Shown: positions 1 through 64,000 of the stretch, one piece after another
How positions within the stretch are numbered: position 1 is the first letter of the stretch
How the letters are laid out: each line of letters starts with the position of its first letter
Source: an uncultured Gammaproteobacteria bacterium
GTDB lineage: Bacteria; Patescibacteriota; Patescibacteriia; Magasanikbacterales; UBA922
Assembly (NCBI GenBank): GCA_964433095.1
Contig: CAYSPW010000003.1
Coordinates: 7,034 to 71,033 of the forward strand
Direction of reading: 5' to 3'
Length of the DNA stretch: 64,000 nucleotides
Position numbers and translations under genes: made by a program
Notes under the pieces: generated by a model
Seen by the model: the letters and a program-made list of their open reading frames with translations, nothing else
Databases searched by the model: none
Told to the model about the DNA's origin: nothing

Positions 1-156
1 TGGATTATACAAAAGATATCAAAGAAAAATACATAATTAGATAAAAGCAAGCATCACGGTTCGGTTTAGAGTTTTTGTAATTTAGACTTCAAACCTAACT
101 TTATAAACATAGGTATACAATAAAAATAGTACTAATTGTGTTTACTATCTAAACAT

Positions 157-1383
157 ATGCAAAATCCTTTTTTAAATGCTTTGACTCAGCTGGAAAAAGC
201 GGCCAAAAAAATTGATCTTGATCCCAATATCCATCAGATTTTAAAATTTGCCGACAGGGTGATTAAGGTTTCAATACCTGTTAAAATGGATGACGGACAG
301 ATAAAGGTTTTTACCGGATACCGGTCGCAATACAATAACATTCTCGGTCCTTACAAAGGCGGAATACGCTATCACCAAAACGTAACCGTGGAGGAGGTGG
401 TTGCGTTGTCTTTTTGGATGATGGTTAAATGCGCTCTTGTGGATATTCCCATGGGCGGGGGCAAAGGAGGGGTGACAGTTGATCCAAAGATGTTGTCGCT
501 TACGGAACTGGAAAAATTGTCGCGTGGGTATATTAAAAAACTATGGATGAATATCGGTTCAGATAAAGACGTGCCGGCTCCGGATGTGTATACCAACGCC
601 GAGATTATGGCCTGGATGCGTGATGAATACGAGAAGATTGTGGGACATAGCGATCCGGGCGTGATTACGGGAAAGCCGATAGACCAAGGCGGTTCTGAAG
701 CAAGGAATTTTTCCACCGCTCAGGGGGGAGCCTATTGCGCCACGCAATTGGTGAAAAAATTGGATTGGAACCCGTTGGAAACCAAAGTGGTGATTCAAGG
801 TTTCGGTAATGCGGGCAGCTTTATGGCAAAGATTTTACATGCCATGGGTTTTAGGATTATAGCGGTAAGCGATTCTCGCGGCGGAGTTTATTCGCGGCAA
901 GGGCTTGATCCGGATCAGTTGATTGATTTTAAAAATAAAACAGGCTCAGTGGCCGGTTTTGAAAGCGGCGAATCGATAGATAATTTGAAGATACTGGAGC
1001 TCAAGTGCGATATTTTGGTCCCCGCCGCCTTAGAAGGTGTAATTACTGAAACAAACGCGCGAAATATTCAAGCCAAGGCCATAATTGAGCTAGCCAATGG
1101 ACCGTCCACGCCGCGGGCGGATCAAATATTGGAACAAAAAAATATTATTGTCGTTCCGGACGTGCTGGCCAATGCCGGCGGCGTGGTTGTAAGTTATTTT
1201 GAGTGGGAACAAAATAAAAAGGAGGAACACTGGAGCGAGTCCCAGGTGTTGAGCAGGCTGGAGAATATTATGACGGCTGCTTTTGATAGTGTTTGGCAGT
1301 ATAAAGAAAAATACGGAGTGGATATGAGAACGGCCGCTTTTATAAAAGCGATAGAAAGAGTGGCTATGAATATTTCCACGTAA
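157..1383 (+). CDS. gdhA: Glutamate dehydrogenase (Glu/Leu/Phe/Val dehydrogenase family)
   Basis: KGGIRYH and PMGGGKGG glycine-rich catalytic motifs; C-terminal dinucleotide-binding GFGNAG. ATG at 157 (MQNPF...) preferred over the upstream TTG at 136 used by the ORF track. Confidence 0.85.
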   Translation: MQNPFLNALTQLEKAAKKIDLDPNIHQILKFADRVIKVSIPVKMDDGQIKVFTGYRSQYNNILGPYKGGIRYHQNVTVEEVVALSFWMMVKCALVDIPMGGGKGGVTVDPKMLSLTELEKLSRGYIKKLWMNIGSDKDVPAPDVYTNAEIMAWMRDEYEKIVGHSDPGVITGKPIDQGGSEARNFSTAQGGAYCATQLVKKLDWNPLETKVVIQGFGNAGSFMAKILHAMGFRIIAVSDSRGGVYSRQGLDPDQLIDFKNKTGSVAGFESGESIDNLKILELKCDILVPAALEGVITETNARNIQAKAIIELANGPSTPRADQILEQKNIIVVPDVLANAGGVVVSYFEWEQNKKEEHWSESQVLSRLENIMTAAFDSVWQYKEKYGVDMRTAAFIKAIERVAMNIST

Positions 1384-1434
1384 TACATCAGGCGCCAAAG
1401 TTAAACAAAAAGTTAATATTTTCGGCGTAAAAGC

Positions 1435-1470
1435 TTGCGTCCGGCGAGTATTTTGGATAACATATATAAT
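1435..1470 (+). promoter_or_regulatory. Putative sigma70-like promoter for leuS (TTGCGT-N17-TAACAT, then TATAAT)
   Basis: -35-like TTGCGT at 1435-1440 and -10-like hexamers 1458-1470, about 25 nt upstream of the leuS ATG. Weak match. Confidence 0.25.
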
Positions 1471-1493
1471 GCTTGAAGTAAGAAAATTAAATT

Positions 1494-4301
1494 ATGAGAG
1501 AATACAAACCTCGCGAGATTGAGAAAAAATGGCAGCACTATTGGGAAGAAAACCAAATTTTTAAAACTCCTACTGAAGCAGAAATTGACAACAAAATGTA
1601 CATACTGCCCCAACTGCCTTACCCATCCGGTTCCGGACTCCATGTCGGCCACGCCGAAGTATACACGGCCTGTGATATTTACGCTCGTTACCAGAGAATG
1701 ATCGGCAAGGATGTACTACAGGTAATCGGCTGGGATTCTTTCGGATTGCCGGCGGAAAACTACGCAATCAAAACAAATATACATCCGCGCGTTAGTACCG
1801 AGCAGGCGATTGATACTTTTAGAGAACAAATTAAGTTATTGGGTGTTTCGGTGGACTGGGACCGGGAAGTAAGCGCTCATCATCCTTCCTTCTATAAATG
1901 GACTCAATGGTTTTTTTTGTTGTTTTACAAGCGTGGGCTGGCTTACAGAAAAAAACAGTCGGTCAATTGGTGCGACGGCTGTAAAACCGTCTTGGCCAAT
2001 GAACAAGTGGTGGATGGACGCTGTGAACGTTGCGAAGCGGTCATCCGGCAAAGAGATATGGAGCAATGGTTTTTGAAAATTACCGCTTATGCCGATCGCT
2101 TGATTGATGATTTGGACAAAGTGGATTGGCCGGCAGAAACAATAAAAAGACAAAAAGATTGGATTGGGCGTTCGCCGGGTGCGTTGGTGAATTTTTACAT
2201 CAATGGAGATCCGGTGGAAGTCTTTAGCACCAGACCGGATACATTGTTCGGCGCCACTTATTTGATTTTGGCACCCGAACATGAATCGGTTCGCTTATTG
2301 AAGGATAAAATAGAAAATTGGAAACAGGTGTCAGAATATATAGAGCGGGCGCGATTAAAAAGCGATTTGGACCGCCAAACCGAAAAAGAAAAGACCGGAG
2401 TGGAATTGCGTGGCATTAAGGCTGATAATCCGGTCAATAACGAAAAAATACCGGTGTATATAGCGGATTATGTTTTATCCGGCTATGGAACCGGCGCCAT
2501 CATGGCCGTTCCCGCTCATGATGAAAGAGATTATGAATTTGCAAAAAAATACGATCTGCCCATAAAGCAGGTGGTGGCCGAGCAGGTTGGCGAAAAAAAA
2601 GAGCAAGGACAGTGTCGGCCCGGTTCTTATGCGGTAATGGAAAAAGATGAAAAGATTTTGGTAATCTATGATAAAAAAACAGATTTTTATCGGCTGCCGG
2701 GCGGCGGATTTGAAGAAGGTGATGATGCCGAGCAGGCTCTGAGAAGAGAGATAGCTGAAGAAACCGGCTATGTTAATTATCATGTGGGAGAGCATTTTAC
2801 CAAACTGGAGAGTTGCGGCTATTCTGATAATAACAAAGCTTACTTGCATAGATTGTTGCATGTTTATCATGTCAAATTGGAAAATGACCAAAGAGATCAA
2901 TCTCTATTGGAAGATGCACAGCGTTGGAGGCTAGAATGGATGACCTATGAACAGGTGGTAGAAGTCTTTGGTAAAGAAACAAGGGAGCTGGAGTTGATTG
3001 CTTTGGTATTGGATAAGATGACGCCATGCTATAGCGGTGAAGGAGTTTGCGTTGATTCCGGCTTTTTAGCCGGACTGCACACCGATGAAGCCAAAGAAAA
3101 AATGGTACGGTGGTTGGAAGAAAATAACTTTGGAAAAAGTCACGTTCAATACAAGCTGCGCGACTGGTCCGTTTCCAGACAGCGCTTTTGGGGAGCGCCC
3201 ATTCCCATGCTCTATGATCAAGAAGGCGAACTTCATCCGGTGCCGGAGGAAGATTTACCCGTGCTTTTACCAACGGATGTTGATTTCAAGCCTACGGGTG
3301 AATCGCCTTTAAACTGTTCGCAAGAATTTCAACAAGGGGTGGAAGAAAAGTACGGCCAAGGTTGGAGCCGGGAACCGGATACTTTGGATACTTTTATGTG
3401 TTCCAGCTGGTATTATTATCGCTATCTTGACCCACATAACGATAAATGTTTCGCCTCGCCCGAGAGCATAAAAACATGGATGCCGGTTGATTTTTATCTG
3501 GGCGGTTCGGAGCATGTTACGGGGCATTTACTCTATTCGCGATTTTTCACCAAAGTACTCTATGATTCCGGATATATTGATTTTGACGAGCCTTTTTTGA
3601 AACATCGCCATCAAGGATTGATTTTGGGAGAAGATAACAGAAAGATGAGCAAGCGCTGGGGCAACGTGATCAATCCGAGTGATGTCGTGAAAGAATTCGG
3701 AGCAGACACTACCAGAATGTACGAAATGTTCATGGGTCCTTTGGAAGACGATAAGCCTTGGGACATGAACGGTGTTAAAGGAGTGAGAAGATTTTTGGAT
3801 AAAGTTTGGAGATTGCAGTCAAAAGTGGCGAATCAATCAAGCGCTAATGATAAGGTATTACACAAAACCATCAAAAAAGTTACCACCGACATTGAGGATA
3901 TGCGTTTCAATACCGCCATTGCGTCCATGATGGAGCTGGTTAATTTCTGGCAGAAGAAGGAACAATTATCTAAGAATGATTTTTCTTTGTTTGTAAAAAT
4001 TCTTTCTCCTTTCGCGCCTCACATATGTGCGGAAATTTGGCAGATTTTGGGCCATGATGAGCAGCCGGCGTTTCAAAGTTGGCCAGCATATGACGCGGAA
4101 TTGATAAAAGAAGACACCATTACTTTGGTGGTACAGATAAACGGCAAAGTGAGGTCAAATCTGTCAGTACCGGCCGACATCGGGGAAGATGAAGCCAGGC
4201 GAGTGGCGCTTGCCGATGAAAAAACGCGCCAATGGCTTGCGGATAAAGAACCGAAAAAAATTATTTACGTAAAAGACAAATTAATCAATATCGTGACGTA
4301 A
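1494..4301 (+). CDS. leuS: Leucyl-tRNA synthetase with an inserted Nudix-like domain
   Basis: Class I HIGH-type motif HVGHAEVY, KMSKR (KMSKS); CP1 editing-domain blocks TRPDTLFGATY and GTGAIMAVPAHDERDYEFA; RDWSVSRQRFWGAPIPM. About 120 extra residues between the editing domain and the RDW block carry a Nudix box. Confidence 0.9.
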   Translation: MREYKPREIEKKWQHYWEENQIFKTPTEAEIDNKMYILPQLPYPSGSGLHVGHAEVYTACDIYARYQRMIGKDVLQVIGWDSFGLPAENYAIKTNIHPRVSTEQAIDTFREQIKLLGVSVDWDREVSAHHPSFYKWTQWFFLLFYKRGLAYRKKQSVNWCDGCKTVLANEQVVDGRCERCEAVIRQRDMEQWFLKITAYADRLIDDLDKVDWPAETIKRQKDWIGRSPGALVNFYINGDPVEVFSTRPDTLFGATYLILAPEHESVRLLKDKIENWKQVSEYIERARLKSDLDRQTEKEKTGVELRGIKADNPVNNEKIPVYIADYVLSGYGTGAIMAVPAHDERDYEFAKKYDLPIKQVVAEQVGEKKEQGQCRPGSYAVMEKDEKILVIYDKKTDFYRLPGGGFEEGDDAEQALRREIAEETGYVNYHVGEHFTKLESCGYSDNNKAYLHRLLHVYHVKLENDQRDQSLLEDAQRWRLEWMTYEQVVEVFGKETRELELIALVLDKMTPCYSGEGVCVDSGFLAGLHTDEAKEKMVRWLEENNFGKSHVQYKLRDWSVSRQRFWGAPIPMLYDQEGELHPVPEEDLPVLLPTDVDFKPTGESPLNCSQEFQQGVEEKYGQGWSREPDTLDTFMCSSWYYYRYLDPHNDKCFASPESIKTWMPVDFYLGGSEHVTGHLLYSRFFTKVLYDSGYIDFDEPFLKHRHQGLILGEDNRKMSKRWGNVINPSDVVKEFGADTTRMYEMFMGPLEDDKPWDMNGVKGVRRFLDKVWRLQSKVANQSSANDKVLHKTIKKVTTDIEDMRFNTAIASMMELVNFWQKKEQLSKNDFSLFVKILSPFAPHICAEIWQILGHDEQPAFQSWPAYDAELIKEDTITLVVQINGKVRSNLSVPADIGEDEARRVALADEKTRQWLADKEPKKIIYVKDKLINIVT

Positions 4302-4304
4302 AAA

Positions 4305-5867
4305 ATGTTTAGATTTTTGCTCCGCTCCAAGAGCCGGCGCTTTTACTGTTATTGCCTGGCATTTCTGAGTGGAATCGCGCTAATATCAATTATCGACCGC
4401 AAGGTCGATTTTTTTATTTTATATCTTTTGTATTTTTTCTTGATCACGGCTATATTGATATTTTGGAATAATGACAAAGTGGTGTTTGTGGTGTTTTGTT
4501 TTCTGGCATTGGTTTCGGGCATCGTCAGATATCTGCTTCCTTTCCCGCCCGAATCGCCGCAGTTTGTGGCAAATTACAACGGACAAAGCAAACAAATCGG
4601 CGGATATATCTGCGCCGAGCCCGATATCAGGCTGGATGGCGCGCGCTACATTCTAAAAGTGGAAAAGCTGGAAGGGGCGGAGAAGATCAAAGGCAAAGTA
4701 TATTTAAAATACGATCTGTACCCGCGCTTTGATTATGGTGATTATCTGCGTGTCAGTTGTTCGCTGCGCCAGCCGGAGATAATTGAATCAATAAACGGCA
4801 GAGATTTTCGCTATGACATGTATTTGGCGCGCTACGGCGTTTTCAGTATTTGCCGTGCCGAACAAGTTAAAAAATATGGCAATAAAGGTAATGTACTGTT
4901 AAAGAAGATCTTTGCTTTGAAAAAGAAAGTGGCGGAAAAAGTAAACAAACTGTGGCATGAGCCACATGCTAGCTTTATGGCCGGCCTGCTTTATGGCTAT
5001 CGCGGCGGTCTGGGTTCCTTGAACGAACTTTTTAATATTACCGGCGTCACTCACATTGTGGCCATATCAGGCTACAATATCAGCATAATCGCGGCCATTT
5101 TCATATCCATTAGCGTCAATTTATATATCCCGAAAAAGAAAGCATTTCCATTGGTGGCTATTGGTATTATCATCTTTGTGGTATTCGCGGGCGCAAGCGC
5201 CTCGGTTATGCGCGCCGGCATAATGGGAATTATGGTGCTGTTTGTCAAGCACCTGGGCACTATCAGCAGGGTTGGAAACGTGATGATTTTAACTTGCGTT
5301 TTAATGTGCCTGTTTAATCCTTTTGTTTTAATATGGGATGCCGGATTTCAGTTGTCTTTTATTTCTACTCTGGGTTTGATATATCTCACGCCTTTGTTGG
5401 AAAGACGGGTTAAGTTTATTCCCGAATTTTTTTCTTTGAGAGAATCGTTTATCAGCACTATCTCGGCGATTATCGCCACTCTGCCTTTGATATTGTTTCA
5501 GTTCGGCCGGCTGTCCCTCGTAGCTCCATTGGTCAATGTCTTGATACTCTGGATTTTGCCGCTGCTTATGGCTTTGGGATTTTTTGCCGTGTTGGCCAGT
5601 TATGTTTTTTTGCCTTTGGCGCAGGTGCTGGCTTGGACAGCCTGGCTCGGCCTCAGCTATATCATTATCATTGTAAAATGGTTCGCGTCACTTAATTACG
5701 CCGCTATAAACATATTGATACCGGCCTACGTTATGATGTTATGCTACGCGGTTATGACATACAGCGTGTACAGAGCTCATAAAAAAGAACAACCATTTTA
5801 TTCCATAATCAGTAAAGAAAAAAGTAGTGAAAAAAAGGATATTAATTATATAAAAAAAGTTAAATAA
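4305..5867 (+). CDS. ComEC/Rec2-family DNA internalisation channel protein (DUF4131 + competence domain), N-terminal gene of a split ComEC
   Basis: Multi-pass membrane protein with an N-terminal OB-like DUF4131 region and the competence-domain pattern typical of ComEC; no MBL domain in this ORF. Confidence 0.65.
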   Translation: MFRFLLRSKSRRFYCYCLAFLSGIALISIIDRKVDFFILYLLYFFLITAILIFWNNDKVVFVVFCFLALVSGIVRYLLPFPPESPQFVANYNGQSKQIGGYICAEPDIRLDGARYILKVEKLEGAEKIKGKVYLKYDLYPRFDYGDYLRVSCSLRQPEIIESINGRDFRYDMYLARYGVFSICRAEQVKKYGNKGNVLLKKIFALKKKVAEKVNKLWHEPHASFMAGLLYGYRGGLGSLNELFNITGVTHIVAISGYNISIIAAIFISISVNLYIPKKKAFPLVAIGIIIFVVFAGASASVMRAGIMGIMVLFVKHLGTISRVGNVMILTCVLMCLFNPFVLIWDAGFQLSFISTLGLIYLTPLLERRVKFIPEFFSLRESFISTISAIIATLPLILFQFGRLSLVAPLVNVLILWILPLLMALGFFAVLASYVFLPLAQVLAWTAWLGLSYIIIIVKWFASLNYAAINILIPAYVMMLCYAVMTYSVYRAHKKEQPFYSIISKEKSSEKKDINYIKKVK

Positions 5868-5878
5868 AAAAGTATTTT

Positions 5879-6817
5879 ATGAAGAATATAGACAAGGTGA
5901 TGTTGTTGCTATTTGCGTTGTTGTTATGCGTGGTGGGAATGGTATTTTGGCTGAAAAAGGATGAAAGCGGATTAAGCCCGGACGCGAGCGGATTAATGAT
6001 AAATCCAGAAGAAGAAAACGTTCAATACATACGCGTTACTTTTCTGGATGTGGGTCAAGGTGATGCTACGTTTATAGAATTCACCAATGGCGAACAAATG
6101 CTGGTGGATTGCGCCATAGATGCCAGAATCATTGAGGCTTTGGGCAGGGTGATGCCGTATTACGACCATGATCTGGATTATCTGCTGATCACTCATCCGG
6201 ATAGCGATCATTACGGCGGTTGCGCCGAGGTGTTGGAGCGATTTGAAGTTAAAAATATTATCTATAGCGGCGTGCAAAAAAGCGATGATGGTTGGCAGGA
6301 TTTGTGGTCCAAAGTAGAAATGGAGCCGGCCGATTATTACCAGATCGATGCCGAAGATTTTTGGCGGATAAGCAGCTCAACAATTCATTTTTTGTATCCT
6401 GATCATTCTTTGGTGAAAAATCCGAATATTTTGAGCATTGAAAAAGAAGTAAGCGCCAATAATATGTCAGTGATATTTAAGCTCAGTTTTGGAGAAAATA
6501 ATCTGTTGATGATGGGCGACGCGGAGGAGGAGTTGGAGGAATATTTACTGGCCACTTACGCGGATCAGTTGGACGCGGAAATACTGAAAGTGGCACATCA
6601 TGGATCAGGCAGCTCTTCCATTGTTGATTTTTTAAATGTGGTTTCACCTGATTATGCTGTGATTTCTTGCGGATTTGATAATCGGTTCGGACATCCTTCA
6701 AGACGGGTACTCAAAAGGCTGGAAAGAGCCGGGTCGGAGATTTGGAGGACTGATCTAAAAGGTGATATAATAGCAACGATATACTTAAATAAGGTGATTG
6801 TTGAATACAAAAAATAA
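5879..6817 (+). CDS. ComEC-type metallo-beta-lactamase domain protein (separate gene)
   Basis: N-terminal TM helix, then MBL-fold motifs HPDSDHYGG, GDAEEE, VAHHGS, as in the ComEC C-terminal nuclease domain. Confidence 0.7.
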   Translation: MKNIDKVMLLLFALLLCVVGMVFWLKKDESGLSPDASGLMINPEEENVQYIRVTFLDVGQGDATFIEFTNGEQMLVDCAIDARIIEALGRVMPYYDHDLDYLLITHPDSDHYGGCAEVLERFEVKNIIYSGVQKSDDGWQDLWSKVEMEPADYYQIDAEDFWRISSSTIHFLYPDHSLVKNPNILSIEKEVSANNMSVIFKLSFGENNLLMMGDAEEELEEYLLATYADQLDAEILKVAHHGSGSSSIVDFLNVVSPDYAVISCGFDNRFGHPSRRVLKRLERAGSEIWRTDLKGDIIATIYLNKVIVEYKK

Positions 6818-7577
6818 AATTTGCTCCGTAATTTTAATATCGGTTTTTATTCCGCTATGTTTTGTGTCAGCCGTTGAAGATCCGCTTGATAGTGATAGCG
6901 ACGGCTTAAGCGATGAATTGGAAAAATATTATTATACCGATCCGTTCAATTCTGATACGGATAATGACGGTTATTTGGACGGAGAAGAGGTGGTTGGGGA
7001 TTACTCGCCGCATTTGGGGAATAAAAAAAGACTGCATGAAGGCGATTATGACGGCGATGGCTTGAACGATTGGCTGGAGCGCTGGTTTGGTTCTGATCTG
7101 GGCGTAACAGACAGTGATGGGGATGGGGTGGAGGATTTGGATGAGGTTCTATCCGGTTCCAGTCCGGCTAAATTTGGCACCAGTACCGAGTTTGAGCGTC
7201 ATGTTGTGGTAGATCGTAGTTGGCAGCGTTTGTATTATTATGTGGACGGAGTAAAGATAAAAAATTTTCCGGTTTCCACCGGAATTCCCTATCTGGAAAC
7301 TCCGGGGGGTGAATTCAGCGTGACCGGTAAAATTCCGGTAAAGCGTTATGTCGGGTCGGATTATGATTTGCCCAATGTGTGGTGGAATCTGGAATTTTTT
7401 CCCATGTACTATATCCACGCCGCTTATTGGCATAACAATTTTGGCATGAGAACAGAATCTCATGGCTGCGTAAACATGCGTTTCAAGGACGCGGAACTGC
7501 TTTATCGCCATATTGATGTCGGAGTGCCTATCACCGTTACCGGTACCACACCGAGCCGTTTTTATGTCGGCACTTAA
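6798..7577 (+). CDS. L,D-transpeptidase (YkuD domain) with N-terminal calcium-binding DxDxDG repeats
   Basis: Catalytic ESHGCVNM (HGC) motif of YkuD L,D-transpeptidases; four thrombospondin-type-3-like D-x-D-x-D-G repeats (DSDSDGLSD, DTDNDGYLD, DYDGDGLND, DSDGDGVED); signal peptide. Confidence 0.75.
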   Translation: MLNTKNKICSVILISVFIPLCFVSAVEDPLDSDSDGLSDELEKYYYTDPFNSDTDNDGYLDGEEVVGDYSPHLGNKKRLHEGDYDGDGLNDWLERWFGSDLGVTDSDGDGVEDLDEVLSGSSPAKFGTSTEFERHVVVDRSWQRLYYYVDGVKIKNFPVSTGIPYLETPGGEFSVTGKIPVKRYVGSDYDLPNVWWNLEFFPMYYIHAAYWHNNFGMRTESHGCVNMRFKDAELLYRHIDVGVPITVTGTTPSRFYVGT

Positions 7578-7612
7578 GTATTTAATAAACAATAATTTTT
7601 AACGTATTTATT

Positions 7613-7951
7613 ATGCTTATTCTGTTGCGTTGGTTAATTAACACTATCACCTTATTGATTCTGGCGTTTTATTTGCCCGGGATTGAAGTGAGCGGTTTTT
7701 ACGCCGCCCTGATTACCGCTTTGGTACTCGGTTTGATCAATGCTCTTATCAGGCCGTTGATTATTCTGTTGACTTTGCCCATTAATATTCTCACCTTGGG
7801 TTTGTTTACCTTGGTGCTTAACGCCCTTTTGTTTTGGTTTGTCTCAACGATCGTGGAAGGGTTTGTGGTGGCCGGCTTTTGGCCAGCATTTTGGGGGGCG
7901 TTGATTTTGAGCATGGTGAGCTGGATTATCGGAGCTTTAATTAAGGATTGA
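7613..7951 (+). CDS. DUF360/YvlD-like small membrane protein (phage holin family IV-like)
   Basis: 112 aa, 3-4 TM helices; GxxxALIxALVLGLINALIRP followed by LTLPINILTLGLF resembles the YvlD/DUF360 family. Confidence 0.5.
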   Translation: MLILLRWLINTITLLILAFYLPGIEVSGFYAALITALVLGLINALIRPLIILLTLPINILTLGLFTLVLNALLFWFVSTIVEGFVVAGFWPAFWGALILSMVSWIIGALIKD

Positions 7952-8649
7952 GCATTATGAAAAGAGCAAACAAGATAATTTCGGTCGGGGGATCGATCAT
8001 AGTTCCGCGAACCGGTTTTGATGTAAAATTTTTAAAACGGTTCAGAAGATTGATTCTAGATCAAATAAAGAAAGGTACCCGGTTTGTATTGGTGGTCGGA
8101 GGTGGAGCCACGGCGCGTGAATACCAGCGGGCGGCCGGCGCGGTAACAAAGATGTCAAATGATGAACTGGATTGGATTGGAATTCATTGCACGGTTTTGA
8201 ATGCTCAATTTGTCAAACACATCTTCAAGAATTATGCGTATAAAGAAGTGGTTACCGATCCCAGGTTCAAGGTAAAAACCGATAAATATATTGTTGTGGC
8301 CTCAGGCTGGAAGCCCGGTTGTTCCACAGATAAAGACGCGGTTTTGTTGGCCGACGCGTATGGAGCCAAAGAGTTGATTAACCTGTCAAATATTGAGTAT
8401 GTATATGACAAAGATCCGAATAAGTATAAGCAGGCCAAGAAAATAGAACGGCTGGACTGGAAGACTTTCAGACGGGATATCGTGGGATATAAATGGGAGG
8501 CGGGATCCAATAAGCCTTTTGATCCGATAGCGTCAAAATTAGCCGAACAGATGGATTTGACCGTTAATATTGTTAAAGGAACCAATTTACGACAGGTGGA
8601 AAAAGTACTTACCGGACAAAAATTTAAAGGCACCGTTATCTCGGATTAA
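7948..8649 (+). CDS. pyrH: UMP kinase, archaeal type (amino-acid kinase family)
   Basis: ISVGGSII, VLVVGGGATAREY, GWKPGCSTDKDAVLLADAYGA, NIEYVYDKDPNK match archaeal-type uridylate kinases block for block. Confidence 0.7.
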   Translation: MSIMKRANKIISVGGSIIVPRTGFDVKFLKRFRRLILDQIKKGTRFVLVVGGGATAREYQRAAGAVTKMSNDELDWIGIHCTVLNAQFVKHIFKNYAYKEVVTDPRFKVKTDKYIVVASGWKPGCSTDKDAVLLADAYGAKELINLSNIEYVYDKDPNKYKQAKKIERLDWKTFRRDIVGYKWEAGSNKPFDPIASKLAEQMDLTVNIVKGTNLRQVEKVLTGQKFKGTVISD

Positions 8650-8733
8650 AAATCTTTAATTCAAGTTGTCTTTTAGTTTGATAATTTTTGTATTGGACAA
8701 ATTTTACTTGTTTGTGTAGAGTAAAAATTATCT

Positions 8734-9267
8734 ATGAAGCCGAAAATACTTTTACATGTATGTTGCGGGCCATGTTCGATAGCCATATTCAAAGAACTGC
8801 TGCGAAGTTTTGATCTTGTGGCTTATTTTTACAATCCAAACATACATCCGGAAAAAGAGTATGTAAAAAGGAAATCAGAGGTGGTAAAGCTTTGCCGTGA
8901 ATTGAAAATACGTTTTGTGGAAGAAGTATATAATCCAGAAGCCTGGTTTTTGAGAACGGAAAAATATATCAATGAACCGGAAGGTGGTCGGCGCTGCTTG
9001 ATTTGTTTTAAAATCAGGCTGGGACGGGCCGCTAATTATGCGGCGAAAAATGACTTTGATTTTTTCGCCACCAGCTTAACCGGCGGTAGAAATAAAGACG
9101 CCGCGGTAATCAACCCCATCGGCATTGAATGCGGAAAAATACATGGGATTGAGTTTTTCCAAGAGGATTGGAAGAAAAAAGGCCGACAGCAACACGCCGA
9201 CAGGCTGGTGCGAGAAAGGAGGGTTTATCGCCAGAATTATTGCGGCTGTATTTATTCCAAAAAGTAA
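8734..9267 (+). CDS. queH: Epoxyqueuosine reductase QueH (DUF208)
   Basis: LLHVCCGPCS and FYNPNIHP signature motifs; additional conserved Cys pairs (CLICF, CGC) near the middle and C-terminus. Confidence 0.75.
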   Translation: MKPKILLHVCCGPCSIAIFKELLRSFDLVAYFYNPNIHPEKEYVKRKSEVVKLCRELKIRFVEEVYNPEAWFLRTEKYINEPEGGRRCLICFKIRLGRAANYAAKNDFDFFATSLTGGRNKDAAVINPIGIECGKIHGIEFFQEDWKKKGRQQHADRLVRERRVYRQNYCGCIYSKK

Positions 9268-9274
9268 TTTTTGT

Positions 9275-9829
9275 TTATTCTTCAACATCAACGATTTCCA
9301 AATCCAAAATTCTCACTCCGAAATTTTTTGCTTTTGCTCTGTCAGTGAGCCATACATCAATTCTATTTTTTCCGTATCTGGGATTCATTCGATCCCGCAC
9401 GGTTAAAATTTCCTCGCCAAATAATTCCGGTATTCTTACCTTGGTATTGAGCGGCAAAAAATTCGCTGCGATAACGTTTTCTCTGTTGTACTTGCACAAG
9501 TTATACCCGTTGGCGGTAATGCATGGAGTGGAGTCCGTCTGGTCAACGGTACTGGAGTAGGCGGTGGCAATCACTTTTTGATTATGCAGGACGTTAACCT
9601 TGATTTTTGTCTTCTCCTGATGCGGAATAACAACACTAAAAAGCCATAGAAAAATAAGCAAGCCCGAGATAAACAACAATCGGCTTACTGTGGGCAATAA
9701 TATTTTTTCGGTCCAGTGTTGTTTTTTTCTCGCGCTAATTTTTCTTTTTTTGTTTTTTTCCGGCATTGTTTTTTTACGTGTTTTTTTTACATAACCACTC
9801 TTTTTTTTGCTTTTGTTTTTTTTCGCCAT
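9275..9829 (-). CDS. 3D-domain protein (MltA/YuiC-like) with Lys-rich N-terminus and TM anchor
   Basis: TAYSSTVDQTDSTPCITANG, RDRMNPRYGKNRIDVWL and AKAKNFG match the three-Asp 3D domain; highly basic N-terminal 45 aa. Confidence 0.65.
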   Translation of the reverse strand: MAKKNKSKKKSGYVKKTRKKTMPEKNKKRKISARKKQHWTEKILLPTVSRLLFISGLLIFLWLFSVVIPHQEKTKIKVNVLHNQKVIATAYSSTVDQTDSTPCITANGYNLCKYNRENVIAANFLPLNTKVRIPELFGEEILTVRDRMNPRYGKNRIDVWLTDRAKAKNFGVRILDLEIVDVEE

Positions 9830-10059
9830 ATTTGTGGATTATACTATTATTATACTAAATTATTGACACAAAAAAAAGCGCCTTTTTTTATTAAAAAGCG
9901 TCGTAGTTGATGATTGTCCGAAAACCGCGTCATTCACGCGGTATGGATCAGATTTTGCCCACATCGCCCAGCTGTAACCTTCTTCCAGATAACCAAGCTT
10001 AATTACGAAAGCCAGTCCTGTCAGTCACTTCTCTGATAAGTTTTCCAATGGAACCGATA

Positions 10060-10518
10060 TCATAACTCATGATTTAATCTCCTTGGCCGTGTTTGTTGTA
10101 TGGTGATGCGTCTTTGGTTGCGATAATGTTCAATTTGAATAATTTTCACTGATTTGTTTTTAAGCATATCTTGTATTTTTCGTGGCCATTCAATAATGGA
10201 CAAGGTATTTTTTTCTCCCAAATATTCTTCAATGCCCATCGCTTTCAATTCTGCTTGATTTAGCGCGCGATAAGTATCAATATGCGCTATGGCAGTTATG
10301 GTGTTTTTTTCTTTTTTTGGATCGTATACTTGAATCAAGGTAAAGGTGGGGCTGGCCACATGCTCAATGCCGAAATAGTGCAGCACTCCTTTGGCAAAAA
10401 CGGTTTTTCCGGCGCCCAGATCTCCTTCCAACATCAAAATATCACCGCCTTTCAATTGTTCAGCGATTTTTTCCCCCAATTCAAAGGTTTGTTGTTCGGA
10501 AGATGAAATGATTTGCAT
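10060..10518 (-). CDS. tsaE: tRNA t6A37 biosynthesis ATPase TsaE (YjeE)
   Basis: P-loop EGDLGAGKT; size and layout typical of TsaE; directly downstream of glyA on the same strand. Confidence 0.8.
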   Translation of the reverse strand: MQIISSSEQQTFELGEKIAEQLKGGDILMLEGDLGAGKTVFAKGVLHYFGIEHVASPTFTLIQVYDPKKEKNTITAIAHIDTYRALNQAELKAMGIEEYLGEKNTLSIIEWPRKIQDMLKNKSVKIIQIEHYRNQRRITIQQTRPRRLNHEL

Positions 10519-10520
10519 AA

Positions 10521-11768
10521 TTAGTTCAACTCCGGATAAAGCGGAAATTTACCTGTCATTTCTTTAATACCTAATTTGACTTCTGACAGTATTTGTCCGT
10601 TGTTATGATTTTGTATTACCCTGTCAACGAATTCCACTATCAATCGCATTTCTGTTTCTTTCATGCCGCGAGTGGTGACGGCCGGAGTACCGAGTCGGAT
10701 GCCCGAAGGATCCATCGGGCTGCGCGGATCATTGGGAATCATATTCTTATTTAGAGTAATGCCGGCTCGATCTAGAGCTTGTTCGGCCTGCTGTCCGGAT
10801 AGCCCTTTATTGCTTACGTCTAGCAAGAGTAGGTGATTATCTGTACCGCCGAACATTAATTTGTAGTCAAGCTGCTTGAATTTTTCTTCCAACGCTTTGG
10901 CGTTCTTTTTTATTTGGATGGCGTAGTCTATAAAAGCCGGCTCCTGTACTTCTTTGAAAGCGACCGCCTTGGCCGCGATATTATTTTCATGCGGTCCGCC
11001 TTGAAAGCCGGGGAATACCGCTTTGTCAATTTTTTTGGCGAATTGTTCTTTGCACATAATCATGCCGCCTCTGGGTCCGCGCAAGGTTTTATGAGTGGTA
11101 GTGGTCACCACGTCGAAAATAGGAACGGGGTTGTTCATTTGTTCGGCCGCTATCAATCCGGCGATATGTGCGATGTCGGCCATGGTCATGGCACCCACTT
11201 CATCGGCGATTTGTTGTATTTTTTCATAATCTATTTCACGCGAGTAGGCACTGTAGCCGACCAGTATCAATTTTGGCTTGTGTTTTAAGGCTTCATCGCG
11301 CAGATAATCAAGGTCAATCAGACCTTGTCTGTTGGTCATGTAGCGAATGAAGTTGAATATCCGGGCGATATATGTCACCGGATGCCCATGAGTCAGATGT
11401 CCGCCATGAGACAAATCCATGCCTAAGATGGTGTCGCCCGGATCAAGGAGGGCGAAGTAAGCGGCGATATTGGCCGGAGCCCCGGACAAAGGCTGTACGT
11501 TAACGTGTTCGGCAGCGAATATTTTTTTGGCCCTATCAATGGCCAACTGTTCAATATCATCAATGAATTTACAGCCGCCGTAGTATCTTTTGCCTGGATA
11601 ACCTTCCGAGTACTTGTTGGTCAATACCGAACCCAGAGCTTCCAGTACCGCGATTGATACGAAATTTTCCGACGGTATCAATTCCAATCCGGTTTCCTGT
11701 CGCTCCAGCTCGCATTTAATCGCTTCCTTAACTATTGGATCGAACTTTTCCAGCTTTAATTTATTCAT
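10521..11768 (-). CDS. glyA: Serine hydroxymethyltransferase
   Basis: LIPSENFVS, HLTHGH and PLP-lysine region TTTHKTLRGPRGG; full length 415 aa. Confidence 0.95.
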   Translation of the reverse strand: MNKLKLEKFDPIVKEAIKCELERQETGLELIPSENFVSIAVLEALGSVLTNKYSEGYPGKRYYGGCKFIDDIEQLAIDRAKKIFAAEHVNVQPLSGAPANIAAYFALLDPGDTILGMDLSHGGHLTHGHPVTYIARIFNFIRYMTNRQGLIDLDYLRDEALKHKPKLILVGYSAYSREIDYEKIQQIADEVGAMTMADIAHIAGLIAAEQMNNPVPIFDVVTTTTHKTLRGPRGGMIMCKEQFAKKIDKAVFPGFQGGPHENNIAAKAVAFKEVQEPAFIDYAIQIKKNAKALEEKFKQLDYKLMFGGTDNHLLLLDVSNKGLSGQQAEQALDRAGITLNKNMIPNDPRSPMDPSGIRLGTPAVTTRGMKETEMRLIVEFVDRVIQNHNNGQILSEVKLGIKEMTGKFPLYPELN

Positions 11769-11833
11769 AAAATTTTTTTGAAAAATTTAGTTTTTTTGGT
11801 GATTAAAAAATATCTAATCATTATTATATCAAA

Positions 11834-13474
11834 TCAGATTTTTTTGACCATATACGTGCCTTGTTTTCTATAGCCTAATTTGCGGTAATATTTTCTTACT
11901 CCCACACCGGAAATTACCGCTATTTTACTAAAGCCGGATTTTTTGGCCAGCTGTTCCGCTTTTTCTACCAATTTTTTACCCAAGCCATGGTGTTGCGAAG
12001 CTTTTGTTTGTATTGTACCCAGCTCAACCAGCTGTCCGTATACATGCAGTTCGCGTATAAAAGCGCAATTATTGATTTCAGGCATTAGCTGTACCAATTT
12101 TTTATCTACCGCCTGAGCGGGAATTCTTAGGCGCAAAAAAGCGAAAACCGCCTGTCTTTGATTGTCTTCAAAGCTTAAAAAATATTCTTTTCCTCCCCGG
12201 GTTTGATATGTATAGAAAAATGATTTGATTTTCTTTTTGTCCTTTTTATCCGCTTTGTCTTGATGGCCGATTTCCCGGCATCTCAGGCAGCGACATTTCA
12301 AGCCGCGCTCGTTCATTTCCCTTTTTAATTGTTCGCGTAAATTTGTTACCTTATTTCCGGCTTTAATGTCAGTATCCGGAATATCGCGGACCAGCCTGGA
12401 AATGCGGCAATAGCGCGGTGTGGCTAATTTCATTTCAATTAAAGCTTGGAGTAGTTTTTCATTACCATAAGGTTTGTACATGCCGGATTGATACCAGCGG
12501 TGTAAGCGAGCGCTTTTAATTACCGTACAAGGGTAGATTTTTACCATATCGGGCTTTAAACCCGGATCGGAAAAAAGCAATTTGTACATGGCAACATCAT
12601 GTCGCGAATCAGATCCGGGTAGATCGGGCATGAAATGTAGATCAACTTTAAATCCGGCTTGACGCAAAAGAAAAACCGCTTGTTTGAATCGTTCCACCGT
12701 ATGGCCGCGTTTTATTGTTTTAAGAATGTCGTCATCCGGGGCCTGTAGACCAAGCTCAATTCTGGTACAGCCCTGTAGGCGCATCTGTTTCATTGTTTTG
12801 GGAATTATCGCGTCAGGTCTGGTTTCAAGAGTCAGTCCGACTATTTTATGTTTGGCAAGCTTGTCATTATAATCTTGCTCGGATTCCAGTTCTTGTTTTA
12901 ATTTTTCAATACTGAAATTCTCAAATGGTTTAAGCCGGACGGTGAGTTTTTTTCTGCTGAGATCATTGCAGGCTTTAAAAGATTGCAAAATATACCAAAA
13001 TTGATATTTAAGCGGATAAGCGTTCCATGTGCCTCCTTTGATAATGTATTCAATCTTGTCGGTGGGATGTCCGCTTTTATTTAGCATTTCTATCCTTTTT
13101 TGCATTTGCGCATAAGGATCAAATTTTAAAGCCAAAGCCCGGGCAGCGGCCGGTTCGCTGGCCAGATAGCTTTTCGGCATTTTTTTTTCTTCCGGACAAT
13201 AGACGCAATTTCCCGGACAAGGATGCGGTTCTGTAAGTGAAGTGACAATGGCCACGCCGGAAAGGGTTCTGATGTTTGCTTTACGCATGAACAATTCCAT
13301 TTTTTTATTCCTCTTTAGTCTTTTCTTTTTTATTAAATTATGATAGGCTTTTAAAAGATTACGATTGGAAATTTGCGGTATTTTAAGGCGGGCGCAGACT
13401 TTTCTTCTGGTGTCGTCAAATTCAGCCTTGGTTTTGGGCCTTTTAGATTTGATTTCCAGTAGTATTTTTTCCAA
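11834..13474 (-). CDS. elp3: ELP3-like radical SAM / GNAT tRNA uridine-34 acetyltransferase homolog
   Basis: Radical-SAM CxxxCxxC (HPCPGNCVYCPEE) in the N-terminal half; C-terminal GNAT acetyltransferase block (QHHGLGKKLVEKAEQLAKKSGFSKIAVISGVGVRKYYRKLGY); 546 aa, the size of archaeal/eukaryotic Elp3. Confidence 0.75.
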   Translation of the reverse strand: MEKILLEIKSKRPKTKAEFDDTRRKVCARLKIPQISNRNLLKAYHNLIKKKRLKRNKKMELFMRKANIRTLSGVAIVTSLTEPHPCPGNCVYCPEEKKMPKSYLASEPAAARALALKFDPYAQMQKRIEMLNKSGHPTDKIEYIIKGGTWNAYPLKYQFWYILQSFKACNDLSRKKLTVRLKPFENFSIEKLKQELESEQDYNDKLAKHKIVGLTLETRPDAIIPKTMKQMRLQGCTRIELGLQAPDDDILKTIKRGHTVERFKQAVFLLRQAGFKVDLHFMPDLPGSDSRHDVAMYKLLFSDPGLKPDMVKIYPCTVIKSARLHRWYQSGMYKPYGNEKLLQALIEMKLATPRYCRISRLVRDIPDTDIKAGNKVTNLREQLKREMNERGLKCRCLRCREIGHQDKADKKDKKKIKSFFYTYQTRGGKEYFLSFEDNQRQAVFAFLRLRIPAQAVDKKLVQLMPEINNCAFIRELHVYGQLVELGTIQTKASQHHGLGKKLVEKAEQLAKKSGFSKIAVISGVGVRKYYRKLGYRKQGTYMVKKI

Positions 13475-13489
13475 GCCAATTAAATTAAT

Positions 13490-14191
13490 ATGATTGATAG
13501 TAAAAAATTAATTGAACAAAACAAACAAGTTTACGATAAAATTGCCCTGCCATTTGCTCAAACTCGCAAGTTCGTTTGGGCCGATTTAAAACCCTTGGCC
13601 AAGTATACCAAAGACGGATACAAAGTATTAGATCTGGGCTGTGGCAGTGGTAGACTGTATCAGCTTTTTCAAGATTTGTCCATAAAATATATCGGAGTGG
13701 ACCAGAGTAAAAAGCAGCTGCAAAATGCCGAAAAAAAATATCCGGCCGCTAAATTAATTATATCAGAGATGAGGAATTTGCCATTTGCGGACAATGAATT
13801 TAATGTAATTTACTGTATTGCCACTTTTCATCACCTGCCAAGTAAAGAGAGTAGGTTGGAAGCTTTAGCCGAAATGAAGCGTGTTCTAAAACTTGGCGGC
13901 AGAGTAATTTTTACTAATTGGAATCTATTTTCCAAAAGTGCCGCAAAAACGGTTGAAAAAGGAAAGTGGAAAATAAAACGGGGAAGCGAGGCTGACTTTT
14001 TCGTGCCCTGGATGTCTTCAGATGGTAAAGTTTTGGGAGATAGATACTATTATGGATACAGACCGCGGGAGTTGAAAGAATTATTTCAATCAGCGGGTTT
14101 TTTTATGGAAGAGCACTATTATAGTAGAAAAGGGGAGAAGAGTAGCGTGGAAAAAGGACACAATATTGTGAGTGTCGTCAAAAAAATATAA
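13490..14191 (+). CDS. Trm9/ALKBH8-like SAM-dependent tRNA methyltransferase (Methyltransf_11)
   Basis: VYDKIALPFAQTRKFVW resembles Trm9 VY.EIA.HFS.TRYKPWP; motif I VLDLGCGSGR; Trm9-like DFFVPW block; divergent from elp3 with a 15-bp gap. Confidence 0.6.
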   Translation: MIDSKKLIEQNKQVYDKIALPFAQTRKFVWADLKPLAKYTKDGYKVLDLGCGSGRLYQLFQDLSIKYIGVDQSKKQLQNAEKKYPAAKLIISEMRNLPFADNEFNVIYCIATFHHLPSKESRLEALAEMKRVLKLGGRVIFTNWNLFSKSAAKTVEKGKWKIKRGSEADFFVPWMSSDGKVLGDRYYYGYRPRELKELFQSAGFFMEEHYYSRKGEKSSVEKGHNIVSVVKKI

Positions 14192-14195
14192 ATTT

Positions 14196-15077
14196 TCATC
14201 TTCCGGTAATCAAACAACATACCGGCCGATCGAATTTACAGCCTTTATCCAAGGCTTTTTTTAATCCGGCAATTGATAAAGCGGAGTTTGGTGAGATACG
14301 TATGCCGGTGGTTTCTTGGGTTGTTTTTCGCGCCTGTTTTATATCTTTATCACTCACAACCCAGCCGGATCCATTTGATTTTTTTATAATTTCCAAAACT
14401 TCATTTTTTCTGTGCGCTATTTTGTCAACTATTGCCCCGGCAATGGAAATTTCATCTTTTGCCGTAAAATCATTGTCAAATTCACAGGCTATCGGATGGC
14501 AGTACTCGGTCTGCACCGCGTGAATTTGCGGATTGTGTGTCAATTTTTCAAAAGCCATACCCAAAGCCTTGGCGGTAGTGCCGGAGGAGGTGGGGATAAA
14601 AACGGCCTCAAGTCCCTCTATTTTATCTAACTCTTGCGCCAGCGAGCTGTATCCGATGAGCGCTGATTCGTCCGTGGACTGGCGCAGGTATTTAGCCCGC
14701 TTGGATTTATCAAGTTGAAAAGCGGTCTGCTTGGGTTTTTCCACCTGTTCAATTGTTATTCTTTCATCTGTGGCCAGTCTGTGCAGCCGGCCATATTTGG
14801 CCGGATCTATTTTTTTTCCCGTATAGACGCTTAAATAAAGCTGTTCATCATTGTTTCTGTTAAAATCAGATACATATTGAATCGCCGTCAAAGCGGCATT
14901 GCCCGAAGAAGAGATGACAAAATTGTTCCAACCGTTTTTATGGTGGACTTCAATCATAGGGGGGATGGAGCGGCCTTTGTGCGATCCGTAGCGGTGCCGA
15001 TCTTCGCGCTTCAGGTAAATTGTATTCAGCCCCAGCTCAGCTGCCAGCTTGGGGTGGTTTAATTGCGGAGTTTGCAT
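14196..15077 (-). CDS. PLP-dependent enzyme, tryptophan-synthase-beta superfamily (fold type II)
   Basis: KREDRHRYGSHKGRS resembles the PLP-lysine motif (K.ED.NPTGSFKDR) of the PALP family; glycine-rich TSSGTTAKALG loop; specific function not assignable. Confidence 0.45.
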   Translation of the reverse strand: MQTPQLNHPKLAAELGLNTIYLKREDRHRYGSHKGRSIPPMIEVHHKNGWNNFVISSSGNAALTAIQYVSDFNRNNDEQLYLSVYTGKKIDPAKYGRLHRLATDERITIEQVEKPKQTAFQLDKSKRAKYLRQSTDESALIGYSSLAQELDKIEGLEAVFIPTSSGTTAKALGMAFEKLTHNPQIHAVQTEYCHPIACEFDNDFTAKDEISIAGAIVDKIAHRKNEVLEIIKKSNGSGWVVSDKDIKQARKTTQETTGIRISPNSALSIAGLKKALDKGCKFDRPVCCLITGR

Positions 15078-15145
15078 GCTAGTTTGAAATATTTTTTTTA
15101 ATGATGTAAAATTAACAAACCGTTATTTCTAAATATATTAAAATT

Positions 15146-15310
15146 ATGAAATTAATTTGTCCAGAGTGTAAAAACCAAGTAGACTTGACCGATTATCCTG
15201 ATTTGAGAATAGAACATATTGTGGAATGTAATATGTGCGGTATTACTTTGCAGGTGACAAATATTGACAACGACACGGTTATCACTGAAATCGTGGACGA
15301 AGGAAAGTAG
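15146..15310 (+). CDS. LysW-like zinc-ribbon carrier-protein homolog (54 aa, not in ORF track)
   Basis: MKLICPECKNQVDL...IVECNMCGITLQV then acidic tail DNDTVITEIVDEGK. Same length and CPEC...C..CG..L.V zinc-ribbon layout as LysW/ArgW amino-group carrier proteins, but C-terminus ends in Lys, not Glu. Confidence 0.35.
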   Translation: MKLICPECKNQVDLTDYPDLRIEHIVECNMCGITLQVTNIDNDTVITEIVDEGK

Positions 15311-15331
15311 CGCAAGGAAAAACAGGCGCGG

Positions 15332-16729
15332 TTACAAAGCTTCTTTTTGTTTTTCAATCAATTGTTCAATCATGCCCCGAAAACCACGTGATCCAAGAAA
15401 GACCACCACATCGTTTTGATCGGTGTTTCGGTTTAGATAATCCACCAGCTCGGTGTCCGATTCAATGTATTTGGTATCGGTGTGGGTTCGCGAAATAACA
15501 CGGGCCAGTTCTTGTCCGTCAAACGCGGCCTGTTTGTCCGGGTCCTTTTTAATGATACTTAATCTGGGAATTAGTACTTGGTCGGCATCGGCAAAAGCAT
15601 TTTTGTATCCCGGGGCCGAGCTGGGCTGGCGATTGCCGGTGTTAGGCTCAAAGACCGCGAATATTTTTCCATTATAAATCCGCCGTAAATTTTGTAGAGT
15701 AAAGGCTGTTTTGGCCGGTGAATGGGCAATATCGTCATAGATGATGATTTTGCCGCTGTATCTCTTTTCCAGTCTTCTTTTGAGTCCGGGAAATTTTTTG
15801 ATGCTTTCAATAACCGATTGTGATGGAATGCCGACTTCGTTCGCCAAGGCAAAACAGCCGGTAATATTCTCGGCCATGAATTGGCCGATCATGGGAGAAT
15901 TGATATTAAATTCAGTCTGCTTGTGCTTAATTTTAAACCGAATGCCGTTTTCATTTTGTGTCATTTCCGAATACTGATATTGGGAATCCGCGTTTTTTCC
16001 GTATCTGATAATTTCAGGGCCGTCTTGCGTGAATCGTAGCGACTTTATGGTATCAGAACATACTATTATCCCGTTTTTCGGTATGGAATCAGTCAATTTT
16101 TCAAAGATTTGCCTGTATTTTTTTTCAGTTGGATAAATATCGGCGTGATCCCATCTTAACCCTGTCAAGATTAAATGAGTGGGTGAGTAATGACTGAATT
16201 TGGGCGACATATCCCAGCGCGCGCTTTTGTATTCGTCTCCTTCCAGCACCGACCAGTCGCCGGATCCGATGTGGGAGGATAAGAAATTTTTATCCGCGCA
16301 CAAGCCACCGAACATGTAGCTGGGAGCGAATCCGACTTGTTCCAAGATGAACGCCAGCAAAGCGGATGTACTGGTTTTGCCGTAAGTGCCGGCGCAGACA
16401 ATTGAATTGGACTTAACAAAAAATTGTTTGATTAGCTGCGGATAGGAAACAAATTTCAGATTTTTTTCCTGCACGTATCGCCATTCCGGATTGGTTGATC
16501 CGGCCACGTTTCCCACCACCACCAAATCAGGATCGCCATCGGCGTTCATCTTGTCCACATGCCAACCCGGATAAAAGTAAATATCATGTTTTATCAGATG
16601 GGTGGATACGGGAGGAAAAAAGCCTTTGTCAGATCCGGTTACTTTATGGCCATTTTCTTTCAAGGCGATGGCCAAGGCGCTCATGGCTACGCCGCAAATG
16701 CCGATGAAGTGGATGTGTTGATTATTCAT
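15332..16729 (-). CDS. Mur ligase family, Mpl-like (UDP-MurNAc:tripeptide ligase) or MurC
   Basis: N-terminal HFIGICGVAMSALAIAL; P-loop GTYGKTSTS; EGDEYKSARWDMSPKFSHYSPTHLILTGLRWDHADIY closely parallels Mpl EADEYDCAFFDKRSKFVHY...NLEFDHADIF. Confidence 0.7.
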   Translation of the reverse strand: MNNQHIHFIGICGVAMSALAIALKENGHKVTGSDKGFFPPVSTHLIKHDIYFYPGWHVDKMNADGDPDLVVVGNVAGSTNPEWRYVQEKNLKFVSYPQLIKQFFVKSNSIVCAGTYGKTSTSALLAFILEQVGFAPSYMFGGLCADKNFLSSHIGSGDWSVLEGDEYKSARWDMSPKFSHYSPTHLILTGLRWDHADIYPTEKKYRQIFEKLTDSIPKNGIIVCSDTIKSLRFTQDGPEIIRYGKNADSQYQYSEMTQNENGIRFKIKHKQTEFNINSPMIGQFMAENITGCFALANEVGIPSQSVIESIKKFPGLKRRLEKRYSGKIIIYDDIAHSPAKTAFTLQNLRRIYNGKIFAVFEPNTGNRQPSSAPGYKNAFADADQVLIPRLSIIKKDPDKQAAFDGQELARVISRTHTDTKYIESDTELVDYLNRNTDQNDVVVFLGSRGFRGMIEQLIEKQKEAL

Positions 16730-17298
16730 AATTTTTTTGAGTTTCAGTGTACACTATACAGTGAAATTTGCCAATTACTTTTTTATATTTATTTTTATCT
16801 TGAATAAAGTCATTAATTTGTATATCTTCGCCATCATGGTTGTAAATTTCAATATCCTGTTCATTACAGCCGAATATTTGCCGACTTCGGTCCGGTGCCC
16901 ACAATATCATTTTTGGCGGATCAGTATCCAAAGTATACGCCACATTGATATTATTGTCATTGGGAAATTCATGCATTTTTTTGCCCGCGCGTAAATTATG
17001 CCGGTTTGATCCGGGACGGACCGTTTATTTTCCATATTGGTGACAAAGGTTTCAAAACGGTAACCGGCTTTTTCTTTGTCTTCGCCGGTATTTTTAGTGC
17101 CGGCCAACTTCAGCAGCTTGTTTCCCGTGGTGATCATGTATGTCAACCAATTCGGATTAATCGTTTTTTACTATCCGTATATCTGGTTTTTTCAGAAACC
17201 GATTCCGCCGGATTGGCCTTGGCGATCATTTCCATGGCCTGTTGGTATGAAGTTCGTTGAATTTGAATCTGAGAATTAAGTTTTTCAATTTCGAGTTC
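16722..17298 (-). pseudogene. Probable frameshifted/degraded gene (three consecutive short ORFs in different frames)
   Basis: 58-aa ORF (MIESKYKELEIEKLN...), 79-aa and 84-aa ORFs follow each other in shifting frames on the minus strand; the last junction lies at an A7/T7 homopolymer near 16975-16985; no intact ORF in about 600 bp. Confidence 0.3.
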
Positions 17299-17340
17299 TT
17301 TGTATTTAGATTCAATCATATTTGATTAGACCGGAATAAA

Positions 17341-17991
17341 TTATTCTGTCAGTATGTCTTTCAAATCACCTGTATTTTCGCGCCATTTTTCACCATCAAA
17401 CCATTCCAGGCCTTTGAATTGCAATTTATATTTATCTCCCGGTCGTTGCGCCGAACCGAGATAAAAATATTTTTTATGTTTATCCATGGCATGTATTATC
17501 GCCTTCAACATCATTCCCATGCCCAAGTTCTTTATTTCCCCACTAAGATCCGTTCGGTAAAAAGGATAACAATAGTGAATTATTTTATCGGTTTCAACCG
17601 AAATGCAATAACCAACTATTTTATCATCAAGCCGGTATTCAAGCAGCATGTTAAAATTGTGATCTCGGGTGAGAATTTCTCTTGCCTTGTTGGCGCTGAA
17701 TGTTCCTTTGCCGAATTTGGATTGGTAAAAATCTTTGGCCATTTTCGCTATTTTCCAAGAGTAATCGGTTAAAGGTACGGATTTGGCGATAAGAGATAAT
17801 TGCGCGGTTTTTTTTAAAACCCTTCTGTTTTCACTGCTTGGCACAAATTCGGATAAATCAATTCTCAAGGCTCTGGTTCGATTCATCTCTCCTTTGGCCA
17901 ATCTGGTAAAAACATAACCTTTGGCGTACAGCCTATTAACATTTTGATCGGAAAAGTCTATTATATTTTTTTTATCCCAGCTCAAATACAT
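17341..17991 (-). CDS. Arginyl/leucyl-tRNA--protein transferase (ATE1/Bpt)-family protein
   Basis: N-terminal LYAKGYVFTR...RIDLSEFVPSSENRRVLKK resembles ATE_N (R.D...F.PS.SQRRV.KK); C-terminal FYLGSAQRPGDKYKLQFKGLEWFDGEKW resembles ATE_C (YLGYYI...YK..F.P.E..W); canonical ATE_N cysteines absent. Confidence 0.4.
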   Translation of the reverse strand: MYLSWDKKNIIDFSDQNVNRLYAKGYVFTRLAKGEMNRTRALRIDLSEFVPSSENRRVLKKTAQLSLIAKSVPLTDYSWKIAKMAKDFYQSKFGKGTFSANKAREILTRDHNFNMLLEYRLDDKIVGYCISVETDKIIHYCYPFYRTDLSGEIKNLGMGMMLKAIIHAMDKHKKYFYLGSAQRPGDKYKLQFKGLEWFDGEKWRENTGDLKDILTE

Positions 17992-17992
17992 A

Positions 17993-19123
17993 TCAAAATA
18001 AAGCTATCCAAATACCGAGCAGTACAAACGCTGCATGAATGATCCAAAACCTCATTACGGTTTTTTCTTCGCTCCAGCCGCGTATCTCAAAATGATGGTG
18101 AATGGGGGCCATTTTAAAAATTCTTTTTCTTATGGTGTAGCGACCGACAATCTGAATGATGACGGATAGCAGCTCAATGTAGAAGATAAACCCGAAAAAG
18201 GGTAGCAGGAGCATTTTGTTGAGCACGATGGTATTGATGGCGAGCAAAGCTCCCAAACCCAAAGAACCGACATCTCCCATTTGGAAACGGGCCGGTTTGA
18301 TGTTGAAATAGGTGTAGGTAATGAGAGCGCCGAAAGTGGTGGAATTTAGTATGGCAATGGCATAGAATCCCTCTACCCAACTCAGTATGGTGAGGGCGGT
18401 AAAAGTAATCAGTAAAGATCCGCCGGCCAGACCATCCATGCCGTCGGCCACGTTGACCGCGTTCGCTGTAAACATGACGAACAAGATAATGAGCGGAATG
18501 ATAATCCAGCCGATACTGACAAAGCCGTCAAAAGGAATGTAAATATCACGCCAATGTTCACCAAGTTTGTAATAGACCCACCAAGCGGTAATGGCGCCGG
18601 CCGCGAACTGTAAAAGTAGTTTTTCATGAACATGTATTCCTTTGCCCGGATGCGATCCAAGCCATAGTGATCCGCGTTTGAATATGCTCCAAGGCAAGGT
18701 GAGAGCCAGCCATATGCGTTGCTTCCGGTCTTTGTGCACTTTGATTAAGCGTAGTACTTGCTTTAATTTTCTGGATCTTCTTTTATGACCGTAAATGTTT
18801 AAAACATCGTCAACTCCTCCCAAAAGCGCGGCCAAAAGCATTACGCCGATCGGCACCCAAGTGAACTGTCTTTCCCAATTAAAAAGCAGCGTAATCAAGG
18901 CTACTGTGACAATCACCAGCAGGCCGCCCATTACCGGCACCCCTGATTTGCTTTTTCTCGCGCCCATGGCCAAAGTGGCGTCATACTCGGGATGTCTGGT
19001 CAGTTTGTATTTGTACAGTACCCTGGTTAAAAAAGGCGCCCACAAAAAACTAACCACGCAAGAAACAAGACCAAAGGTAATGGCTATTCTCAGGGGTTCA
19101 ATTATTTGCAACGGTATATGCAT
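17993..19123 (-). CDS. mraY: Phospho-N-acetylmuramoyl-pentapeptide transferase MraY
   Basis: GGVDDVLNIYG, NAVNVADGMDGLAGG and the MraY-specific PIHHHFEIRGWSEEKTVMRFWI block; about 10 TM helices; an unusual basic loop insertion (HKRRSRKLKQVLRLIKVHKDRKQR). Confidence 0.85.
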   Translation of the reverse strand: MHIPLQIIEPLRIAITFGLVSCVVSFLWAPFLTRVLYKYKLTRHPEYDATLAMGARKSKSGVPVMGGLLVIVTVALITLLFNWERQFTWVPIGVMLLAALLGGVDDVLNIYGHKRRSRKLKQVLRLIKVHKDRKQRIWLALTLPWSIFKRGSLWLGSHPGKGIHVHEKLLLQFAAGAITAWWVYYKLGEHWRDIYIPFDGFVSIGWIIIPLIILFVMFTANAVNVADGMDGLAGGSLLITFTALTILSWVEGFYAIAILNSTTFGALITYTYFNIKPARFQMGDVGSLGLGALLAINTIVLNKMLLLPFFGFIFYIELLSVIIQIVGRYTIRKRIFKMAPIHHHFEIRGWSEEKTVMRFWIIHAAFVLLGIWIALF

Positions 19124-19235
19124 AAGTTTGGTATAATATTAGCAGGTAAGCTTGAAAAAATCAATGTATTGTGTTTAAATGGGCTCAGTCTTAAATTAAT
19201 ATCGACGAACACACAGACAAGGAGGTTTTTTTAAA

Positions 19236-19487
19236 ATGAAAAAATGTAAATGCGGCAAAAAGCTCCTTGAAATGGAAAGAATCTGCCGGGATTGTTGGCA
19301 AAGGGCCAATAAAAAAAGATGGGCTTCTTCGCCGCCCGATCAAGGAGGTGACAATTCTGAACACCCAAACGGCCAAAGAACGGCCAAGGTCAAGGAGGTT
19401 AAAAATGAGCAACTGCCGTGGCCGGAACAACTCGTTGGTTCCGAAGATGACCAAGCGAGATTGCCGAGTATGTCGCAAAAGGAATGA
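19236..19487 (+). CDS. Small zinc-ribbon protein (83 aa) with acidic disordered tail
   Basis: Canonical SD AAGGAGG 10 nt upstream of ATG; MKKCKCGKKLLEMERICRDCW (CxC...CxxC). The tail overlaps the next small ORF, so the true C-terminus is uncertain. Confidence 0.4.
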   Translation: MKKCKCGKKLLEMERICRDCWQRANKKRWASSPPDQGGDNSEHPNGQRTAKVKEVKNEQLPWPEQLVGSEDDQARLPSMSQKE

Positions 19488-19575
19488 ATGTCCTTTTGGC
19501 GGGGACCTGCAAAAGTGCAATGCCGATTTGCAGTCCCGCATAAAGGCAATACACAAAAATAAACGGGAAAATTGA
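19405..19575 (+). CDS. Small basic Cys-rich protein (56 aa)
   Basis: SD AAGGAGG 6 nt upstream of ATG; MSNCRGRNN...RDCRVCRKRNECPFGGDLQKC (five Cys). Confidence 0.35.
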   Translation: MSNCRGRNNSLVPKMTKRDCRVCRKRNECPFGGDLQKCNADLQSRIKAIHKNKREN

Positions 19576-19700
19576 AGTTACTTGGAAAGCGGACATGTTT
19601 AACTCATGATCCGCTTTATTTATCTGTTGACAAATTAATTAATTTATGCTTCAATTGACTTGTGCTTGGGGATAAATCGTTTAAAAAAAAGGAGGAAAAA

Positions 19701-19844
19701 ATGCAAAAAATATGGAACGCGTGGGCTTATGTCTACGACATGGCCATGTTTTTAATGGGCGCCAGCGGTCGTTGCCCGATCTGCGGAGCGGTCTTTCGTT
19801 TGTCATTGGGGCCGGGCTGCCGGCCTTGCCACAAGAAAGCTTGA
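19701..19844 (+). CDS. Small zinc-ribbon protein (47 aa) with hydrophobic N-terminus
   Basis: SD AAGGAGG 5 nt upstream of ATG; MQKIWNAWAYVYDMAMFLMGASGRCPICGAVFRLSLGPGCRPCHKKA (CPIC...CRPC). Confidence 0.4.
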   Translation: MQKIWNAWAYVYDMAMFLMGASGRCPICGAVFRLSLGPGCRPCHKKA

Positions 19845-19854
19845 ATTTTTAGTA

Positions 19855-19890
19855 AGCCGTCTGCCGACACGGGTGAGGCGGCTTTTTTAA
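19855..19890 (+). terminator. Putative rho-independent terminator after the small-ORF cluster
   Basis: Imperfect hairpin AGCCGTCTGCC...GGTGAGGCGGCT followed by TTTTTT. Confidence 0.35.
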
Positions 19891-20660
19891 TTTAATCGTC
19901 GGATCTGAGCGATATCCGAGTTTTTAAAGCGAAGAAAGGTTTCATTTTTTTGTCCGGAGACATCTTGCTCAATCCAAGTTTGGTCAGTCAATAAGCTTCG
20001 CGGATTACTCACTTTAATTTTACCTCTCCTTACTCCGTGCTTGTATTGTCCGTCGGCCGACCATTGAAATGAGTGCACATAGTGAATGGTTTGGGGAATA
20101 CCGTCATGCGATTCAACTTTTTCCACAATGGCTATATGATCTCTGTCTTTTTTCGGACCAAAACCCAGACTGATTAGCATATCGGCCGGCTGAGTCAGGT
20201 TTAATTTCACGACATGAGAGTTTTTTTCATGTGCCAGCGTCCTTACACGGGTATTTTCAATCGGCCTGAGACGTGCGATCAAACGGCGGATCGGATTTTT
20301 AACATTTGGGAAATAAATAATAAAAGCCAGTCGTTTGTTTTTTTTCTGTTTCGCCTGTGCGTCAAGCAATTGATAAGCGAATCCGGAACAGTCAATGCCC
20401 AAATTGTGGTCAACCAAAAATTTTTTTAATTGATCATTGCTCATTTTTTTAACATCCTTTCTCTCTCTGATTGATAGAATATTTGCTTCTTCCACGATTT
20501 CTTCCGGAGAACCTTTGCCTGTAACAACTTTCAATCCGCTTTTAACCGCGCTACGGCGATTATTAAAATACGGACAATTTATTTGTTTTTCGGTAAAAGG
20601 AAGATTAAGAAACGAATCCACTACCCGCTGAGCTTTTTTGGTTAAAGTTAAATCCGTCAT
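19887..20660 (-). CDS. NlpC/P60 (C40)-like papain-fold cysteine peptidase/amidase
   Basis: GIDCSGFAYQLL matches the C40 catalytic-Cys motif (DCSGF); downstream DHIAIV (His) and VESHDG (polar third residue); 4-nt overlap with the upstream ATP-grasp gene suggests co-translation. Confidence 0.5.
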   Translation of the reverse strand: MTDLTLTKKAQRVVDSFLNLPFTEKQINCPYFNNRRSAVKSGLKVVTGKGSPEEIVEEANILSIRERKDVKKMSNDQLKKFLVDHNLGIDCSGFAYQLLDAQAKQKKNKRLAFIIYFPNVKNPIRRLIARLRPIENTRVRTLAHEKNSHVVKLNLTQPADMLISLGFGPKKDRDHIAIVEKVESHDGIPQTIHYVHSFQWSADGQYKHGVRRGKIKVSNPRSLLTDQTWIEQDVSGQKNETFLRFKNSDIAQIRRLN

Positions 20661-21868
20661 ATTAATATTTTTTCACCTAAAGAATTTAATTGATTATGGC
20701 CTGACATTAAAGAGCGCGTGCTTTGAATGCGAATTTTATCAGTTCCGGGCTTGTTATTCTCGTATTCTATTACCGTAAAACCGGTCTTTTCCAAAATTTT
20801 CCGTTCCGCTATTGAAGCAGAAGATCGTATAGGTATTCTTTTAATTATCTGAGCGCCGTCTTTAATTTGAATTATGCGCTCGCCTGAAAGATCAATATCC
20901 AAAAGCGCGCCCAGATGAGCTTGAAAAGTGGTAAGACCGACCGAGCTTTCTTTGGCGTGTTTTTGTAAAATTGATTCAAAGCTTGCCGAAGCCGGTTGTC
21001 TGGCGTTTATTTCCACCAAGTATATTTTTTTGCTCATTTGGTCCATCACGAAGTCCGCGCCATATAGCCCTTTCCAACCTTGTGACGCCAATTTTTCGCC
21101 AATGCGGGAGGTAATTTCATTTATCTGTTTTTTTTGTAGAGAGTTGAGCAGCTTGTACGGCAAAGACCAGTCATTTCCCACCGTGGCAAATGGACTGTCG
21201 CTGAATGTTTCCAGTCCGGTGATCTGATAAATAATATTACCGAGCAAAACATCGCTTTGGGCGCAAACGGCGTTGATGGTAAAGGAGGGCCCGACAATGT
21301 ATTGTGATTTTCTTGCCGGCCGGTTAGGGAATTTTTGCTTGATTTGCTCTAACTGGCTAGCTGATTCAATTAATTTTGTGCCTTGTCCGGTATGGGAAGT
21401 ATTAAATTGCAATATGAAGGAATTTTGCTTCCATTCCAGCCGGGAGCAGTTTTTAATTTCGGTTTTTGGTAAATACCGGGATAAATCGGCCAGCCATTCC
21501 ACTTGCGATATTTTTTTTTCAACCGTTTGACTCAGTTTAGCCGGGGGATTGAGTAGTTTATAATTGTTCTTTCGGCAAATTTTTTCAATGCGGCCGTTAC
21601 TTTTAAAAACCAAAATACCGGCGCCGGATTTTTCATTGATAAATTTTTGTACTTCCTGTTCTTGGAGCAGTTCGGCCGTATCCAAAATCAATTCTTTTTT
21701 TATGAGTAAAATATTTGTTCTCTGTCCGGCGACAGACTTGGCAAATGGGGTATAATTTGAGATAATATTATAGTGGAAAAAATCCAAATCAAAGCCGATT
21801 GCCCTTTCTATGTCGCGGCTTACATATATCACCGGATGGCACTTTAATTTTTCAAAAATTTGCATCAT
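20657..21868 (-). CDS. ATP-grasp family ligase (specific substrate unknown)
   Basis: Glycine-rich loop FNTSHTGQGTKLI, YIVGPSF, and the Mg/ATP-binding block KIYLVEINARQPAS typical of ATP-grasp enzymes; extra C-terminal domain of about 90 aa. Confidence 0.6.
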   Translation of the reverse strand: MMQIFEKLKCHPVIYVSRDIERAIGFDLDFFHYNIISNYTPFAKSVAGQRTNILLIKKELILDTAELLQEQEVQKFINEKSGAGILVFKSNGRIEKICRKNNYKLLNPPAKLSQTVEKKISQVEWLADLSRYLPKTEIKNCSRLEWKQNSFILQFNTSHTGQGTKLIESASQLEQIKQKFPNRPARKSQYIVGPSFTINAVCAQSDVLLGNIIYQITGLETFSDSPFATVGNDWSLPYKLLNSLQKKQINEITSRIGEKLASQGWKGLYGADFVMDQMSKKIYLVEINARQPASASFESILQKHAKESSVGLTTFQAHLGALLDIDLSGERIIQIKDGAQIIKRIPIRSSASIAERKILEKTGFTVIEYENNKPGTDKIRIQSTRSLMSGHNQLNSLGEKILI

Positions 21869-21906
21869 AAATTAGAGTATATTGCAATATTTAGGTTTTT
21901 GCAAAC

Positions 21907-22866
21907 ATGGATATTATTTACAAAAAATTGAAAGAATTCGGCAAGGTTAAAACAAACCAGGATTTAAGCAAGTATTGTACCATGGGAGTGGGAGGCCTTG
22001 CCCGCTATTTTATTATATTGGAAGATGTGGATTTAATTCCCGGATTGGTTGGTTTTTTGCGACGAAACGATTTGGAATACACGGTTTTGGGAGCGGGCAG
22101 CAACGTGATTTTTTCCGGCAACCAATATGATGGCGCGGTCATCAAGATCGCAGATCGCACCGTTAAGATCAAAGACAACGTGGTTGAGTGCGCGGCCGGC
22201 GCCAATATGGCCGAAGCGGCTCGGATTTCCATGCGGGCCGGTCTGACCGGCTTTGAATGGGCGATCGGAATCCCCGGCACCATGGGCGGTGCTGTTTACG
22301 GCAACGCCGGGGCCATGGATGCTCGGACGCAAGATAATGTATTGAAAGTTCTTGTGTTCATGGATGGAGAGCTGATCGAGATGATGAATCAGGATTGTCA
22401 ATTCGGTTACCGCGATAGTATATTCAAGCATCAAGGAGGCGTGATATTACGTGTTTGGTTGTTGCTGGAACATAGAAAAGATAATTCCAAAACGCGGCAG
22501 ATTTTGCAATATATGCAAAAAAGGAATGATTCCCAGCCCACCGGCATGGCTTCCAGTGGTTGTATTTTTAAAAATGTGGAGAGCGGCCGATTAGATTTGG
22601 ATGAAAAGATGCTGAAAGATTTATCCGTACCGCAAGAATTTATTGACGATGGAATCATACCGGCCGGCCGGCTGATTGACGCGTGCGGCTTGAAGGGTAA
22701 AAAGATCGGTGGCGCGCAAATCAGCGACAAGCATGCCAATTTCATAATCAATCATGGTTCGGCCAATGCTGAAGATGTTTTGGCATTGATTGATTTGGTA
22801 AAAAAAGAAGTGTATGATAAATATGGGATAGAGTTAAAAGAAGAAGTGCAAATAATTAAAAATTAA
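21907..22866 (+). CDS. murB: UDP-N-acetylenolpyruvoylglucosamine reductase MurB
   Basis: FAD-binding LGAGSNVIF, GIPGTMGGAVYGNAGA, C-terminal SSGCIFKN and GGAQIS...HANFIIN blocks. Confidence 0.85.
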   Translation: MDIIYKKLKEFGKVKTNQDLSKYCTMGVGGLARYFIILEDVDLIPGLVGFLRRNDLEYTVLGAGSNVIFSGNQYDGAVIKIADRTVKIKDNVVECAAGANMAEAARISMRAGLTGFEWAIGIPGTMGGAVYGNAGAMDARTQDNVLKVLVFMDGELIEMMNQDCQFGYRDSIFKHQGGVILRVWLLLEHRKDNSKTRQILQYMQKRNDSQPTGMASSGCIFKNVESGRLDLDEKMLKDLSVPQEFIDDGIIPAGRLIDACGLKGKKIGGAQISDKHANFIINHGSANAEDVLALIDLVKKEVYDKYGIELKEEVQIIKN

Positions 22867-22876
22867 CATTTTTTTT

Positions 22877-23221
22877 ATGAAAATCAATATCAATACCACC
22901 AATATGGAGGCAACCGACGCCATCAAGAGTTATGCCAAGGAGAAAGTGGAGGGGCTACGCAAATTTTTTAATAACATGCAACAAGCGGACATTGACGTCG
23001 GTTTGCGCAGTCAGCACCATCAAAAAGGTAAAATATATTATGCTGAAGTCAATCTTCATATTCCGGGAAAAATTTTGCGCGTGACCAAGGACGCGGAAGA
23101 TTTGTATAAAGCCATAGATAAAGTTAAGGATCATTTGAAAGTGGAATTGGAAAAAGTAAAGGGTAAAAAGCGCGATATTGATAGAGAAGTCTTGAGAAAT
23201 CAGAAAGGATATCAAATGTAG
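22877..23221 (+). CDS. hpf: Ribosome hibernation promoting factor (S30AE/RaiA family, short form)
   Basis: MKININTTNMEATDAIKSYAKEKVEGLRKFF parallels HPF MNINITGHH.E.T.ALR.YV..KL.KL..HF; 114 aa. Confidence 0.85.
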   Translation: MKININTTNMEATDAIKSYAKEKVEGLRKFFNNMQQADIDVGLRSQHHQKGKIYYAEVNLHIPGKILRVTKDAEDLYKAIDKVKDHLKVELEKVKGKKRDIDREVLRNQKGYQM

Positions 23222-23296
23222 CCGACGCGACCGATATGTGATTTTTTTAGAAAGACCACGCGTTAACGGTTGTTTCTTTTGTTGGGTTTTTTCCGG

Positions 23297-23321
23297 TCCG
23301 GCTGCCAAGCTGGACTTTTTC
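23297..23321 (+). terminator. Rho-independent terminator downstream of hpf
   Basis: TCCGGCT-GCCA-AGCTGGA (7-bp stem with one G.U) followed by CTTTTT. Confidence 0.5.
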
Positions 23322-23374
23322 TGTTTGGCGTGTTAAAATACGCAAGCGAAAATACTGTAAAAACATGAAAAATT

Positions 23375-26209
23375 ATGTCTATTTATTACAAAATATTCGG
23401 TGATCCCAATAAAAAAACGTTGAAAAAGCTGGAACCGTTGGTGGAAAAAATCAATGCCATGGAGAGCGATCTGGAAAAATTGAACGATGAACAATTAAAA
23501 GCCAAAACCGATGAATTCAAGCAAAGAATCAACCAAGGGGAGACTTTGGATGAAATATTGGCCGAAGTTTTTGCCGTAGTCAGAGAAGCGTCCAAGCGCA
23601 CCACCGGCATGCGCCACTATGACGTACAGCTGATTGGCGGCATGGTGCTTCATCATGGTCAAATCGCCGAGATGCGGACCGGTGAAGGTAAGACTTTGGT
23701 GGCAACCTTGCCCGTCTACTTGAATGCTTTGGAAGGAAAAGGTGTGCATGTGGTTACGGTAAACGATTATCTGGCTAAAAGAGACGCGATCTGGATGGGG
23801 CAGATTTATGACTTTTTGGGCCTGAGCGTGGGAATTATACAAAACCAGAGAGTCACGTTTGTTTATGATCCTTTAATATCCGGAGGCGAACAAGGCGAGG
23901 AAACGGACAATCGGCGGGATCAAAAGGGGAGTTTTAAGGTGGAGGAAGATTACCTGCGGCCGGCCGGTCGCAAAGAAGCATACGCGTGCGATATTACATA
24001 CGGCACCAATAATGAATTCGGCTTTGATTATTTACGCGACAATATGGTGCAGGATTTAAAAGAAATGGTCATGCGTCCGGGAGCGGAAACGCACTACGCG
24101 ATTATTGATGAGGTGGATTCAATTTTAATCGATGAAGCGCGTACTCCTTTGATTATTTCCGCTCCTGCCGAAGAGGCCACCGAAAGATATTATCAATTCG
24201 CCAAGTTGGTAAAACGGCTACAGGAGAATGAAGATTACAACGTAGATGAGAAGTTGAGAGCGGCCACTTTGACTGAAAAAGGAATAGCCAAATTTGAGCA
24301 ATGGCTCGATTCGGATAATCTGTATGCCGAGGGCGGCATCAGGATCGTGCATCACATAGAGCAAGCATTGAAAGCCGAAATGCTGTTCAAGCGCGATAAA
24401 GATTACATCGTGGAAAATAACGAAGTGGTAATCATTGATGAGTTTACCGGACGAAAAATGCCGGGCAGAAGGTATTCCGAAGGTTTACATCAGGCCATTG
24501 AGGCCAAAGAAAACGTGCAAATACAAAGAGAATCCAGAACCTTGGCTACCATTACTTTCCAAAATTTATTTCGCATGTATCAAAAAATGGCTGGCATGAC
24601 CGGAACGGCCAAAACCGAAGAAGAAGAATTTATTAAAATTTATAATGCCGAAGTGGTGGTAATTCCCACCAACCGACCGGACGCTCGCATTGATCATCCG
24701 GACAAGATATACAAGTCGGAAAGGGGTAAATACACTGCTATTACTAAAAAGATCAAGCAGTGCCAGGAAAAAGGGCAGCCCGTGTTGGTGGGCACCATTT
24801 CAGTGGAAAAAAATGAACAGCTCAGCGTCCATCTGTCGCGTGAAGGGGTAAAGCACGAAATTTTAAATGCCAAAAATCATGAACGTGAGGGTGAGATTAT
24901 AGCTCAAGCCGGCAGGAAAAAAGCGGTCACATTGGCCACCAATATGGCCGGACGAGGGGTGGATATTAAATTGGGTGGCAGTCCGGTGGAAGAAGAAAAA
25001 GAACAAGAGATTAAAGAGTTGGGCGGACTGTTCGTGCTTGGAACGGAAAGGCATGAATCCAGAAGAATTGACAACCAGCTGCGTGGACGCGCCGCTCGTC
25101 AAGGCGACCCGGGCGAAACCCAATTTTATGTTTCCACGGAAGACGACTTGATGAGAATTTTTGCTGGCGACAGGCTAAAATCAATGATGAACAGGTTGAA
25201 AGTGCCCGAAGACATGCCGATTGAGCAAAAAATGGTTACCAAAATGTTGGAGAGTGCCCAAAAAAAAGTAGAAGGACACCATTTTGACACCAGAAAGCAC
25301 GTGCTGCAATACGACGACGTGCTGAACCGGCACCGCTTTGTGGTCTACAAAAAAAGAAGACAGATCTTGGAGTTGGCGTCCGGACGTAATTATGAAGAAT
25401 ATGGTGGCGAGCTTGATAGGATGGATACCGGACAAAGAGAGTCGCATATTTTGGAGCATTACAATTCTCTCAAAGAAATCATTTTGGATTACATCGTGGA
25501 TGAGATTGAATTTGTGGTCTCTTTTCACACTAATCCGGAAGAAAGAGAAATGGGAGAAGCAGAGAAAAAAGAATGGAATTTGAAAGAAATTTATGAAACC
25601 ACGCGCACGATTTTTCCTTTCACTAATGAAGAAAGAGAAAAATTACTGCACATGACTCCGGGTCTGGACGGCAAGCTGGACGAGGCCAAGGCCAGAGAAG
25701 AAATTATTCAGTTTTTGATTGACAAAGCCAAGACCGAATATGAGAACATTGAAAAAACGGTTGTAACGGGCGAGCGGGAAGTAGAAAAAGGGACAGAGTT
25801 GATGCGGCAGATGGAAAAAGGTATTCTATTGCGTTCAATAGATTCCCTGTGGGTGGATCATCTGGTGGAAATAGATTATTTGCGTACCGGCATCGGATTG
25901 CGCGGCTACGGCCAGCGTGACCCGCTGGTTGAGTACAAACGCGAGACTTATCATATGTTTAACCGTCTTCTTTCCACCATTCAAAAAGAAGTGGTCTATT
26001 CATTTTTCAAAATTGGTGCCGGCCTGCAACTTGCGCCGAGTATTATGTCAAACGATAAAATGACTTTGAAAGGAGCAGCTAAGTCCGCTTCCGAGCAGGG
26101 AACGCGCGTGAAAAAAAAGCCCAGGAACGACTCCGGAGAAAAAGTGGGGCGAAACGATCCTTGCCCATGCGGCAGCGGCAAGAAATACAAAAAATGCTGC
26201 GGCGGATAA
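23375..26209 (+). CDS. secA: Preprotein translocase ATPase SecA
   Basis: Walker A MRTGEGKTLVAT, DEAD-like IIDEVDSILIDEART, MAGRGVDIKLGG; C-terminal zinc finger CPCGSGKKYKKCCG. Confidence 0.95.
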   Translation: MSIYYKIFGDPNKKTLKKLEPLVEKINAMESDLEKLNDEQLKAKTDEFKQRINQGETLDEILAEVFAVVREASKRTTGMRHYDVQLIGGMVLHHGQIAEMRTGEGKTLVATLPVYLNALEGKGVHVVTVNDYLAKRDAIWMGQIYDFLGLSVGIIQNQRVTFVYDPLISGGEQGEETDNRRDQKGSFKVEEDYLRPAGRKEAYACDITYGTNNEFGFDYLRDNMVQDLKEMVMRPGAETHYAIIDEVDSILIDEARTPLIISAPAEEATERYYQFAKLVKRLQENEDYNVDEKLRAATLTEKGIAKFEQWLDSDNLYAEGGIRIVHHIEQALKAEMLFKRDKDYIVENNEVVIIDEFTGRKMPGRRYSEGLHQAIEAKENVQIQRESRTLATITFQNLFRMYQKMAGMTGTAKTEEEEFIKIYNAEVVVIPTNRPDARIDHPDKIYKSERGKYTAITKKIKQCQEKGQPVLVGTISVEKNEQLSVHLSREGVKHEILNAKNHEREGEIIAQAGRKKAVTLATNMAGRGVDIKLGGSPVEEEKEQEIKELGGLFVLGTERHESRRIDNQLRGRAARQGDPGETQFYVSTEDDLMRIFAGDRLKSMMNRLKVPEDMPIEQKMVTKMLESAQKKVEGHHFDTRKHVLQYDDVLNRHRFVVYKKRRQILELASGRNYEEYGGELDRMDTGQRESHILEHYNSLKEIILDYIVDEIEFVVSFHTNPEEREMGEAEKKEWNLKEIYETTRTIFPFTNEEREKLLHMTPGLDGKLDEAKAREEIIQFLIDKAKTEYENIEKTVVTGEREVEKGTELMRQMEKGILLRSIDSLWVDHLVEIDYLRTGIGLRGYGQRDPLVEYKRETYHMFNRLLSTIQKEVVYSFFKIGAGLQLAPSIMSNDKMTLKGAAKSASEQGTRVKKKPRNDSGEKVGRNDPCPCGSGKKYKKCCGG

Positions 26210-26317
26210 ATTTTTTTACTTGTTAATTTCTAGCCATAAAAAAATATGCTTGAAAAAATTGCTACCGAACAGCCGGAGGAAAAAAAATATTCCTAATTTC
26301 CATGAAAGGAGGCAATA

Positions 26318-26740
26318 ATGCGCGATGGAGCAGGAATCTTCATCAGTGCCACCATCATTTTCCGCGGTAAAGATCCGGAAAACTGGAGGGTGGATGAAAG
26401 CATGATTGATCGTCTGATTGATCACGCGGCGCTTGGAAGAAGGGTTTTTATAGTCTTCTACCATGATGATTATGAGTTTGGCAAACGTGACGAGAGTGAA
26501 ATTTTGTCTATTATAAGATCCGCATTTTATGAGGGATGTGGCATAGAAATAAAGTTTACCATCATGTTTATCGCTTCACTGCTGGATCCGGCTCCGTTCT
26601 GGGAGAAGGCCCGCTGCCATGGAATTGATATGTCTCGTTCAGTGCTTGTCGCCGAAAGTGAGCAAGGAAAGAAGCTTGGCGACATCATTGAAATTGGATA
26701 TTTCAATTATCCTGATGATTTTTTGCTCTTTATGTACTAG
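26318..26740 (+). CDS. Hypothetical protein (140 aa)
   Basis: Strong SD AAAGGAGG 6 nt upstream; no recognisable motif. Confidence 0.4.
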   Translation: MRDGAGIFISATIIFRGKDPENWRVDESMIDRLIDHAALGRRVFIVFYHDDYEFGKRDESEILSIIRSAFYEGCGIEIKFTIMFIASLLDPAPFWEKARCHGIDMSRSVLVAESEQGKKLGDIIEIGYFNYPDDFLLFMY

Positions 26741-26774
26741 ATGTACTAGGAAATGGACTTGGATCCGATATCGG

Positions 26775-26802
26775 GGCGGTAAAATTTAATCCGCCTTTTT
26801 TT
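26775..26802 (+). terminator. Putative terminator (GGCGG/CCGCC hairpin + T7)
   Basis: GGCGG-taaaatttaat-CCGCC followed by TTTTTTT, about 35 nt after the stop of the 26318 ORF. Confidence 0.4.
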
Positions 26803-26950
26803 ATTTACTGTATAGTTACCCTTAGGTGGTAAGACTTTGCTAAACTAGGGGTTACAAAGGGTAACCATTAACTTTAGTAAAGTCATATGAATAATAATCA
26901 ATCTGCTCCAGAGAACAATTTTAGAGCAAAAAAATAAACCGGAAGAGGCA

Positions 26951-27133
26951 GTGTTGATGGCGCGGATGAGAGTACCCGATCGTATTTGCGCGGTTCCCGG
27001 TGAAATGAGTCTATTGTCGATTTTTGTTCAATATTATGGAGAACCGGAATTTGTGACAAAAGTCAGTCGTGGTTCATTTTGGCCATCGCCAAAAGTGGAT
27101 TCGGCTGTTTTTAAAGATAGATGCATTAAATAA
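26951..27133 (+). pseudogene. Remnant of 16S rRNA dimethyltransferase KsgA/RsmA (C-terminal fragment only)
   Basis: AVPGEMSLLSIFVQYYGEPEFVTKVSRGSFWPSPKVDSAVF aligns with KsgA A.[41 protein letters not shown]; no N-terminal SAM-binding half is present upstream. Confidence 0.5.
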
Positions 27134-27457
27134 TTTATGAGTTTTGATTGTTTTTTCAGCTAATAAACAGTGTTTGTTGTTTTACCTCAAAAATCATCGG
27201 TTAAATCAGCGCATGGACGTTTTTCTTCCATTCTTCTCTACTTTTGAGACTAAAAGTAGCAAAAGTTTCGGGGGTGACAAAACTCGCCCCCTCCATTTAT
27301 GCTAACTATACTTCTATTACCAAGGCTGGTGGTGTCAAACAGTTGCCACCCCCAGAACCCCCTTGTTACCTTTGCCAATTTTATTTTTTTAGCCTGCCTA
27401 TCGGATAAATTCAAAACCACCGATTATTTTGCCGGTAGTTGATTGTTCCTTTTATAT

Positions 27458-27919
27458 TTAAAATTCCAAATCCCAAGTATCGGAACCCTCATCACATGTT
27501 AGGGTTATTTTTTTCGGCCAGGTTTGCTTAGGGTACTGTCCATTGTTTTTGTCTAGAAAAATTTCATTTTGTGAGAAGTCACTATTGTCTGTGATTTTTA
27601 TTTTCATGTTTTTTTCAAAAGTGTTGCTGCCTAGTGGTTTTTTAAGACCACCTAAAAAACCACTATTTTGTTGAATATTTTTTATTTCAGTATTGTGTTC
27701 ATCAAGATTAACTGAACACCCGTGCAGATCTTCGCCAATATTTACAAACTCAAGTCCCCATGATTGACGTTTTCCTAACTCCAAAAAAGAGCTATAACTC
27801 ATTTGTACAGAATTGAGGTTGTCGCCAAACTTAGAAAGTTCTGACTTTTTTTTAGATCCGCATCCACTAAGGATTATTATAAATGAAAGCATGGCGGTGA
27901 ATAAAAGTATTTTTTTCAT
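27458..27919 (-). CDS. Lipoprotein (153 aa), AT-rich
   Basis: MKKILLFTAMLSFIIILSGCGS signal peptide with lipobox LSGC. Start moved to ATG at 27919 because the longer ORF extension runs through a terminator hairpin. Confidence 0.5.
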   Translation of the reverse strand: MKKILLFTAMLSFIIILSGCGSKKKSELSKFGDNLNSVQMSYSSFLELGKRQSWGLEFVNIGEDLHGCSVNLDEHNTEIKNIQQNSGFLGGLKKPLGSNTFEKNMKIKITDNSDFSQNEIFLDKNNGQYPKQTWPKKITLTCDEGSDTWDLEF

Positions 27920-27953
27920 ACAAATATATTTAAGAATATTAACTATTATATTT

Positions 27954-27999
27954 AAAAAAGGGCGATTAGTAAAATTAATTAGCAATCGCCCGGGTTTTT
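27954..27999. terminator. Bidirectional rho-independent terminator
   Basis: A6-GGGCGATT-16 nt loop-AATCGCCC-GGGTTTTT; perfect 8-bp stem flanked by an A-run and a T-run; sits between the two minus-strand lipoprotein genes. Confidence 0.45.
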
Positions 28000-28003
28000 C
28001 CAA

Positions 28004-28696
28004 CTACCGGCAGCAGTTGTAGCAAGACTGCCAGGTTTGGTAGGAACAAGAGAGGCCCATAAAGTCTGCCCATAGATCCCCTACGGAGAAGTCGTGGCAG
28101 TACTCGGTCCAGTTCAGGATGTCGCAGATTTCTTTGGCATAGCCAAGCAAGATCGTGCCATAGATCGAGGTACCGCAGTTTCGGCGCAGCTCACAGGACG
28201 CATAGCAGTGATTCAGGGGGTCATAATAGCGCAAAGCTCTTCGCACAACCCTTTGCACACAAACCGGATTTGTCAGGGCCTGTGTGTCCGTGGCCAACTC
28301 ACCGGTTTCTTCGTTGTCCGTTACTTCGAAGCCTTGGATCGGCTCGAACTCCTCCAAGTTGATGTGGGTCCAGCCTTGGAACCGGATGGCTGTGACCGCG
28401 ATGAGGCTTTCACCGATGTAGACTTCGGTATGGACAAAAGCGTCCGGATCCAAAGCTATTTCTTCGCTGAGCTTAAAGGTAAAGATACCCTGCTCACCGG
28501 TGACAGACTCATACTGGTAGTCACTGTTCTGGATTTTCACGGTGGCGCCTTCAATCGGTACGCCGTTGGCTTTGACTTGTCCGGCCACAACGTAGTAGGT
28601 GGACACACCCTCTTCTTCGAGTCCGGTTTCTCCACAGCCGACCAAGAAGCCTACGATGAAGAGTAGCGACAGGATGATTGACACACAGGTTTTCAT
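28004..28696 (-). CDS. Lipoprotein with CarbopepD_reg-like domain and C-terminal Cys-rich domain (GC-rich gene)
   Basis: Signal peptide with lipobox LVGCGE; VAGQVKANGVPIEGATVKIQNSDYQYESVTGEQGIFTF resembles the carboxypeptidase regulatory-like domain; C-terminal 90 aa with about 11 Cys. G+C is visibly much higher than the surrounding sequence. Confidence 0.5.
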   Translation of the reverse strand: MKTCVSIILSLLFIVGFLVGCGETGLEEEGVSTYYVVAGQVKANGVPIEGATVKIQNSDYQYESVTGEQGIFTFKLSEEIALDPDAFVHTEVYIGESLIAVTAIRFQGWTHINLEEFEPIQGFEVTDNEETGELATDTQALTNPVCVQRVVRRALRYYDPLNHCYASCELRRNCGTSIYGTILLGYAKEICDILNWTEYCHDFSVGDLWADFMGLSCSYQTWQSCYNCCR

Positions 28697-28951
28697 TTCT
28701 ACCTCCTCGAGTTGGTGGCCTTTTTACCCACCCTCCCTTTGGGTGAAGCAAGAGGCCTTTTTTAATGAACAAGTTAATTTTAACTTTTTTCAGTTCATGG
28801 AAAATTAAAAAGAATATAAAATTCATATAAATTTTTTCTAATTTAAATTTTTATCCACATAAAATAGTTTTAAAACCAGTCGGAATTTGATAGAATTAGT
28901 TAAAATATGGAAAAAAATTATTGTACAATTTTATCACATGATGAGTTAGTG

Positions 28952-28980
28952 GACCGCTCATAATTGAGTGGTCTTTTTTT
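28952..28980 (+). promoter_or_regulatory. Terminator-like hairpin in the leader of the UPRT-like gene (possible attenuator)
   Basis: GACCGCTCA-taat-TGAGTGGTC (9-bp stem, one G.U) followed by T7, about 55 nt upstream of the start codon. An alternative ATGAG/CTCAT pairing overlaps the 5-prime stem arm. Confidence 0.3.
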
Positions 28981-29037
28981 AAGAGTTCTTTTTTTGAAAA
29001 TATAATCGGAACAAATAAGACATAGAAGGAGGTGGTG

Positions 29038-29937
29038 ATGCAAAAAGTAAGAAGCGGATTGTGGTGTCGCCAGATCGGCGATGCCACTATTCACGTCATG
29101 GAGACGGCAGACAGCCTTAGGCTGGCGGGTAGCCGTCACCTTATCGGGGCTCGCAAGCGCGAGTTGATGAAGAGCGTGGTGGCCGGATTCTTTAAAGAGT
29201 TCGCTCACTTTTTTCGCAGAGCAGTTTTCAGCTGGGTGCTAATCGAGCGCGGCGGGCGATTCGTCGCCCCGACCGTGCTGGAGATGGAAGCCTGGTGGGG
29301 CAAGCGCGGTCCGATTACCCCCATCGAGATGAAACGTGTGCAGGATAAGAGTAAAGAAAGTGGCTGGGGCGGTCGTTTTTTGTGGGGCTTGGGAGATCTA
29401 TTCAAGCGGCCGGAACCTACGTGGGTAGTGGGGGAGACATGCCTGGCGAGCGGCACCACCTTGCATACCCTGGTATCGGTCGCCTGTGACCATGGGCGGC
29501 AGCCGAATCATCTGGTGGTGGTGTGTCCAATTGTCGGCTCTTATGGCCTGCGGCGTCTGTTGGGATTGTGCCAACAGAAGGGAATCAAGTTGACCGTGTT
29601 TACCACCGGCATCTGGTGGGTGAACGAGGAAGGGTATGAATCCACGTTGCCGTATACCGATTTCGTGTTGCGGCGAGGACCGGTTGAAGACGATGACCTC
29701 TACTTTGTAACTCCGGCCAGCGTGACCCGCTACCGCATCAATTACGGTGATAAGCCCGTCTGCGTGGTCGGCGACGCCGGCGACTCCATGGCGGTTGGCG
29801 ATGATGGCAGAGAGGATATGCGCGCCCAGTGCAATTACATGAGGGATACCATTACCGGATTTGAGCGTTTGGGCCTTGATTCGTACCGGCTTTTGTCGGC
29901 CTGGCCGATTGATTTTCTCAAGTCGGCCGTGGCCTAG
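29038..29937 (+). CDS. Uracil phosphoribosyltransferase-family (UPRT-like type I PRTase) protein, GC-rich gene
   Basis: LIERGG (cf. UPRT ILRAG), PRPP-binding loop VVGETCLASGTTL (cf. DPMLATGGS), and C-terminal VVGDAGDSMAVGDDG (cf. UPRT GLGDAGDR); 300 aa with extra N-terminal and internal segments. SD GGAGG 5 nt before the ATG at 29038. Confidence 0.5.
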   Translation: MQKVRSGLWCRQIGDATIHVMETADSLRLAGSRHLIGARKRELMKSVVAGFFKEFAHFFRRAVFSWVLIERGGRFVAPTVLEMEAWWGKRGPITPIEMKRVQDKSKESGWGGRFLWGLGDLFKRPEPTWVVGETCLASGTTLHTLVSVACDHGRQPNHLVVVCPIVGSYGLRRLLGLCQQKGIKLTVFTTGIWWVNEEGYESTLPYTDFVLRRGPVEDDDLYFVTPASVTRYRINYGDKPVCVVGDAGDSMAVGDDGREDMRAQCNYMRDTITGFERLGLDSYRLLSAWPIDFLKSAVA

Positions 29938-29942
29938 TGCTT

Positions 29943-29983
29943 GCCCGCTCATCATTTTGCAAAGTGGATGAGCGGGCTTTTTT
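29943..29983 (+). terminator. Rho-independent terminator
   Basis: Perfect 11-bp stem GCCCGCTCATC / GATGAGCGGGC with a 13-nt loop, followed by TTTTTT. Confidence 0.65.
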
Positions 29984-30011
29984 AATTGTTGTCTATTGTT
30001 TACAAATGGTG

Positions 30012-30040
30012 TTGACTGACAAAAAAATTTCATATACAAT
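30012..30040 (+). promoter_or_regulatory. Sigma70-like promoter for secD (TTGACT-N17-TACAAT)
   Basis: TTGACT 30012-30017, 17-nt spacer, TACAAT 30035-30040; ATG at 30056. Confidence 0.45.
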
Positions 30041-30055
30041 ACTGTCCAGTTTAAT

Positions 30056-32086
30056 ATGGCCAATAAAACTCAACAATCCAATACCCGTTCCAAAGTGCGC
30101 TGGGGCATAGTGGGAGTGCTGGCGCTTTTTTTGATTGCCGGTTTTTTTGACGCTCCAGCTTTGGCAAATAAATTGATAGATTCTGTAAATCAAACCGTAT
30201 CTCTGGGCCTGCCTCGCGTTCCGGAAAAGGATTTTAATCTGGGGCTTGATTTGCAGGGCGGAGCACATCTGATTTACCAGGCCGATATATCAGGGATTGA
30301 GGCGAACGAGCGAGGCGTAGCCGTGGAAGGAGTGCGAGATGTGATTGAAAGGCGAGTAAACGCGATCGGGGTTTCCGAGCCTAATGTTCAGACTACCAAA
30401 GTAAGTGGAGAATACCGCATTATCGTGGAGCTGCCCGGAATTAGTGATACTAATAATGCCATAAACATGATCGGCGAAACTCCAATATTGGAATTCAAAG
30501 AAGAAAATAATCAGCCGCAAAGAGAATTGACCGAGGTGGAAGAGCAAGAAATAGTGCAATACAACATGATGGCCACGCAAAGACTGGGTGAAGCCGTAGA
30601 AAAAATAAAATCCGGAGCGGATTTCGGATCCGTAGTCAGAGAATATTCCGAAGATGAACTGAGTAAAAACAACGGGGGGTATTTGGGATATATTGATAAA
30701 TTTTCACCTTATCCGGCTCTTTTCAGCTGGGCCGAAAATGCGCAAGAGGGGGAGATGGGGGAATTTATTCAGAGCGTGGACGGCATTAATATAGTTAAAA
30801 GAGGTCAAGAGAGAGACGGACAATTACAAGTGGAGTCCAGTCATATTTTGATCTGCTATATAGGAGCTCAGTATTGTGAAGAAGAAAATTTATCCAAAGA
30901 AGAAGCGTTTTTAAAAGCACAATCGATTTTTAATCTAGTGAACGCGGATAATTTCTCCGAATTGGCCGAAGAAAATTCCACCGACGCGGGGTCGGCGGCA
31001 AACGGAGGTTATCTGGGATTTGTAAATAAAGGAATGCTGGTTCCGGAAGTGGACGCGCCTTTGTTTAACGCCGAAGTGGGACAAATAATCGGTCCGATTG
31101 AATCACCGTTTGGCTATCATGTCATATACAAGCAAAGCGAATCCATTGGCAAGGAATATGAAATTTGGAGGTTATTGATCAAAACAAAATCAGCTGAAGA
31201 CATTTTACCCCCGGACGATCCGTGGAAATCAACCGGATTGTCAGGCAAGCAATTAAGCAAAGCCGAAGTGGTTACCGATCCGCAAACCGGAGCAGTGCAG
31301 GTATCGTTAATTTTTGATGGCGAAGGCAAGGATTTGTTCAGGGAAATAACCGAACGTAATTTGAATAAGCCGGTGGCAATCTTTTTGGACGGCGTGCCGA
31401 TCAGTATTCCGACCGTGAACAGTATAATTCCTGACGGCCGGGCCGTAATTCAGGGCAATTTCAACCTCAAGGAAGCGCAGTTGCTGGCACAAAGACTTAA
31501 CGCCGGCGCTCTGCCGGTCCCGGTTGAATTGATCTCTCAACAAAGTGTTGGAGCCAGTTTGGGGGCCGAATCTTTGCAGAAAAGCTTGAAAGCCGGCATC
31601 GCCGGGTTGATCGTGATAATGATTTTTATGCTGATTTATTACCGCTTGCCCGGATTGGTTTCGGTGATAGCTTTGTGTTTATACATTGCTTTGGCCTTGG
31701 CTATTTTCAAATTAATAGGAGTGACTCTCACTTTGGCCGGCATCGCCGGGTTAATACTTTCCATTGGCATGGCCGTGGACGCCAACGTGCTCATATTTGA
31801 GAGATTAAAAGAGGAGTTAAAACAAGGCAAAAGCTTGAGAACCGCGGTTGAGGAAGGCTTTTTGCGAGCTTGGACTTCAATTCGCGACGGTAATATTTCC
31901 ACATTGATTACTTGTGTTTTGTTGATTTGGTTCGGCTCCAGTTTTGTGCAGGGCTTCGCGGTCACTTTGGCGATCGGTATTTTGACTAGCATGTTTTCCG
32001 CCATTACGGTCACCAGAGTGATCTTGCGTTTCGTGGTACCGTGGTTTGGAAGCGGCAAGAGCCGATTGTTTTTGGGATCAAAATAA
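30056..32086 (+). CDS. secD: Protein-export membrane protein SecD with two inserted parvulin (PpiC-type PPIase) domains
   Basis: SecD N-terminal TM and P1 blocks (LGLDLQGGAHLIY, RVNAIGVSEPNV, IIVELPG) and C-terminal TM bundle (LGAESLQKS...GIAG). Between them are two PpiC-like repeats: the first degenerate, the second canonical (SHILI...ANGGYLGFVNKGMLVPEVDAPLF...GPIESPFGYHVIYK). Confidence 0.85.
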   Translation: MANKTQQSNTRSKVRWGIVGVLALFLIAGFFDAPALANKLIDSVNQTVSLGLPRVPEKDFNLGLDLQGGAHLIYQADISGIEANERGVAVEGVRDVIERRVNAIGVSEPNVQTTKVSGEYRIIVELPGISDTNNAINMIGETPILEFKEENNQPQRELTEVEEQEIVQYNMMATQRLGEAVEKIKSGADFGSVVREYSEDELSKNNGGYLGYIDKFSPYPALFSWAENAQEGEMGEFIQSVDGINIVKRGQERDGQLQVESSHILICYIGAQYCEEENLSKEEAFLKAQSIFNLVNADNFSELAEENSTDAGSAANGGYLGFVNKGMLVPEVDAPLFNAEVGQIIGPIESPFGYHVIYKQSESIGKEYEIWRLLIKTKSAEDILPPDDPWKSTGLSGKQLSKAEVVTDPQTGAVQVSLIFDGEGKDLFREITERNLNKPVAIFLDGVPISIPTVNSIIPDGRAVIQGNFNLKEAQLLAQRLNAGALPVPVELISQQSVGASLGAESLQKSLKAGIAGLIVIMIFMLIYYRLPGLVSVIALCLYIALALAIFKLIGVTLTLAGIAGLILSIGMAVDANVLIFERLKEELKQGKSLRTAVEEGFLRAWTSIRDGNISTLITCVLLIWFGSSFVQGFAVTLAIGILTSMFSAITVTRVILRFVVPWFGSGKSRLFLGSK

Positions 32087-32098
32087 CAAAAAATAATT

Positions 32099-33019
32099 AT
32101 GACGATTGACATTATAAAAAACAGAAAGATCAGCTTTGCGGTCTCGGCAATATTGTTTGTGATCAGTTTATTAGTACTGATTGTAGTCGGCCTCAATCCG
32201 GGAATTGATTTTACCGGCGGATCTTTACTTGAGGTGTCTTTTTCAAGCGAGCGGCCTCGGTTGAAAGCGGTCAAACAGACTGTTTCCATGCTTGATTTTG
32301 ATCTGAATTCGCCCGTTATTCAGCCGGTGGATCAAGATTCATATATTTTCAAGACCAGATTCATTACTGAACAAGAACATCAACAAATTTTGTCGATACT
32401 GAGGCAAGATTTTGAAACCGATGATAATAGGGTTTTGGAGGAAAGAGTAGAGACGGTCGGTCCGGCTATAAGCTCGCACTTGAAGTCCAGAGCAATCTAC
32501 GCGGTTGTGGCCGTGGTAATAGCGATTATCGCTTATGTGGCTTACGCTTTTCGCAAAGTGGCCAAACCGATTCAATCTTGGAAATACGGTTTGACCGCTA
32601 TTATAGCGCTGATCCATGACGTTACCATTACCATGGGAGTGTTCGCGCTGTTGGGAAAGTTCGCGGGTGTGGAAATTGACATTCCTTTCGTTGTGGCTTT
32701 GTTGACCATCTTGGGTTATTCGGTCAACGACACCATTGTCGTGTTTGACAGAGTGAGAGAAAATTTGATTAAAAAAGGCTCCAGCCAATTCGCGCAAACG
32801 GTCGCTTTGGGTGTAAATCAGACACTTACTCGTTCTTTTAATACTTCTCTTACCACCTTAATAGTATTGTTCGCTTTGTTTATATTCGGCGGTGCCACCA
32901 TTCATTATTTTTCCCTGGCTTTAATAATCGGCATCATACTGGGTACTTATTCATCCATATTTTTGGCCAGCCCGCTGTTGGTGGTATGGCAGGAGATGAA
33001 ATACAAAAAATTATCTTAA
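32099..33019 (+). CDS. secF: Protein-export membrane protein SecF
   Basis: SecF layout: N-terminal TM, periplasmic domain, C-terminal 5-TM bundle with GIDFTGG and ALIHDVTITMGVFAL blocks; immediately downstream of secD. Confidence 0.85.
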   Translation: MTIDIIKNRKISFAVSAILFVISLLVLIVVGLNPGIDFTGGSLLEVSFSSERPRLKAVKQTVSMLDFDLNSPVIQPVDQDSYIFKTRFITEQEHQQILSILRQDFETDDNRVLEERVETVGPAISSHLKSRAIYAVVAVVIAIIAYVAYAFRKVAKPIQSWKYGLTAIIALIHDVTITMGVFALLGKFAGVEIDIPFVVALLTILGYSVNDTIVVFDRVRENLIKKGSSQFAQTVALGVNQTLTRSFNTSLTTLIVLFALFIFGGATIHYFSLALIIGIILGTYSSIFLASPLLVVWQEMKYKKLS

Positions 33020-33103
33020 ATTTTATTTAGAACAAGAATTGCCATTGCCCTTTTGGGCTTTGTTTTTTTTTGATATAATATCAGTATAATAATTAATGGA
33101 TAT

Positions 33104-33265
33104 ATGTCGGATACTTTTATTAGGCATTTGGTTTCTTTTATTGGCACTTTGGTCGCACTGCTGGCATATTTTTCCGGATATATTTCCGGACAGAACGGCT
33201 GGTGGTGGACGGGAATCGGACTGGTGTTTTTGTATGTCATGATATACAAGCTGGTTGAGGTTTAA
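33104..33265 (+). CDS. Possible small membrane protein (53 aa)
   Basis: MSDTFIRHLVSFIGTLVALLAYFSGYISGQNGWWWTGIGLVFLYVMIYKLVEV; two predicted TM helices; stop lies 7 nt before the ATG of the next gene; no clear SD. Confidence 0.25.
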   Translation: MSDTFIRHLVSFIGTLVALLAYFSGYISGQNGWWWTGIGLVFLYVMIYKLVEV

Positions 33266-33272
33266 TAATAAT

Positions 33273-34691
33273 ATGTTGGTTGACTTTGGAATATTCACGT
33301 TCAATCTAAGGCCGTTATTGGAATTTTTTAATCAAACCATCGGCCAAATCGTTATCGGTCTGATAGCAATTTTCGGCTGGCTTTTTTTTGTTTGGCTACT
33401 TATTTTTGCCGCCATTACTTTTTATTTGGAATATCGGCAAAACAAGTATAGCGCGGATTGGAAATGGGTTTTGCTGGCCATCGATATCCCTCCCCTCAAT
33501 GTGCAGACTCCAAAGGCAGTGGAGCAAATGTTTGCGCATTTGGCCGGCGCTTTCAACCAGCCGGATATTGCGGAAAAATTCTATTACGGTTTCAAGCAGC
33601 GGTGGTTTAGTTTTGAAATTATCAGCATAGAAGGATATATACAATTTTTAATCAGGACCGAGGAATCTTTTCGTGATTTGGTTGAAGCTTCGATCTACGC
33701 GCAGTATCCGGAAGCGGAAATTACCGAAGTTGAAGATTATACTGATGACACCCCGGAGCAGTTCCCAAGCGATGACTATGATATTTGGATGGCCGATTTC
33801 GGCACTGAGCAAGATGATTCTTATCCAATTAGGACTTACCAGGATTTTCAAGACAGCATGTCCAAGGATGAGGTTTTAAAAGATCCGATGAGCGCTTTCT
33901 TGGAAAGTTTTTCCAGAATTGGTCCGGGAGAGCAAATGTGGTTTCAGATATTGCTGGAGCCGATTTCCAGTTCATGGAAAGAAAAATCAATAAGAAAAGT
34001 AAAAGAGTTGATTGGCGACAGCGCGGCCGCGGCCGAAGCCGGAAGCAAATTGGCTGATGCGATTACCAGATCTTCACTGAAGGCGATTGAGTCGATCGGC
34101 GATCAGATTTTCGGGCGCGAAGCATCGGCTTCGGCCGGAGGCGAGAGTGACAAACAACCGCCAAACTTGCTTCAGTACTTGACTCCGGGACAATCAAAAT
34201 TGGTGGAGGATATTGAGGAAAAGATCAGCAAGATTGGCTTCAAAGTAAAAATAAGGGCCGCGTATTTGGCTCGCCGTGAGGTTTTTAAAACCGAACGCGG
34301 GGTTAACTTGATAATTGGAGCCATCAATCAATTCAACAAGCCTAATACTAACTCCATAGTACCCACTTACGGAGTCAATGTTTCATATTTTTTTAAAGAT
34401 TCGCGTACCGCTCAAAGAAAGACAATGATGTTGAAAGCATACAAGAAGAGAAAGATGAACGTGGGTGCCAATCCGTTTGTATTGAATATTGAAGAATTAG
34501 CCACCTTATGGCATTTTCCGCTCGCGTATGTAAAAGCGCCGCTGGTGCAAAGAGCACAAGCCAGGCAGACCGAGCCGCCGATCGGGCTGCCGGTTGAAAA
34601 TGTGCCGGCTCCGGACACGGCCGAGAAAGAGGAATCAGAAGATCTTTTTGCCGACGATTTAGGATACAGCGAAGACATGGAATTCGGCTAA
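33273..34691 (+). CDS. Hypothetical N-terminally membrane-anchored protein (about 470 aa)
   Basis: One or two N-terminal TM helices, acidic middle region, no recognisable catalytic motif. ATG at 33273 preferred over the TTG at 33255. Confidence 0.35.
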   Translation: MLVDFGIFTFNLRPLLEFFNQTIGQIVIGLIAIFGWLFFVWLLIFAAITFYLEYRQNKYSADWKWVLLAIDIPPLNVQTPKAVEQMFAHLAGAFNQPDIAEKFYYGFKQRWFSFEIISIEGYIQFLIRTEESFRDLVEASIYAQYPEAEITEVEDYTDDTPEQFPSDDYDIWMADFGTEQDDSYPIRTYQDFQDSMSKDEVLKDPMSAFLESFSRIGPGEQMWFQILLEPISSSWKEKSIRKVKELIGDSAAAAEAGSKLADAITRSSLKAIESIGDQIFGREASASAGGESDKQPPNLLQYLTPGQSKLVEDIEEKISKIGFKVKIRAAYLARREVFKTERGVNLIIGAINQFNKPNTNSIVPTYGVNVSYFFKDSRTAQRKTMMLKAYKKRKMNVGANPFVLNIEELATLWHFPLAYVKAPLVQRAQARQTEPPIGLPVENVPAPDTAEKEESEDLFADDLGYSEDMEFG

Positions 34692-34794
34692 GCAAAAGCA
34701 TTGACACTGCTTTTAGGTGTATTTTTAAATTACACCTTTTTTTCTTGATTTTTATTTTAATCTGCGGTAATGTAGAGCCTGAACAAATATATTT

Positions 34795-36606
34795 ATGTCC
34801 GATACGCAGTTAATAAAAGATAAAATTGATATAGTTGATTTCATATCAGAATATGTACAGCTTAAACCGGCCGGTATTAATCACAAAGCATGTTGTCCTT
34901 TTCACCAAGAAAAGACACCGTCTTTTATGGTAAGTCGCGAGCGACAATCATGGAAGTGTTTCGGCTGCGGTAAGGGCGGAGACATATTTACATTCGTGCA
35001 GGAACTGGAAGGTATGGAGTTCGTGGAAACGCTTAAGTTTTTAGCCGATCGGGCCGGCGTGGAATTGTCTCACCGTGTCAGTGAAATTAATTCCAGTCAG
35101 AAGAACAGAATTAAGGATATCAATGGTGAGGCGTCTCGCTTTTTCCATAATTTCCTGTTCAAGATGCCCGCTGCCGTCGTTGTTTTGCGGTACCTGGAGC
35201 GGCGCGGTTTAAATTATGATTCTATTGCCGAATGGAAAATCGGATTTATACCCGATCAGTGGGATTTGTTAACTAAATATTTGTTGAAAAAGGGATATGG
35301 AATAGACGATTTGGTCGCGAGCGGACTAACCATTCAAAAGCAGGGCACGAATGAGCAAAGCCGGCGTGGGTACTACGATCGATTCCGCGGACGGATAATG
35401 TTTCCCATTTGGGACGTGCACGGCGTTGTATTGGGCTTTACCGGGCGTATATTGGTTGAAAAGGAAAATAGCGGTGGCAAATACATAAACACTCCGCAGA
35501 GCCTGGTCTACGATAAATCCAGAGTGATATTTGGTCTGAATAAAGCCAAACAGGATATTAAAGCCAGGGATTTAATAGTGATGGTCGAAGGTCAAATGGA
35601 TGTCATTTCGTCTTTCCAGGCCGGAGTAAAAAATACGGTCGCGTCGAGCGGCACGGCATTAACGCAAATGCAAATTAAGCTGCTCAAGCGCTATTCAAAA
35701 AATATAAACATGGCTTTTGACAGCGATGAGGCGGGAATTAAAGCGGCGCGCAGAGGAATTGAAACGGCTCTGAAAGAAGGTATGAACGTGAAAGTTATTC
35801 AAATTCCGCCGGAAGCAGGCAAGGATCCGGATGATTGCATCAGACAGGATCCGGCTACGTGGATAAAGGCGGTCAAGAGTGCTAAAGAAGTAATGGAATG
35901 GTATTTTGAAATGGCCTTCAGCGGTAGAGAGGTGTCCAATCCCAAGCACAAACAAATGATTGCCGATGAACTGTTGCCCGAGATAGATAATATCGCTTAC
36001 GCGGTGGAAAAAGACCATTGGCTGCGCGAATTATCTTATCGGCTCGCTGTGGAGTCGGATATATTGCGTCAAGACCTGACGCGTTTGCGCAAGCTGCGTC
36101 ATAAAAAGCTTGATCGTTTACACGCGCGAATTTCACCTCAAGAAGATGAAAAAAAAAGTGAACTGGCGGAAAAAGACAGACTGCATTTGTTGACAGAAAA
36201 ATTATTGGCGTTGTGGTTGAAATTTCCCGGCTTGATGAACAAGTATTTTATTCGCGCCGATGAGCAGGCTTTATCCACAACCGTCTTCGCGCCTCTTTAC
36301 GAATTGATCAAACAAGAGTATAATGACAGCAAAGCAATAGATATAGAGCTGCTTCGGGCCCGTTTCAGTGACGGGCAACATGAAGAGAATATAGTGGACA
36401 GCCTTCTCATGAAAAGCGAGTGGGTTATTACTGTTATTTCCGAGGAACAAGCCGAGGAGGAAATTGTCAGTTTAGTTGACAGTGTAAATAAAGAATGGAA
36501 GAAAAAAGTTAGATCCAAATTGCAGCGCCAAATCGAAGAGGCCGAAAAACAAGGAGATAATAAGCGTATTGAACAACTTTTGCATGAGTTTAATCAGTTG
36601 AATTAA
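34795..36606 (+). CDS. dnaG: DNA primase DnaG
   Basis: Zinc-binding CCPFHQEKTPSF...CFGCGKGGD; TOPRIM domain (VEGQMDVIS, DSDEAG). Confidence 0.9.
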   Translation: MSDTQLIKDKIDIVDFISEYVQLKPAGINHKACCPFHQEKTPSFMVSRERQSWKCFGCGKGGDIFTFVQELEGMEFVETLKFLADRAGVELSHRVSEINSSQKNRIKDINGEASRFFHNFLFKMPAAVVVLRYLERRGLNYDSIAEWKIGFIPDQWDLLTKYLLKKGYGIDDLVASGLTIQKQGTNEQSRRGYYDRFRGRIMFPIWDVHGVVLGFTGRILVEKENSGGKYINTPQSLVYDKSRVIFGLNKAKQDIKARDLIVMVEGQMDVISSFQAGVKNTVASSGTALTQMQIKLLKRYSKNINMAFDSDEAGIKAARRGIETALKEGMNVKVIQIPPEAGKDPDDCIRQDPATWIKAVKSAKEVMEWYFEMAFSGREVSNPKHKQMIADELLPEIDNIAYAVEKDHWLRELSYRLAVESDILRQDLTRLRKLRHKKLDRLHARISPQEDEKKSELAEKDRLHLLTEKLLALWLKFPGLMNKYFIRADEQALSTTVFAPLYELIKQEYNDSKAIDIELLRARFSDGQHEENIVDSLLMKSEWVITVISEEQAEEEIVSLVDSVNKEWKKKVRSKLQRQIEEAEKQGDNKRIEQLLHEFNQLN

Positions 36607-36638
36607 TTTAAATTCAACATAATCATTTAGGTTTTTTC

Positions 36639-37994
36639 ATGCCTAAAAAAAAGAGTACAACCAAAAAAAAATCCGCGCTCGGAAAAAAATCCGCGCCGGT
36701 CAAAAAAAAGGCGGTCAAAAAAACCGTCCGCAAAACTAAAAAGGCGAAAGCAAAAGTCACGCCAAAGAAAAAAACTTCCAAACGCACGGCCCGCAAGTCA
36801 TCAAAACGGGCCGCACAAAAAAAGCCTGCCGAAAAAACCGGCAGAAAAAAAACAAAGAAAACAAAGAAAACAAAGATCACCGCGCCCGTTGAGGATTTGA
36901 GCGAGCCGAGCGAGAGAGCGGTTTGGGAGCTGGCGCAAAAAGGTCGTCAGCGCGGTTTTGTTACTGAAACCGAAATTTTGCAAGTCTTTCCATATGTTGA
37001 ATACTACATTAAGGACTACGAAGGATTTTTGGATTTAATGGCCAAAAATAGCATTTCAGTTGTACAAATGCGAGAAGGTTTACTTGGACAAAGAGAAGAA
37101 AAAAGAGATATATTATCTGATTTGCAAGGCAAGCAGCCGGATATGGAGGGGTCATTTGATTTGGGCTCAATTTCCGAAGATTCAATTCAAATGTATTTGC
37201 GTGAAATCGGTAAAATTCCGTTGCTGACGGCGGAAGAAGAGGTGGTTTTGGCCAAAGGCAAAGAACGCGGCGATAAAAAAGCGGAAAGGAAAATGATTTT
37301 GGCTAATTTGCGTTTGGTGGTTTCCATTGCCAAAAAATTTGTGGGCAAACAGTTGTCTTTGCTCGATTTGATTCAAGAGGGAAACATCGGGCTGTTCCGG
37401 GCGGTTAAAAAATTTGATTACCGCAAGGGATACAAATTTTCAACCTACGCCACCTGGTGGATCAGGCAGGCTATAACCAGAGCTTTAGCCGACCAGTCAA
37501 GAACCATCCGCATTCCGGTGCATATGGTGGAAACCATAAATAGATTTAATCAGCGTCAGAGAAATTTGCTGCAGGATTTGGGCAGAGATCCGACCCCGGA
37601 AGAAATGGCAGCCGAGCTGGGTGAAGACTTGGATAAAGTGAAGCAAATTATAAAAATTTCTCAGGACACAATTTCATTGGAAACGTCAGTGGGTGATGAT
37701 GACGATGATTCGGCGTTGGCTGATTTCATTGAAGATATCAAAAATGTATCACCGTCCCACTCGGCCGGCGTGGCTTTGCTCAAGGACTATATTGAAGAAG
37801 CGATACAAGACTTGTCGCCGCGCGAACAAAAAATATTGGAGATGAGGTTCGGATTAAAAGACGGAGTTACCCATACTCTGGAAGAAGTGGGTAGGGAATT
37901 TGATGTTACCAGGGAGAGAATCAGGCAGATAGAGGCCAAGTCTTTGGAGAAGATTCAAACTTATGATATTATTAACAAGCTAAGGGATTATTGA
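36639..37994 (+). CDS. rpoD: RNA polymerase sigma-70 factor RpoD with Lys/Ala/Pro-rich N-terminal extension
   Basis: Regions 1.2-4.2 present ([54 protein letters not shown]); first about 85 aa are a KKK/TKK low-complexity basic tail. Confidence 0.9.
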
Positions 37995-38034
37995 TTTTTG
38001 CGGCATTCCGTCTTAGTGTAATATTTACCGCAAA

Positions 38035-38072
38035 AAAAAGACGCTGATTGACGGCTTCTTTTTTTGTCTGCT
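38035..38072. terminator. Putative bidirectional terminator between convergent rpoD and sodA
   Basis: A-run, imperfect hairpin (AAGACG...CGGCTT), T-run. Confidence 0.3.
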
Positions 38073-38087
38073 TTATTCAATCCGGCT

Positions 38088-38669
38088 TTAAAAAAGTTTA
38101 AATACTCGCCACCAGTTGTCCACATATTCGCCTCTTTGGTTTTGATATTTTAAATAATACGCGTGCTCCCATAAATCAATATTAAAGACGGGTTCATGTC
38201 CCAAAGTGTAAGGCGAGTCTTGATTGGGTAGAGAATAAGTTTGCAGATTTCCATCTTGATCGCGTGCCAACCAAACCCAGCCGCTGCCAAAACGCGACTT
38301 GGCCAATTCTGACATTTGCCGTATCAGCCGGTCAACCGAGCCGAAAGTCTGCTTCACTTCATTTTTAAGTTCTTGGTTCATTTCTTTTTCCGGACCCATG
38401 GCCGCCCAGTAAATATTATGATTGACAAAGCCGCCCCCATAATTTTTTAATTTTTGCCGATCTTCTTCGCTGACGTCGAGGTCATTTAGATTTTTTAAAA
38501 TATCATCACTCGCCATTTGCTTGAGAACGCCGTATTTATCCACCACGGAAATAAATTTATCCAAATATGATTGATGATGCTTATCATGATGGATTTTTAA
38601 AGTTTGTTCATCAATATACGGCTCAAGCGAGTCGTATGAAAAGGGGAGTGGTTTAAATTCAAACTGCAT
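38088..38669 (-). CDS. sodA: Fe/Mn superoxide dismutase
   Basis: KHHQSYL, metal ligands in the DLWEHAYYLKYQN block, FGSGWVWL. Confidence 0.9.
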   Translation of the reverse strand: MQFEFKPLPFSYDSLEPYIDEQTLKIHHDKHHQSYLDKFISVVDKYGVLKQMASDDILKNLNDLDVSEEDRQKLKNYGGGFVNHNIYWAAMGPEKEMNQELKNEVKQTFGSVDRLIRQMSELAKSRFGSGWVWLARDQDGNLQTYSLPNQDSPYTLGHEPVFNIDLWEHAYYLKYQNQRGEYVDNWWRVFKLF

Positions 38670-38844
38670 ATACTTTTATTGTTAAAAGTACTTAATTTTT
38701 AAAAAATATTTTACGTGATTAATAAATTTTACAATCGTGATATAAGATACATAATATCTTGTCAAATTAAAGCATATTTGAATTATTTATGCTTTTTGGT
38801 TATTATATATTAAACGAGTTTTAAATAATAGCAAAAAAGTAAAT

Positions 38845-39810
38845 ATGATGAAGCAGGCCATTTTGGATTTTGCGTCGCAGTTTCAATTTGAACCGCGAAT
38901 AGAAAACATGGCTAAGATGGGTCGTTTTGATAAATTTGTAGTGTGCGGCATGGGCGGGTCACATTTGGCCGCGGATTTGCTCAAAAGATGGGATCAAGAT
39001 TTGCAAGTACAAGTGCACAGCAATTACGGTCTCCCGGCCATAAGCGAAAACGATAAGCATCTTTATTTGTACATTTTCAGTTCGTATTCAGGTAATACCG
39101 AAGAAGTAATCAACGGCTATTTGCAGGCCAAAGCGGAAAATTTAAATATAGCCGTCATTACCGTCGGGGGTAAATTACTTGAATATGCCAAAGAGGATAA
39201 GTTGCCGTACATCCGGCTTCCGGATACGAGCATACAGCCGCGTTCGGCGCTAGGATTTAATTTTATATCACTGCTGCGCTTTATGTGTTTGGAAAAAGTA
39301 TTGCCACAGGCGGCCCGGCTGGCCGATATGTTAAAACCGGAAGAATACGAGCAGACCGGAGCGGAATTATCGCGAGAATTAATCGGCAAAGTGCCGATCA
39401 TTTACAGTTCACAACCGAATCGACCGATAGCATATAACTGGAAGATAAAATTCAATGAAACCGGAAAGATTCCCGCTTTCTTTAATACATTTCCCGAACT
39501 TAACCATAATGAAATGACAGGATTTGATGTGGAGCCAAACACCGAAAAATTGTCATCTAATATTCATTTTATATTTTTGCATGATGCTGAAGATCAAGAG
39601 AAAATACAAAAAAGAATGCGGATTACCGAAAGGCTCTATAGTGATCGTGGATTGAGCACCGGTTTTTTTGAAATGACCGGAAATAATATTTTGGAAAAAA
39701 TATTCAAGTCCTTGTTGGTTGCAGATTGGGTCGCACTTTACATTGCCGATCACTACGGGCTGGAATCAGAGCAGGTACCCATGGTTGAAGAATTTAAAAA
39801 AATGATTTAA
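38845..39810 (+). CDS. SIS-domain sugar isomerase, bifunctional phosphoglucose/phosphomannose isomerase family
   Basis: VVCGMGGSHLAADLL SIS motif; about 320 aa, two-SIS layout typical of archaeal-type PGI/PMI. Confidence 0.55.
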   Translation: MMKQAILDFASQFQFEPRIENMAKMGRFDKFVVCGMGGSHLAADLLKRWDQDLQVQVHSNYGLPAISENDKHLYLYIFSSYSGNTEEVINGYLQAKAENLNIAVITVGGKLLEYAKEDKLPYIRLPDTSIQPRSALGFNFISLLRFMCLEKVLPQAARLADMLKPEEYEQTGAELSRELIGKVPIIYSSQPNRPIAYNWKIKFNETGKIPAFFNTFPELNHNEMTGFDVEPNTEKLSSNIHFIFLHDAEDQEKIQKRMRITERLYSDRGLSTGFFEMTGNNILEKIFKSLLVADWVALYIADHYGLESEQVPMVEEFKKMI

Positions 39811-39868
39811 CCGAATTATTATAACTATTTATTAAAAAATTCGTAGAATTTAATAGAATTTAGTTTAT

Positions 39869-40615
39869 ATGAATACAGAGCAATTTACACCAAAGCAAAC
39901 TTTCCTGGGAGGGTTGATAGTCGGTTTTCTACTGATCTCGACAGTGGGATTTTTCGTCATGCTGGGAATATATTTCAACGGCGAAAAAACAACTGCTGAC
40001 AGTAATTCGGAGATCGTTGCTCCGCAGGCTGATACCGGCGTTCAAAACCAGGACAATGATCAACCGGAAATTAAAGTCAAGCCGGTTGATGAAAATGTGG
40101 ATCATATTAGAGGCGAGAAGCAGGCCGAAGTAACTTTAATTGAATATTCGGATATTGAGTGTCCGTATTGCAAGAGCTTTCATGATACCGTACTGCAGTT
40201 GTATGAAGACTATGGCGAAAACGCGCGCTTCGTTTTCAGGCATTTTCCACTTGATAATCTGCATCAGAACGCGCGTGCCGAAGCCAATGCCACCGAGTGT
40301 GCCGGTGAACAAGGCAAGTTTTGGGAGATGTTGGATTTGATTTTCGCGCAAACGCGCTCAAACGACGGCCTAAATTTGGACACGCTGCCGGAGTTTGCCG
40401 AGCAGCTTAATCTGGATGTCACCAGATTCAACCGATGCGTGGAAAATATAGCATACGCGGAAAAGATAAACGCGGATCAGCAAAGCGGCATAGAGGCCGG
40501 TGCCAGGGGAACTCCTTATAGTATATTAATGGGGCCTGACGGTACCATAATACCGATCAGCGGCGCTCAGACTTACGCCAATTTATCGGCTGCCATTGAA
40601 TCCTTGTTAAAGTAA
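39869..40615 (+). CDS. DsbA-family thiol:disulfide oxidoreductase with N-terminal TM anchor
   Basis: Thioredoxin-fold CPYCKSF active site; cis-Pro region TPYSILMGPDG; signal/TM anchor. Confidence 0.75.
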   Translation: MNTEQFTPKQTFLGGLIVGFLLISTVGFFVMLGIYFNGEKTTADSNSEIVAPQADTGVQNQDNDQPEIKVKPVDENVDHIRGEKQAEVTLIEYSDIECPYCKSFHDTVLQLYEDYGENARFVFRHFPLDNLHQNARAEANATECAGEQGKFWEMLDLIFAQTRSNDGLNLDTLPEFAEQLNLDVTRFNRCVENIAYAEKINADQQSGIEAGARGTPYSILMGPDGTIIPISGAQTYANLSAAIESLLK

Positions 40616-40623
40616 AAATTATC

Positions 40624-40654
40624 CCCGGCACTGTGAAGTGCTGGGTTTATTTTT
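40624..40654 (+). terminator. Rho-independent terminator after the DsbA-like gene
   Basis: CCCGGCACT-gtga-AGTGCTGGG (9-bp stem, one G.U) followed by TTTATTTTT. Confidence 0.5.
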
Positions 40655-40689
40655 CATACTATTATAGTATAGTTTAAAACGGCTAACCG

Positions 40690-40709
40690 AAAGTAAAATT
40701 TTTTACTTT
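40690..40709 (+). promoter_or_regulatory. Perfect 9-bp inverted repeat abutting the start codon of the 40710 gene
   Basis: AAAGTAAAA-tt-TTTTACTTT immediately followed by ATG; could be an operator or a translation-occluding hairpin. Confidence 0.25.
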
Positions 40710-41903
40710 ATGAAAAAAATTTTTCTACTGTGTGCGATATTATTTTCTTTTTTTGCTTGGATCGTGCCGGCGGGGGCGCGAGCCAATGTCGGGGAAGAAA
40801 GTTTTGAAAAAATAAATTTCGCGCTTTTTCATACGCAGTCCTGCCCACATTGTCGCGACGAGATAGCTTTTATTGATTCGGTGCTTATGCCCGAGTATGG
40901 TGAATGGGTGGATTTTAAGCTCCATGAGATTGGCGATCCCGACAACCAGCGCTTGCTTGATCGGTACAGCTATTATTATGGAGCACGGGTCACCGGAGTG
41001 CCGATTACCTTTATTGATGAACAAGTGGTCTACGGCTATGATGCTGAACACACGGCCGGTAAACAGTTAATTAATATTATTGAAAACAAACTGGAACAAA
41101 AAGGTATTGAGGTGAACGGACAGGATCAACAGTCGCCTGATGAACAAAACATGGTTAGTGTTCCTTTAATTGGCGACATTAACGTAAGGACTTTTTCATT
41201 ACCGCTGCTTACCTTGATAATCGGCTTGTTGGATGGATTCAATCCTTGCGCCATGTGGGTGTTGCTTTTTTTAATTTCCTTGCTGCTTGGTATTGAGGAT
41301 AGAAAAAGAATGTGGCTGCTCGGTACTCTTTTCATATTAACTTCCGGACTGGTGTATTTTTTGTTCATGGCGGCATGGCTACATTTTTTGATGTTCGTGG
41401 GCATGATATTTTTTGTCAGGATAATTATCGGATTGGTAGCGGTTATGGTCGGCGGATACAATTTAAAAGATTATTGGCGCAATAGAAAATCCGATGGGGT
41501 GGTGTGCAAAGTATCGACAAAGCAGGGAACCAGAAGTGTTTTTGAAAAGATAAAACGCGTAGTATACAGGAAAAGTTTGTGGTGGAGCATTGCCGGCATC
41601 ATGTTGCTCGGTTTTTCGGTCAATTTGGTGGAATTGGCCTGTTCAGCCGGTTTTCCGGCGATTTTCACCCAGGTGCTCGCCATGAGTGGATTGGCTGTGT
41701 GGGAAAAATATTTGTATATGATTGGTTACATTTTTTTCTATATGCTCGATGATTTGATAGTTTTTGTCATAGCCATGGTAACTTTGAGATCAAAAGTAAT
41801 GGGTAGTAAATACGCCAAGTACGCCAACTTGTTCGGCGGCTTGCTTATCTTGGTATTGGGGCTGCTGCTAATATTCAAGCCTCAGTGGCTAATGTTTTCC
41901 TAA
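40710..41903 (+). CDS. Thioredoxin-like domain fused to a DsbD/CcdA-like transmembrane thiol-electron transporter
   Basis: N-terminal signal peptide plus thioredoxin-fold CPHC; TM region with membrane-embedded Cys (LLDGFNPCAMWVLLFL, cf. CcdA SFLSPCVLPLLP) and a second Cys (VELACSAGFP). Confidence 0.5.
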   Translation: MKKIFLLCAILFSFFAWIVPAGARANVGEESFEKINFALFHTQSCPHCRDEIAFIDSVLMPEYGEWVDFKLHEIGDPDNQRLLDRYSYYYGARVTGVPITFIDEQVVYGYDAEHTAGKQLINIIENKLEQKGIEVNGQDQQSPDEQNMVSVPLIGDINVRTFSLPLLTLIIGLLDGFNPCAMWVLLFLISLLLGIEDRKRMWLLGTLFILTSGLVYFLFMAAWLHFLMFVGMIFFVRIIIGLVAVMVGGYNLKDYWRNRKSDGVVCKVSTKQGTRSVFEKIKRVVYRKSLWWSIAGIMLLGFSVNLVELACSAGFPAIFTQVLAMSGLAVWEKYLYMIGYIFFYMLDDLIVFVIAMVTLRSKVMGSKYAKYANLFGGLLILVLGLLLIFKPQWLMFS

Positions 41904-41957
41904 TTGGTTTTTTGCATAAATTGATAAAGATGGTAAAAAATACAATGGCGGTTTTTT

Positions 41958-41966
41958 TTTAACTGT
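41958..41966 (+). promoter_or_regulatory. Extended -10 promoter element (TGcTATACT) upstream of the 42019 gene
   Basis: TGCTATACT about 50 nt upstream of the ATG. Confidence 0.3.
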
Positions 41967-42018
41967 GCTATACTGAAAAATAGGAAAAAAATAATTCCGC
42001 ATTTTTTGGTGTTAAATT

Positions 42019-43806
42019 ATGCCTATAGAAAAATTACATCAAACCGGAACCGGAATGCAGACGGAAAAAGAAGACGTCTGTTTGTTTGCGCAGACCAATT
42101 TTCGTAACCAAATGCGGCGCTTCGGCATCAAGCTTGACGATAGACGCCGTCATACTTATGTGATCGGAAAGACCGGCATGGGCAAGACCACGCTTCTAGA
42201 AAATATGGTGCTGCAAGATATTTATAAAGGTCATGGCGTGGGCGTGGTTGATCCGCATGGTGATTTCGCGGAAAAAATTATCAACTATATTCCTTCAAAT
42301 CGTATTAATGACATAGTGTATTTCAATCCGTCCGACATTCAGTATCCGATCGGATTCAACGTTCTGGAAGTCAAATCCGAAGAGCAGCGGCATTTGGTTG
42401 CCGCCGGCCTGATGGGAATTTTTAAAAAGATTTGGCCGGACGTGTGGTCTTCGCGAATGGAATATATTTTAAATAATACTCTTAATGCTCTGTTGGAGTA
42501 TCCCGGTTCCACTTTGTTGGGGATTAATCGGTTACTGGCGGAAAAAGGATACAGAAGGCGAGTGATTAAGAAAGTGAGCGATCCGGTGATAAAATCTTTT
42601 TGGCAAAATGAGTTCGCCCAGTATAATGAGCGGTATGCCCAAGAAGCGGTGGCGCCGATTCAGAATAAAATCGGACAATTTTTGTCGGCTAACGTAATTC
42701 GCAACATGGTGGCTCAAGTTAAGTCAACAATCAACATTCGCGAAATTATGGATGAGGGTAAGATTTTAATCATGAATTTGTCAAAAGGAAGAATTGGAGA
42801 AGATAACAGCCGTCTTTTGGGAGGGATGTTAATCACGAAAATACAGCTGGCCGCCATGGAGAGAGTGGATACTCCTGAAGACCAACGAAGTGATTTTTTC
42901 TTGTATGTAGACGAGTTTCAAAATTTCGCCACTCCCAGCTTTGCCAATATTTTATCAGAAGCCAGAAAATACCGACTGAGTTTGGTTATGGCCCATCAGT
43001 ATGTTGCCCAGCTGGACGAGTTGGTGGCAGACGCGGTATTCGGAAACGTGGGCACTATCATTACCTTTAGAGTGGGTGCGGCCGATGCTGAAATGCTGGT
43101 CAAGGAATTCAGTCCCACGTTCACCGAAGAGGATATTGTTAATCTTGCCAAATATCACATATTTCTTAAGTTGATGATTAACGGCGTGGCTTCACAGCCT
43201 TTTTCGGCGATTACTTTGCCGCCGATCGGCTCTCTCACCGATTCTTTTGACAAAGTAATCAGGGTTTCACGGGAGCGTTACGGTAAGCCTCGGGAAGTGA
43301 TAGAAGATAAAATAATGCGTTGGAGCGGAATGATAGAAGAAAGTGAAGAAGATGAAGAAAGCTGGAAGAAAAGAGACAAAAGGCAAAAGAAAAGCACGTC
43401 CAAAGAAAAAAAACAAATTGATCAAAAAAAATCAAAATCGGCGGCAAAAACGGTCAAACCGACCAAATTTATGTCTTTGAAAGACTTGTCTCGCGATTCG
43501 ACCAAAAAAGCCTCCAAAGACCGGGATAAAAAACAAATGTGGTCGGTGAAACAAAAGAATAACCACAACTGGCAAGCGAGCGGACAGACTCAAAAAAATC
43601 AGCAATCGCATAAAAAAAGAGCGCCGGTAGATGATGATAAAAGTAAAAAAAAACAGATAGAAAAAAGCGGCCATAAGCAGGATAAGCAAAATCAAACACA
43701 AAAGCGGGTAGAAGATAAAAAAAGATCCGGGACGGATAATCAAGACAAGATGAAAACGCATAAGAAAGAAAAGATTGAACCGGATCAAATTGTGCGATTT
43801 GGTTAG
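42019..43806 (+). CDS. TraD/VirD4/TrwB-like (DUF87-type) P-loop ATPase, soluble, with Lys-rich C-terminal tail
   Basis: Walker A VIGKTGMGKTT, VVDPHGDF, Walker B FLYVDEFQNF, then SEARKYRLSLVMAHQ (T4SS coupling protein/HerA signature); no N-terminal TM helices; last about 150 aa are K/E/D-rich low complexity. Confidence 0.55.
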   Translation: MPIEKLHQTGTGMQTEKEDVCLFAQTNFRNQMRRFGIKLDDRRRHTYVIGKTGMGKTTLLENMVLQDIYKGHGVGVVDPHGDFAEKIINYIPSNRINDIVYFNPSDIQYPIGFNVLEVKSEEQRHLVAAGLMGIFKKIWPDVWSSRMEYILNNTLNALLEYPGSTLLGINRLLAEKGYRRRVIKKVSDPVIKSFWQNEFAQYNERYAQEAVAPIQNKIGQFLSANVIRNMVAQVKSTINIREIMDEGKILIMNLSKGRIGEDNSRLLGGMLITKIQLAAMERVDTPEDQRSDFFLYVDEFQNFATPSFANILSEARKYRLSLVMAHQYVAQLDELVADAVFGNVGTIITFRVGAADAEMLVKEFSPTFTEEDIVNLAKYHIFLKLMINGVASQPFSAITLPPIGSLTDSFDKVIRVSRERYGKPREVIEDKIMRWSGMIEESEEDEESWKKRDKRQKKSTSKEKKQIDQKKSKSAAKTVKPTKFMSLKDLSRDSTKKASKDRDKKQMWSVKQKNNHNWQASGQTQKNQQSHKKRAPVDDDKSKKKQIEKSGHKQDKQNQTQKRVEDKKRSGTDNQDKMKTHKKEKIEPDQIVRFG

Positions 43807-43882
43807 CCATTGTCCCCATTCACTATTTAAATTTATTGTGATAAAATATAAATAGATAATTTTTAACTAAAAAATAATTAAT

Positions 43883-46255
43883 ATGCCACTCATTGATTCG
43901 TCACCAAAAGCCGGTTTATCAATCGGATTTTATCATAAAATTCTGGGACTGGTCTTGCATGTGCTGCTGGTTATGGGCACGCTGTTGATTCCACTATTCT
44001 ATCTGCCGTATACTGTCGGCGTACTAAACCTACCTAAGCAGTTTTTAATTTACGTTATAGTTTTGCTTGGCCTGTTGTTATGGCTGGCGCAGGCGGTACT
44101 GACCAAAAAATTGATAATACGCAGAACGGTTTTGGATATACCGATTTTGCTTTTCGCGCTTTTGGCTATAGTTTCTGCCATAGTGTCGCTCTCTCCGGCT
44201 TTAAGTTTTTTGGGCAAAACGGACAATTTTGTCATTAACGTCGGTACAATTTTATCGCTGCTATTTTGGTTCTGGTTGATAGTACAAAACGTGACTGATA
44301 AAAAAAGGCTCAATTATCTGATGTATGCTTTTTTAATTTCCGGGATTTTAGTGGCTTTGCTTTTTCTTTTCCGATCCTGGTCCGCGCTTTCCGGTATCAC
44401 AGACGTGGTTGGTAATAATTTAATCAGCAAATACAGTAGCATGTTTGCCATCTATATTGCTACTTTAGTTGTTTTTTCACTAGGTTTGTTGTTGGTTAAA
44501 GGTAGAAAAGTAACTCAGCAGATTGTGCCGTTGCTCGCCTTTGTAGTGGGAGCGATTGCATTAGTTAGGATCAGTTTCACGGTTGGCTGGGTGGTATTGT
44601 TAGTCGGTCTGGCGCTGTTGCTGGTGATCGGCATCACCATGCTGGCAGAAAGCCGAATATTTGTGTTGTCGCTCGGTTTTTTCTTTTTTCTGTTAACCAT
44701 CCTAATACTGTTCGTTGGTAGTCCACAATTTTTAAAAACCACCTTGCCTGTGGAAGTGTCGCTCGGCAATAAAACATCATGGCAGATCACCTATCAGACC
44801 GTTACCGGAGGAGTGAAACCTTTTTTGTTCGGTTCGGGTCCTGGCACATTTATTTATGATTTTTCCCATTATCGTCCGGCCTCGTTTAATATGAGTCAGT
44901 ATGCCTGGTCCACTCGTTTTCAACAACCTTTCAATTCGATCTATGCCATAATCGCCGAATTTGGAATTCTCGGGTTTCTTTCTTTTGTTTTAATGCTGCT
45001 AATGGCGGTGGGGGCGGTTTTTAGCGGCTGGCTCAAGACACGGCCATCCATTTTAAAAAGAGTAAAAAGTAGAATAGAATCAGGTGATGATCTTGACAGG
45101 GTAGAAGCTTTTATACCATCAGCCGCCTGGCTGGCTCTCAGCGTGGGTTTATTTATCACTTTTTTTGACTCTGTTGTCTGGTGGGCTTGGTTTTGGTATC
45201 TAGCCGTGGCATTAGTATCGTTGTCATTTGCCGTGCCCGAATTGATCAAAGAGAAAAAGGTCATGCTGCAGGTATCTCCACAGTATGCTTTGGCCATGTC
45301 TTTTGGCATGGTATTGCTTTTTTCCGCCATTATCATATTCGGCGCTTTCGGTGTCAGATATTATTTGGCCGAAGTTCATTATACCAAAGCTACGCGCAGT
45401 AACAGCCTGGAGCAGATGGAACAACATTTAATACAAGCAATTCAGTATCGGCCGTCGTATCCACAGTATCATATAGCGGTTGCCAGAGTTTACTTGCAAA
45501 AAGCCAAAAATATGGTGGAAGTTGAAAACTCCAGTCCTGAAGCGGTGGCGCCGGTGTTGGCTACGGCTGTAAATGAGGCTAAATTGGTTTCCAATTTTCA
45601 ACCGAGCAATGTGCAGACGTGGGATGTCCTATCCTTGATGTACTTGAATGCGCGTGCTTTTGCGCCCGAGGCCAATCAGTGGGCCAGAGATACTCTACTT
45701 AAAGCGATTGAGCTGGAATCGACCAACCCCACTTTATATTGGAGGCTGGCCAATACTTATGTTTTTGATGAAGATCTTGAAAAAGCGGAAGAAGAGTACA
45801 AAAAAGCGATTGAGCTCAAGCCTGACTATGTGGATGCTTATTCCGAACTTTCAAGAGTGTACGAAGTGCAGGAGCGCTATGATGAAGCCATTGATCTTTA
45901 TAATCCCATAATGGGCGCGGTCAGCCAGTCTCCGTCACTGCTTTTTGACCTCGGACGCCTGTTCTACAATCGCGAGGCGGAAGGGGACAGGCAATTGGCC
46001 GAACAGGCTTGGCTGAGAGCAGTGGCACTTATGCCTGATTATTCCAACGCGCTGTATGGATTGGCTGTACTCTATGAGAAGACCGGCCAGACAGACAAAT
46101 CAATTGAGTACTATTCAAAAGTGCAAGAATTGAATCCGGATAATCAAGATTTGCGCGCCAAGTTGCAGACCTTGACCTCGCCTCCGCCTCCTGCCCCCGT
46201 TATTCCGGAAGATGAAGTGGTCCAAGGGGAGGATGAACAAGTAGATGGCACTTAA
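43883..46255 (+). CDS. O-antigen ligase (Wzy_C)-like polytopic membrane protein with C-terminal TPR repeats
   Basis: More than 10 TM helices; Wzy_C-like block LFGSGPGTFIYDFSHYRP...NSIYAIIAEFGILG; C-terminal TPR repeats (AIELKPDYVDAYSELSRVY, ALMPDYSNALYGLAVLY). Confidence 0.6.
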   Translation: MPLIDSSPKAGLSIGFYHKILGLVLHVLLVMGTLLIPLFYLPYTVGVLNLPKQFLIYVIVLLGLLLWLAQAVLTKKLIIRRTVLDIPILLFALLAIVSAIVSLSPALSFLGKTDNFVINVGTILSLLFWFWLIVQNVTDKKRLNYLMYAFLISGILVALLFLFRSWSALSGITDVVGNNLISKYSSMFAIYIATLVVFSLGLLLVKGRKVTQQIVPLLAFVVGAIALVRISFTVGWVVLLVGLALLLVIGITMLAESRIFVLSLGFFFFLLTILILFVGSPQFLKTTLPVEVSLGNKTSWQITYQTVTGGVKPFLFGSGPGTFIYDFSHYRPASFNMSQYAWSTRFQQPFNSIYAIIAEFGILGFLSFVLMLLMAVGAVFSGWLKTRPSILKRVKSRIESGDDLDRVEAFIPSAAWLALSVGLFITFFDSVVWWAWFWYLAVALVSLSFAVPELIKEKKVMLQVSPQYALAMSFGMVLLFSAIIIFGAFGVRYYLAEVHYTKATRSNSLEQMEQHLIQAIQYRPSYPQYHIAVARVYLQKAKNMVEVENSSPEAVAPVLATAVNEAKLVSNFQPSNVQTWDVLSLMYLNARAFAPEANQWARDTLLKAIELESTNPTLYWRLANTYVFDEDLEKAEEEYKKAIELKPDYVDAYSELSRVYEVQERYDEAIDLYNPIMGAVSQSPSLLFDLGRLFYNREAEGDRQLAEQAWLRAVALMPDYSNALYGLAVLYEKTGQTDKSIEYYSKVQELNPDNQDLRAKLQTLTSPPPPAPVIPEDEVVQGEDEQVDGT

Positions 46256-46261
46256 GTAATA

Positions 46262-46300
46262 CAAAAAACGGGTTTGAACACAAAAAGCCCGTTTTTTTTG
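46262..46300 (+). terminator. Rho-independent terminator
   Basis: AAAAAACGGGTTT-gaacaca-AAAGCCCGTTTTTTTT; roughly 10-bp stem (one G.U), T8. Confidence 0.6.
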
Positions 46301-46338
46301 TTGTTTTTAATACATAATTAAGATATAATGAGATAAAT

Positions 46339-46800
46339 TTGACTTTAATTCTTATCAACGTATATATGAATTACAAAAGAGCAATTGTTTTTGGGTTGAT
46401 GTTGTGGTTGGCCATTTTTATCGTCCTTTCCTTATTAATGTTCATACCGGTATTAAAAGAAAGTAATTGGGCGGTGAATATCGTGTTTTGGATATTACTC
46501 GTGCCCATGGTTTTGCTGCTGTCCAAATGGTATTTTAAACAGGAGCCTCCGACCGTAAAAAAGGGATTAGTGCTGGGAATAATAGCGCTTTCGGTCAGTA
46601 TAGTCTTAGATATTCTGATCACCGTACCTTTTTTTGTGGGCTCATTCGCTGTTTTTTTTGGTGATTGGATGCTCTGGGCGGCTATGTTTGAAATACTGCT
46701 ATTGACCGTTTTTGCCGGCATGGAGTTTGACGCCACTTTCAGTAAAAAGGAGGGGACGGCGGTAGATATTGAAGATAAAAAAGTGGATAGCAAAATTTAA
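46339..46800 (+). CDS. Hypothetical membrane protein (4 TM)
   Basis: Hydrophobic helices throughout; start uncertain (alternative ATG at 46366, MNYKRAIVFG). Confidence 0.35.
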   Translation: MTLILINVYMNYKRAIVFGLMLWLAIFIVLSLLMFIPVLKESNWAVNIVFWILLVPMVLLLSKWYFKQEPPTVKKGLVLGIIALSVSIVLDILITVPFFVGSFAVFFGDWMLWAAMFEILLLTVFAGMEFDATFSKKEGTAVDIEDKKVDSKI

Positions 46801-46824
46801 ATTAATAAAAATAAACCAACCAAC

Positions 46825-46853
46825 TTGCTTTTTTTTTAAATTCAGGATATAAT
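46825..46853 (+). promoter_or_regulatory. Sigma70-like promoter (TTGCTT-N17-TATAAT)
   Basis: TTGCTT 46825-46830, 17-nt spacer, TATAAT 46848-46853; about 100-nt leader before the 46958 gene. Confidence 0.5.
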
Positions 46854-46957
46854 TGCATCACTCAAATTGTTTGAGAAAAAACACGGGTGAAGTGCTTAAA
46901 AAAGTCTATTCATCTTGTGAAAAAAAGGTCGGTTAAATAAAAAAAAAGTTACAAACT

Positions 46958-47245
46958 ATGTCATATCAAGATGATAGACCAATGTTTCAGGTGGATATTG
47001 AATGCGGACAGTGTGGAAAAAAGATTTCCGAATTGCCGTTTGAGCCTTCCGGTGATAGACCGGTATACTGCTCGGATTGCCTGAAAGAGAGACGTGGTAA
47101 TCGCGACAACAGAGGAGAACGCAGGATGTTTACGGTTGATATTAATTGCGCGGATTGTGGTGCTCATATTTCACAGCTGCCGTTTGAACCACGTGGAGAC
47201 AGCCCTATTTATTGCTTTGAGTGCAACAAGAAAAGAAGAGGCTAA
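46958..47245 (+). CDS. Tandem CxxC zinc-ribbon protein (two roughly 45-aa repeats)
   Basis: Internal repeat MFQVDIECGQCGKKISELPFEPSGDRPVYCSDCLKERRG / MFTVDINCADCGAHISQLPFEPRGDSPIYCFECNKKRRG; each repeat has CxxC...YCxxC. Confidence 0.5.
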   Translation: MSYQDDRPMFQVDIECGQCGKKISELPFEPSGDRPVYCSDCLKERRGNRDNRGERRMFTVDINCADCGAHISQLPFEPRGDSPIYCFECNKKRRG

Positions 47246-47260
47246 CAAAAAGGTCTAAAA

Positions 47261-47292
47261 AAACCCTTTTTTTTCGGACAAAGGGTTTTTTT
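47261..47292 (+). terminator. Rho-independent terminator
   Basis: AAACCCTTT-10 nt loop-AAAGGGTTT followed by a T-run. Confidence 0.55.
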
Positions 47293-47294
47293 AT

Positions 47295-47323
47295 TTGATT
47301 TTACTGAGAAATTTGAGTAATAT
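47295..47323 (+). promoter_or_regulatory. Sigma70-like promoter for mnmA (TTGATT-N17-TAATAT)
   Basis: TTGATT 47295-47300, 17-nt spacer, TAATAT 47318-47323; ATG at 47332. Confidence 0.45.
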
Positions 47324-47331
47324 AGCTTTGT

Positions 47332-48405
47332 ATGGCGCAAAAAAAAGAAAAAGTACTGGTAGCTCTCTCCGGCGGGGTTGATTCCTCGGTGGCAGCTTTT
47401 TTGTTGCTGCGGACCGGTTATCAGGTTAGTGCCGCCTTTATGGTTAATTATGAAGACAAAGCCGGTTGTTGGCGTCGGGATTACCGCGACGCTGTCCGGG
47501 TGGCGGCCAAACTGGGAATAGCAATCGTTAAATTTGATTTTAAAGAACAATACAAGCGATTTGTGCTTGATTATATGTATAATCAGTATGAAAAGGGAAA
47601 TACTCCCAATCCGGACGTGTTGTGTAATAAATTTATCAAATTCGGGGTGTGGTTGGAAAAGGCGCGCGAGCTTGGTTTTAATAAATTAAGCACCGGACAT
47701 TACGCCATAAATAATTTTGATAAAAATAGTAATTCATGGCAGCTGCAGATCGGCAAGGATAAGGAAAAGGATCAGACATATTTTTTACATCAATTGTCTC
47801 AACAGCAGCTCGCGCGTTCTTTATTTCCGATCGGACAATACAATAAAAAACAGGTTCGACAAATAGCCGCGGAAAACAATTTGCCCACCGCGGAAAAAAA
47901 AGAAAGCATGGGAATTTGTTTTGTGGGTAAGGTGTCAATGAAGAAGTTTTTATTGAAAAGGATTCTGCCAAAGCCGGGAAAAATTGTCTCCACCGATGGT
48001 AAGAAACTGGGCGAGCATATCGGACTTCCTTTTTATACGATAGGACAGCGTCATTTTGGCGTATCCGGTCTTGATGCCGACTCGGACGACAAGCCTTTGT
48101 ATGTTGTTGAAAAAAGAAAACGGAGCAACGAGCTTGTTGTCGGCCATGCTGATGATCCCAAGTTGTTTAAGAAGAAAATTGAAGTAGGCAAAGTAAACTG
48201 GATATCTGGACAGGAACCGGAATTTCCCGTAAAATGCGAGGTGAGACTGCGCCATGGTCAAAGTTTGCAAAAATGCGAGATCAGAAAAAATAAAGAAAAA
48301 ATATTGGTGGAATTTGATAAAACGCAAAAAGCGATCGCGCCAGGGCAGTTTGCGGTTTTTTACTTGGAACGGCAATGTGTGGGGGGAGGAACCATTCTGC
48401 CTTGA
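47332..48405 (+). CDS. mnmA: tRNA-specific 2-thiouridylase MnmA
   Basis: PP-loop VALSGGVDSSVAA; catalytic Cys regions (DVLCNKFIKFG, GICFVG). Confidence 0.9.
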   Translation: MAQKKEKVLVALSGGVDSSVAAFLLLRTGYQVSAAFMVNYEDKAGCWRRDYRDAVRVAAKLGIAIVKFDFKEQYKRFVLDYMYNQYEKGNTPNPDVLCNKFIKFGVWLEKARELGFNKLSTGHYAINNFDKNSNSWQLQIGKDKEKDQTYFLHQLSQQQLARSLFPIGQYNKKQVRQIAAENNLPTAEKKESMGICFVGKVSMKKFLLKRILPKPGKIVSTDGKKLGEHIGLPFYTIGQRHFGVSGLDADSDDKPLYVVEKRKRSNELVVGHADDPKLFKKKIEVGKVNWISGQEPEFPVKCEVRLRHGQSLQKCEIRKNKEKILVEFDKTQKAIAPGQFAVFYLERQCVGGGTILP

Positions 48406-48448
48406 ATAATTTTATAAACAATTTACTAACTACTGCAAAAAAAAGATT

Positions 48449-50272
48449 ATGAACACAATTGAATTGCGCAATAAATATTTAGAATTTTTCAAAAGCAAGA
48501 ATCATTCCGTTATTTTAAGCGCTTCTTTAATACCGGAAAATGATCCGACTGTTTTGTTTACCACCGCCGGCATGCATCCGCTGGTTCCGTATTTGATGGG
48601 AGAAAGTCATCCGGAAGGAGATAGACTTACTAACGTGCAAAAATGCGTCAGAACCGGTGATATTGACGAGGTGGGGGATGGTAGTCATCTCACTTTTTTT
48701 GAGATGCTCGGTAACTGGTCTTTGGGTGACTATTTTAAACGTGAAGCGATAAAATGGAGTTTTGAGTTTTTAACCGGTGAAAATTGGCTCGGAATTGACA
48801 AAAAAAAATTGGCCGTGTCCGTGTTTGCCGGAGATAAAGATGCGCCGCGTGATGATGAATCGGCCATTATTTGGCATTCATTGGGTATTGCAAAGCATAA
48901 AATAGCCTATCTACCCAAAAAAGAAAATTGGTGGGGTCCGGCCGGGGAAATCGGTCCGTGCGGTCCTGATACGGAAATGTTTTACTGGGTGGGTGAGGCA
49001 CAATACCCGAGTGAACAAAGCGACCCGGGTAACGATCCGGACAATTGGCTGGAAATTTGGAACGACGTTTTTATGCAATATTTTAAACAAAAAGACGGCA
49101 GTTATACCGCTTTGGAGCAGAAAAATGTTGATACCGGCATGGGGTTGGAGAGAGCGGTGGCGATTTTGAATGGATTTGACGATGTATATAAAGTTGATAC
49201 ATTGTGGCCTGTTGTCAATCAGATTGAAAACTTATCCGGCCGTAAGTATTTACAAGATGAATCCACCACCAGATCAATCAGAATTATTTCCGATCATATC
49301 AGAGCGGCGGTTATGATCATGGGAGACAATCAAGGTATCGTGCCAAGTAATGTGGATCAAGGTTATGTAGTGAGAAAATTAATCAGGCGCGCGATCAGGC
49401 ATGGTAGAATTTTGGGAATAGATGATGAGTTTTGTTCGGATTTGGCTCAGAAAGTGATTGGGATATTTGCACAGGTTTATGGCGAGGTGGAGAAAAACAA
49501 GGATTTTGTATTGGCGCACATGAAGGAGGAAGAGGGTAAATTTCGCAAAACTCTGGAGCAAGGAATCAAGAGATTCAATCGGTTGGTTATTGGTAAAAAA
49601 GAGGGCGATCTAATAATGGGCGCTGATGCTTTTGATTTGTACCAGACTTACGGTTTTCCTTTGGAAATGACCATGGAATTGGCCGCGGAGAAGCGAATGA
49701 AAGTTGATGAAAAAGAATACGCGAACAAAATGAGCCATCATCAAGAATTGTCTCGCGAAGGCGCCGAGCAAAAATTCAAAGGCGGCTTGGCCGACCAGCA
49801 AGAAGAAACCAAAAAATTGCATACCGTTACTCATCTTTTGCACTCGGCTCTGCGTAAAGTTTTAGGTAGTCATGTGGAGCAAAAAGGCTCCAACATTACA
49901 GCCGACAGATTAAGATTTGATTTTTCACATCCGGGAAAACTGTCTAACCAAGAAAAACAACGGGTTGAGGATTTGGTAAACGCCGCCATTGAAAAAGATT
50001 ACCCTATTACCTGTGAACAAATGTCGGTGGATGAAGCTAAAAAACAAGGGGCCATCGGTTTGTTTGCGGACAAGTACGGAGCACAAGTCAAGGTTTATTC
50101 CATCGGCGATCCGGAGGGTATTCCTAACGCGGATCCGACCTCGCAAACTTTCAGCAAAGAAATCTGCGGCGGTCCGCATGTAGAGAGAACCGGAGAATTA
50201 GGCAGGTTCAAGATAAAAAAGGAACAATCAAGCAGTGCCGGGATTAGGAGGATAAAGGCGGTGCTGGAATAA
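48449..50272 (+). CDS. alaS: Alanyl-tRNA synthetase, short form lacking the C-Ala domain
   Basis: Class II catalytic core (FTTAGMHP, motif 2/3 regions); editing domain HxxxH (HTVTHLLHSAL) and CGGPHV; ends about 260 aa before a typical bacterial AlaRS would. Confidence 0.9.
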   Translation: MNTIELRNKYLEFFKSKNHSVILSASLIPENDPTVLFTTAGMHPLVPYLMGESHPEGDRLTNVQKCVRTGDIDEVGDGSHLTFFEMLGNWSLGDYFKREAIKWSFEFLTGENWLGIDKKKLAVSVFAGDKDAPRDDESAIIWHSLGIAKHKIAYLPKKENWWGPAGEIGPCGPDTEMFYWVGEAQYPSEQSDPGNDPDNWLEIWNDVFMQYFKQKDGSYTALEQKNVDTGMGLERAVAILNGFDDVYKVDTLWPVVNQIENLSGRKYLQDESTTRSIRIISDHIRAAVMIMGDNQGIVPSNVDQGYVVRKLIRRAIRHGRILGIDDEFCSDLAQKVIGIFAQVYGEVEKNKDFVLAHMKEEEGKFRKTLEQGIKRFNRLVIGKKEGDLIMGADAFDLYQTYGFPLEMTMELAAEKRMKVDEKEYANKMSHHQELSREGAEQKFKGGLADQQEETKKLHTVTHLLHSALRKVLGSHVEQKGSNITADRLRFDFSHPGKLSNQEKQRVEDLVNAAIEKDYPITCEQMSVDEAKKQGAIGLFADKYGAQVKVYSIGDPEGIPNADPTSQTFSKEICGGPHVERTGELGRFKIKKEQSSSAGIRRIKAVLE

Positions 50273-50440
50273 CGATTATTTCAAAATAGTAGATTTATAC
50301 AAAATTAACTTTAAATCGGAACAATTTAATGATATAATTGTTGATAACTTGGTATGTGTTCATTACGGATTAATGTATTTCAAAGAAAATAGCTTGTTTT
50401 TAGCTAAATTATTTAAATCAACCAGCCTGGTAAGTTAGAC

Positions 50441-50469
50441 TTGACAAGTTTGGCGATATAAAGTAAAAT
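50441..50469 (+). promoter_or_regulatory. Sigma70-like promoter (TTGACA-N17-TAAAAT) for infA and the alpha operon
   Basis: Consensus -35 TTGACA 50441-50446, 17-nt spacer, TAAAAT 50464-50469. It abuts the ORF-track start (50470), implying the real start is the downstream ATG. Confidence 0.5.
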
Positions 50470-50496
50470 ATGGCCAGGTTAAAAAAGAAATTGACA

Positions 50497-50715
50497 ATGG
50501 CAAAAAATAAAGATGTCGTGGAGGTTCGAGGCACGATTGAAGAATTGTTGCCCGGCGCCACTTTTCGGGTAAGACTGGAAAATGAACATGAAATAATTGC
50601 TCATTTATCCGGAAAAATGAGAATGTACAGAATAAGATTGGGAGTGGGCGATGAAGTGAAGGTGGAAATGACACCATATGATCTTACCAAAGGCAGAATT
50701 ACATATAGATTTTAA
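50497..50715 (+). CDS. infA: Translation initiation factor IF-1
   Basis: [42 protein letters not shown]...[10 protein letters not shown] matches IF-1 almost end to end; start moved to ATG 50497 because the promoter -10 abuts 50470. Confidence 0.85.
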
Positions 50716-50827
50716 AAAAATATCAGCCAGTGCGGTGTAGCATTTCTCTGTGAAGGGGCCGTTATGTCATTAGAGAAAGCATGGATATCGCGGCAGTGGT
50801 TGGTATTTTTGTTTTCAGTAAATAAAT

Positions 50828-50965
50828 ATGAAAGTGCAGTCTTCAGTGAAAAAAAGATGTGCCAAATGCAAAGTAGTCAGACGTCGTGGCGTTATTTATA
50901 TTATCTGTGATAACCCCAGGCATAAGCAAAGACAGGGTACGAAAATAAGGAAAAAAGCCGCGTAA
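50828..50965 (+). CDS. rpmJ: Ribosomal protein L36 with 8-aa C-terminal extension (not in ORF track)
   Basis: [37 protein letters not shown] matches L36 ([37 protein letters not shown]); then TKIRKKAA; 45 aa. Confidence 0.75.
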
Positions 50966-50977
50966 ATAATAATAAAT

Positions 50978-51364
50978 ATGAGAGTATCAGGAGTTACACT
51001 ACCAAAGGAAAAAAGAGCTGTCATTGGATTGACATATATTTTTGGTATCGGCCTATCACGCTCAAAGCAAATTTTAAAGCAGGCCAGTATTGACGCAAGC
51101 ACCAGAATTAAGGATTTGACACAAGACCAAGAAGACGCCATTAGGCGCATAATTGAGAAGAATTACAAGACAGAGGGAGATTTGAGGAGAGATGTCGCCG
51201 GTAACATAAAGAGATTGAAAGATATCAAAAGCTATCGCGGCATCCGGCATATTAAAAAATTGCCAGTACGCGGACAGCGAACTAAAACCAACAATCGGAC
51301 GCTGAGAGGTAATAAACGAAATAAAGCAACAAGTGGAAAGAAGCTGACCGCGCAAAAGACGTAA
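50978..51364 (+). CDS. rpsM: Ribosomal protein S13
   Basis: [25 protein letters not shown]...SYRGIRH; standard alpha-operon position. Confidence 0.9.
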
Positions 51365-51384
51365 TATAGTGAAAATAATATTTT

Positions 51385-51780
51385 ATGGCTAAGAAAGGCA
51401 AAACAATCAGAAAAAAAAAGAAAGTAACAAAGCAAGTGCCGCACGGACACGCATATATTCAGGCAACTTTTAATAACACCATAGTATCGGTAACCGACCA
51501 AAACGGAGATGTATTGGGTTGGTCAAGTGCCGGATTGGTAGGTTTTAAAGGACCAAAGAAAGCCACACCGTACGCGGCTAGTCAGGTGGTTAAAAGATTG
51601 GTTGATAATATTAAGCCTTACAATGTAAAAGAAGTTAATATTTTTGTAAAAGGGATCGGTGGGGGTCGTGAATCGGCCATTCGTGCTTTTAACGCCAACG
51701 GCATTCAGGTTTTATCTATAAAAGACGTTACTCCGATACCGCACAACGGGTGTCGGCCTCCAAAGAGGAGAAGAGTTTAA
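51385..51780 (+). CDS. rpsK: Ribosomal protein S11
   Basis: AYIQATFNNTIVSVTD..G..L.W.SAG..GFKG.KK.TPYAA..V. Confidence 0.9.
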   Translation: MAKKGKTIRKKKKVTKQVPHGHAYIQATFNNTIVSVTDQNGDVLGWSSAGLVGFKGPKKATPYAASQVVKRLVDNIKPYNVKEVNIFVKGIGGGRESAIRAFNANGIQVLSIKDVTPIPHNGCRPPKRRRV

Positions 51781-51815
51781 TTAATAAGGAAAACTGTTTT
51801 TACGAAAAAAAAGAT

Positions 51816-52439
51816 ATGGGAAGATACATCGGACCAAAAAATAAAATCGCCAGAAGATTCGGAGTCAATCTGGGATTGAAGATCAATCCGGCCAAAGTGG
51901 CCAGGCGCTTAAACCAATCGCCCGGAGTACAGGGAAAAAGTCGGCGGCGCAGATCAACATCAAGTTATGGTAAGCAGCTTTTGGAAAAACAAAAAGCTAA
52001 ATTTACGTATGGATTGAGAGAGCGGCAGCTGCGCCGATATGTAAATGAAGCCAATCGGCTGGAAGGCGATTCCGGATTGAATTTGCAGCGCATTTTGGAG
52101 ATGCGCTTGGATAATGTGGTTTACAGATTGGGTTTTGCTGATACAAGGGCGCAAGCCAGGCAATTTGTTAGCCATGGCATGTTTACTTTGAATAACAAAA
52201 AGATGAATATACCGTCTCATATCACCAGAACCCATGACGTGATTGCGTTGCGTGAAAATAAAACAAAAAAAACGATTTTTGTGGATATCAGTGATAAATT
52301 AGCACAAGTCGAGACCCCATCATGGCTCAGTCTTGATCCGCGGTCTAAATCCGGAAAAGTACTGCATGCGCCCACTGCTGATGATTTCGATAAAATATTT
52401 GACGTAAAATTAATAATTGAATATTACTCCTCGCGTTAA
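51816..52439 (+). CDS. rpsD: Ribosomal protein S4
   Basis: MGRYIGPKNKIARRFG and S4 RNA-binding domain (LDNVVYRLGFA, FVSHG). ATG at 51816 chosen; the ORF-track upstream extension overlaps rpsK. Confidence 0.9.
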   Translation: MGRYIGPKNKIARRFGVNLGLKINPAKVARRLNQSPGVQGKSRRRRSTSSYGKQLLEKQKAKFTYGLRERQLRRYVNEANRLEGDSGLNLQRILEMRLDNVVYRLGFADTRAQARQFVSHGMFTLNNKKMNIPSHITRTHDVIALRENKTKKTIFVDISDKLAQVETPSWLSLDPRSKSGKVLHAPTADDFDKIFDVKLIIEYYSSR

Positions 52440-52474
52440 TTAAAGGAGGAAGCAACCTCGTAAATCTATATTAT

Positions 52475-53293
52475 ATGGAAAATATTCTATTACCAAGCAC
52501 AATTGAATTCAGCGATGGAGACGAAGCCAATATGGGCAAGGTAGTGGTTACCCCCTGTCATCAGGGATATGGAACTACTCTTGGTAATGCCTTGCGCCGA
52601 GTATTGCTATCTTCTCTCCCCGGCGCGGCAATAGAGTCGGTTAACATAAAAGGCGTGCAGCATGAATTTTCCGCGATTGAAGGTGTACTCGAAGACGTGG
52701 TGCAGATAATTTTAAATCTCAAGCAGGTAGCACTCCGCTGTCATTCTGACGAGTCGGTAACGTTAACCTTAAGCAAAAAGAAAAAAGGCGACGTGTTAGC
52801 CGGAGATTTTGAAAAAAATGCCGATGTGGATATTATTAATCCGGATCATAAAATAGCTACTTTGACTGCGGATATGGATTTTGAAATGGAAGTCAGTGTA
52901 GGTAAAGGAAGAGGCTATGTGCCGGTGTCAGAAAAGGAAATCAGTGATTTGGATTTGGGGACCATAGCCATTGATTCGATCTATACTCCGATTAAAGACA
53001 TTGGATATAATGTGGAGCTGACCCGTGTCGGAGATGTCACTGATTATGAAAAGTTGACTATCACTATTGAAACCAACGGTACTATCACGCCCAAAGAAGC
53101 GGTCGCTCAGGCTACACAGATTTTGATGGATCATTTTGTATTAATTCTGGAAGCGGCCGAGAATAGTAACAAAACGGCGAAAAAAGAAAAAAAAGAGAAC
53201 GGAGAAAATTCAGATGAATCCGACGAGGTAATGTCTGATGAAGAGCAAAGCAAAAACGCGGCGGAAGAGGGTTCGGAAGATGAAAAGAAATAA
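52475..53293 (+). CDS. rpoA: RNA polymerase alpha subunit, N-terminal domain only (alpha-CTD replaced by an acidic tail)
   Basis: Alpha-NTD blocks (TLGNALRRVLLSSLPGAAI, VGKGRGYVP) through about residue 225; last about 45 aa are E/D/S/K-rich with no alpha-CTD helix-hairpin-helix motifs. Confidence 0.85.
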   Translation: MENILLPSTIEFSDGDEANMGKVVVTPCHQGYGTTLGNALRRVLLSSLPGAAIESVNIKGVQHEFSAIEGVLEDVVQIILNLKQVALRCHSDESVTLTLSKKKKGDVLAGDFEKNADVDIINPDHKIATLTADMDFEMEVSVGKGRGYVPVSEKEISDLDLGTIAIDSIYTPIKDIGYNVELTRVGDVTDYEKLTITIETNGTITPKEAVAQATQILMDHFVLILEAAENSNKTAKKEKKENGENSDESDEVMSDEEQSKNAAEEGSEDEKK

Positions 53294-53312
53294 ATAGGCG
53301 TTTAAATAATAT

Positions 53313-53663
53313 ATGAGACACAGAAACAAAAAAAATATATTGGGTAGAGAAAAAGCGTCTCGGGAAGCAATGATGAGAAATTTGGCTGAATCTTTGATTT
53401 TACACGAATCAATTGAGACTACTTTGGCCAAAGCCAAGGCGTTGCGTGCCACGGTGGAGCCATTAATCACCAAAGCCAAAAACGACAATTTGAACAGCAG
53501 ACGCCAAATCAAAAAAATTCTTTTTACCAACCAGGTTCAGGCTAAATTAATAAAGGAAGTTGCCCCTCGCTATAAAAACAGAAACGGTGGTTACACGCGG
53601 ATAATAAAATTAGGCTACCGGCAGAATGATTCCGCAGCCATGGCTAAAATTGAGTTGGTCTAA
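53313..53663 (+). CDS. rplQ: Ribosomal protein L17
   Basis: MRHRNKKNILGREKASREAMMRNLAESLILHESIETTLAKAKALR. Confidence 0.9.
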   Translation: MRHRNKKNILGREKASREAMMRNLAESLILHESIETTLAKAKALRATVEPLITKAKNDNLNSRRQIKKILFTNQVQAKLIKEVAPRYKNRNGGYTRIIKLGYRQNDSAAMAKIELV

Positions 53664-53672
53664 TACTGTAAT

Positions 53673-54038
53673 ATGAATGACAAAAAAATATTTAGAAAAA
53701 AACATGAAATTGATGCCGGTGGTAAAACCGTCGGGCGAACAGCCACTCGTGTCGTTACTTTGTTGATGGGAAAAAATAAAGCCAATTACGCACCCCAGAT
53801 CGATGCCGGCGATTATGTAACGGTAGTGAACGCGTCCAAGCTTAAATTTACCGGAAAAAAATTAGAGCAAAAAGATTATTATCATCATACTCAATATCCG
53901 GGCGGACTGCGTCGAACACCGATGAAAAAAGTGTTTGAAAACAAACCGGAAAAAGTGATAGAACACGCCGTATTCCGCATGTTGCCCAAAAACAAACTGA
54001 GAAAGGAGAGAATGAAAAGATTAACTGTCAAGCCATAA
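53673..54038 (+). CDS. rplM: Ribosomal protein L13
   Basis: GRTATRVVTLLMGKNKANYAPQIDAGDYVTVVNASKLKFTGKK...HTQYPGGLR. Confidence 0.9.
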   Translation: MNDKKIFRKKHEIDAGGKTVGRTATRVVTLLMGKNKANYAPQIDAGDYVTVVNASKLKFTGKKLEQKDYYHHTQYPGGLRRTPMKKVFENKPEKVIEHAVFRMLPKNKLRKERMKRLTVKP

Positions 54039-54060
54039 TTGATTTTTTGACCAATATACT

Positions 54061-54462
54061 ATGACCAATTCAGCTACAAGCAAAGAAAGATCTATCGGCC
54101 GCAGAAAAGAAGCCTCGGCCAGAGTTCGGTTGGAAAAAGGTAAAGGAGAAATTTTAATTAATAGCAAGCCGGTGGTTGAGTATTTTCCGATTTCTTTTTG
54201 GCGCGACAAAGTTTTGTCTCCGTTGAAGGCGATCGGCCAGGAAAATGATTTTGATATCACCGTTAAAGTAACCGGTGGAGGAGTAAACGGTCAAGCTGAA
54301 GCGGTGCGTCACGGTATCGCCAGGGCTTTGGTTAAATGGAATCAGGATTTGAAACCAATTTTAAAAGCCGAAGGATTTTTAACCAGAGATCCTAGGTCAA
54401 AAGAAAGGAAAAAGTACGGCTTGCATAAGGCTAGGCGCGCTCATCAGTGGAAGAAAAGATAA
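54061..54462 (+). CDS. rpsI: Ribosomal protein S9
   Basis: GRRKEASARVRLEKGKGEILIN...GGGVNGQAEAVRHGIARAL...RDPRSKERKKYGLHKARRA. Confidence 0.9.
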   Translation: MTNSATSKERSIGRRKEASARVRLEKGKGEILINSKPVVEYFPISFWRDKVLSPLKAIGQENDFDITVKVTGGGVNGQAEAVRHGIARALVKWNQDLKPILKAEGFLTRDPRSKERKKYGLHKARRAHQWKKR

Positions 54463-54472
54463 CATTATTTAT

Positions 54473-54500
54473 AAAATCGGTCCTAACGGCCGATTTTTTT
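54473..54500 (+). terminator. Rho-independent terminator after rpsI
   Basis: AAAATCGG-tcctaacgg-CCGATTTT (8-bp stem) with an extended T-run. Confidence 0.45.
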
Positions 54501-54505
54501 AATGT

Positions 54506-54534
54506 TTGTATTTCAAAACATTTTAGCGTAAAAT
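54506..54534 (+). promoter_or_regulatory. Sigma70-like promoter (TTGTAT-N17-TAAAAT) for the glycan cluster
   Basis: TTGTAT 54506-54511, 17-nt spacer, TAAAAT 54529-54534; ATG at 54545. Confidence 0.4.
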
Positions 54535-54544
54535 ACACTTTAAT

Positions 54545-55978
54545 ATGACTAACAGGATAGCCAAAAACACCGCCTTTATGACAGCAGCATCCATCGGACA
54601 GAAACTGATTTCTTTTGCTTATTTCGCTTTGGTGGCCCGCATGATAGGAGCTGAAGGGATGGGCAAATACTTTCTGGCTCTTTCTTTTACCACCATTTTT
54701 GTGGTGTTTGTTGATTTGGGTTTTAGCAACGTATTGGTAAGAGAAGCGGCCAAATCCAGGGATAAGGCGCAAGAATTTTTTTCCAATGTACTGGCCGCAA
54801 AAGTTGGTTTTGGTATTCTTTCTTATGCCAGCTTGGTATTAGTGGTTAATCTGCTTGATTATTCGTCTGAACTGAAAAATTTAATTTATCTTTCCGGAGT
54901 AACCATGCTGCTAGACTCTCTGCATCTTAGCGCCTATTCAGTATTTAGGGCTTTGGGTAATTTGAAATATGAAGCAATCGGCGTGATCTGTTCACAGCTG
55001 TTAACAGTGACGCTGGGTAGTATTTTTTTATTGTTACGTTTGCCATTAATATTCCTTATTTTTGCTTTTACAATATCTTCATTTGTCAATGTTTGTTTTT
55101 CTTCCTTTTTTTTGTATGTTAAGTACGAAATTAAGTTAGTGCCGGCGTTCAACCGCCAAATTTTGATTTATTTGGGAAAAATTGCCGTTCCTTTCGGCCT
55201 GGCATCCATATTTGCCCGAGTTTATACATATATTGATTCCATCTTGCTTTCCAAGATGGCCGGAGAGGTGGCGGTGGGTTGGTATTCCATTCCACATAAG
55301 ATTGTGCAGGCTTTTTTGTTTATACCCGGGTCATTGGTGGCGGTGCTTTATCCACGCTTCAGTGAATTATTTGTGGCCGATAAAAAGAAACTTGCATATA
55401 TTTTTGAACGTGGTTTGAAGTATTTACTGCTAATAGCTTTTCCCATTGCTCTGGGTATTGGAATATTAGCCGAGGATATCATCCTATCGCTGTTTGGGGA
55501 TCAGTATGTAAACTCAGTATTGCCGCTTCAGATATTATTGATCGGTCTGCTGTTTTCTTTTTGTTCTTATCTGACAGGAGCTTTTTTGAACGCTTGTAAT
55601 CGGCAAGTGGCGCAGACAGTTATCGCCGCATTTGTGATGATCGTAAATATTTTTCTAAATTTGCTACTGATACCGCGATACGGCATAACGGGCGCGGCAG
55701 TAGCGGCAGTACTAAGCAACGTAATACTGGTACTGTTCGGATATAGTTTGATACCCAACATTATCAAAATTTCTCATGTGTATGTGTTGAAAAATATTTT
55801 GAGATTAACTATAGCATCGCTGTTGATGGGAACGATAGTGTGGTGGATTAATATGTATTTTACCTTTATGGTGGCGATAGCGGCCGGTATGGTAAGTTAT
55901 CCGGCACTATTGTATTTTAGCGGCGCCATCAGCCCCAATCAATTAAAAGAAGCGGTCACTATATTTTTACGTCGGTAA
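54545..55978 (+). CDS. Oligosaccharide/polysaccharide flippase (Wzx-like, MOP superfamily)
   Basis: About 14 TM helices, 477 aa, Polysacc_synt-like N-terminal pattern (IAKNTAFMTAASIGQKLISFAYFALVARMIG). Confidence 0.65.
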   Translation: MTNRIAKNTAFMTAASIGQKLISFAYFALVARMIGAEGMGKYFLALSFTTIFVVFVDLGFSNVLVREAAKSRDKAQEFFSNVLAAKVGFGILSYASLVLVVNLLDYSSELKNLIYLSGVTMLLDSLHLSAYSVFRALGNLKYEAIGVICSQLLTVTLGSIFLLLRLPLIFLIFAFTISSFVNVCFSSFFLYVKYEIKLVPAFNRQILIYLGKIAVPFGLASIFARVYTYIDSILLSKMAGEVAVGWYSIPHKIVQAFLFIPGSLVAVLYPRFSELFVADKKKLAYIFERGLKYLLLIAFPIALGIGILAEDIILSLFGDQYVNSVLPLQILLIGLLFSFCSYLTGAFLNACNRQVAQTVIAAFVMIVNIFLNLLLIPRYGITGAAVAAVLSNVILVLFGYSLIPNIIKISHVYVLKNILRLTIASLLMGTIVWWINMYFTFMVAIAAGMVSYPALLYFSGAISPNQLKEAVTIFLRR

Positions 55979-55979
55979 T

Positions 55980-57125
55980 ATGAAAAAAATTTTGATAATC
56001 ACATTTGAATACCCGCCTCAAATCGGCGGCATTGCCACCTATGTCCATGACTTGGCTGAAGCTTTATCTGAGGATAAGGTTATAGTGCTGGCATCGACTT
56101 CTTCCAATTTAAAAGAACAAAAAAAATGGGATAAGCGGCAAAAATATGTTATTCTTCGCAAGAAGTTGCTGTTTCCGTTATTTATTTGGCCGCGCTGGTT
56201 GAGCATGTATTTAAGTGTGAGAAAAATAATTAGGCAAGAAGGGATAGAGTTGTTAATGATACACCACATTTTGCCGGTCGGGTATATTGGAATTTTATGT
56301 CGTAAACTGGCCGGAGTAAAGTTTATAATATTTTCCCACGGTACTGATACGCAAATGGCGGTGCGAAATTTGTGGAAAAAATTAATGTGTTCTTGGATAT
56401 GCAAAAATTCAAGTTTAGTTGTATTCAACAGCGATTCATTAAAAAGGCGGTTTACTGAACACTTCCCGATATGTAAACAAAAATCTAAAGTATTATATCC
56501 ATGTCCGGAGCGTAATTTTTTGCAAAAACCGAAACATGATGTTATTGATGGCTTGAAAAAGCAGTATGCTCTGATCGGAAAACAGGTGATTTTGTCGGTC
56601 GGGAGGCTGGATGAAGGCAAGGGTTTTTCCCATTTTATCCGCGCATTGCCTAAAATACTAAAAAATTCTCCGCATATAGTGTGGATGATTGTAGGCGACG
56701 GACCGAAAAGAGACGGTATAATTGAAGACATTCAAAAAAACAACCTGCAAAATGTGGTTAGGTTTATAGGCGAGGTGGCGCATGGAGAAATAAAAAAATT
56801 TTATTACTTGGCTGATTTATTTGTTCTTTTGACTCATCCGAACGAAGGGCGTGAAGAAGGTTTGGGATTGGTTTTTTTAGAGGCCGCTGCCGCCGGATTA
56901 CCGGTAGTGGCAGGCAGAAGCGGTGGGGTTGAAGAGGCGGTACTGCACGGGCAGACCGGCGTCATCATTGATACCCGTGATCAGAGTACAATTGTGAAAA
57001 CCGTATCGTGTTTGCTAAAAAATCGCGATTATGCCAGAAAATTAGGCATGGCCGGCAGGCAAAGAATAGAACAGGAATTTATGTGGGATGAGAAATTAAA
57101 ACAATTAGACGATTGGATAAAATGA
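55980..57125 (+). CDS. Glycosyltransferase family 4 (GT-B)
   Basis: C-terminal GT4 signature EGLGLVFLEAAAAGLPVVAGRSGG...E; N-terminal GT4 sugar-acceptor domain. Confidence 0.8.
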   Translation: MKKILIITFEYPPQIGGIATYVHDLAEALSEDKVIVLASTSSNLKEQKKWDKRQKYVILRKKLLFPLFIWPRWLSMYLSVRKIIRQEGIELLMIHHILPVGYIGILCRKLAGVKFIIFSHGTDTQMAVRNLWKKLMCSWICKNSSLVVFNSDSLKRRFTEHFPICKQKSKVLYPCPERNFLQKPKHDVIDGLKKQYALIGKQVILSVGRLDEGKGFSHFIRALPKILKNSPHIVWMIVGDGPKRDGIIEDIQKNNLQNVVRFIGEVAHGEIKKFYYLADLFVLLTHPNEGREEGLGLVFLEAAAAGLPVVAGRSGGVEEAVLHGQTGVIIDTRDQSTIVKTVSCLLKNRDYARKLGMAGRQRIEQEFMWDEKLKQLDDWIK

Positions 57126-57136
57126 CATAAAATAAT

Positions 57137-57847
57137 ATGAAACCGCTAATTAGTATAATAATTCCGCTGTACAATCAAAGCCAAGCACTTCCTAATACGC
57201 TGGCCTCAATTGCCAAACAGAGCTATCCGAATTTGGAAGTTATTTTGGTGAATGACGGCAGCACCGATGGCATAGAAAAATCCATTGATCGACTCAAACA
57301 AGTCGTTAATTTTAAATTTTTTTCACAAGAAAACAGAGGGGCACCGACCGCGCGCAATCAAGGATACAAGATGTCCAATGGTCATTATGTGGTATTTTGG
57401 GATGCCGATATCAGCGCGCGGGAGGATATGCTGGAAAAAATGCAGCTCGCGCTGGAACGCAATCCGAACAAGAGTTTTGTTTATTCCAGTTTTTATTTTT
57501 TGGGCAAAAAAATGAAATGCGGTCCCTTTAAAGCACAAAGATTGAAAAAGCAAAATTACATCACCACTACCAGTTTGATCAAAAGTGAAGATTTTCCCGG
57601 ATTTGATCAGACATTGAAAAGATTTCAAGACTGGGATTTGTGGCTTACAATGTTGGAAAATAAAAAACAGGGAATTTGGATTGATGAATATTTATTTTCA
57701 GTCAGAACACCTGGTTCCATCAGCAGGTGGTTGCCCAGCTACGCCTACCGTTTCCCTTTTAAGTGGCTGCCCAGGTGGTCCAAGCAAGTTAAGGAGTATA
57801 ACAAGGCAAAATTGGCTGTGCAAAAAAAACATTCTAGCACCGCTTGA
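57137..57847 (+). CDS. Glycosyltransferase family 2 (GT-A)
   Basis: ISIIIPLYNQSQALPNTLASIAKQSYPNLEVILVNDGSTDG and DxD-like DADI. Confidence 0.8.
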   Translation: MKPLISIIIPLYNQSQALPNTLASIAKQSYPNLEVILVNDGSTDGIEKSIDRLKQVVNFKFFSQENRGAPTARNQGYKMSNGHYVVFWDADISAREDMLEKMQLALERNPNKSFVYSSFYFLGKKMKCGPFKAQRLKKQNYITTTSLIKSEDFPGFDQTLKRFQDWDLWLTMLENKKQGIWIDEYLFSVRTPGSISRWLPSYAYRFPFKWLPRWSKQVKEYNKAKLAVQKKHSSTA

Positions 57848-57872
57848 CAAAGATTCTGATTTGATGTATAGT
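57844..57872 (+). promoter_or_regulatory. Sigma70-like promoter (TTGACA-N17-TATAGT) overlapping the end of the GT2 gene
   Basis: TTGACA 57844-57849, 17-nt spacer, TATAGT 57867-57872; SD GGGAG before the ATG at 57918. Confidence 0.4.
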
Positions 57873-57917
57873 CAAACGCTTTTTCAGCTAACGTTTTTTT
57901 AAAAAAGGGAGAAAGTC

Positions 57918-58133
57918 ATGAGTAAACGGAAAATTTTTTCACCCATGAAATACAAAGCGGAGTGTGCCAATAGGCACATTGCCTACTTCTGCAGCCGATA
58001 TTCGCCGCTGGTACTAATTGAAATAGTGAGGTGCGTTGAGTGTGGCGAGCGATTCGTCACCATGCACCGCAACACCGAGAAGAATTCGGGCGGTGGCGTA
58101 TTTGACGTCACCAGGATAAAGCATATAACATAG
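57918..58133 (+). CDS. Small CxxC protein (71 aa), hypothetical
   Basis: SD AAGGGAGAAAG upstream; Cys at C16, C25, C39 and C42 (CVEC pair); followed by hairpin AGCCGCC...GGCGGCT + T-run (about 58143-58175). Confidence 0.35.
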   Translation: MSKRKIFSPMKYKAECANRHIAYFCSRYSPLVLIEIVRCVECGERFVTMHRNTEKNSGGGVFDVTRIKHIT

Positions 58134-58166
58134 ATCATTTTCAGCCGCCGGCAGTGTCGGGCGGCT

Positions 58167-59648
58167 TTATTTTTCCCATCTGTTAAAAATACGGTAAAGC
58201 GAAGTAACCAATTTCTCAAATATATTTATCGGCTTCAAGGCCAAAGCCAGAACCATTATTAAAAAAATTATGCCAAAAGTGTGAAACAATGCCGGAGTGG
58301 TGATATTAATTACCAGCAAGGCAATAATGCCGGCAAAAATTCCGACATAAAAATCCTGCCAGTCATAGGCATAAATTATTTTTTTCCGAATCCTGTAAAT
58401 TATAAACAAAATCAAAACCATAAACGCGGCTGTTCCGATCAAGCCTAGTTCGGCCAGCATCTCCAGATAACCCCAATCAAAGTGCCCGGTGGTGACATTT
58501 TCACCGCTCGCGGTATTATAAAAAATGATTGATGCGCCCAGTCCTTGTCCGAGGATCGGATTATTGCTGATTTTATTTAAAATAGCCGGCAGGATCATCA
58601 TTCTGGTGGCGGTGCTGGTTTCTATCTGCGGCGCGGAAAAGCTGGCCAATCTTAGTCCAAACACCTCTAAACCGAGAGTTTTGCCGCCGCTAGTTAAAAT
58701 GGATAGACTGGCGAAGATTAGCAGCAGCAGAGCGGCAGTGGTGCTGGTGATTATTAGCCATCTTTGCCATTTATGTTTGAGTTTTAATATCACAAATCCG
58801 ACCGCGAGCGCGAGCAGAAAAGCTCTGGATAAATTGAGCATCAGTATTATAATGGCAAAGATCAGCAGTAGCCGCCACATTTTGTGATGTTTTTCATCTC
58901 GCATCAGCAGGGATGAAATAATCAATATAATCGGCGTTATCAGTAAATGCTCCGGCAGCACTACTCGGAAAAGGTTGTTTCCCATATCAGTAATTTTTCC
59001 TGCAGCAATATCCCGAAACCATTTGTAATAAGGTTGTTGGAGAAGTACTACCTGTGAAGAAAAAAGGAACAGTGTAAATAATGAAAAAATTGCTGAGCCA
59101 ATAATGAAAACTATAACCAACCTGATTAAAAAATCCTGCGTTTTTTGTTTTGCGAGCAGCCGATAGGCCGGATAAACCAGCGGCAAGTACAAAAAAGGGA
59201 TAGTATCTTGAATGATTTCGCGCAGTCTGTGTCCGTTAAAAATTCCATTCAATATAGAAAATACGATTAGGCAATAAAGAATCACCATAATAACGGTAAA
59301 CGGTCTGTTAAAAAGCAGATATTGTCTTGATTTTCGTTCTGATATTGTTTGTACCGTCCACATAATTAAAAAGGCGGCGATCAGTAAGGTGCGAACTGAT
59401 AAGCCGTAAAATTCCAGTAAATTTCCCGATCCGCCTAAAAAAATTTCCGCAAACAGAATATAAAAAGCATAATCCGTATTTTTGAAATATATCAAGCCGA
59501 AAACCATCAAAAAAATAAATACCACTACCGCTTGCGTGAACAAATGATTGTGAAGGGCGTAGGAAATAACGCGAATAGAAAAAAAAGACAGTAGCAAAAT
59601 TAAGGTTTGTATATTTAAAAATATTGATTTGCCGGTAAAATTTTTCAT
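58167..59648 (-). CDS. O-antigen ligase/polymerase (Wzy_C)-like polytopic membrane protein
   Basis: More than 10 TM helices; Wzy_C-like block ILGQGLGASIIFYNTASGENVTTGHFDWGYLEMLAELGLIGT. Confidence 0.5.
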   Translation of the reverse strand: MKNFTGKSIFLNIQTLILLLSFFSIRVISYALHNHLFTQAVVVFIFLMVFGLIYFKNTDYAFYILFAEIFLGGSGNLLEFYGLSVRTLLIAAFLIMWTVQTISERKSRQYLLFNRPFTVIMVILYCLIVFSILNGIFNGHRLREIIQDTIPFLYLPLVYPAYRLLAKQKTQDFLIRLVIVFIIGSAIFSLFTLFLFSSQVVLLQQPYYKWFRDIAAGKITDMGNNLFRVVLPEHLLITPIILIISSLLMRDEKHHKMWRLLLIFAIIILMLNLSRAFLLALAVGFVILKLKHKWQRWLIITSTTAALLLLIFASLSILTSGGKTLGLEVFGLRLASFSAPQIETSTATRMMILPAILNKISNNPILGQGLGASIIFYNTASGENVTTGHFDWGYLEMLAELGLIGTAAFMVLILFIIYRIRKKIIYAYDWQDFYVGIFAGIIALLVINITTPALFHTFGIIFLIMVLALALKPINIFEKLVTSLYRIFNRWEK

Positions 59649-60574
59649 TAAGCAAGTAAGGATTGATTAATTGAACTAAGACCGTTTAAAAAAGATTTGG
59701 CGGCCATGGCTTTTTTTCCTTCAAGTTGAAGAGTAATTGCTTGAATTGACGACGAGCCGCTCCCTATAAATATTTTATCATCTTTTGCTACTATCCGGCC
59801 AGGCTTGATTTGATGATCAGCCGGCCGAATTTGAATCAGTTTTAATCTTTTGCCTTGCCATTTGGTCCAGATTCCGGGCCACGGGTGGAGACCGCGATAC
59901 AGGTTGTAAATATGTTTAGTCGGGCAATTCCAGTTTATACGTCCCGAATCGCGTGTCAGACGCTCGCAATAGGTGGCTTGAGCGTGATTTTGCGTGCGGG
60001 CTTTGAGATCACCACTCAGATAAGCGGGAACGCATTGAATAAGCGCGTCTTTGGCAATCATGGCCATTTTTTCATTAAGGTCCGCATATGTGTCGTGCCG
60101 GAAGATTGTTGTCGGCCGCTGGCAGATTATCGGTCCGCTATCCAAGCCTTCATCCATTAACATGATGCTTACTCCGGTAATTTTTTCTCCTTTTATCAGA
60201 GCTGTTTGAATCGGGGAAGCACCGCGGTATTTAGGCAGCAACGAAGTGTGTACGTTAACAATACCACGCTTGGGCATGTCTAGTATTTGCTTGGGAATTA
60301 AGCTGCCGAATTGCGCGCAGATACCAAGGTCAAAATTTTTGCCAGAATCAATTATTTTTCCTTTTAGATTATCCACCCCTCTTACTTCTGTATTGTTTTT
60401 TACGGCCATCAATTTAACCGGAGAGCGGTTAATTGTTTTTTTTCGTCCCGTCGGTTTATCCGGCCGGGTTATAACAAGCTGCACTGAAAAAAGAGGACTG
60501 TCTATCAGTCCCTGCAGGATATGGGCGGCAAAGTCATGCGTGCCAAAAAAAATTGTACGTATTTTTTTATTCAT
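59648..60574 (-). CDS. fmt: Methionyl-tRNA formyltransferase
   Basis: N-terminal formyltransferase fold (IFFGTHDFAAHIL, NVHTSLLPKYRGASPIQ, HxxD region) plus C-terminal Fmt domain. Confidence 0.85.
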   Translation of the reverse strand: MNKKIRTIFFGTHDFAAHILQGLIDSPLFSVQLVITRPDKPTGRKKTINRSPVKLMAVKNNTEVRGVDNLKGKIIDSGKNFDLGICAQFGSLIPKQILDMPKRGIVNVHTSLLPKYRGASPIQTALIKGEKITGVSIMLMDEGLDSGPIICQRPTTIFRHDTYADLNEKMAMIAKDALIQCVPAYLSGDLKARTQNHAQATYCERLTRDSGRINWNCPTKHIYNLYRGLHPWPGIWTKWQGKRLKLIQIRPADHQIKPGRIVAKDDKIFIGSGSSSIQAITLQLEGKKAMAAKSFLNGLSSINQSLLA

Positions 60575-60576
60575 GG

Positions 60577-61056
60577 TTATTTTTCCCTATATATGTCTTT
60601 GGCTTTGTCAATAAAAAGTATTCCGTTAAGATGATCAACTTCGTGCTGAATCACGCGCGCCAGCATGTCTTCGGCTGAGAATGTTATTTTTTTTTCGTTT
60701 TGATCAATCGCCCGCACTTGTATTTTTTTGTATCTTTTAACCTTGCCGAAAGTTTTTGGCAATGATAAACAGCCCTCAATGTCGGAAATTTTTTTTCGGC
60801 TTAATTTCCGCCAAAGCGGATTGATCAAAATTAATTCATTATTACTGCCGGCGGCTTGCTTGCTAATCACCACCAACCTGATATTCTTTCCCACTTGCGG
60901 AGCAGCCAGACCGATGCCGTCATCTCGGTACATGGTTTCAATCATATCGGTAATCAGTTTTTTGTTTTGTTCTTGATTAAAAAAATCCGGCTCAATTTCT
61001 CGGCTCATTTTTCTCAGTATTTCATTGGGATGTGTTATTACTTGCGGTTGGCTCAT
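60577..61056 (-). CDS. def: Peptide deformylase
   Basis: GIGLAAPQVG, EGCLSLP, HEVDHLNG metal-binding motifs. Confidence 0.9.
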   Translation of the reverse strand: MSQPQVITHPNEILRKMSREIEPDFFNQEQNKKLITDMIETMYRDDGIGLAAPQVGKNIRLVVISKQAAGSNNELILINPLWRKLSRKKISDIEGCLSLPKTFGKVKRYKKIQVRAIDQNEKKITFSAEDMLARVIQHEVDHLNGILFIDKAKDIYREK

Positions 61057-61059
61057 AAT

Positions 61060-62928
61060 TTAAGGCGATAAAAGATTTATTGGATTGGGATCGGTTTTCC
61101 AATCCGGTCCGATCAGCTCGTTAATTTTCATTAAGTTTTTCTGCCAGTTTTTAAGCGGTAATTTAATAACGATATTATACCAAAATTTCTTTCTAAAATA
61201 ACATGGCTGCATTTGTATCGGATAGCTAATTTTAGCAGATTTTTCAATCTCTGTCAATTCTTTTCTTAATTTTTCATACATTTTAAAAGCTGTAATTCCT
61301 GCCTTTTTTTCCTGAGGATGGCCGTAAAAGTAGCGCACCAGGCTTACGTACGGCGGGTAACCCAGTCTAAGGCGGTAATTAAGATCGGTACGGTAGTAGC
61401 GTTCCGGTTCAAACAAAGAACGGAATAACAGATGGCTCGGGCTATTGGTTTGAATGATTATCCGCGCTTGGTCCTTTTTGCGATATCTGATTTGATTCAA
61501 CAGATGCCAGGCTCGCTCTATTGCCAAATATTCGGGTGTTTGTAATATTCTGTCAAAGTCTGCGAATACAATCAGGCTTGTTTTTTTCCACCTTATATAT
61601 GGCAGTGCCATGCTCGTGCCAACGATAATCTGCCGTTTATTTTTATTGAGTGCAATTTTTTTGACATTGCTGTCAATTCTTACAATCTGACTTCGTTTGT
61701 CCGAAGTGAACATTTTTTTTAGTATCGATTCCACGTATTCTATCCCATATCCTTTGAGCTTGGCGAGTTGACCACCGCATCGCGGGCAATTAGTATGGTA
61801 TTTATTGTCTGTTTTGCAATGAGAACATTGAAGAAGATGTTTTTTTTCAAAATAAATGAGCGGGAGTCGGCATCGCGGGCAGGTTTGGACAAATCCGCAT
61901 TTTGTGCAATTTACCGAGCGGGCATACCCCAAACGATTTGCCATAATAAAGATGTCAGCCTTATTTTTTTTTAATTTTTCCTCGGTGAAGAAAGAAAAAA
62001 TATCATAATTTCCGCTTTGTCGTTCTTTTTTGATATCAATTATTTGAGTATTATTAAATTTAATGTCTTGACTGAATTTTTTAGAGCCTAATCGTACTAA
62101 ACCTTTTTTAACTTCAAAGTAGCTCGAAGCGCTGGGCGAAAAGCTTAGCTTGGTTATTTCGCATTTATAAACAGATGCCAGTATTTGAGCGGCGTCATGA
62201 ACGGAAAAGCGAGGATTCTGGTCCCATTGCTTGTGATTTTCATCATGCTCGCGGTCTATTATGATTGTTTTTAAGTGTTGAAACGGCATAAAAATCGCCC
62301 CCCTCGTTCCTATGACTACATTTTTTTGTCCATTGCGTATCTGCATCCATATCTCAAATTTTTGTTTGTCACTTAATTCACTGTGCCAAACTGCCAGTTT
62401 TTTCCTGAATGACTGTGGAATTTTTTCCACCATATCTTGACAATGGTGAATTTCCGGCACCAATATCAACGCGTGGCGCGACAGGATTTTATGTATGAAT
62501 TTTTTATGCTCATCGGCGTTGTCGTAGTAATAGTAAAAGGGTGAAAAAATTTTCGCAAGTTTTGCTTTACTATAAATAGTTTTCAACTTGGCCTTTTTCA
62601 ATTTATTTTTTTTGAGGGGCGGCAGACAAATTTTTATCATTTTGGGCAGTGATATATGATAAATGTTGCTCATTTGCTGAACAAATTGAGTTTGTTTTTT
62701 ACATAAAAATACTTGATCGTTAACGAGGGATTTGATCATTTTTAGATCCTGATTGCTTTTTTCTTCAACCACTTTTAAAACAAGTCCGAGTATTTCGGAC
62801 TTGCGAAAAGGAATGATTACGATTTGTCCGGGCTGTATTTTTTCTCGTATTCTTTTCGGCACGGTGTAATCAAACAGATTCAATCCAAAAGGCAGGCTTT
62901 TAATTGGAATAATTTTTGCAACAATCAT
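61060..62928 (-). CDS. priA: Primosomal protein N-prime (PriA) with degenerate Walker A
   Basis: PriA blocks LILVPEI, VVIGTRGAIFMPF, Walker B IIDREHD, Cys-rich zinc region (CTKCGFVQTCPRCRLPLIY...CSHCKTD...CPRCG), C-terminal domain. The position where GxTGSGKT should be reads FYYYYDNADEHKK. Confidence 0.8.
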   Translation of the reverse strand: MIVAKIIPIKSLPFGLNLFDYTVPKRIREKIQPGQIVIIPFRKSEILGLVLKVVEEKSNQDLKMIKSLVNDQVFLCKKQTQFVQQMSNIYHISLPKMIKICLPPLKKNKLKKAKLKTIYSKAKLAKIFSPFYYYYDNADEHKKFIHKILSRHALILVPEIHHCQDMVEKIPQSFRKKLAVWHSELSDKQKFEIWMQIRNGQKNVVIGTRGAIFMPFQHLKTIIIDREHDENHKQWDQNPRFSVHDAAQILASVYKCEITKLSFSPSASSYFEVKKGLVRLGSKKFSQDIKFNNTQIIDIKKERQSGNYDIFSFFTEEKLKKNKADIFIMANRLGYARSVNCTKCGFVQTCPRCRLPLIYFEKKHLLQCSHCKTDNKYHTNCPRCGGQLAKLKGYGIEYVESILKKMFTSDKRSQIVRIDSNVKKIALNKNKRQIIVGTSMALPYIRWKKTSLIVFADFDRILQTPEYLAIERAWHLLNQIRYRKKDQARIIIQTNSPSHLLFRSLFEPERYYRTDLNYRLRLGYPPYVSLVRYFYGHPQEKKAGITAFKMYEKLRKELTEIEKSAKISYPIQMQPCYFRKKFWYNIVIKLPLKNWQKNLMKINELIGPDWKTDPNPINLLSP

Positions 62929-63719
62929 TATGGAAAAACAAAATTACCTACCAAGTATCCTACACCAAAAGGCGCTTCGTAGGAATAATTTTTAAAGTTA
63001 TAATTATTTTTTTGTAAGATACCGAGCAAAATCAAAAGTGATCGATAGCCGCATTCGGCCGCGTTTTGCAATAATTCAGGATCCAGGCCGGCAATGCCGA
63101 TGGTATTTTTCGTTTCCAAAAGCTGTAGTATTTTCTGATCGAATTTTGCTCCGGATTTGTTGAAACCGGCCGGCGCGTCGCTGTTTAAAGCGTGTGATAA
63201 ATCGCCCGAAGCGATTACCGCCACTCTTAAATTCGTTTGATCCAGGTATTGTTTTAAAAGCTGACCGAAGTTTAAGTGTACTTTGGGCGTGGCTGAACAA
63301 AAACCGATGGTGATTACTTTCACATTCGGCAGATGCGCGGTCAAGCTAAAAAGCGGAACAGACGAGCCGTGATCAATTTTTTTCCTGCCAGATAGATACA
63401 CGCCTATGCCGTTGTCAAGCGCCAACATCTGCAGTTTTTGCGCTATTTCCGACGCCCCTTCCCATATTTTTTTTGTGTTAAAGTCGCCGAATTGCTCAAA
63501 ATCGGATTCAATTTTCGGCCGGGCGTTAATGGTGAAAGCATCGGACAAAAAACTGCAATGGGGGGAAATTATGAAAATTAAATCAGGCTTTGAAATATAA
63601 ATTTCCTTTTCAAGTTTTTCCATGGCTGTTTTTGTTTTTTGGAGTTTTTCCAGCTGCTCTTTGCCAATATTGGGAATAAGCAGCGGCGGATGCGGTGTAA
63701 TTGCGGCAAAGACTAGCAT
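62928..63719 (-). CDS. Memo/LigB-superfamily protein (AmmeMemoRadiSam system protein B-like)
   Basis: N-terminal AITPHPPLL, IISPH, IDHGSSVPL, SGDLSH blocks match the Memo1 / class III extradiol dioxygenase fold. Confidence 0.45.
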   Translation of the reverse strand: MLVFAAITPHPPLLIPNIGKEQLEKLQKTKTAMEKLEKEIYISKPDLIFIISPHCSFLSDAFTINARPKIESDFEQFGDFNTKKIWEGASEIAQKLQMLALDNGIGVYLSGRKKIDHGSSVPLFSLTAHLPNVKVITIGFCSATPKVHLNFGQLLKQYLDQTNLRVAVIASGDLSHALNSDAPAGFNKSGAKFDQKILQLLETKNTIGIAGLDPELLQNAAECGYRSLLILLGILQKNNYNFKNYSYEAPFGVGYLVGNFVFP

Positions 63720-63723
63720 AATT

Positions 63724-64000
63724 TTAGAAATTTTTCATTACATATTCGGCCAGACGATTAGGTTCGTTGAAGCGGTCGTTTCGCGGCATGCCCATATTGA
63801 TCAGTACAAACCTTTTGCCGTCTTCTGGTCGTTCTATCAGCATAACCAGTCCGGCGCCCGATTCATAAAGATAGCCGGTTTTGCTTGCTACAATTTCATA
63901 CTTAAGATCCGGTCTTGTCATTAATTCATTGCTGTGATAATCATAATGATCCGGATTACCGTCAATATCGTACAATTCGGTGTATTCATAATAATCCATG
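63724..64000 (-). CDS. D-alanyl-D-alanine carboxypeptidase (S11 PBP)-like, partial (runs off window end)
   Basis: VASKTGYLYESGAGLVMLIE...RFVLINMGMP resembles the KTG box and following strand of S11 DD-carboxypeptidases. KTG lies near the apparent N-terminus, so the gene must start beyond coordinate 64000. Confidence 0.45.
   Translation of the reverse strand, partial: MDYYEYTELYDIDGNPDHYDYHSNELMTRPDLKYEIVASKTGYLYESGAGLVMLIERPEDGKRFVLINMGMPRNDRFNEPNRLAEYVMKNF

What the first reader, a model, noticed from the sequence alone, without database searches (positions are those of the whole stretch)
30500..31160. SecD with two parvulin (PpiC) foldase domains embedded in its periplasmic head
The SecD P1 head-domain N-terminal blocks and the C-terminal 6-TM bundle are intact. 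Between them lie about 210 extra residues forming two tandem PpiC-type repeats. The second has the full parvulin signature (SHILI...ANGGYLGFVNKGMLVPE...GPIESPFGYHVIYK); the first retains GGYLGYIDK...EMGEFIQ but lacks the catalytic His. SecDF pulls substrates out of the SecYEG channel using its mobile head. PrsA-type parvulin foldases are separate lipoproteins that act on the same emerging chains in Gram-positives. A covalent SecD-parvulin fusion would place a foldase directly on the head domain.
Basis: partly seen in the sequence, partly recalled or inferred. Interest (0 to 1): 0.6.

Follow-up and report, generated by a model that had tools for sequence, protein, structure and literature searches.

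The report
SecD translocon subunit with built-in foldase
This candidate-phyla-radiation bacterium, like many of its relatives, has two parvulin-type protein-folding domains built into the outward-facing part of the SecD secretion motor, which suggests that pulling a protein out of the membrane channel and helping it fold are physically joined there.

Summary
ORF 30056-32086 (676 aa) is a full SecD (TIGR01129 391 bits, cutoff 244). It carries about 230 extra residues (149-378) where Thermus SecDF has 28, between the N-terminal part of the P1 base and the P1 head. The insert scores as two PpiC/parvulin domains (Rotamase_3 E 1e-31).

It is not an assembly artefact. 74 of the 80 best-matching species-representative genomes carry the same uninterrupted architecture followed by a separate secF.

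The trait is widespread in Patescibacteria (CPR). One, two or three to four parvulin units sit at the same site in Veblen-/Kerfeld-, Magasanik-/Falkow-/Uhr- and Peregrini-/Gracilibacteria. All are annotated simply "SecD" or "SecF". I found no paper describing this.

A refinement: the domains appear nested rather than simply tandem. The outer domain is a circularly permuted parvulin that has lost both histidines. The strand at 366-377 seems to complete it. The inner domain (258-360) is canonical, with H263, D310 and H355 conserved.

The most likely function is a PrsA/SurA-like foldase or chaperone fixed to the moving part of SecDF. Activity is inferred, not shown.

Verdict: a new variant of a known kind, of moderate to high interest.

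The parts
30012..30040 (+). Promoter-like site TTGACT-17-TACAAT, 15 nt upstream of the secD ATG
   Evidence: 10 of 12 matches. This is a consensus match only.
30056..32086 (+). secD gene, 676 aa, including the stop codon
   Evidence: One search gives the ORF. TIGR01129 secD scores 391 bits against a cutoff of 244.4; a 100%-identical protein P0001 exists in NCBI.
30098..30151 (+). N-terminal transmembrane helix of SecD (about residues 15-32). It places everything up to about residue 500 outside the cytoplasm.
   Evidence: Hydrophobic stretch WGIVGVLALFLIAGFF. The AF2 model has a helix at 2-32. The topology follows that of solved SecDF structures.
30326..30508 (+). N-terminal part of the P1 base (Pfam SecD_1st, residues 91-151)
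   Evidence: E 1.9e-18; residues 54-148 align to Thermus SecDF 26-116.
30533..30811 (+). Outer parvulin domain, main body (residues about 160-252). It runs from helix alpha1 to strand beta4, has no N-terminal beta1, and has N245 in place of the second catalytic His.
   Evidence: Rotamase 45 bits, profile positions 16-95; the secondary structure has no strand before helix 160-185; position 245 is N in 33 of 39 sequences.
30827..31135 (+). Inner, canonical parvulin PPIase domain (residues 258-360). Codons: H263 at 30842-30844, Cys pair C267/C274 at 30854-30856 and 30875-30877, D310 at 30983-30985, H355 at 31118-31120.
   Evidence: Rotamase_3 77.5 bits, full length. H263 39/39, H355 39/39, D310 38/39, C267 and C274 39/39. 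S. aureus PrsA PPIase 2JZV superposes with TM 0.83 and rmsd 2.8 A over 106 columns.
31151..31186 (+). Strand KEYEIWRLLIKT (residues 366-377). Proposed to be the displaced beta1 strand that completes the outer, permuted parvulin domain, with R372 in place of the first catalytic His.
   Evidence: It is positionally homologous to the KEVxASHILxK strand that follows FGYHII in single-domain relatives. The Pfam re-permutation test on those relatives supports the strand's role there. AF2 gives continuous strands 243-266 and 353-376 at pLDDT of about 90 or more. For the window itself this assignment is inferred.
31232..31519 (+). P1 head subdomain (Pfam SecDF_P1_head, residues 393-488)
   Evidence: E 9.4e-26, profile positions 19-114. 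One search gives the alignment to Thermus SecDF from residue 145 onward.
31523..32032 (+). Five-helix membrane bundle of SecD (SecD_SecF_C, residues 490-659), including the conserved AVDANV aspartate D575
   Evidence: gmavdanvlifer aligns with Thermus gaavdgnvlsfer. D575 is invariant.
32099..33019 (+). secF, a separate gene 12 nt downstream of secD
   Evidence: TIGR00966 scores 292.6 bits against a cutoff of 160.

Best explanation
The gene encodes a working SecD whose extracytoplasmic P1 domain carries a two-parvulin module at the junction between P1 base and P1 head.

Architecture:
- The outer parvulin is circularly permuted. It starts with helix alpha1 and is closed by a strand that comes after the inner domain. 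Its chain ends therefore lie side by side, which lets it sit in the SecD loop. It has lost both catalytic histidines (N245, R372).
- The inner parvulin is canonical. It is nested in the outer domain's beta4-to-beta1 connection and keeps the full catalytic set.

Proposed function: the module acts as a built-in PrsA/SurA/PpiD-type foldase and chaperone. As SecDF uses the proton gradient to swing its head and pull a secreted chain out of SecYEG, the chain is presented to a tethered prolyl isomerase and peptide-binding surface at the channel exit.

Shown: the architecture, its position, conservation of the catalytic residues, intact SecD/SecF motor residues, and wide conservation in CPR bacteria.

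Inferred: the nested strand pairing in this particular protein, PPIase activity, and action on emerging Sec substrates.
For: SecD identity and intact partner:
- Searches identify SecD and SecF.
- The essential membrane aspartate is conserved.

Insert is parvulin:
-.
- My own HMMs cross-hit between the two repeats.

Position:
- about 230 aa replace Thermus residues 117-144.
- the same site is used in all insert-bearing representatives, whereas canonical SecDs have 6-40 aa there.

Catalytic set of the inner domain:
- H263 and H355 are 39/39 and D310 is 38/39.
- The domain superposes on the PrsA PPIase with TM 0.83.

Permutation:
- Single-domain relatives have ...FGYHII...loop...ASHIL... before the head.
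- Moving that strand to the front extends the Pfam match to profile position 1 and raises the Rotamase_3 score by 4.4-7.4 bits (Rotamase by 3.5-5.5) in 3 of 3 cases.
- The AF2 model of P0127 shows no strand before alpha1 and a beta4-beta1' hairpin at pLDDT 90-96.
- Both His are conserved in that family, 41/41 and 39/41.

Nesting in the window protein:
- AF2 gives two unbroken 24-residue strands, 243-266 and 353-376, with matching register.

Not an artefact, and widespread:
- All of the top 120 hits share the architecture.
- 426 relatives among species-representative genomes were confirmed by tblastn (E <= 1e-3). The best 80 are all CPR-type MAGs, and 74 of these 80 have the full architecture in one frame plus a separate secF.
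- Peregrini-/Gracilibacteria have SecDF fusions carrying the insert.
- Veblen-/Kerfeldbacteria have single-domain forms.

Functional precedent:
- SurA parvulin domains are modelled on the SecDF P1 head, and SurA binds the holotranslocon (PMC9987972).
- PrsA-like Mpn444 has measured PPIase activity and cross-links to SecDF.
- The P1-head cavity contacts precursors (PMC5974789).
Against: - No activity data exist for any of these proteins.
- In SurA and PpiD, PPIase activity is dispensable or absent, so catalytic residues alone do not prove that isomerisation is the selected function.
- The AF2 domain arrangement relative to head and base is uncertain (pTM 0.39), so I cannot say that the active site faces the SecYEG exit.
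- Moving strand 366-377 to the front of the window's outer domain does not improve its Pfam score (45.2 bits either way). Its assignment therefore rests on positional homology and the model.
- I could not obtain model coordinates to verify the strand pairing.
- I could not test whether these genomes lack a free prsA-like gene. None occurs in the 64-kb window or within 4 kb of secD in 80 loci.
Confidence: 0.65

Rival explanations
1. The module is a holdase or docking platform whose prolyl-isomerase chemistry is irrelevant. It would bind unfolded chains or a partner protein, as SurA P1 or the inactive PpiD parvulin domain do, and merely enlarge the substrate-binding surface of the P1 head.
For: The outer domain has lost both histidines. 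Some single-domain relatives have lost both as well (P0135, P0147, P0157, P0170, P0172). So the insert is kept in some lineages without the catalytic pair. From established knowledge, SurA and PpiD function does not need PPIase activity.
Against: The inner domain's H263, H355 and D310 are conserved in 38-39 of 39 sequences at 60-70% overall identity. Both His are also conserved in the single-domain family. This argues for selection on the active site.
Confidence: 0.2
2. The module is mainly mechanical or regulatory. It would be a rigid arm at the base-head hinge that alters or gates the swing of the P1 head, or that spans the envelope of these wall-bearing ultra-small cells, with no direct role in folding.
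For: The insert sits exactly at the connection about which the head rotates. AF2 predicts a long two-stranded ribbon joining the two domains. The number of units varies from 1 to 4 between lineages, as would be expected of a spacer.
Against: A spacer would not need a conserved parvulin active site. No evidence links length to envelope type. This reading does not exclude a foldase role.
Confidence: 0.1
3. The fusion is an assembly or gene-calling artefact that joins a ppiC/prsA gene to secD.
For: None was found. The idea is raised only because the source is a metagenome-type genome.
Against: The parvulin module lies inside SecD, between two SecD domains in one frame. 74 of 80 independent species-representative assemblies share the same uninterrupted order. 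More than 120 distinct proteins at 60-70% identity have the same length and domains.
Confidence: 0.01

Closest known systems
Canonical SecD/SecDF (Thermus thermophilus SecDF, PDB 3AQP/5YHF; Deinococcus SecDF 5XAN)
   Same: N-terminal helix, P1 base, P1 head and the membrane bundle with its essential aspartate are shared, and a partner SecF is present. phmmer gives E 1.4e-81 to 3AQP, and these structures are the top Foldseek hits.
   Different: About 230 residues forming two parvulin domains replace a 28-residue connection between P1 base and P1 head.
PrsA, the lipoprotein foldase of Firmicutes (e.g. S. aureus PrsA PPIase, PDB 2JZV; B. subtilis 1ZK6/4WO7)
   Same: Both are extracytoplasmic parvulin domains of the non-Pin1 type (His...Asp...FGYH). 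The identity is 35% and the TM-score 0.83 to the inner domain. Both presumably have Sec-exported proteins as clients.
   Different: PrsA is a separate lipid-anchored dimer with an N/C-terminal chaperone domain. Here there is no lipobox and no NC domain, and the parvulin is covalently inside SecD. The NCBIfam PrsA models score far below their cutoffs (72 against 343).
SurA of Gram-negative bacteria (PDB 1M5Y)
   Same: Two consecutive parvulin domains, the first inactive and the second active. A single phmmer stretch aligns residues 178-358 with SurA 180-359 (E 1.3e-16). SurA's parvulin domains are modelled on the SecDF P1 head and SurA binds the holotranslocon (PMC9987972).
   Different: SurA is a soluble periplasmic protein with an N/C-terminal core that carries most of the chaperone function, and it serves outer-membrane proteins. 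The NCBIfam SurA model scores 57 against a cutoff of 394. The domains here are nested and permuted and are part of SecD.
PpiD-YfgM at SecYEG (PDB 8ZHT) and the Mycoplasma Mdp/Mpn444 'dome' on SecDF
   Same: Both are membrane-tethered parvulin-containing chaperones positioned at the translocon exit. Mpn444 cross-links to SecDF and has measured PPIase activity. 8ZHT is a Foldseek hit.
   Different: Those are separate proteins that assemble non-covalently. Here the tether is the SecD polypeptide itself.

Membership tests
SecD (protein translocase subunit, RND-type) | Match to the curated SecD equivalog model above its cutoff | tested here: met
   TIGR01129 scores 391.1 bits against a cutoff of 244.4, covering profile positions 1-397.
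SecD (protein translocase subunit, RND-type) | N-terminal helix, large external P1 domain with base and head, C-terminal membrane bundle with the conserved TM4 aspartate, and a SecF partner | tested here: met
   Pfam SecD_1st, SecDF_P1_head and SecD_SecF_C are all present. D575 aligns with the Thermus AVDGN aspartate. secF follows 12 nt downstream.
SecD (protein translocase subunit, RND-type) | Proton-driven enhancement of protein export | not testable with these tools
Parvulin / PpiC-type PPIase: inner domain (258-360) | Full-length match to Pfam Rotamase models above the gathering score | tested here: met
   Rotamase_3 scores 77.5 bits and Rotamase 68.3 bits (gathering scores 22.5 and 21.7), with the Rotamase match covering profile positions 1-95.
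Parvulin / PpiC-type PPIase: inner domain (258-360) | Catalytic residues equivalent to Pin1 H59, C113 (Asp in most parvulins) and H157 | tested here: met
   H263, D310 and H355 are conserved in 39/39, 38/39 and 39/39 sequences. The mapping to Pin1 numbering is my own reading of the motifs SHILI, STDAGS and FGYHV.
Parvulin / PpiC-type PPIase: inner domain (258-360) | Measured cis-trans isomerase activity | not testable with these tools
Parvulin / PpiC-type PPIase: outer domain (160-252 plus 366-377) | Match to Pfam Rotamase above the gathering score | tested here: met
   45.1 bits against 21.7, but covering only profile positions 16-95.
Parvulin / PpiC-type PPIase: outer domain (160-252 plus 366-377) | The two catalytic histidines | tested here: not met
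   The two positions are N245 (N in 33/39) and R372 (R in 35/39).
Parvulin / PpiC-type PPIase: outer domain (160-252 plus 366-377) | Canonical strand order beta1-alpha-...-beta4 | tested here: not met
   No strand precedes alpha1. In single-domain relatives the beta1 strand follows beta4. For the window itself the displaced strand is inferred.
PrsA foldase lipoprotein | Curated PrsA model above cutoff; lipoprotein signal; N/C-terminal chaperone domain flanking the parvulin | tested here: not met
   NF002827 scores 71.9 against a cutoff of 343, and NF002846 scores 50.3 against 361. Both match the parvulin part only. The flanks are SecD domains.
SurA | Curated SurA model above cutoff; N-terminal and C-terminal core domain | tested here: not met
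   NF008038 scores 57.4 against a cutoff of 394, and only SurA's two parvulin domains are matched (positions 195-379 of 431).

The most novel reading that the evidence does not exclude
CPR bacteria have turned SecDF into a combined translocation-and-folding machine. A circularly permuted parvulin evolved as an insertion cassette at the hinge of the P1 head. It was then expanded by nesting further parvulins (1 to 4 units). It replaces free PrsA/SurA/PpiD-type chaperones in these minimal genomes. The proton-driven swing of the head would then mechanically hand each emerging segment to a prolyl isomerase. On this reading the fusion is genetic ('Rosetta stone') evidence that the parvulin chaperone-SecDF head contact proposed in E. 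coli and Mycoplasma is ancient and functional.
Probability: 0.3. Interest if true: 0.75.

Novelty: new variant of a known kind. Interest (0 to 1): 0.6.

Why it matters
How proteins leaving SecYEG are handed to folding helpers is an open question. Recent low-resolution EM, cross-linking and AlphaFold work proposes that parvulin chaperones dock on the SecDF head: SurA in E. coli and PrsA-like lipoproteins in Mycoplasma.

A natural, widely conserved covalent fusion of parvulin domains into the SecD P1 domain gives independent evolutionary support for that coupling. It also offers a simple single-polypeptide system for testing it by structure determination, PPIase assays and chimeras.

It adds a clear example of a circularly permuted parvulin used as an insertion module. 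It suggests how genome-reduced CPR bacteria economise on envelope chaperones. It also shows that thousands of database entries named only "SecD" hide an extra enzymatic module.

Tried and rejected
- **Assembly artefact or frameshift:** rejected.
- **Rfam:** a scan of the whole window and a permissive scan of 28600-30100 found nothing meaningful.
- **The look-up of encoding contigs for P0001:** not on record.
- **The search for related loci with a 19-sequence diverse alignment (A3):** failed for lack of a conserved stretch. A 5-sequence alignment (A4) worked.
- **The listing of cluster members for taxon names:** almost no names returned. Taxonomy was taken instead.
- **afdb50 fold search:** library unavailable.
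- **Foldseek on the single-domain model:** no parvulin structure appeared in the top 50, so it could not be compared with the 2JZV hit of the two-domain model.
- **Moving strand 366-377 in front of the window's outer domain:** the Pfam score did not change. The strand is too diverged to score.
- **tblastn matches longer than the query in some loci** (for example L004, L022): I suspected an extra insertion. They are only cross-matches of the query's parvulin to the first domain.
- **Residue boundaries of P1 head and base:** the original SecDF structure papers are not held. I used Pfam domain limits and the 3AQP alignment instead.
- **Simple tandem arrangement of two permuted units:** considered less likely. 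AF2 shows no turn between 250 and 258 or between 360 and 367, and both histidines of one active site (263, 355) are invariant while 245 and 372 are both non-His.
Full report
**1. What is in the window**

Positions 30056-32086 (+) form one open reading frame of 676 codons. The product matches the curated SecD model over its whole length: TIGR01129 scores 391 bits against a cutoff of 244.

Pfam divides the protein as follows:
- SecD_1st, the N-terminal part of P1: residues 91-151.
- Two PpiC-type rotamase stretches: Rotamase_3 E 1.1e-31, Rotamase E 3.7e-30.
- SecDF_P1_head: residues 393-488.
- SecD_SecF_C membrane bundle: residues 490-659.

secF is a separate gene 12 nt downstream, at 32099-33019 (TIGR00966, 293 bits).

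Upstream, by my reading, there is a hairpin followed by a T-run at 29943-29983. A promoter-like TTGACT-17-TACAAT lies at 30012-30040. secA lies 4 kb upstream and dnaG downstream.

**2. Checking the observation**

I scanned the two repeats separately.
- The first (about residues 171-250) is a significant but partial parvulin. It scores 45 bits, and its match begins at Rotamase profile position 16.
- The second (about 258-360) is a full-length parvulin scoring 68-77 bits.
- HMMs that I built from each repeat hit the other repeat, so the two are homologous.

Against the Thermus SecDF structure 3AQP, residues 54-148 align to 26-116 and residues 379-658 align to 145-423. About 230 residues therefore stand where Thermus has 28.

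The insertion point is the connection between the N-terminal part of the P1 base and the P1 head. It is not inside the head. In canonical SecDs among the representatives, that gap is 6-40 residues.

**3. Not an artefact, and not unique**

The 120 best database matches are all 648-716 aa, carry the same Pfam set and are 60-70% identical. Those with names are called "protein translocase subunit SecD" from Candidatus Magasanikbacteria or Patescibacteria.

A scan of one genome per species gave 426 tblastn-confirmed relatives (E <= 1e-3) of the parvulin-plus-head segment. The best 80 are all CPR-type genomes: Magasanik-, Falkow-, Uhr-, Doudna-, Nomura- and Parcubacteria labels, plus contigs titled "uncultured Gammaproteobacteria" that are probably placeholder names.

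Of these 80 loci, 74 show base-parvulin1-parvulin2-head-membrane bundle in one frame, followed by a separate SecF frame. No free parvulin gene lies within 4 kb. No other parvulin is encoded in the 64-kb window.

**4. Breadth and variation**

I searched all 1.84 billion cluster representatives and typed the best 150 with my own HMMs. The same insertion site holds different numbers of parvulin units.

| Units at the site | Protein size | Lineages |
|---|---|---|
| one | about 555-620 aa | Veblen- and Kerfeldbacteria and other Patescibacteria |
| two | about 655-705 aa | this protein's group |
| two, in fused SecDF proteins | 1015-1120 aa | Peregrinibacteria/Gracilibacteria |
| three or four | 775-940 aa | no taxon names obtained |

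All named hits are CPR/Patescibacteria. I could not establish whether any non-CPR lineage has the insert, because the afdb50 library was unavailable.

**5. A topological refinement**

In the single-unit proteins the order is alpha1 ... GGDLG ... FGYHII, then a loop, then xxASHILxK, then the head. The histidine-bearing strand that normally opens a parvulin comes last, so the domain is circularly permuted. Three results support this.

*Pfam re-permutation test.* In native order the Pfam match starts at profile position 8-13. Moving the last strand to the front extends the match to position 1 and raises the score in all three proteins tried.

| Protein | Rotamase_3, native order | Rotamase_3, strand moved to front |
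|---|---|---|
| 1 | 101.5 | 108.9 |
| 2 | 92.1 | 96.5 |
| 3 | 99.2 | 105.8 |

*AF2 model of P0127.* The insert has pLDDT 93-96. There is no strand before alpha1. A beta4 (254-265), loop, beta1' (271-281) hairpin is predicted.

*Conservation.* Both histidines are conserved in that family: 41/41 and 39/41.

Among the single-unit representatives, the two histidines are mostly kept or lost together: nine have both, five have neither and two are mixed.

In the window's protein, strand 366-377 (KEYEIWRLLIKT) occupies the position of that displaced strand directly before the head, with R372 where the His would be. The outer domain's beta4 (GINIVKRG; family consensus GYNILKRG) has N245 in place of the other His.

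The AF2 model of the window protein has mean pLDDT 81 and about 90 in the insert. It shows two unbroken 24-residue strands, 243-266 and 353-376, whose residue numbers would pair with a constant sum of 619. I read this as a two-stranded ribbon: the outer domain's beta4 runs on into the inner domain's beta1, and the inner beta4 runs on into the outer domain's closing strand.

The inner domain then superposes as a complete canonical parvulin on S. aureus PrsA PPIase, with TM 0.83 and rmsd 2.8 A over 106 columns.

The arrangement is therefore best described as nested: SecD P1 contains a permuted parvulin, which contains a canonical parvulin. For the window itself this is inference. Moving strand 366-377 does not change the Pfam score, and I could not read the model coordinates.

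**6. Catalytic status**

The inner domain keeps H263, D310 and H355 in 39/39, 38/39 and 39/39 relatives. It also keeps the usual GG-LG and M/F pocket motifs. By my reading of the motifs, the three residues correspond to Pin1 H59, C113 and H157.

It also has an invariant Cys pair, C267 and C274, in the beta1-alpha1 loop. Peregrinibacteria-type proteins lack this pair. A disulfide is plausible outside the cell but was not tested.

The outer domain lacks both histidines. However, an Arg at one of these positions also occurs in Mycoplasma Mpn444, which has measured PPIase activity. I therefore call the outer domain "probably inactive" rather than dead.

The SecD membrane aspartate is conserved: D575, aligned to the Thermus AVDGN motif.

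**7. How it most likely works**

Separate parvulin chaperones are known or proposed to work at the same place:
- SurA binds the holotranslocon, and its two parvulin domains are modelled on the SecDF P1 head (PMC9987972).
- PpiD-YfgM sits on SecYEG (PMC9643414).
- Mycoplasma PrsA-like lipoproteins form a dome on SecDF, with density assigned to putative substrate contacting the PPIase domain predicted to be active.

The simplest reading of the CPR fusion is that the same partnership has been made covalent: a PrsA/SurA-type foldase and chaperone fixed at the hinge of the moving head.

The architecture, position and conservation are shown. Catalysis, client contact and the orientation relative to SecYEG are inferred (pTM is only 0.39).

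Three rivals were considered:
- A holdase-only role. Some lineages keep the insert without the histidines.
- A mechanical or regulatory arm at the hinge.
- An artefact, which is excluded.

**8. Comparison with known families**

The protein is a member of SecD, with all tested features met. Its inner domain is a member of the parvulin family by sequence and catalytic residues.

It is not a PrsA or a SurA. The curated models score far below their cutoffs, and the defining chaperone core domains and lipobox are absent.

It resembles SurA in having an inactive parvulin followed by an active one. A single phmmer stretch aligns residues 178-358 with SurA 180-359.

**9. Novelty**

Seven full-text searches turned up no description of a SecD-parvulin fusion or of a permuted parvulin. 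Five were aimed at this question and two at SecDF structure papers. The library lacks most subscription journals.

The sequences are public, and their precomputed Pfam hits already include the rotamase families. The architecture is therefore visible in databases, but it is annotated only as SecD or SecF.

I class it as a new variant of a known kind. Its interest is moderate to high for the secretion field, because it is a natural fusion that bears on a currently debated interaction.

Noticed in passing
window 28000-30000: A GC-rich island: GC is 0.53-0.58 against 0.37-0.45 on either side, with strong positive GC skew from about 28750. It holds ORF 28004-28696 (-), which has a lipoprotein-like signal and a Cys-rich C-terminus, and ORF 29032-29937 (+), 301 aa with a GTG start. 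Neither has a Pfam or NCBIfam hit (29032-29937 was scanned against both; 28004-28696 only against NCBIfam). There is no Rfam hit. It may be foreign DNA.
   Followed up: partly
window 29943-29983: An 11-bp GC-rich hairpin (GCCCGCTCATC...GATGAGCGGGC) followed by TTTTTT, directly after the stop of ORF 29032-29937 and before the secD promoter-like site. The terminator scan missed it because the loop is 13 nt. I read it.
   Followed up: no
window 23375-26209 and 34795-36606: secA lies 4 kb upstream of secD and dnaG lies downstream. Two lipoprotein-like ORFs on the minus strand (27458-28003, 28004-28696) separate secA from secD.
   Followed up: no
window 30854-30856 and 30875-30877 (C267, C274): An invariant Cys pair (CxxxxxxC) in the beta1-alpha1 loop of the inner parvulin in all 39 Magasanikbacteria-type proteins. 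It is absent from the Peregrinibacteria-type inserts. It may be an extracytoplasmic disulfide.
   Followed up: partly
proteins P0164 and P0177: These SecD representatives have two long hydrophobic, membrane-helix-like stretches inside the external P1 region, after the first head strand. That would change the topology if they are real.
   Followed up: no
proteins P0174, P0176, P0180-P0182, P0190, P0227, P0231, P0233, P0239, P0261: SecDs of 775-1119 aa with inserts of 335-472 residues at the same site. By eye, each insert contains three or four parvulin-like units. Their taxonomy was not determined.
   Followed up: partly
loci L005, L010, L014, L016-L018, L025 and others: Many contigs carrying this CPR-type SecD are titled 'uncultured Gammaproteobacteria bacterium'. 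This is probably a placeholder or a mislabel in those third-party assemblies.
   Followed up: no
L002 and L003 (contig JAAZJX010000069.1): The same secD stretch is reported at both ends of one 58.6-kb contig in opposite orientation. This suggests an inverted terminal duplication introduced during assembly.
   Followed up: no
window 33255-34691: A 478-aa ORF directly after secF, with an N-terminal hydrophobic segment and no Pfam or NCBIfam match.
   Followed up: no
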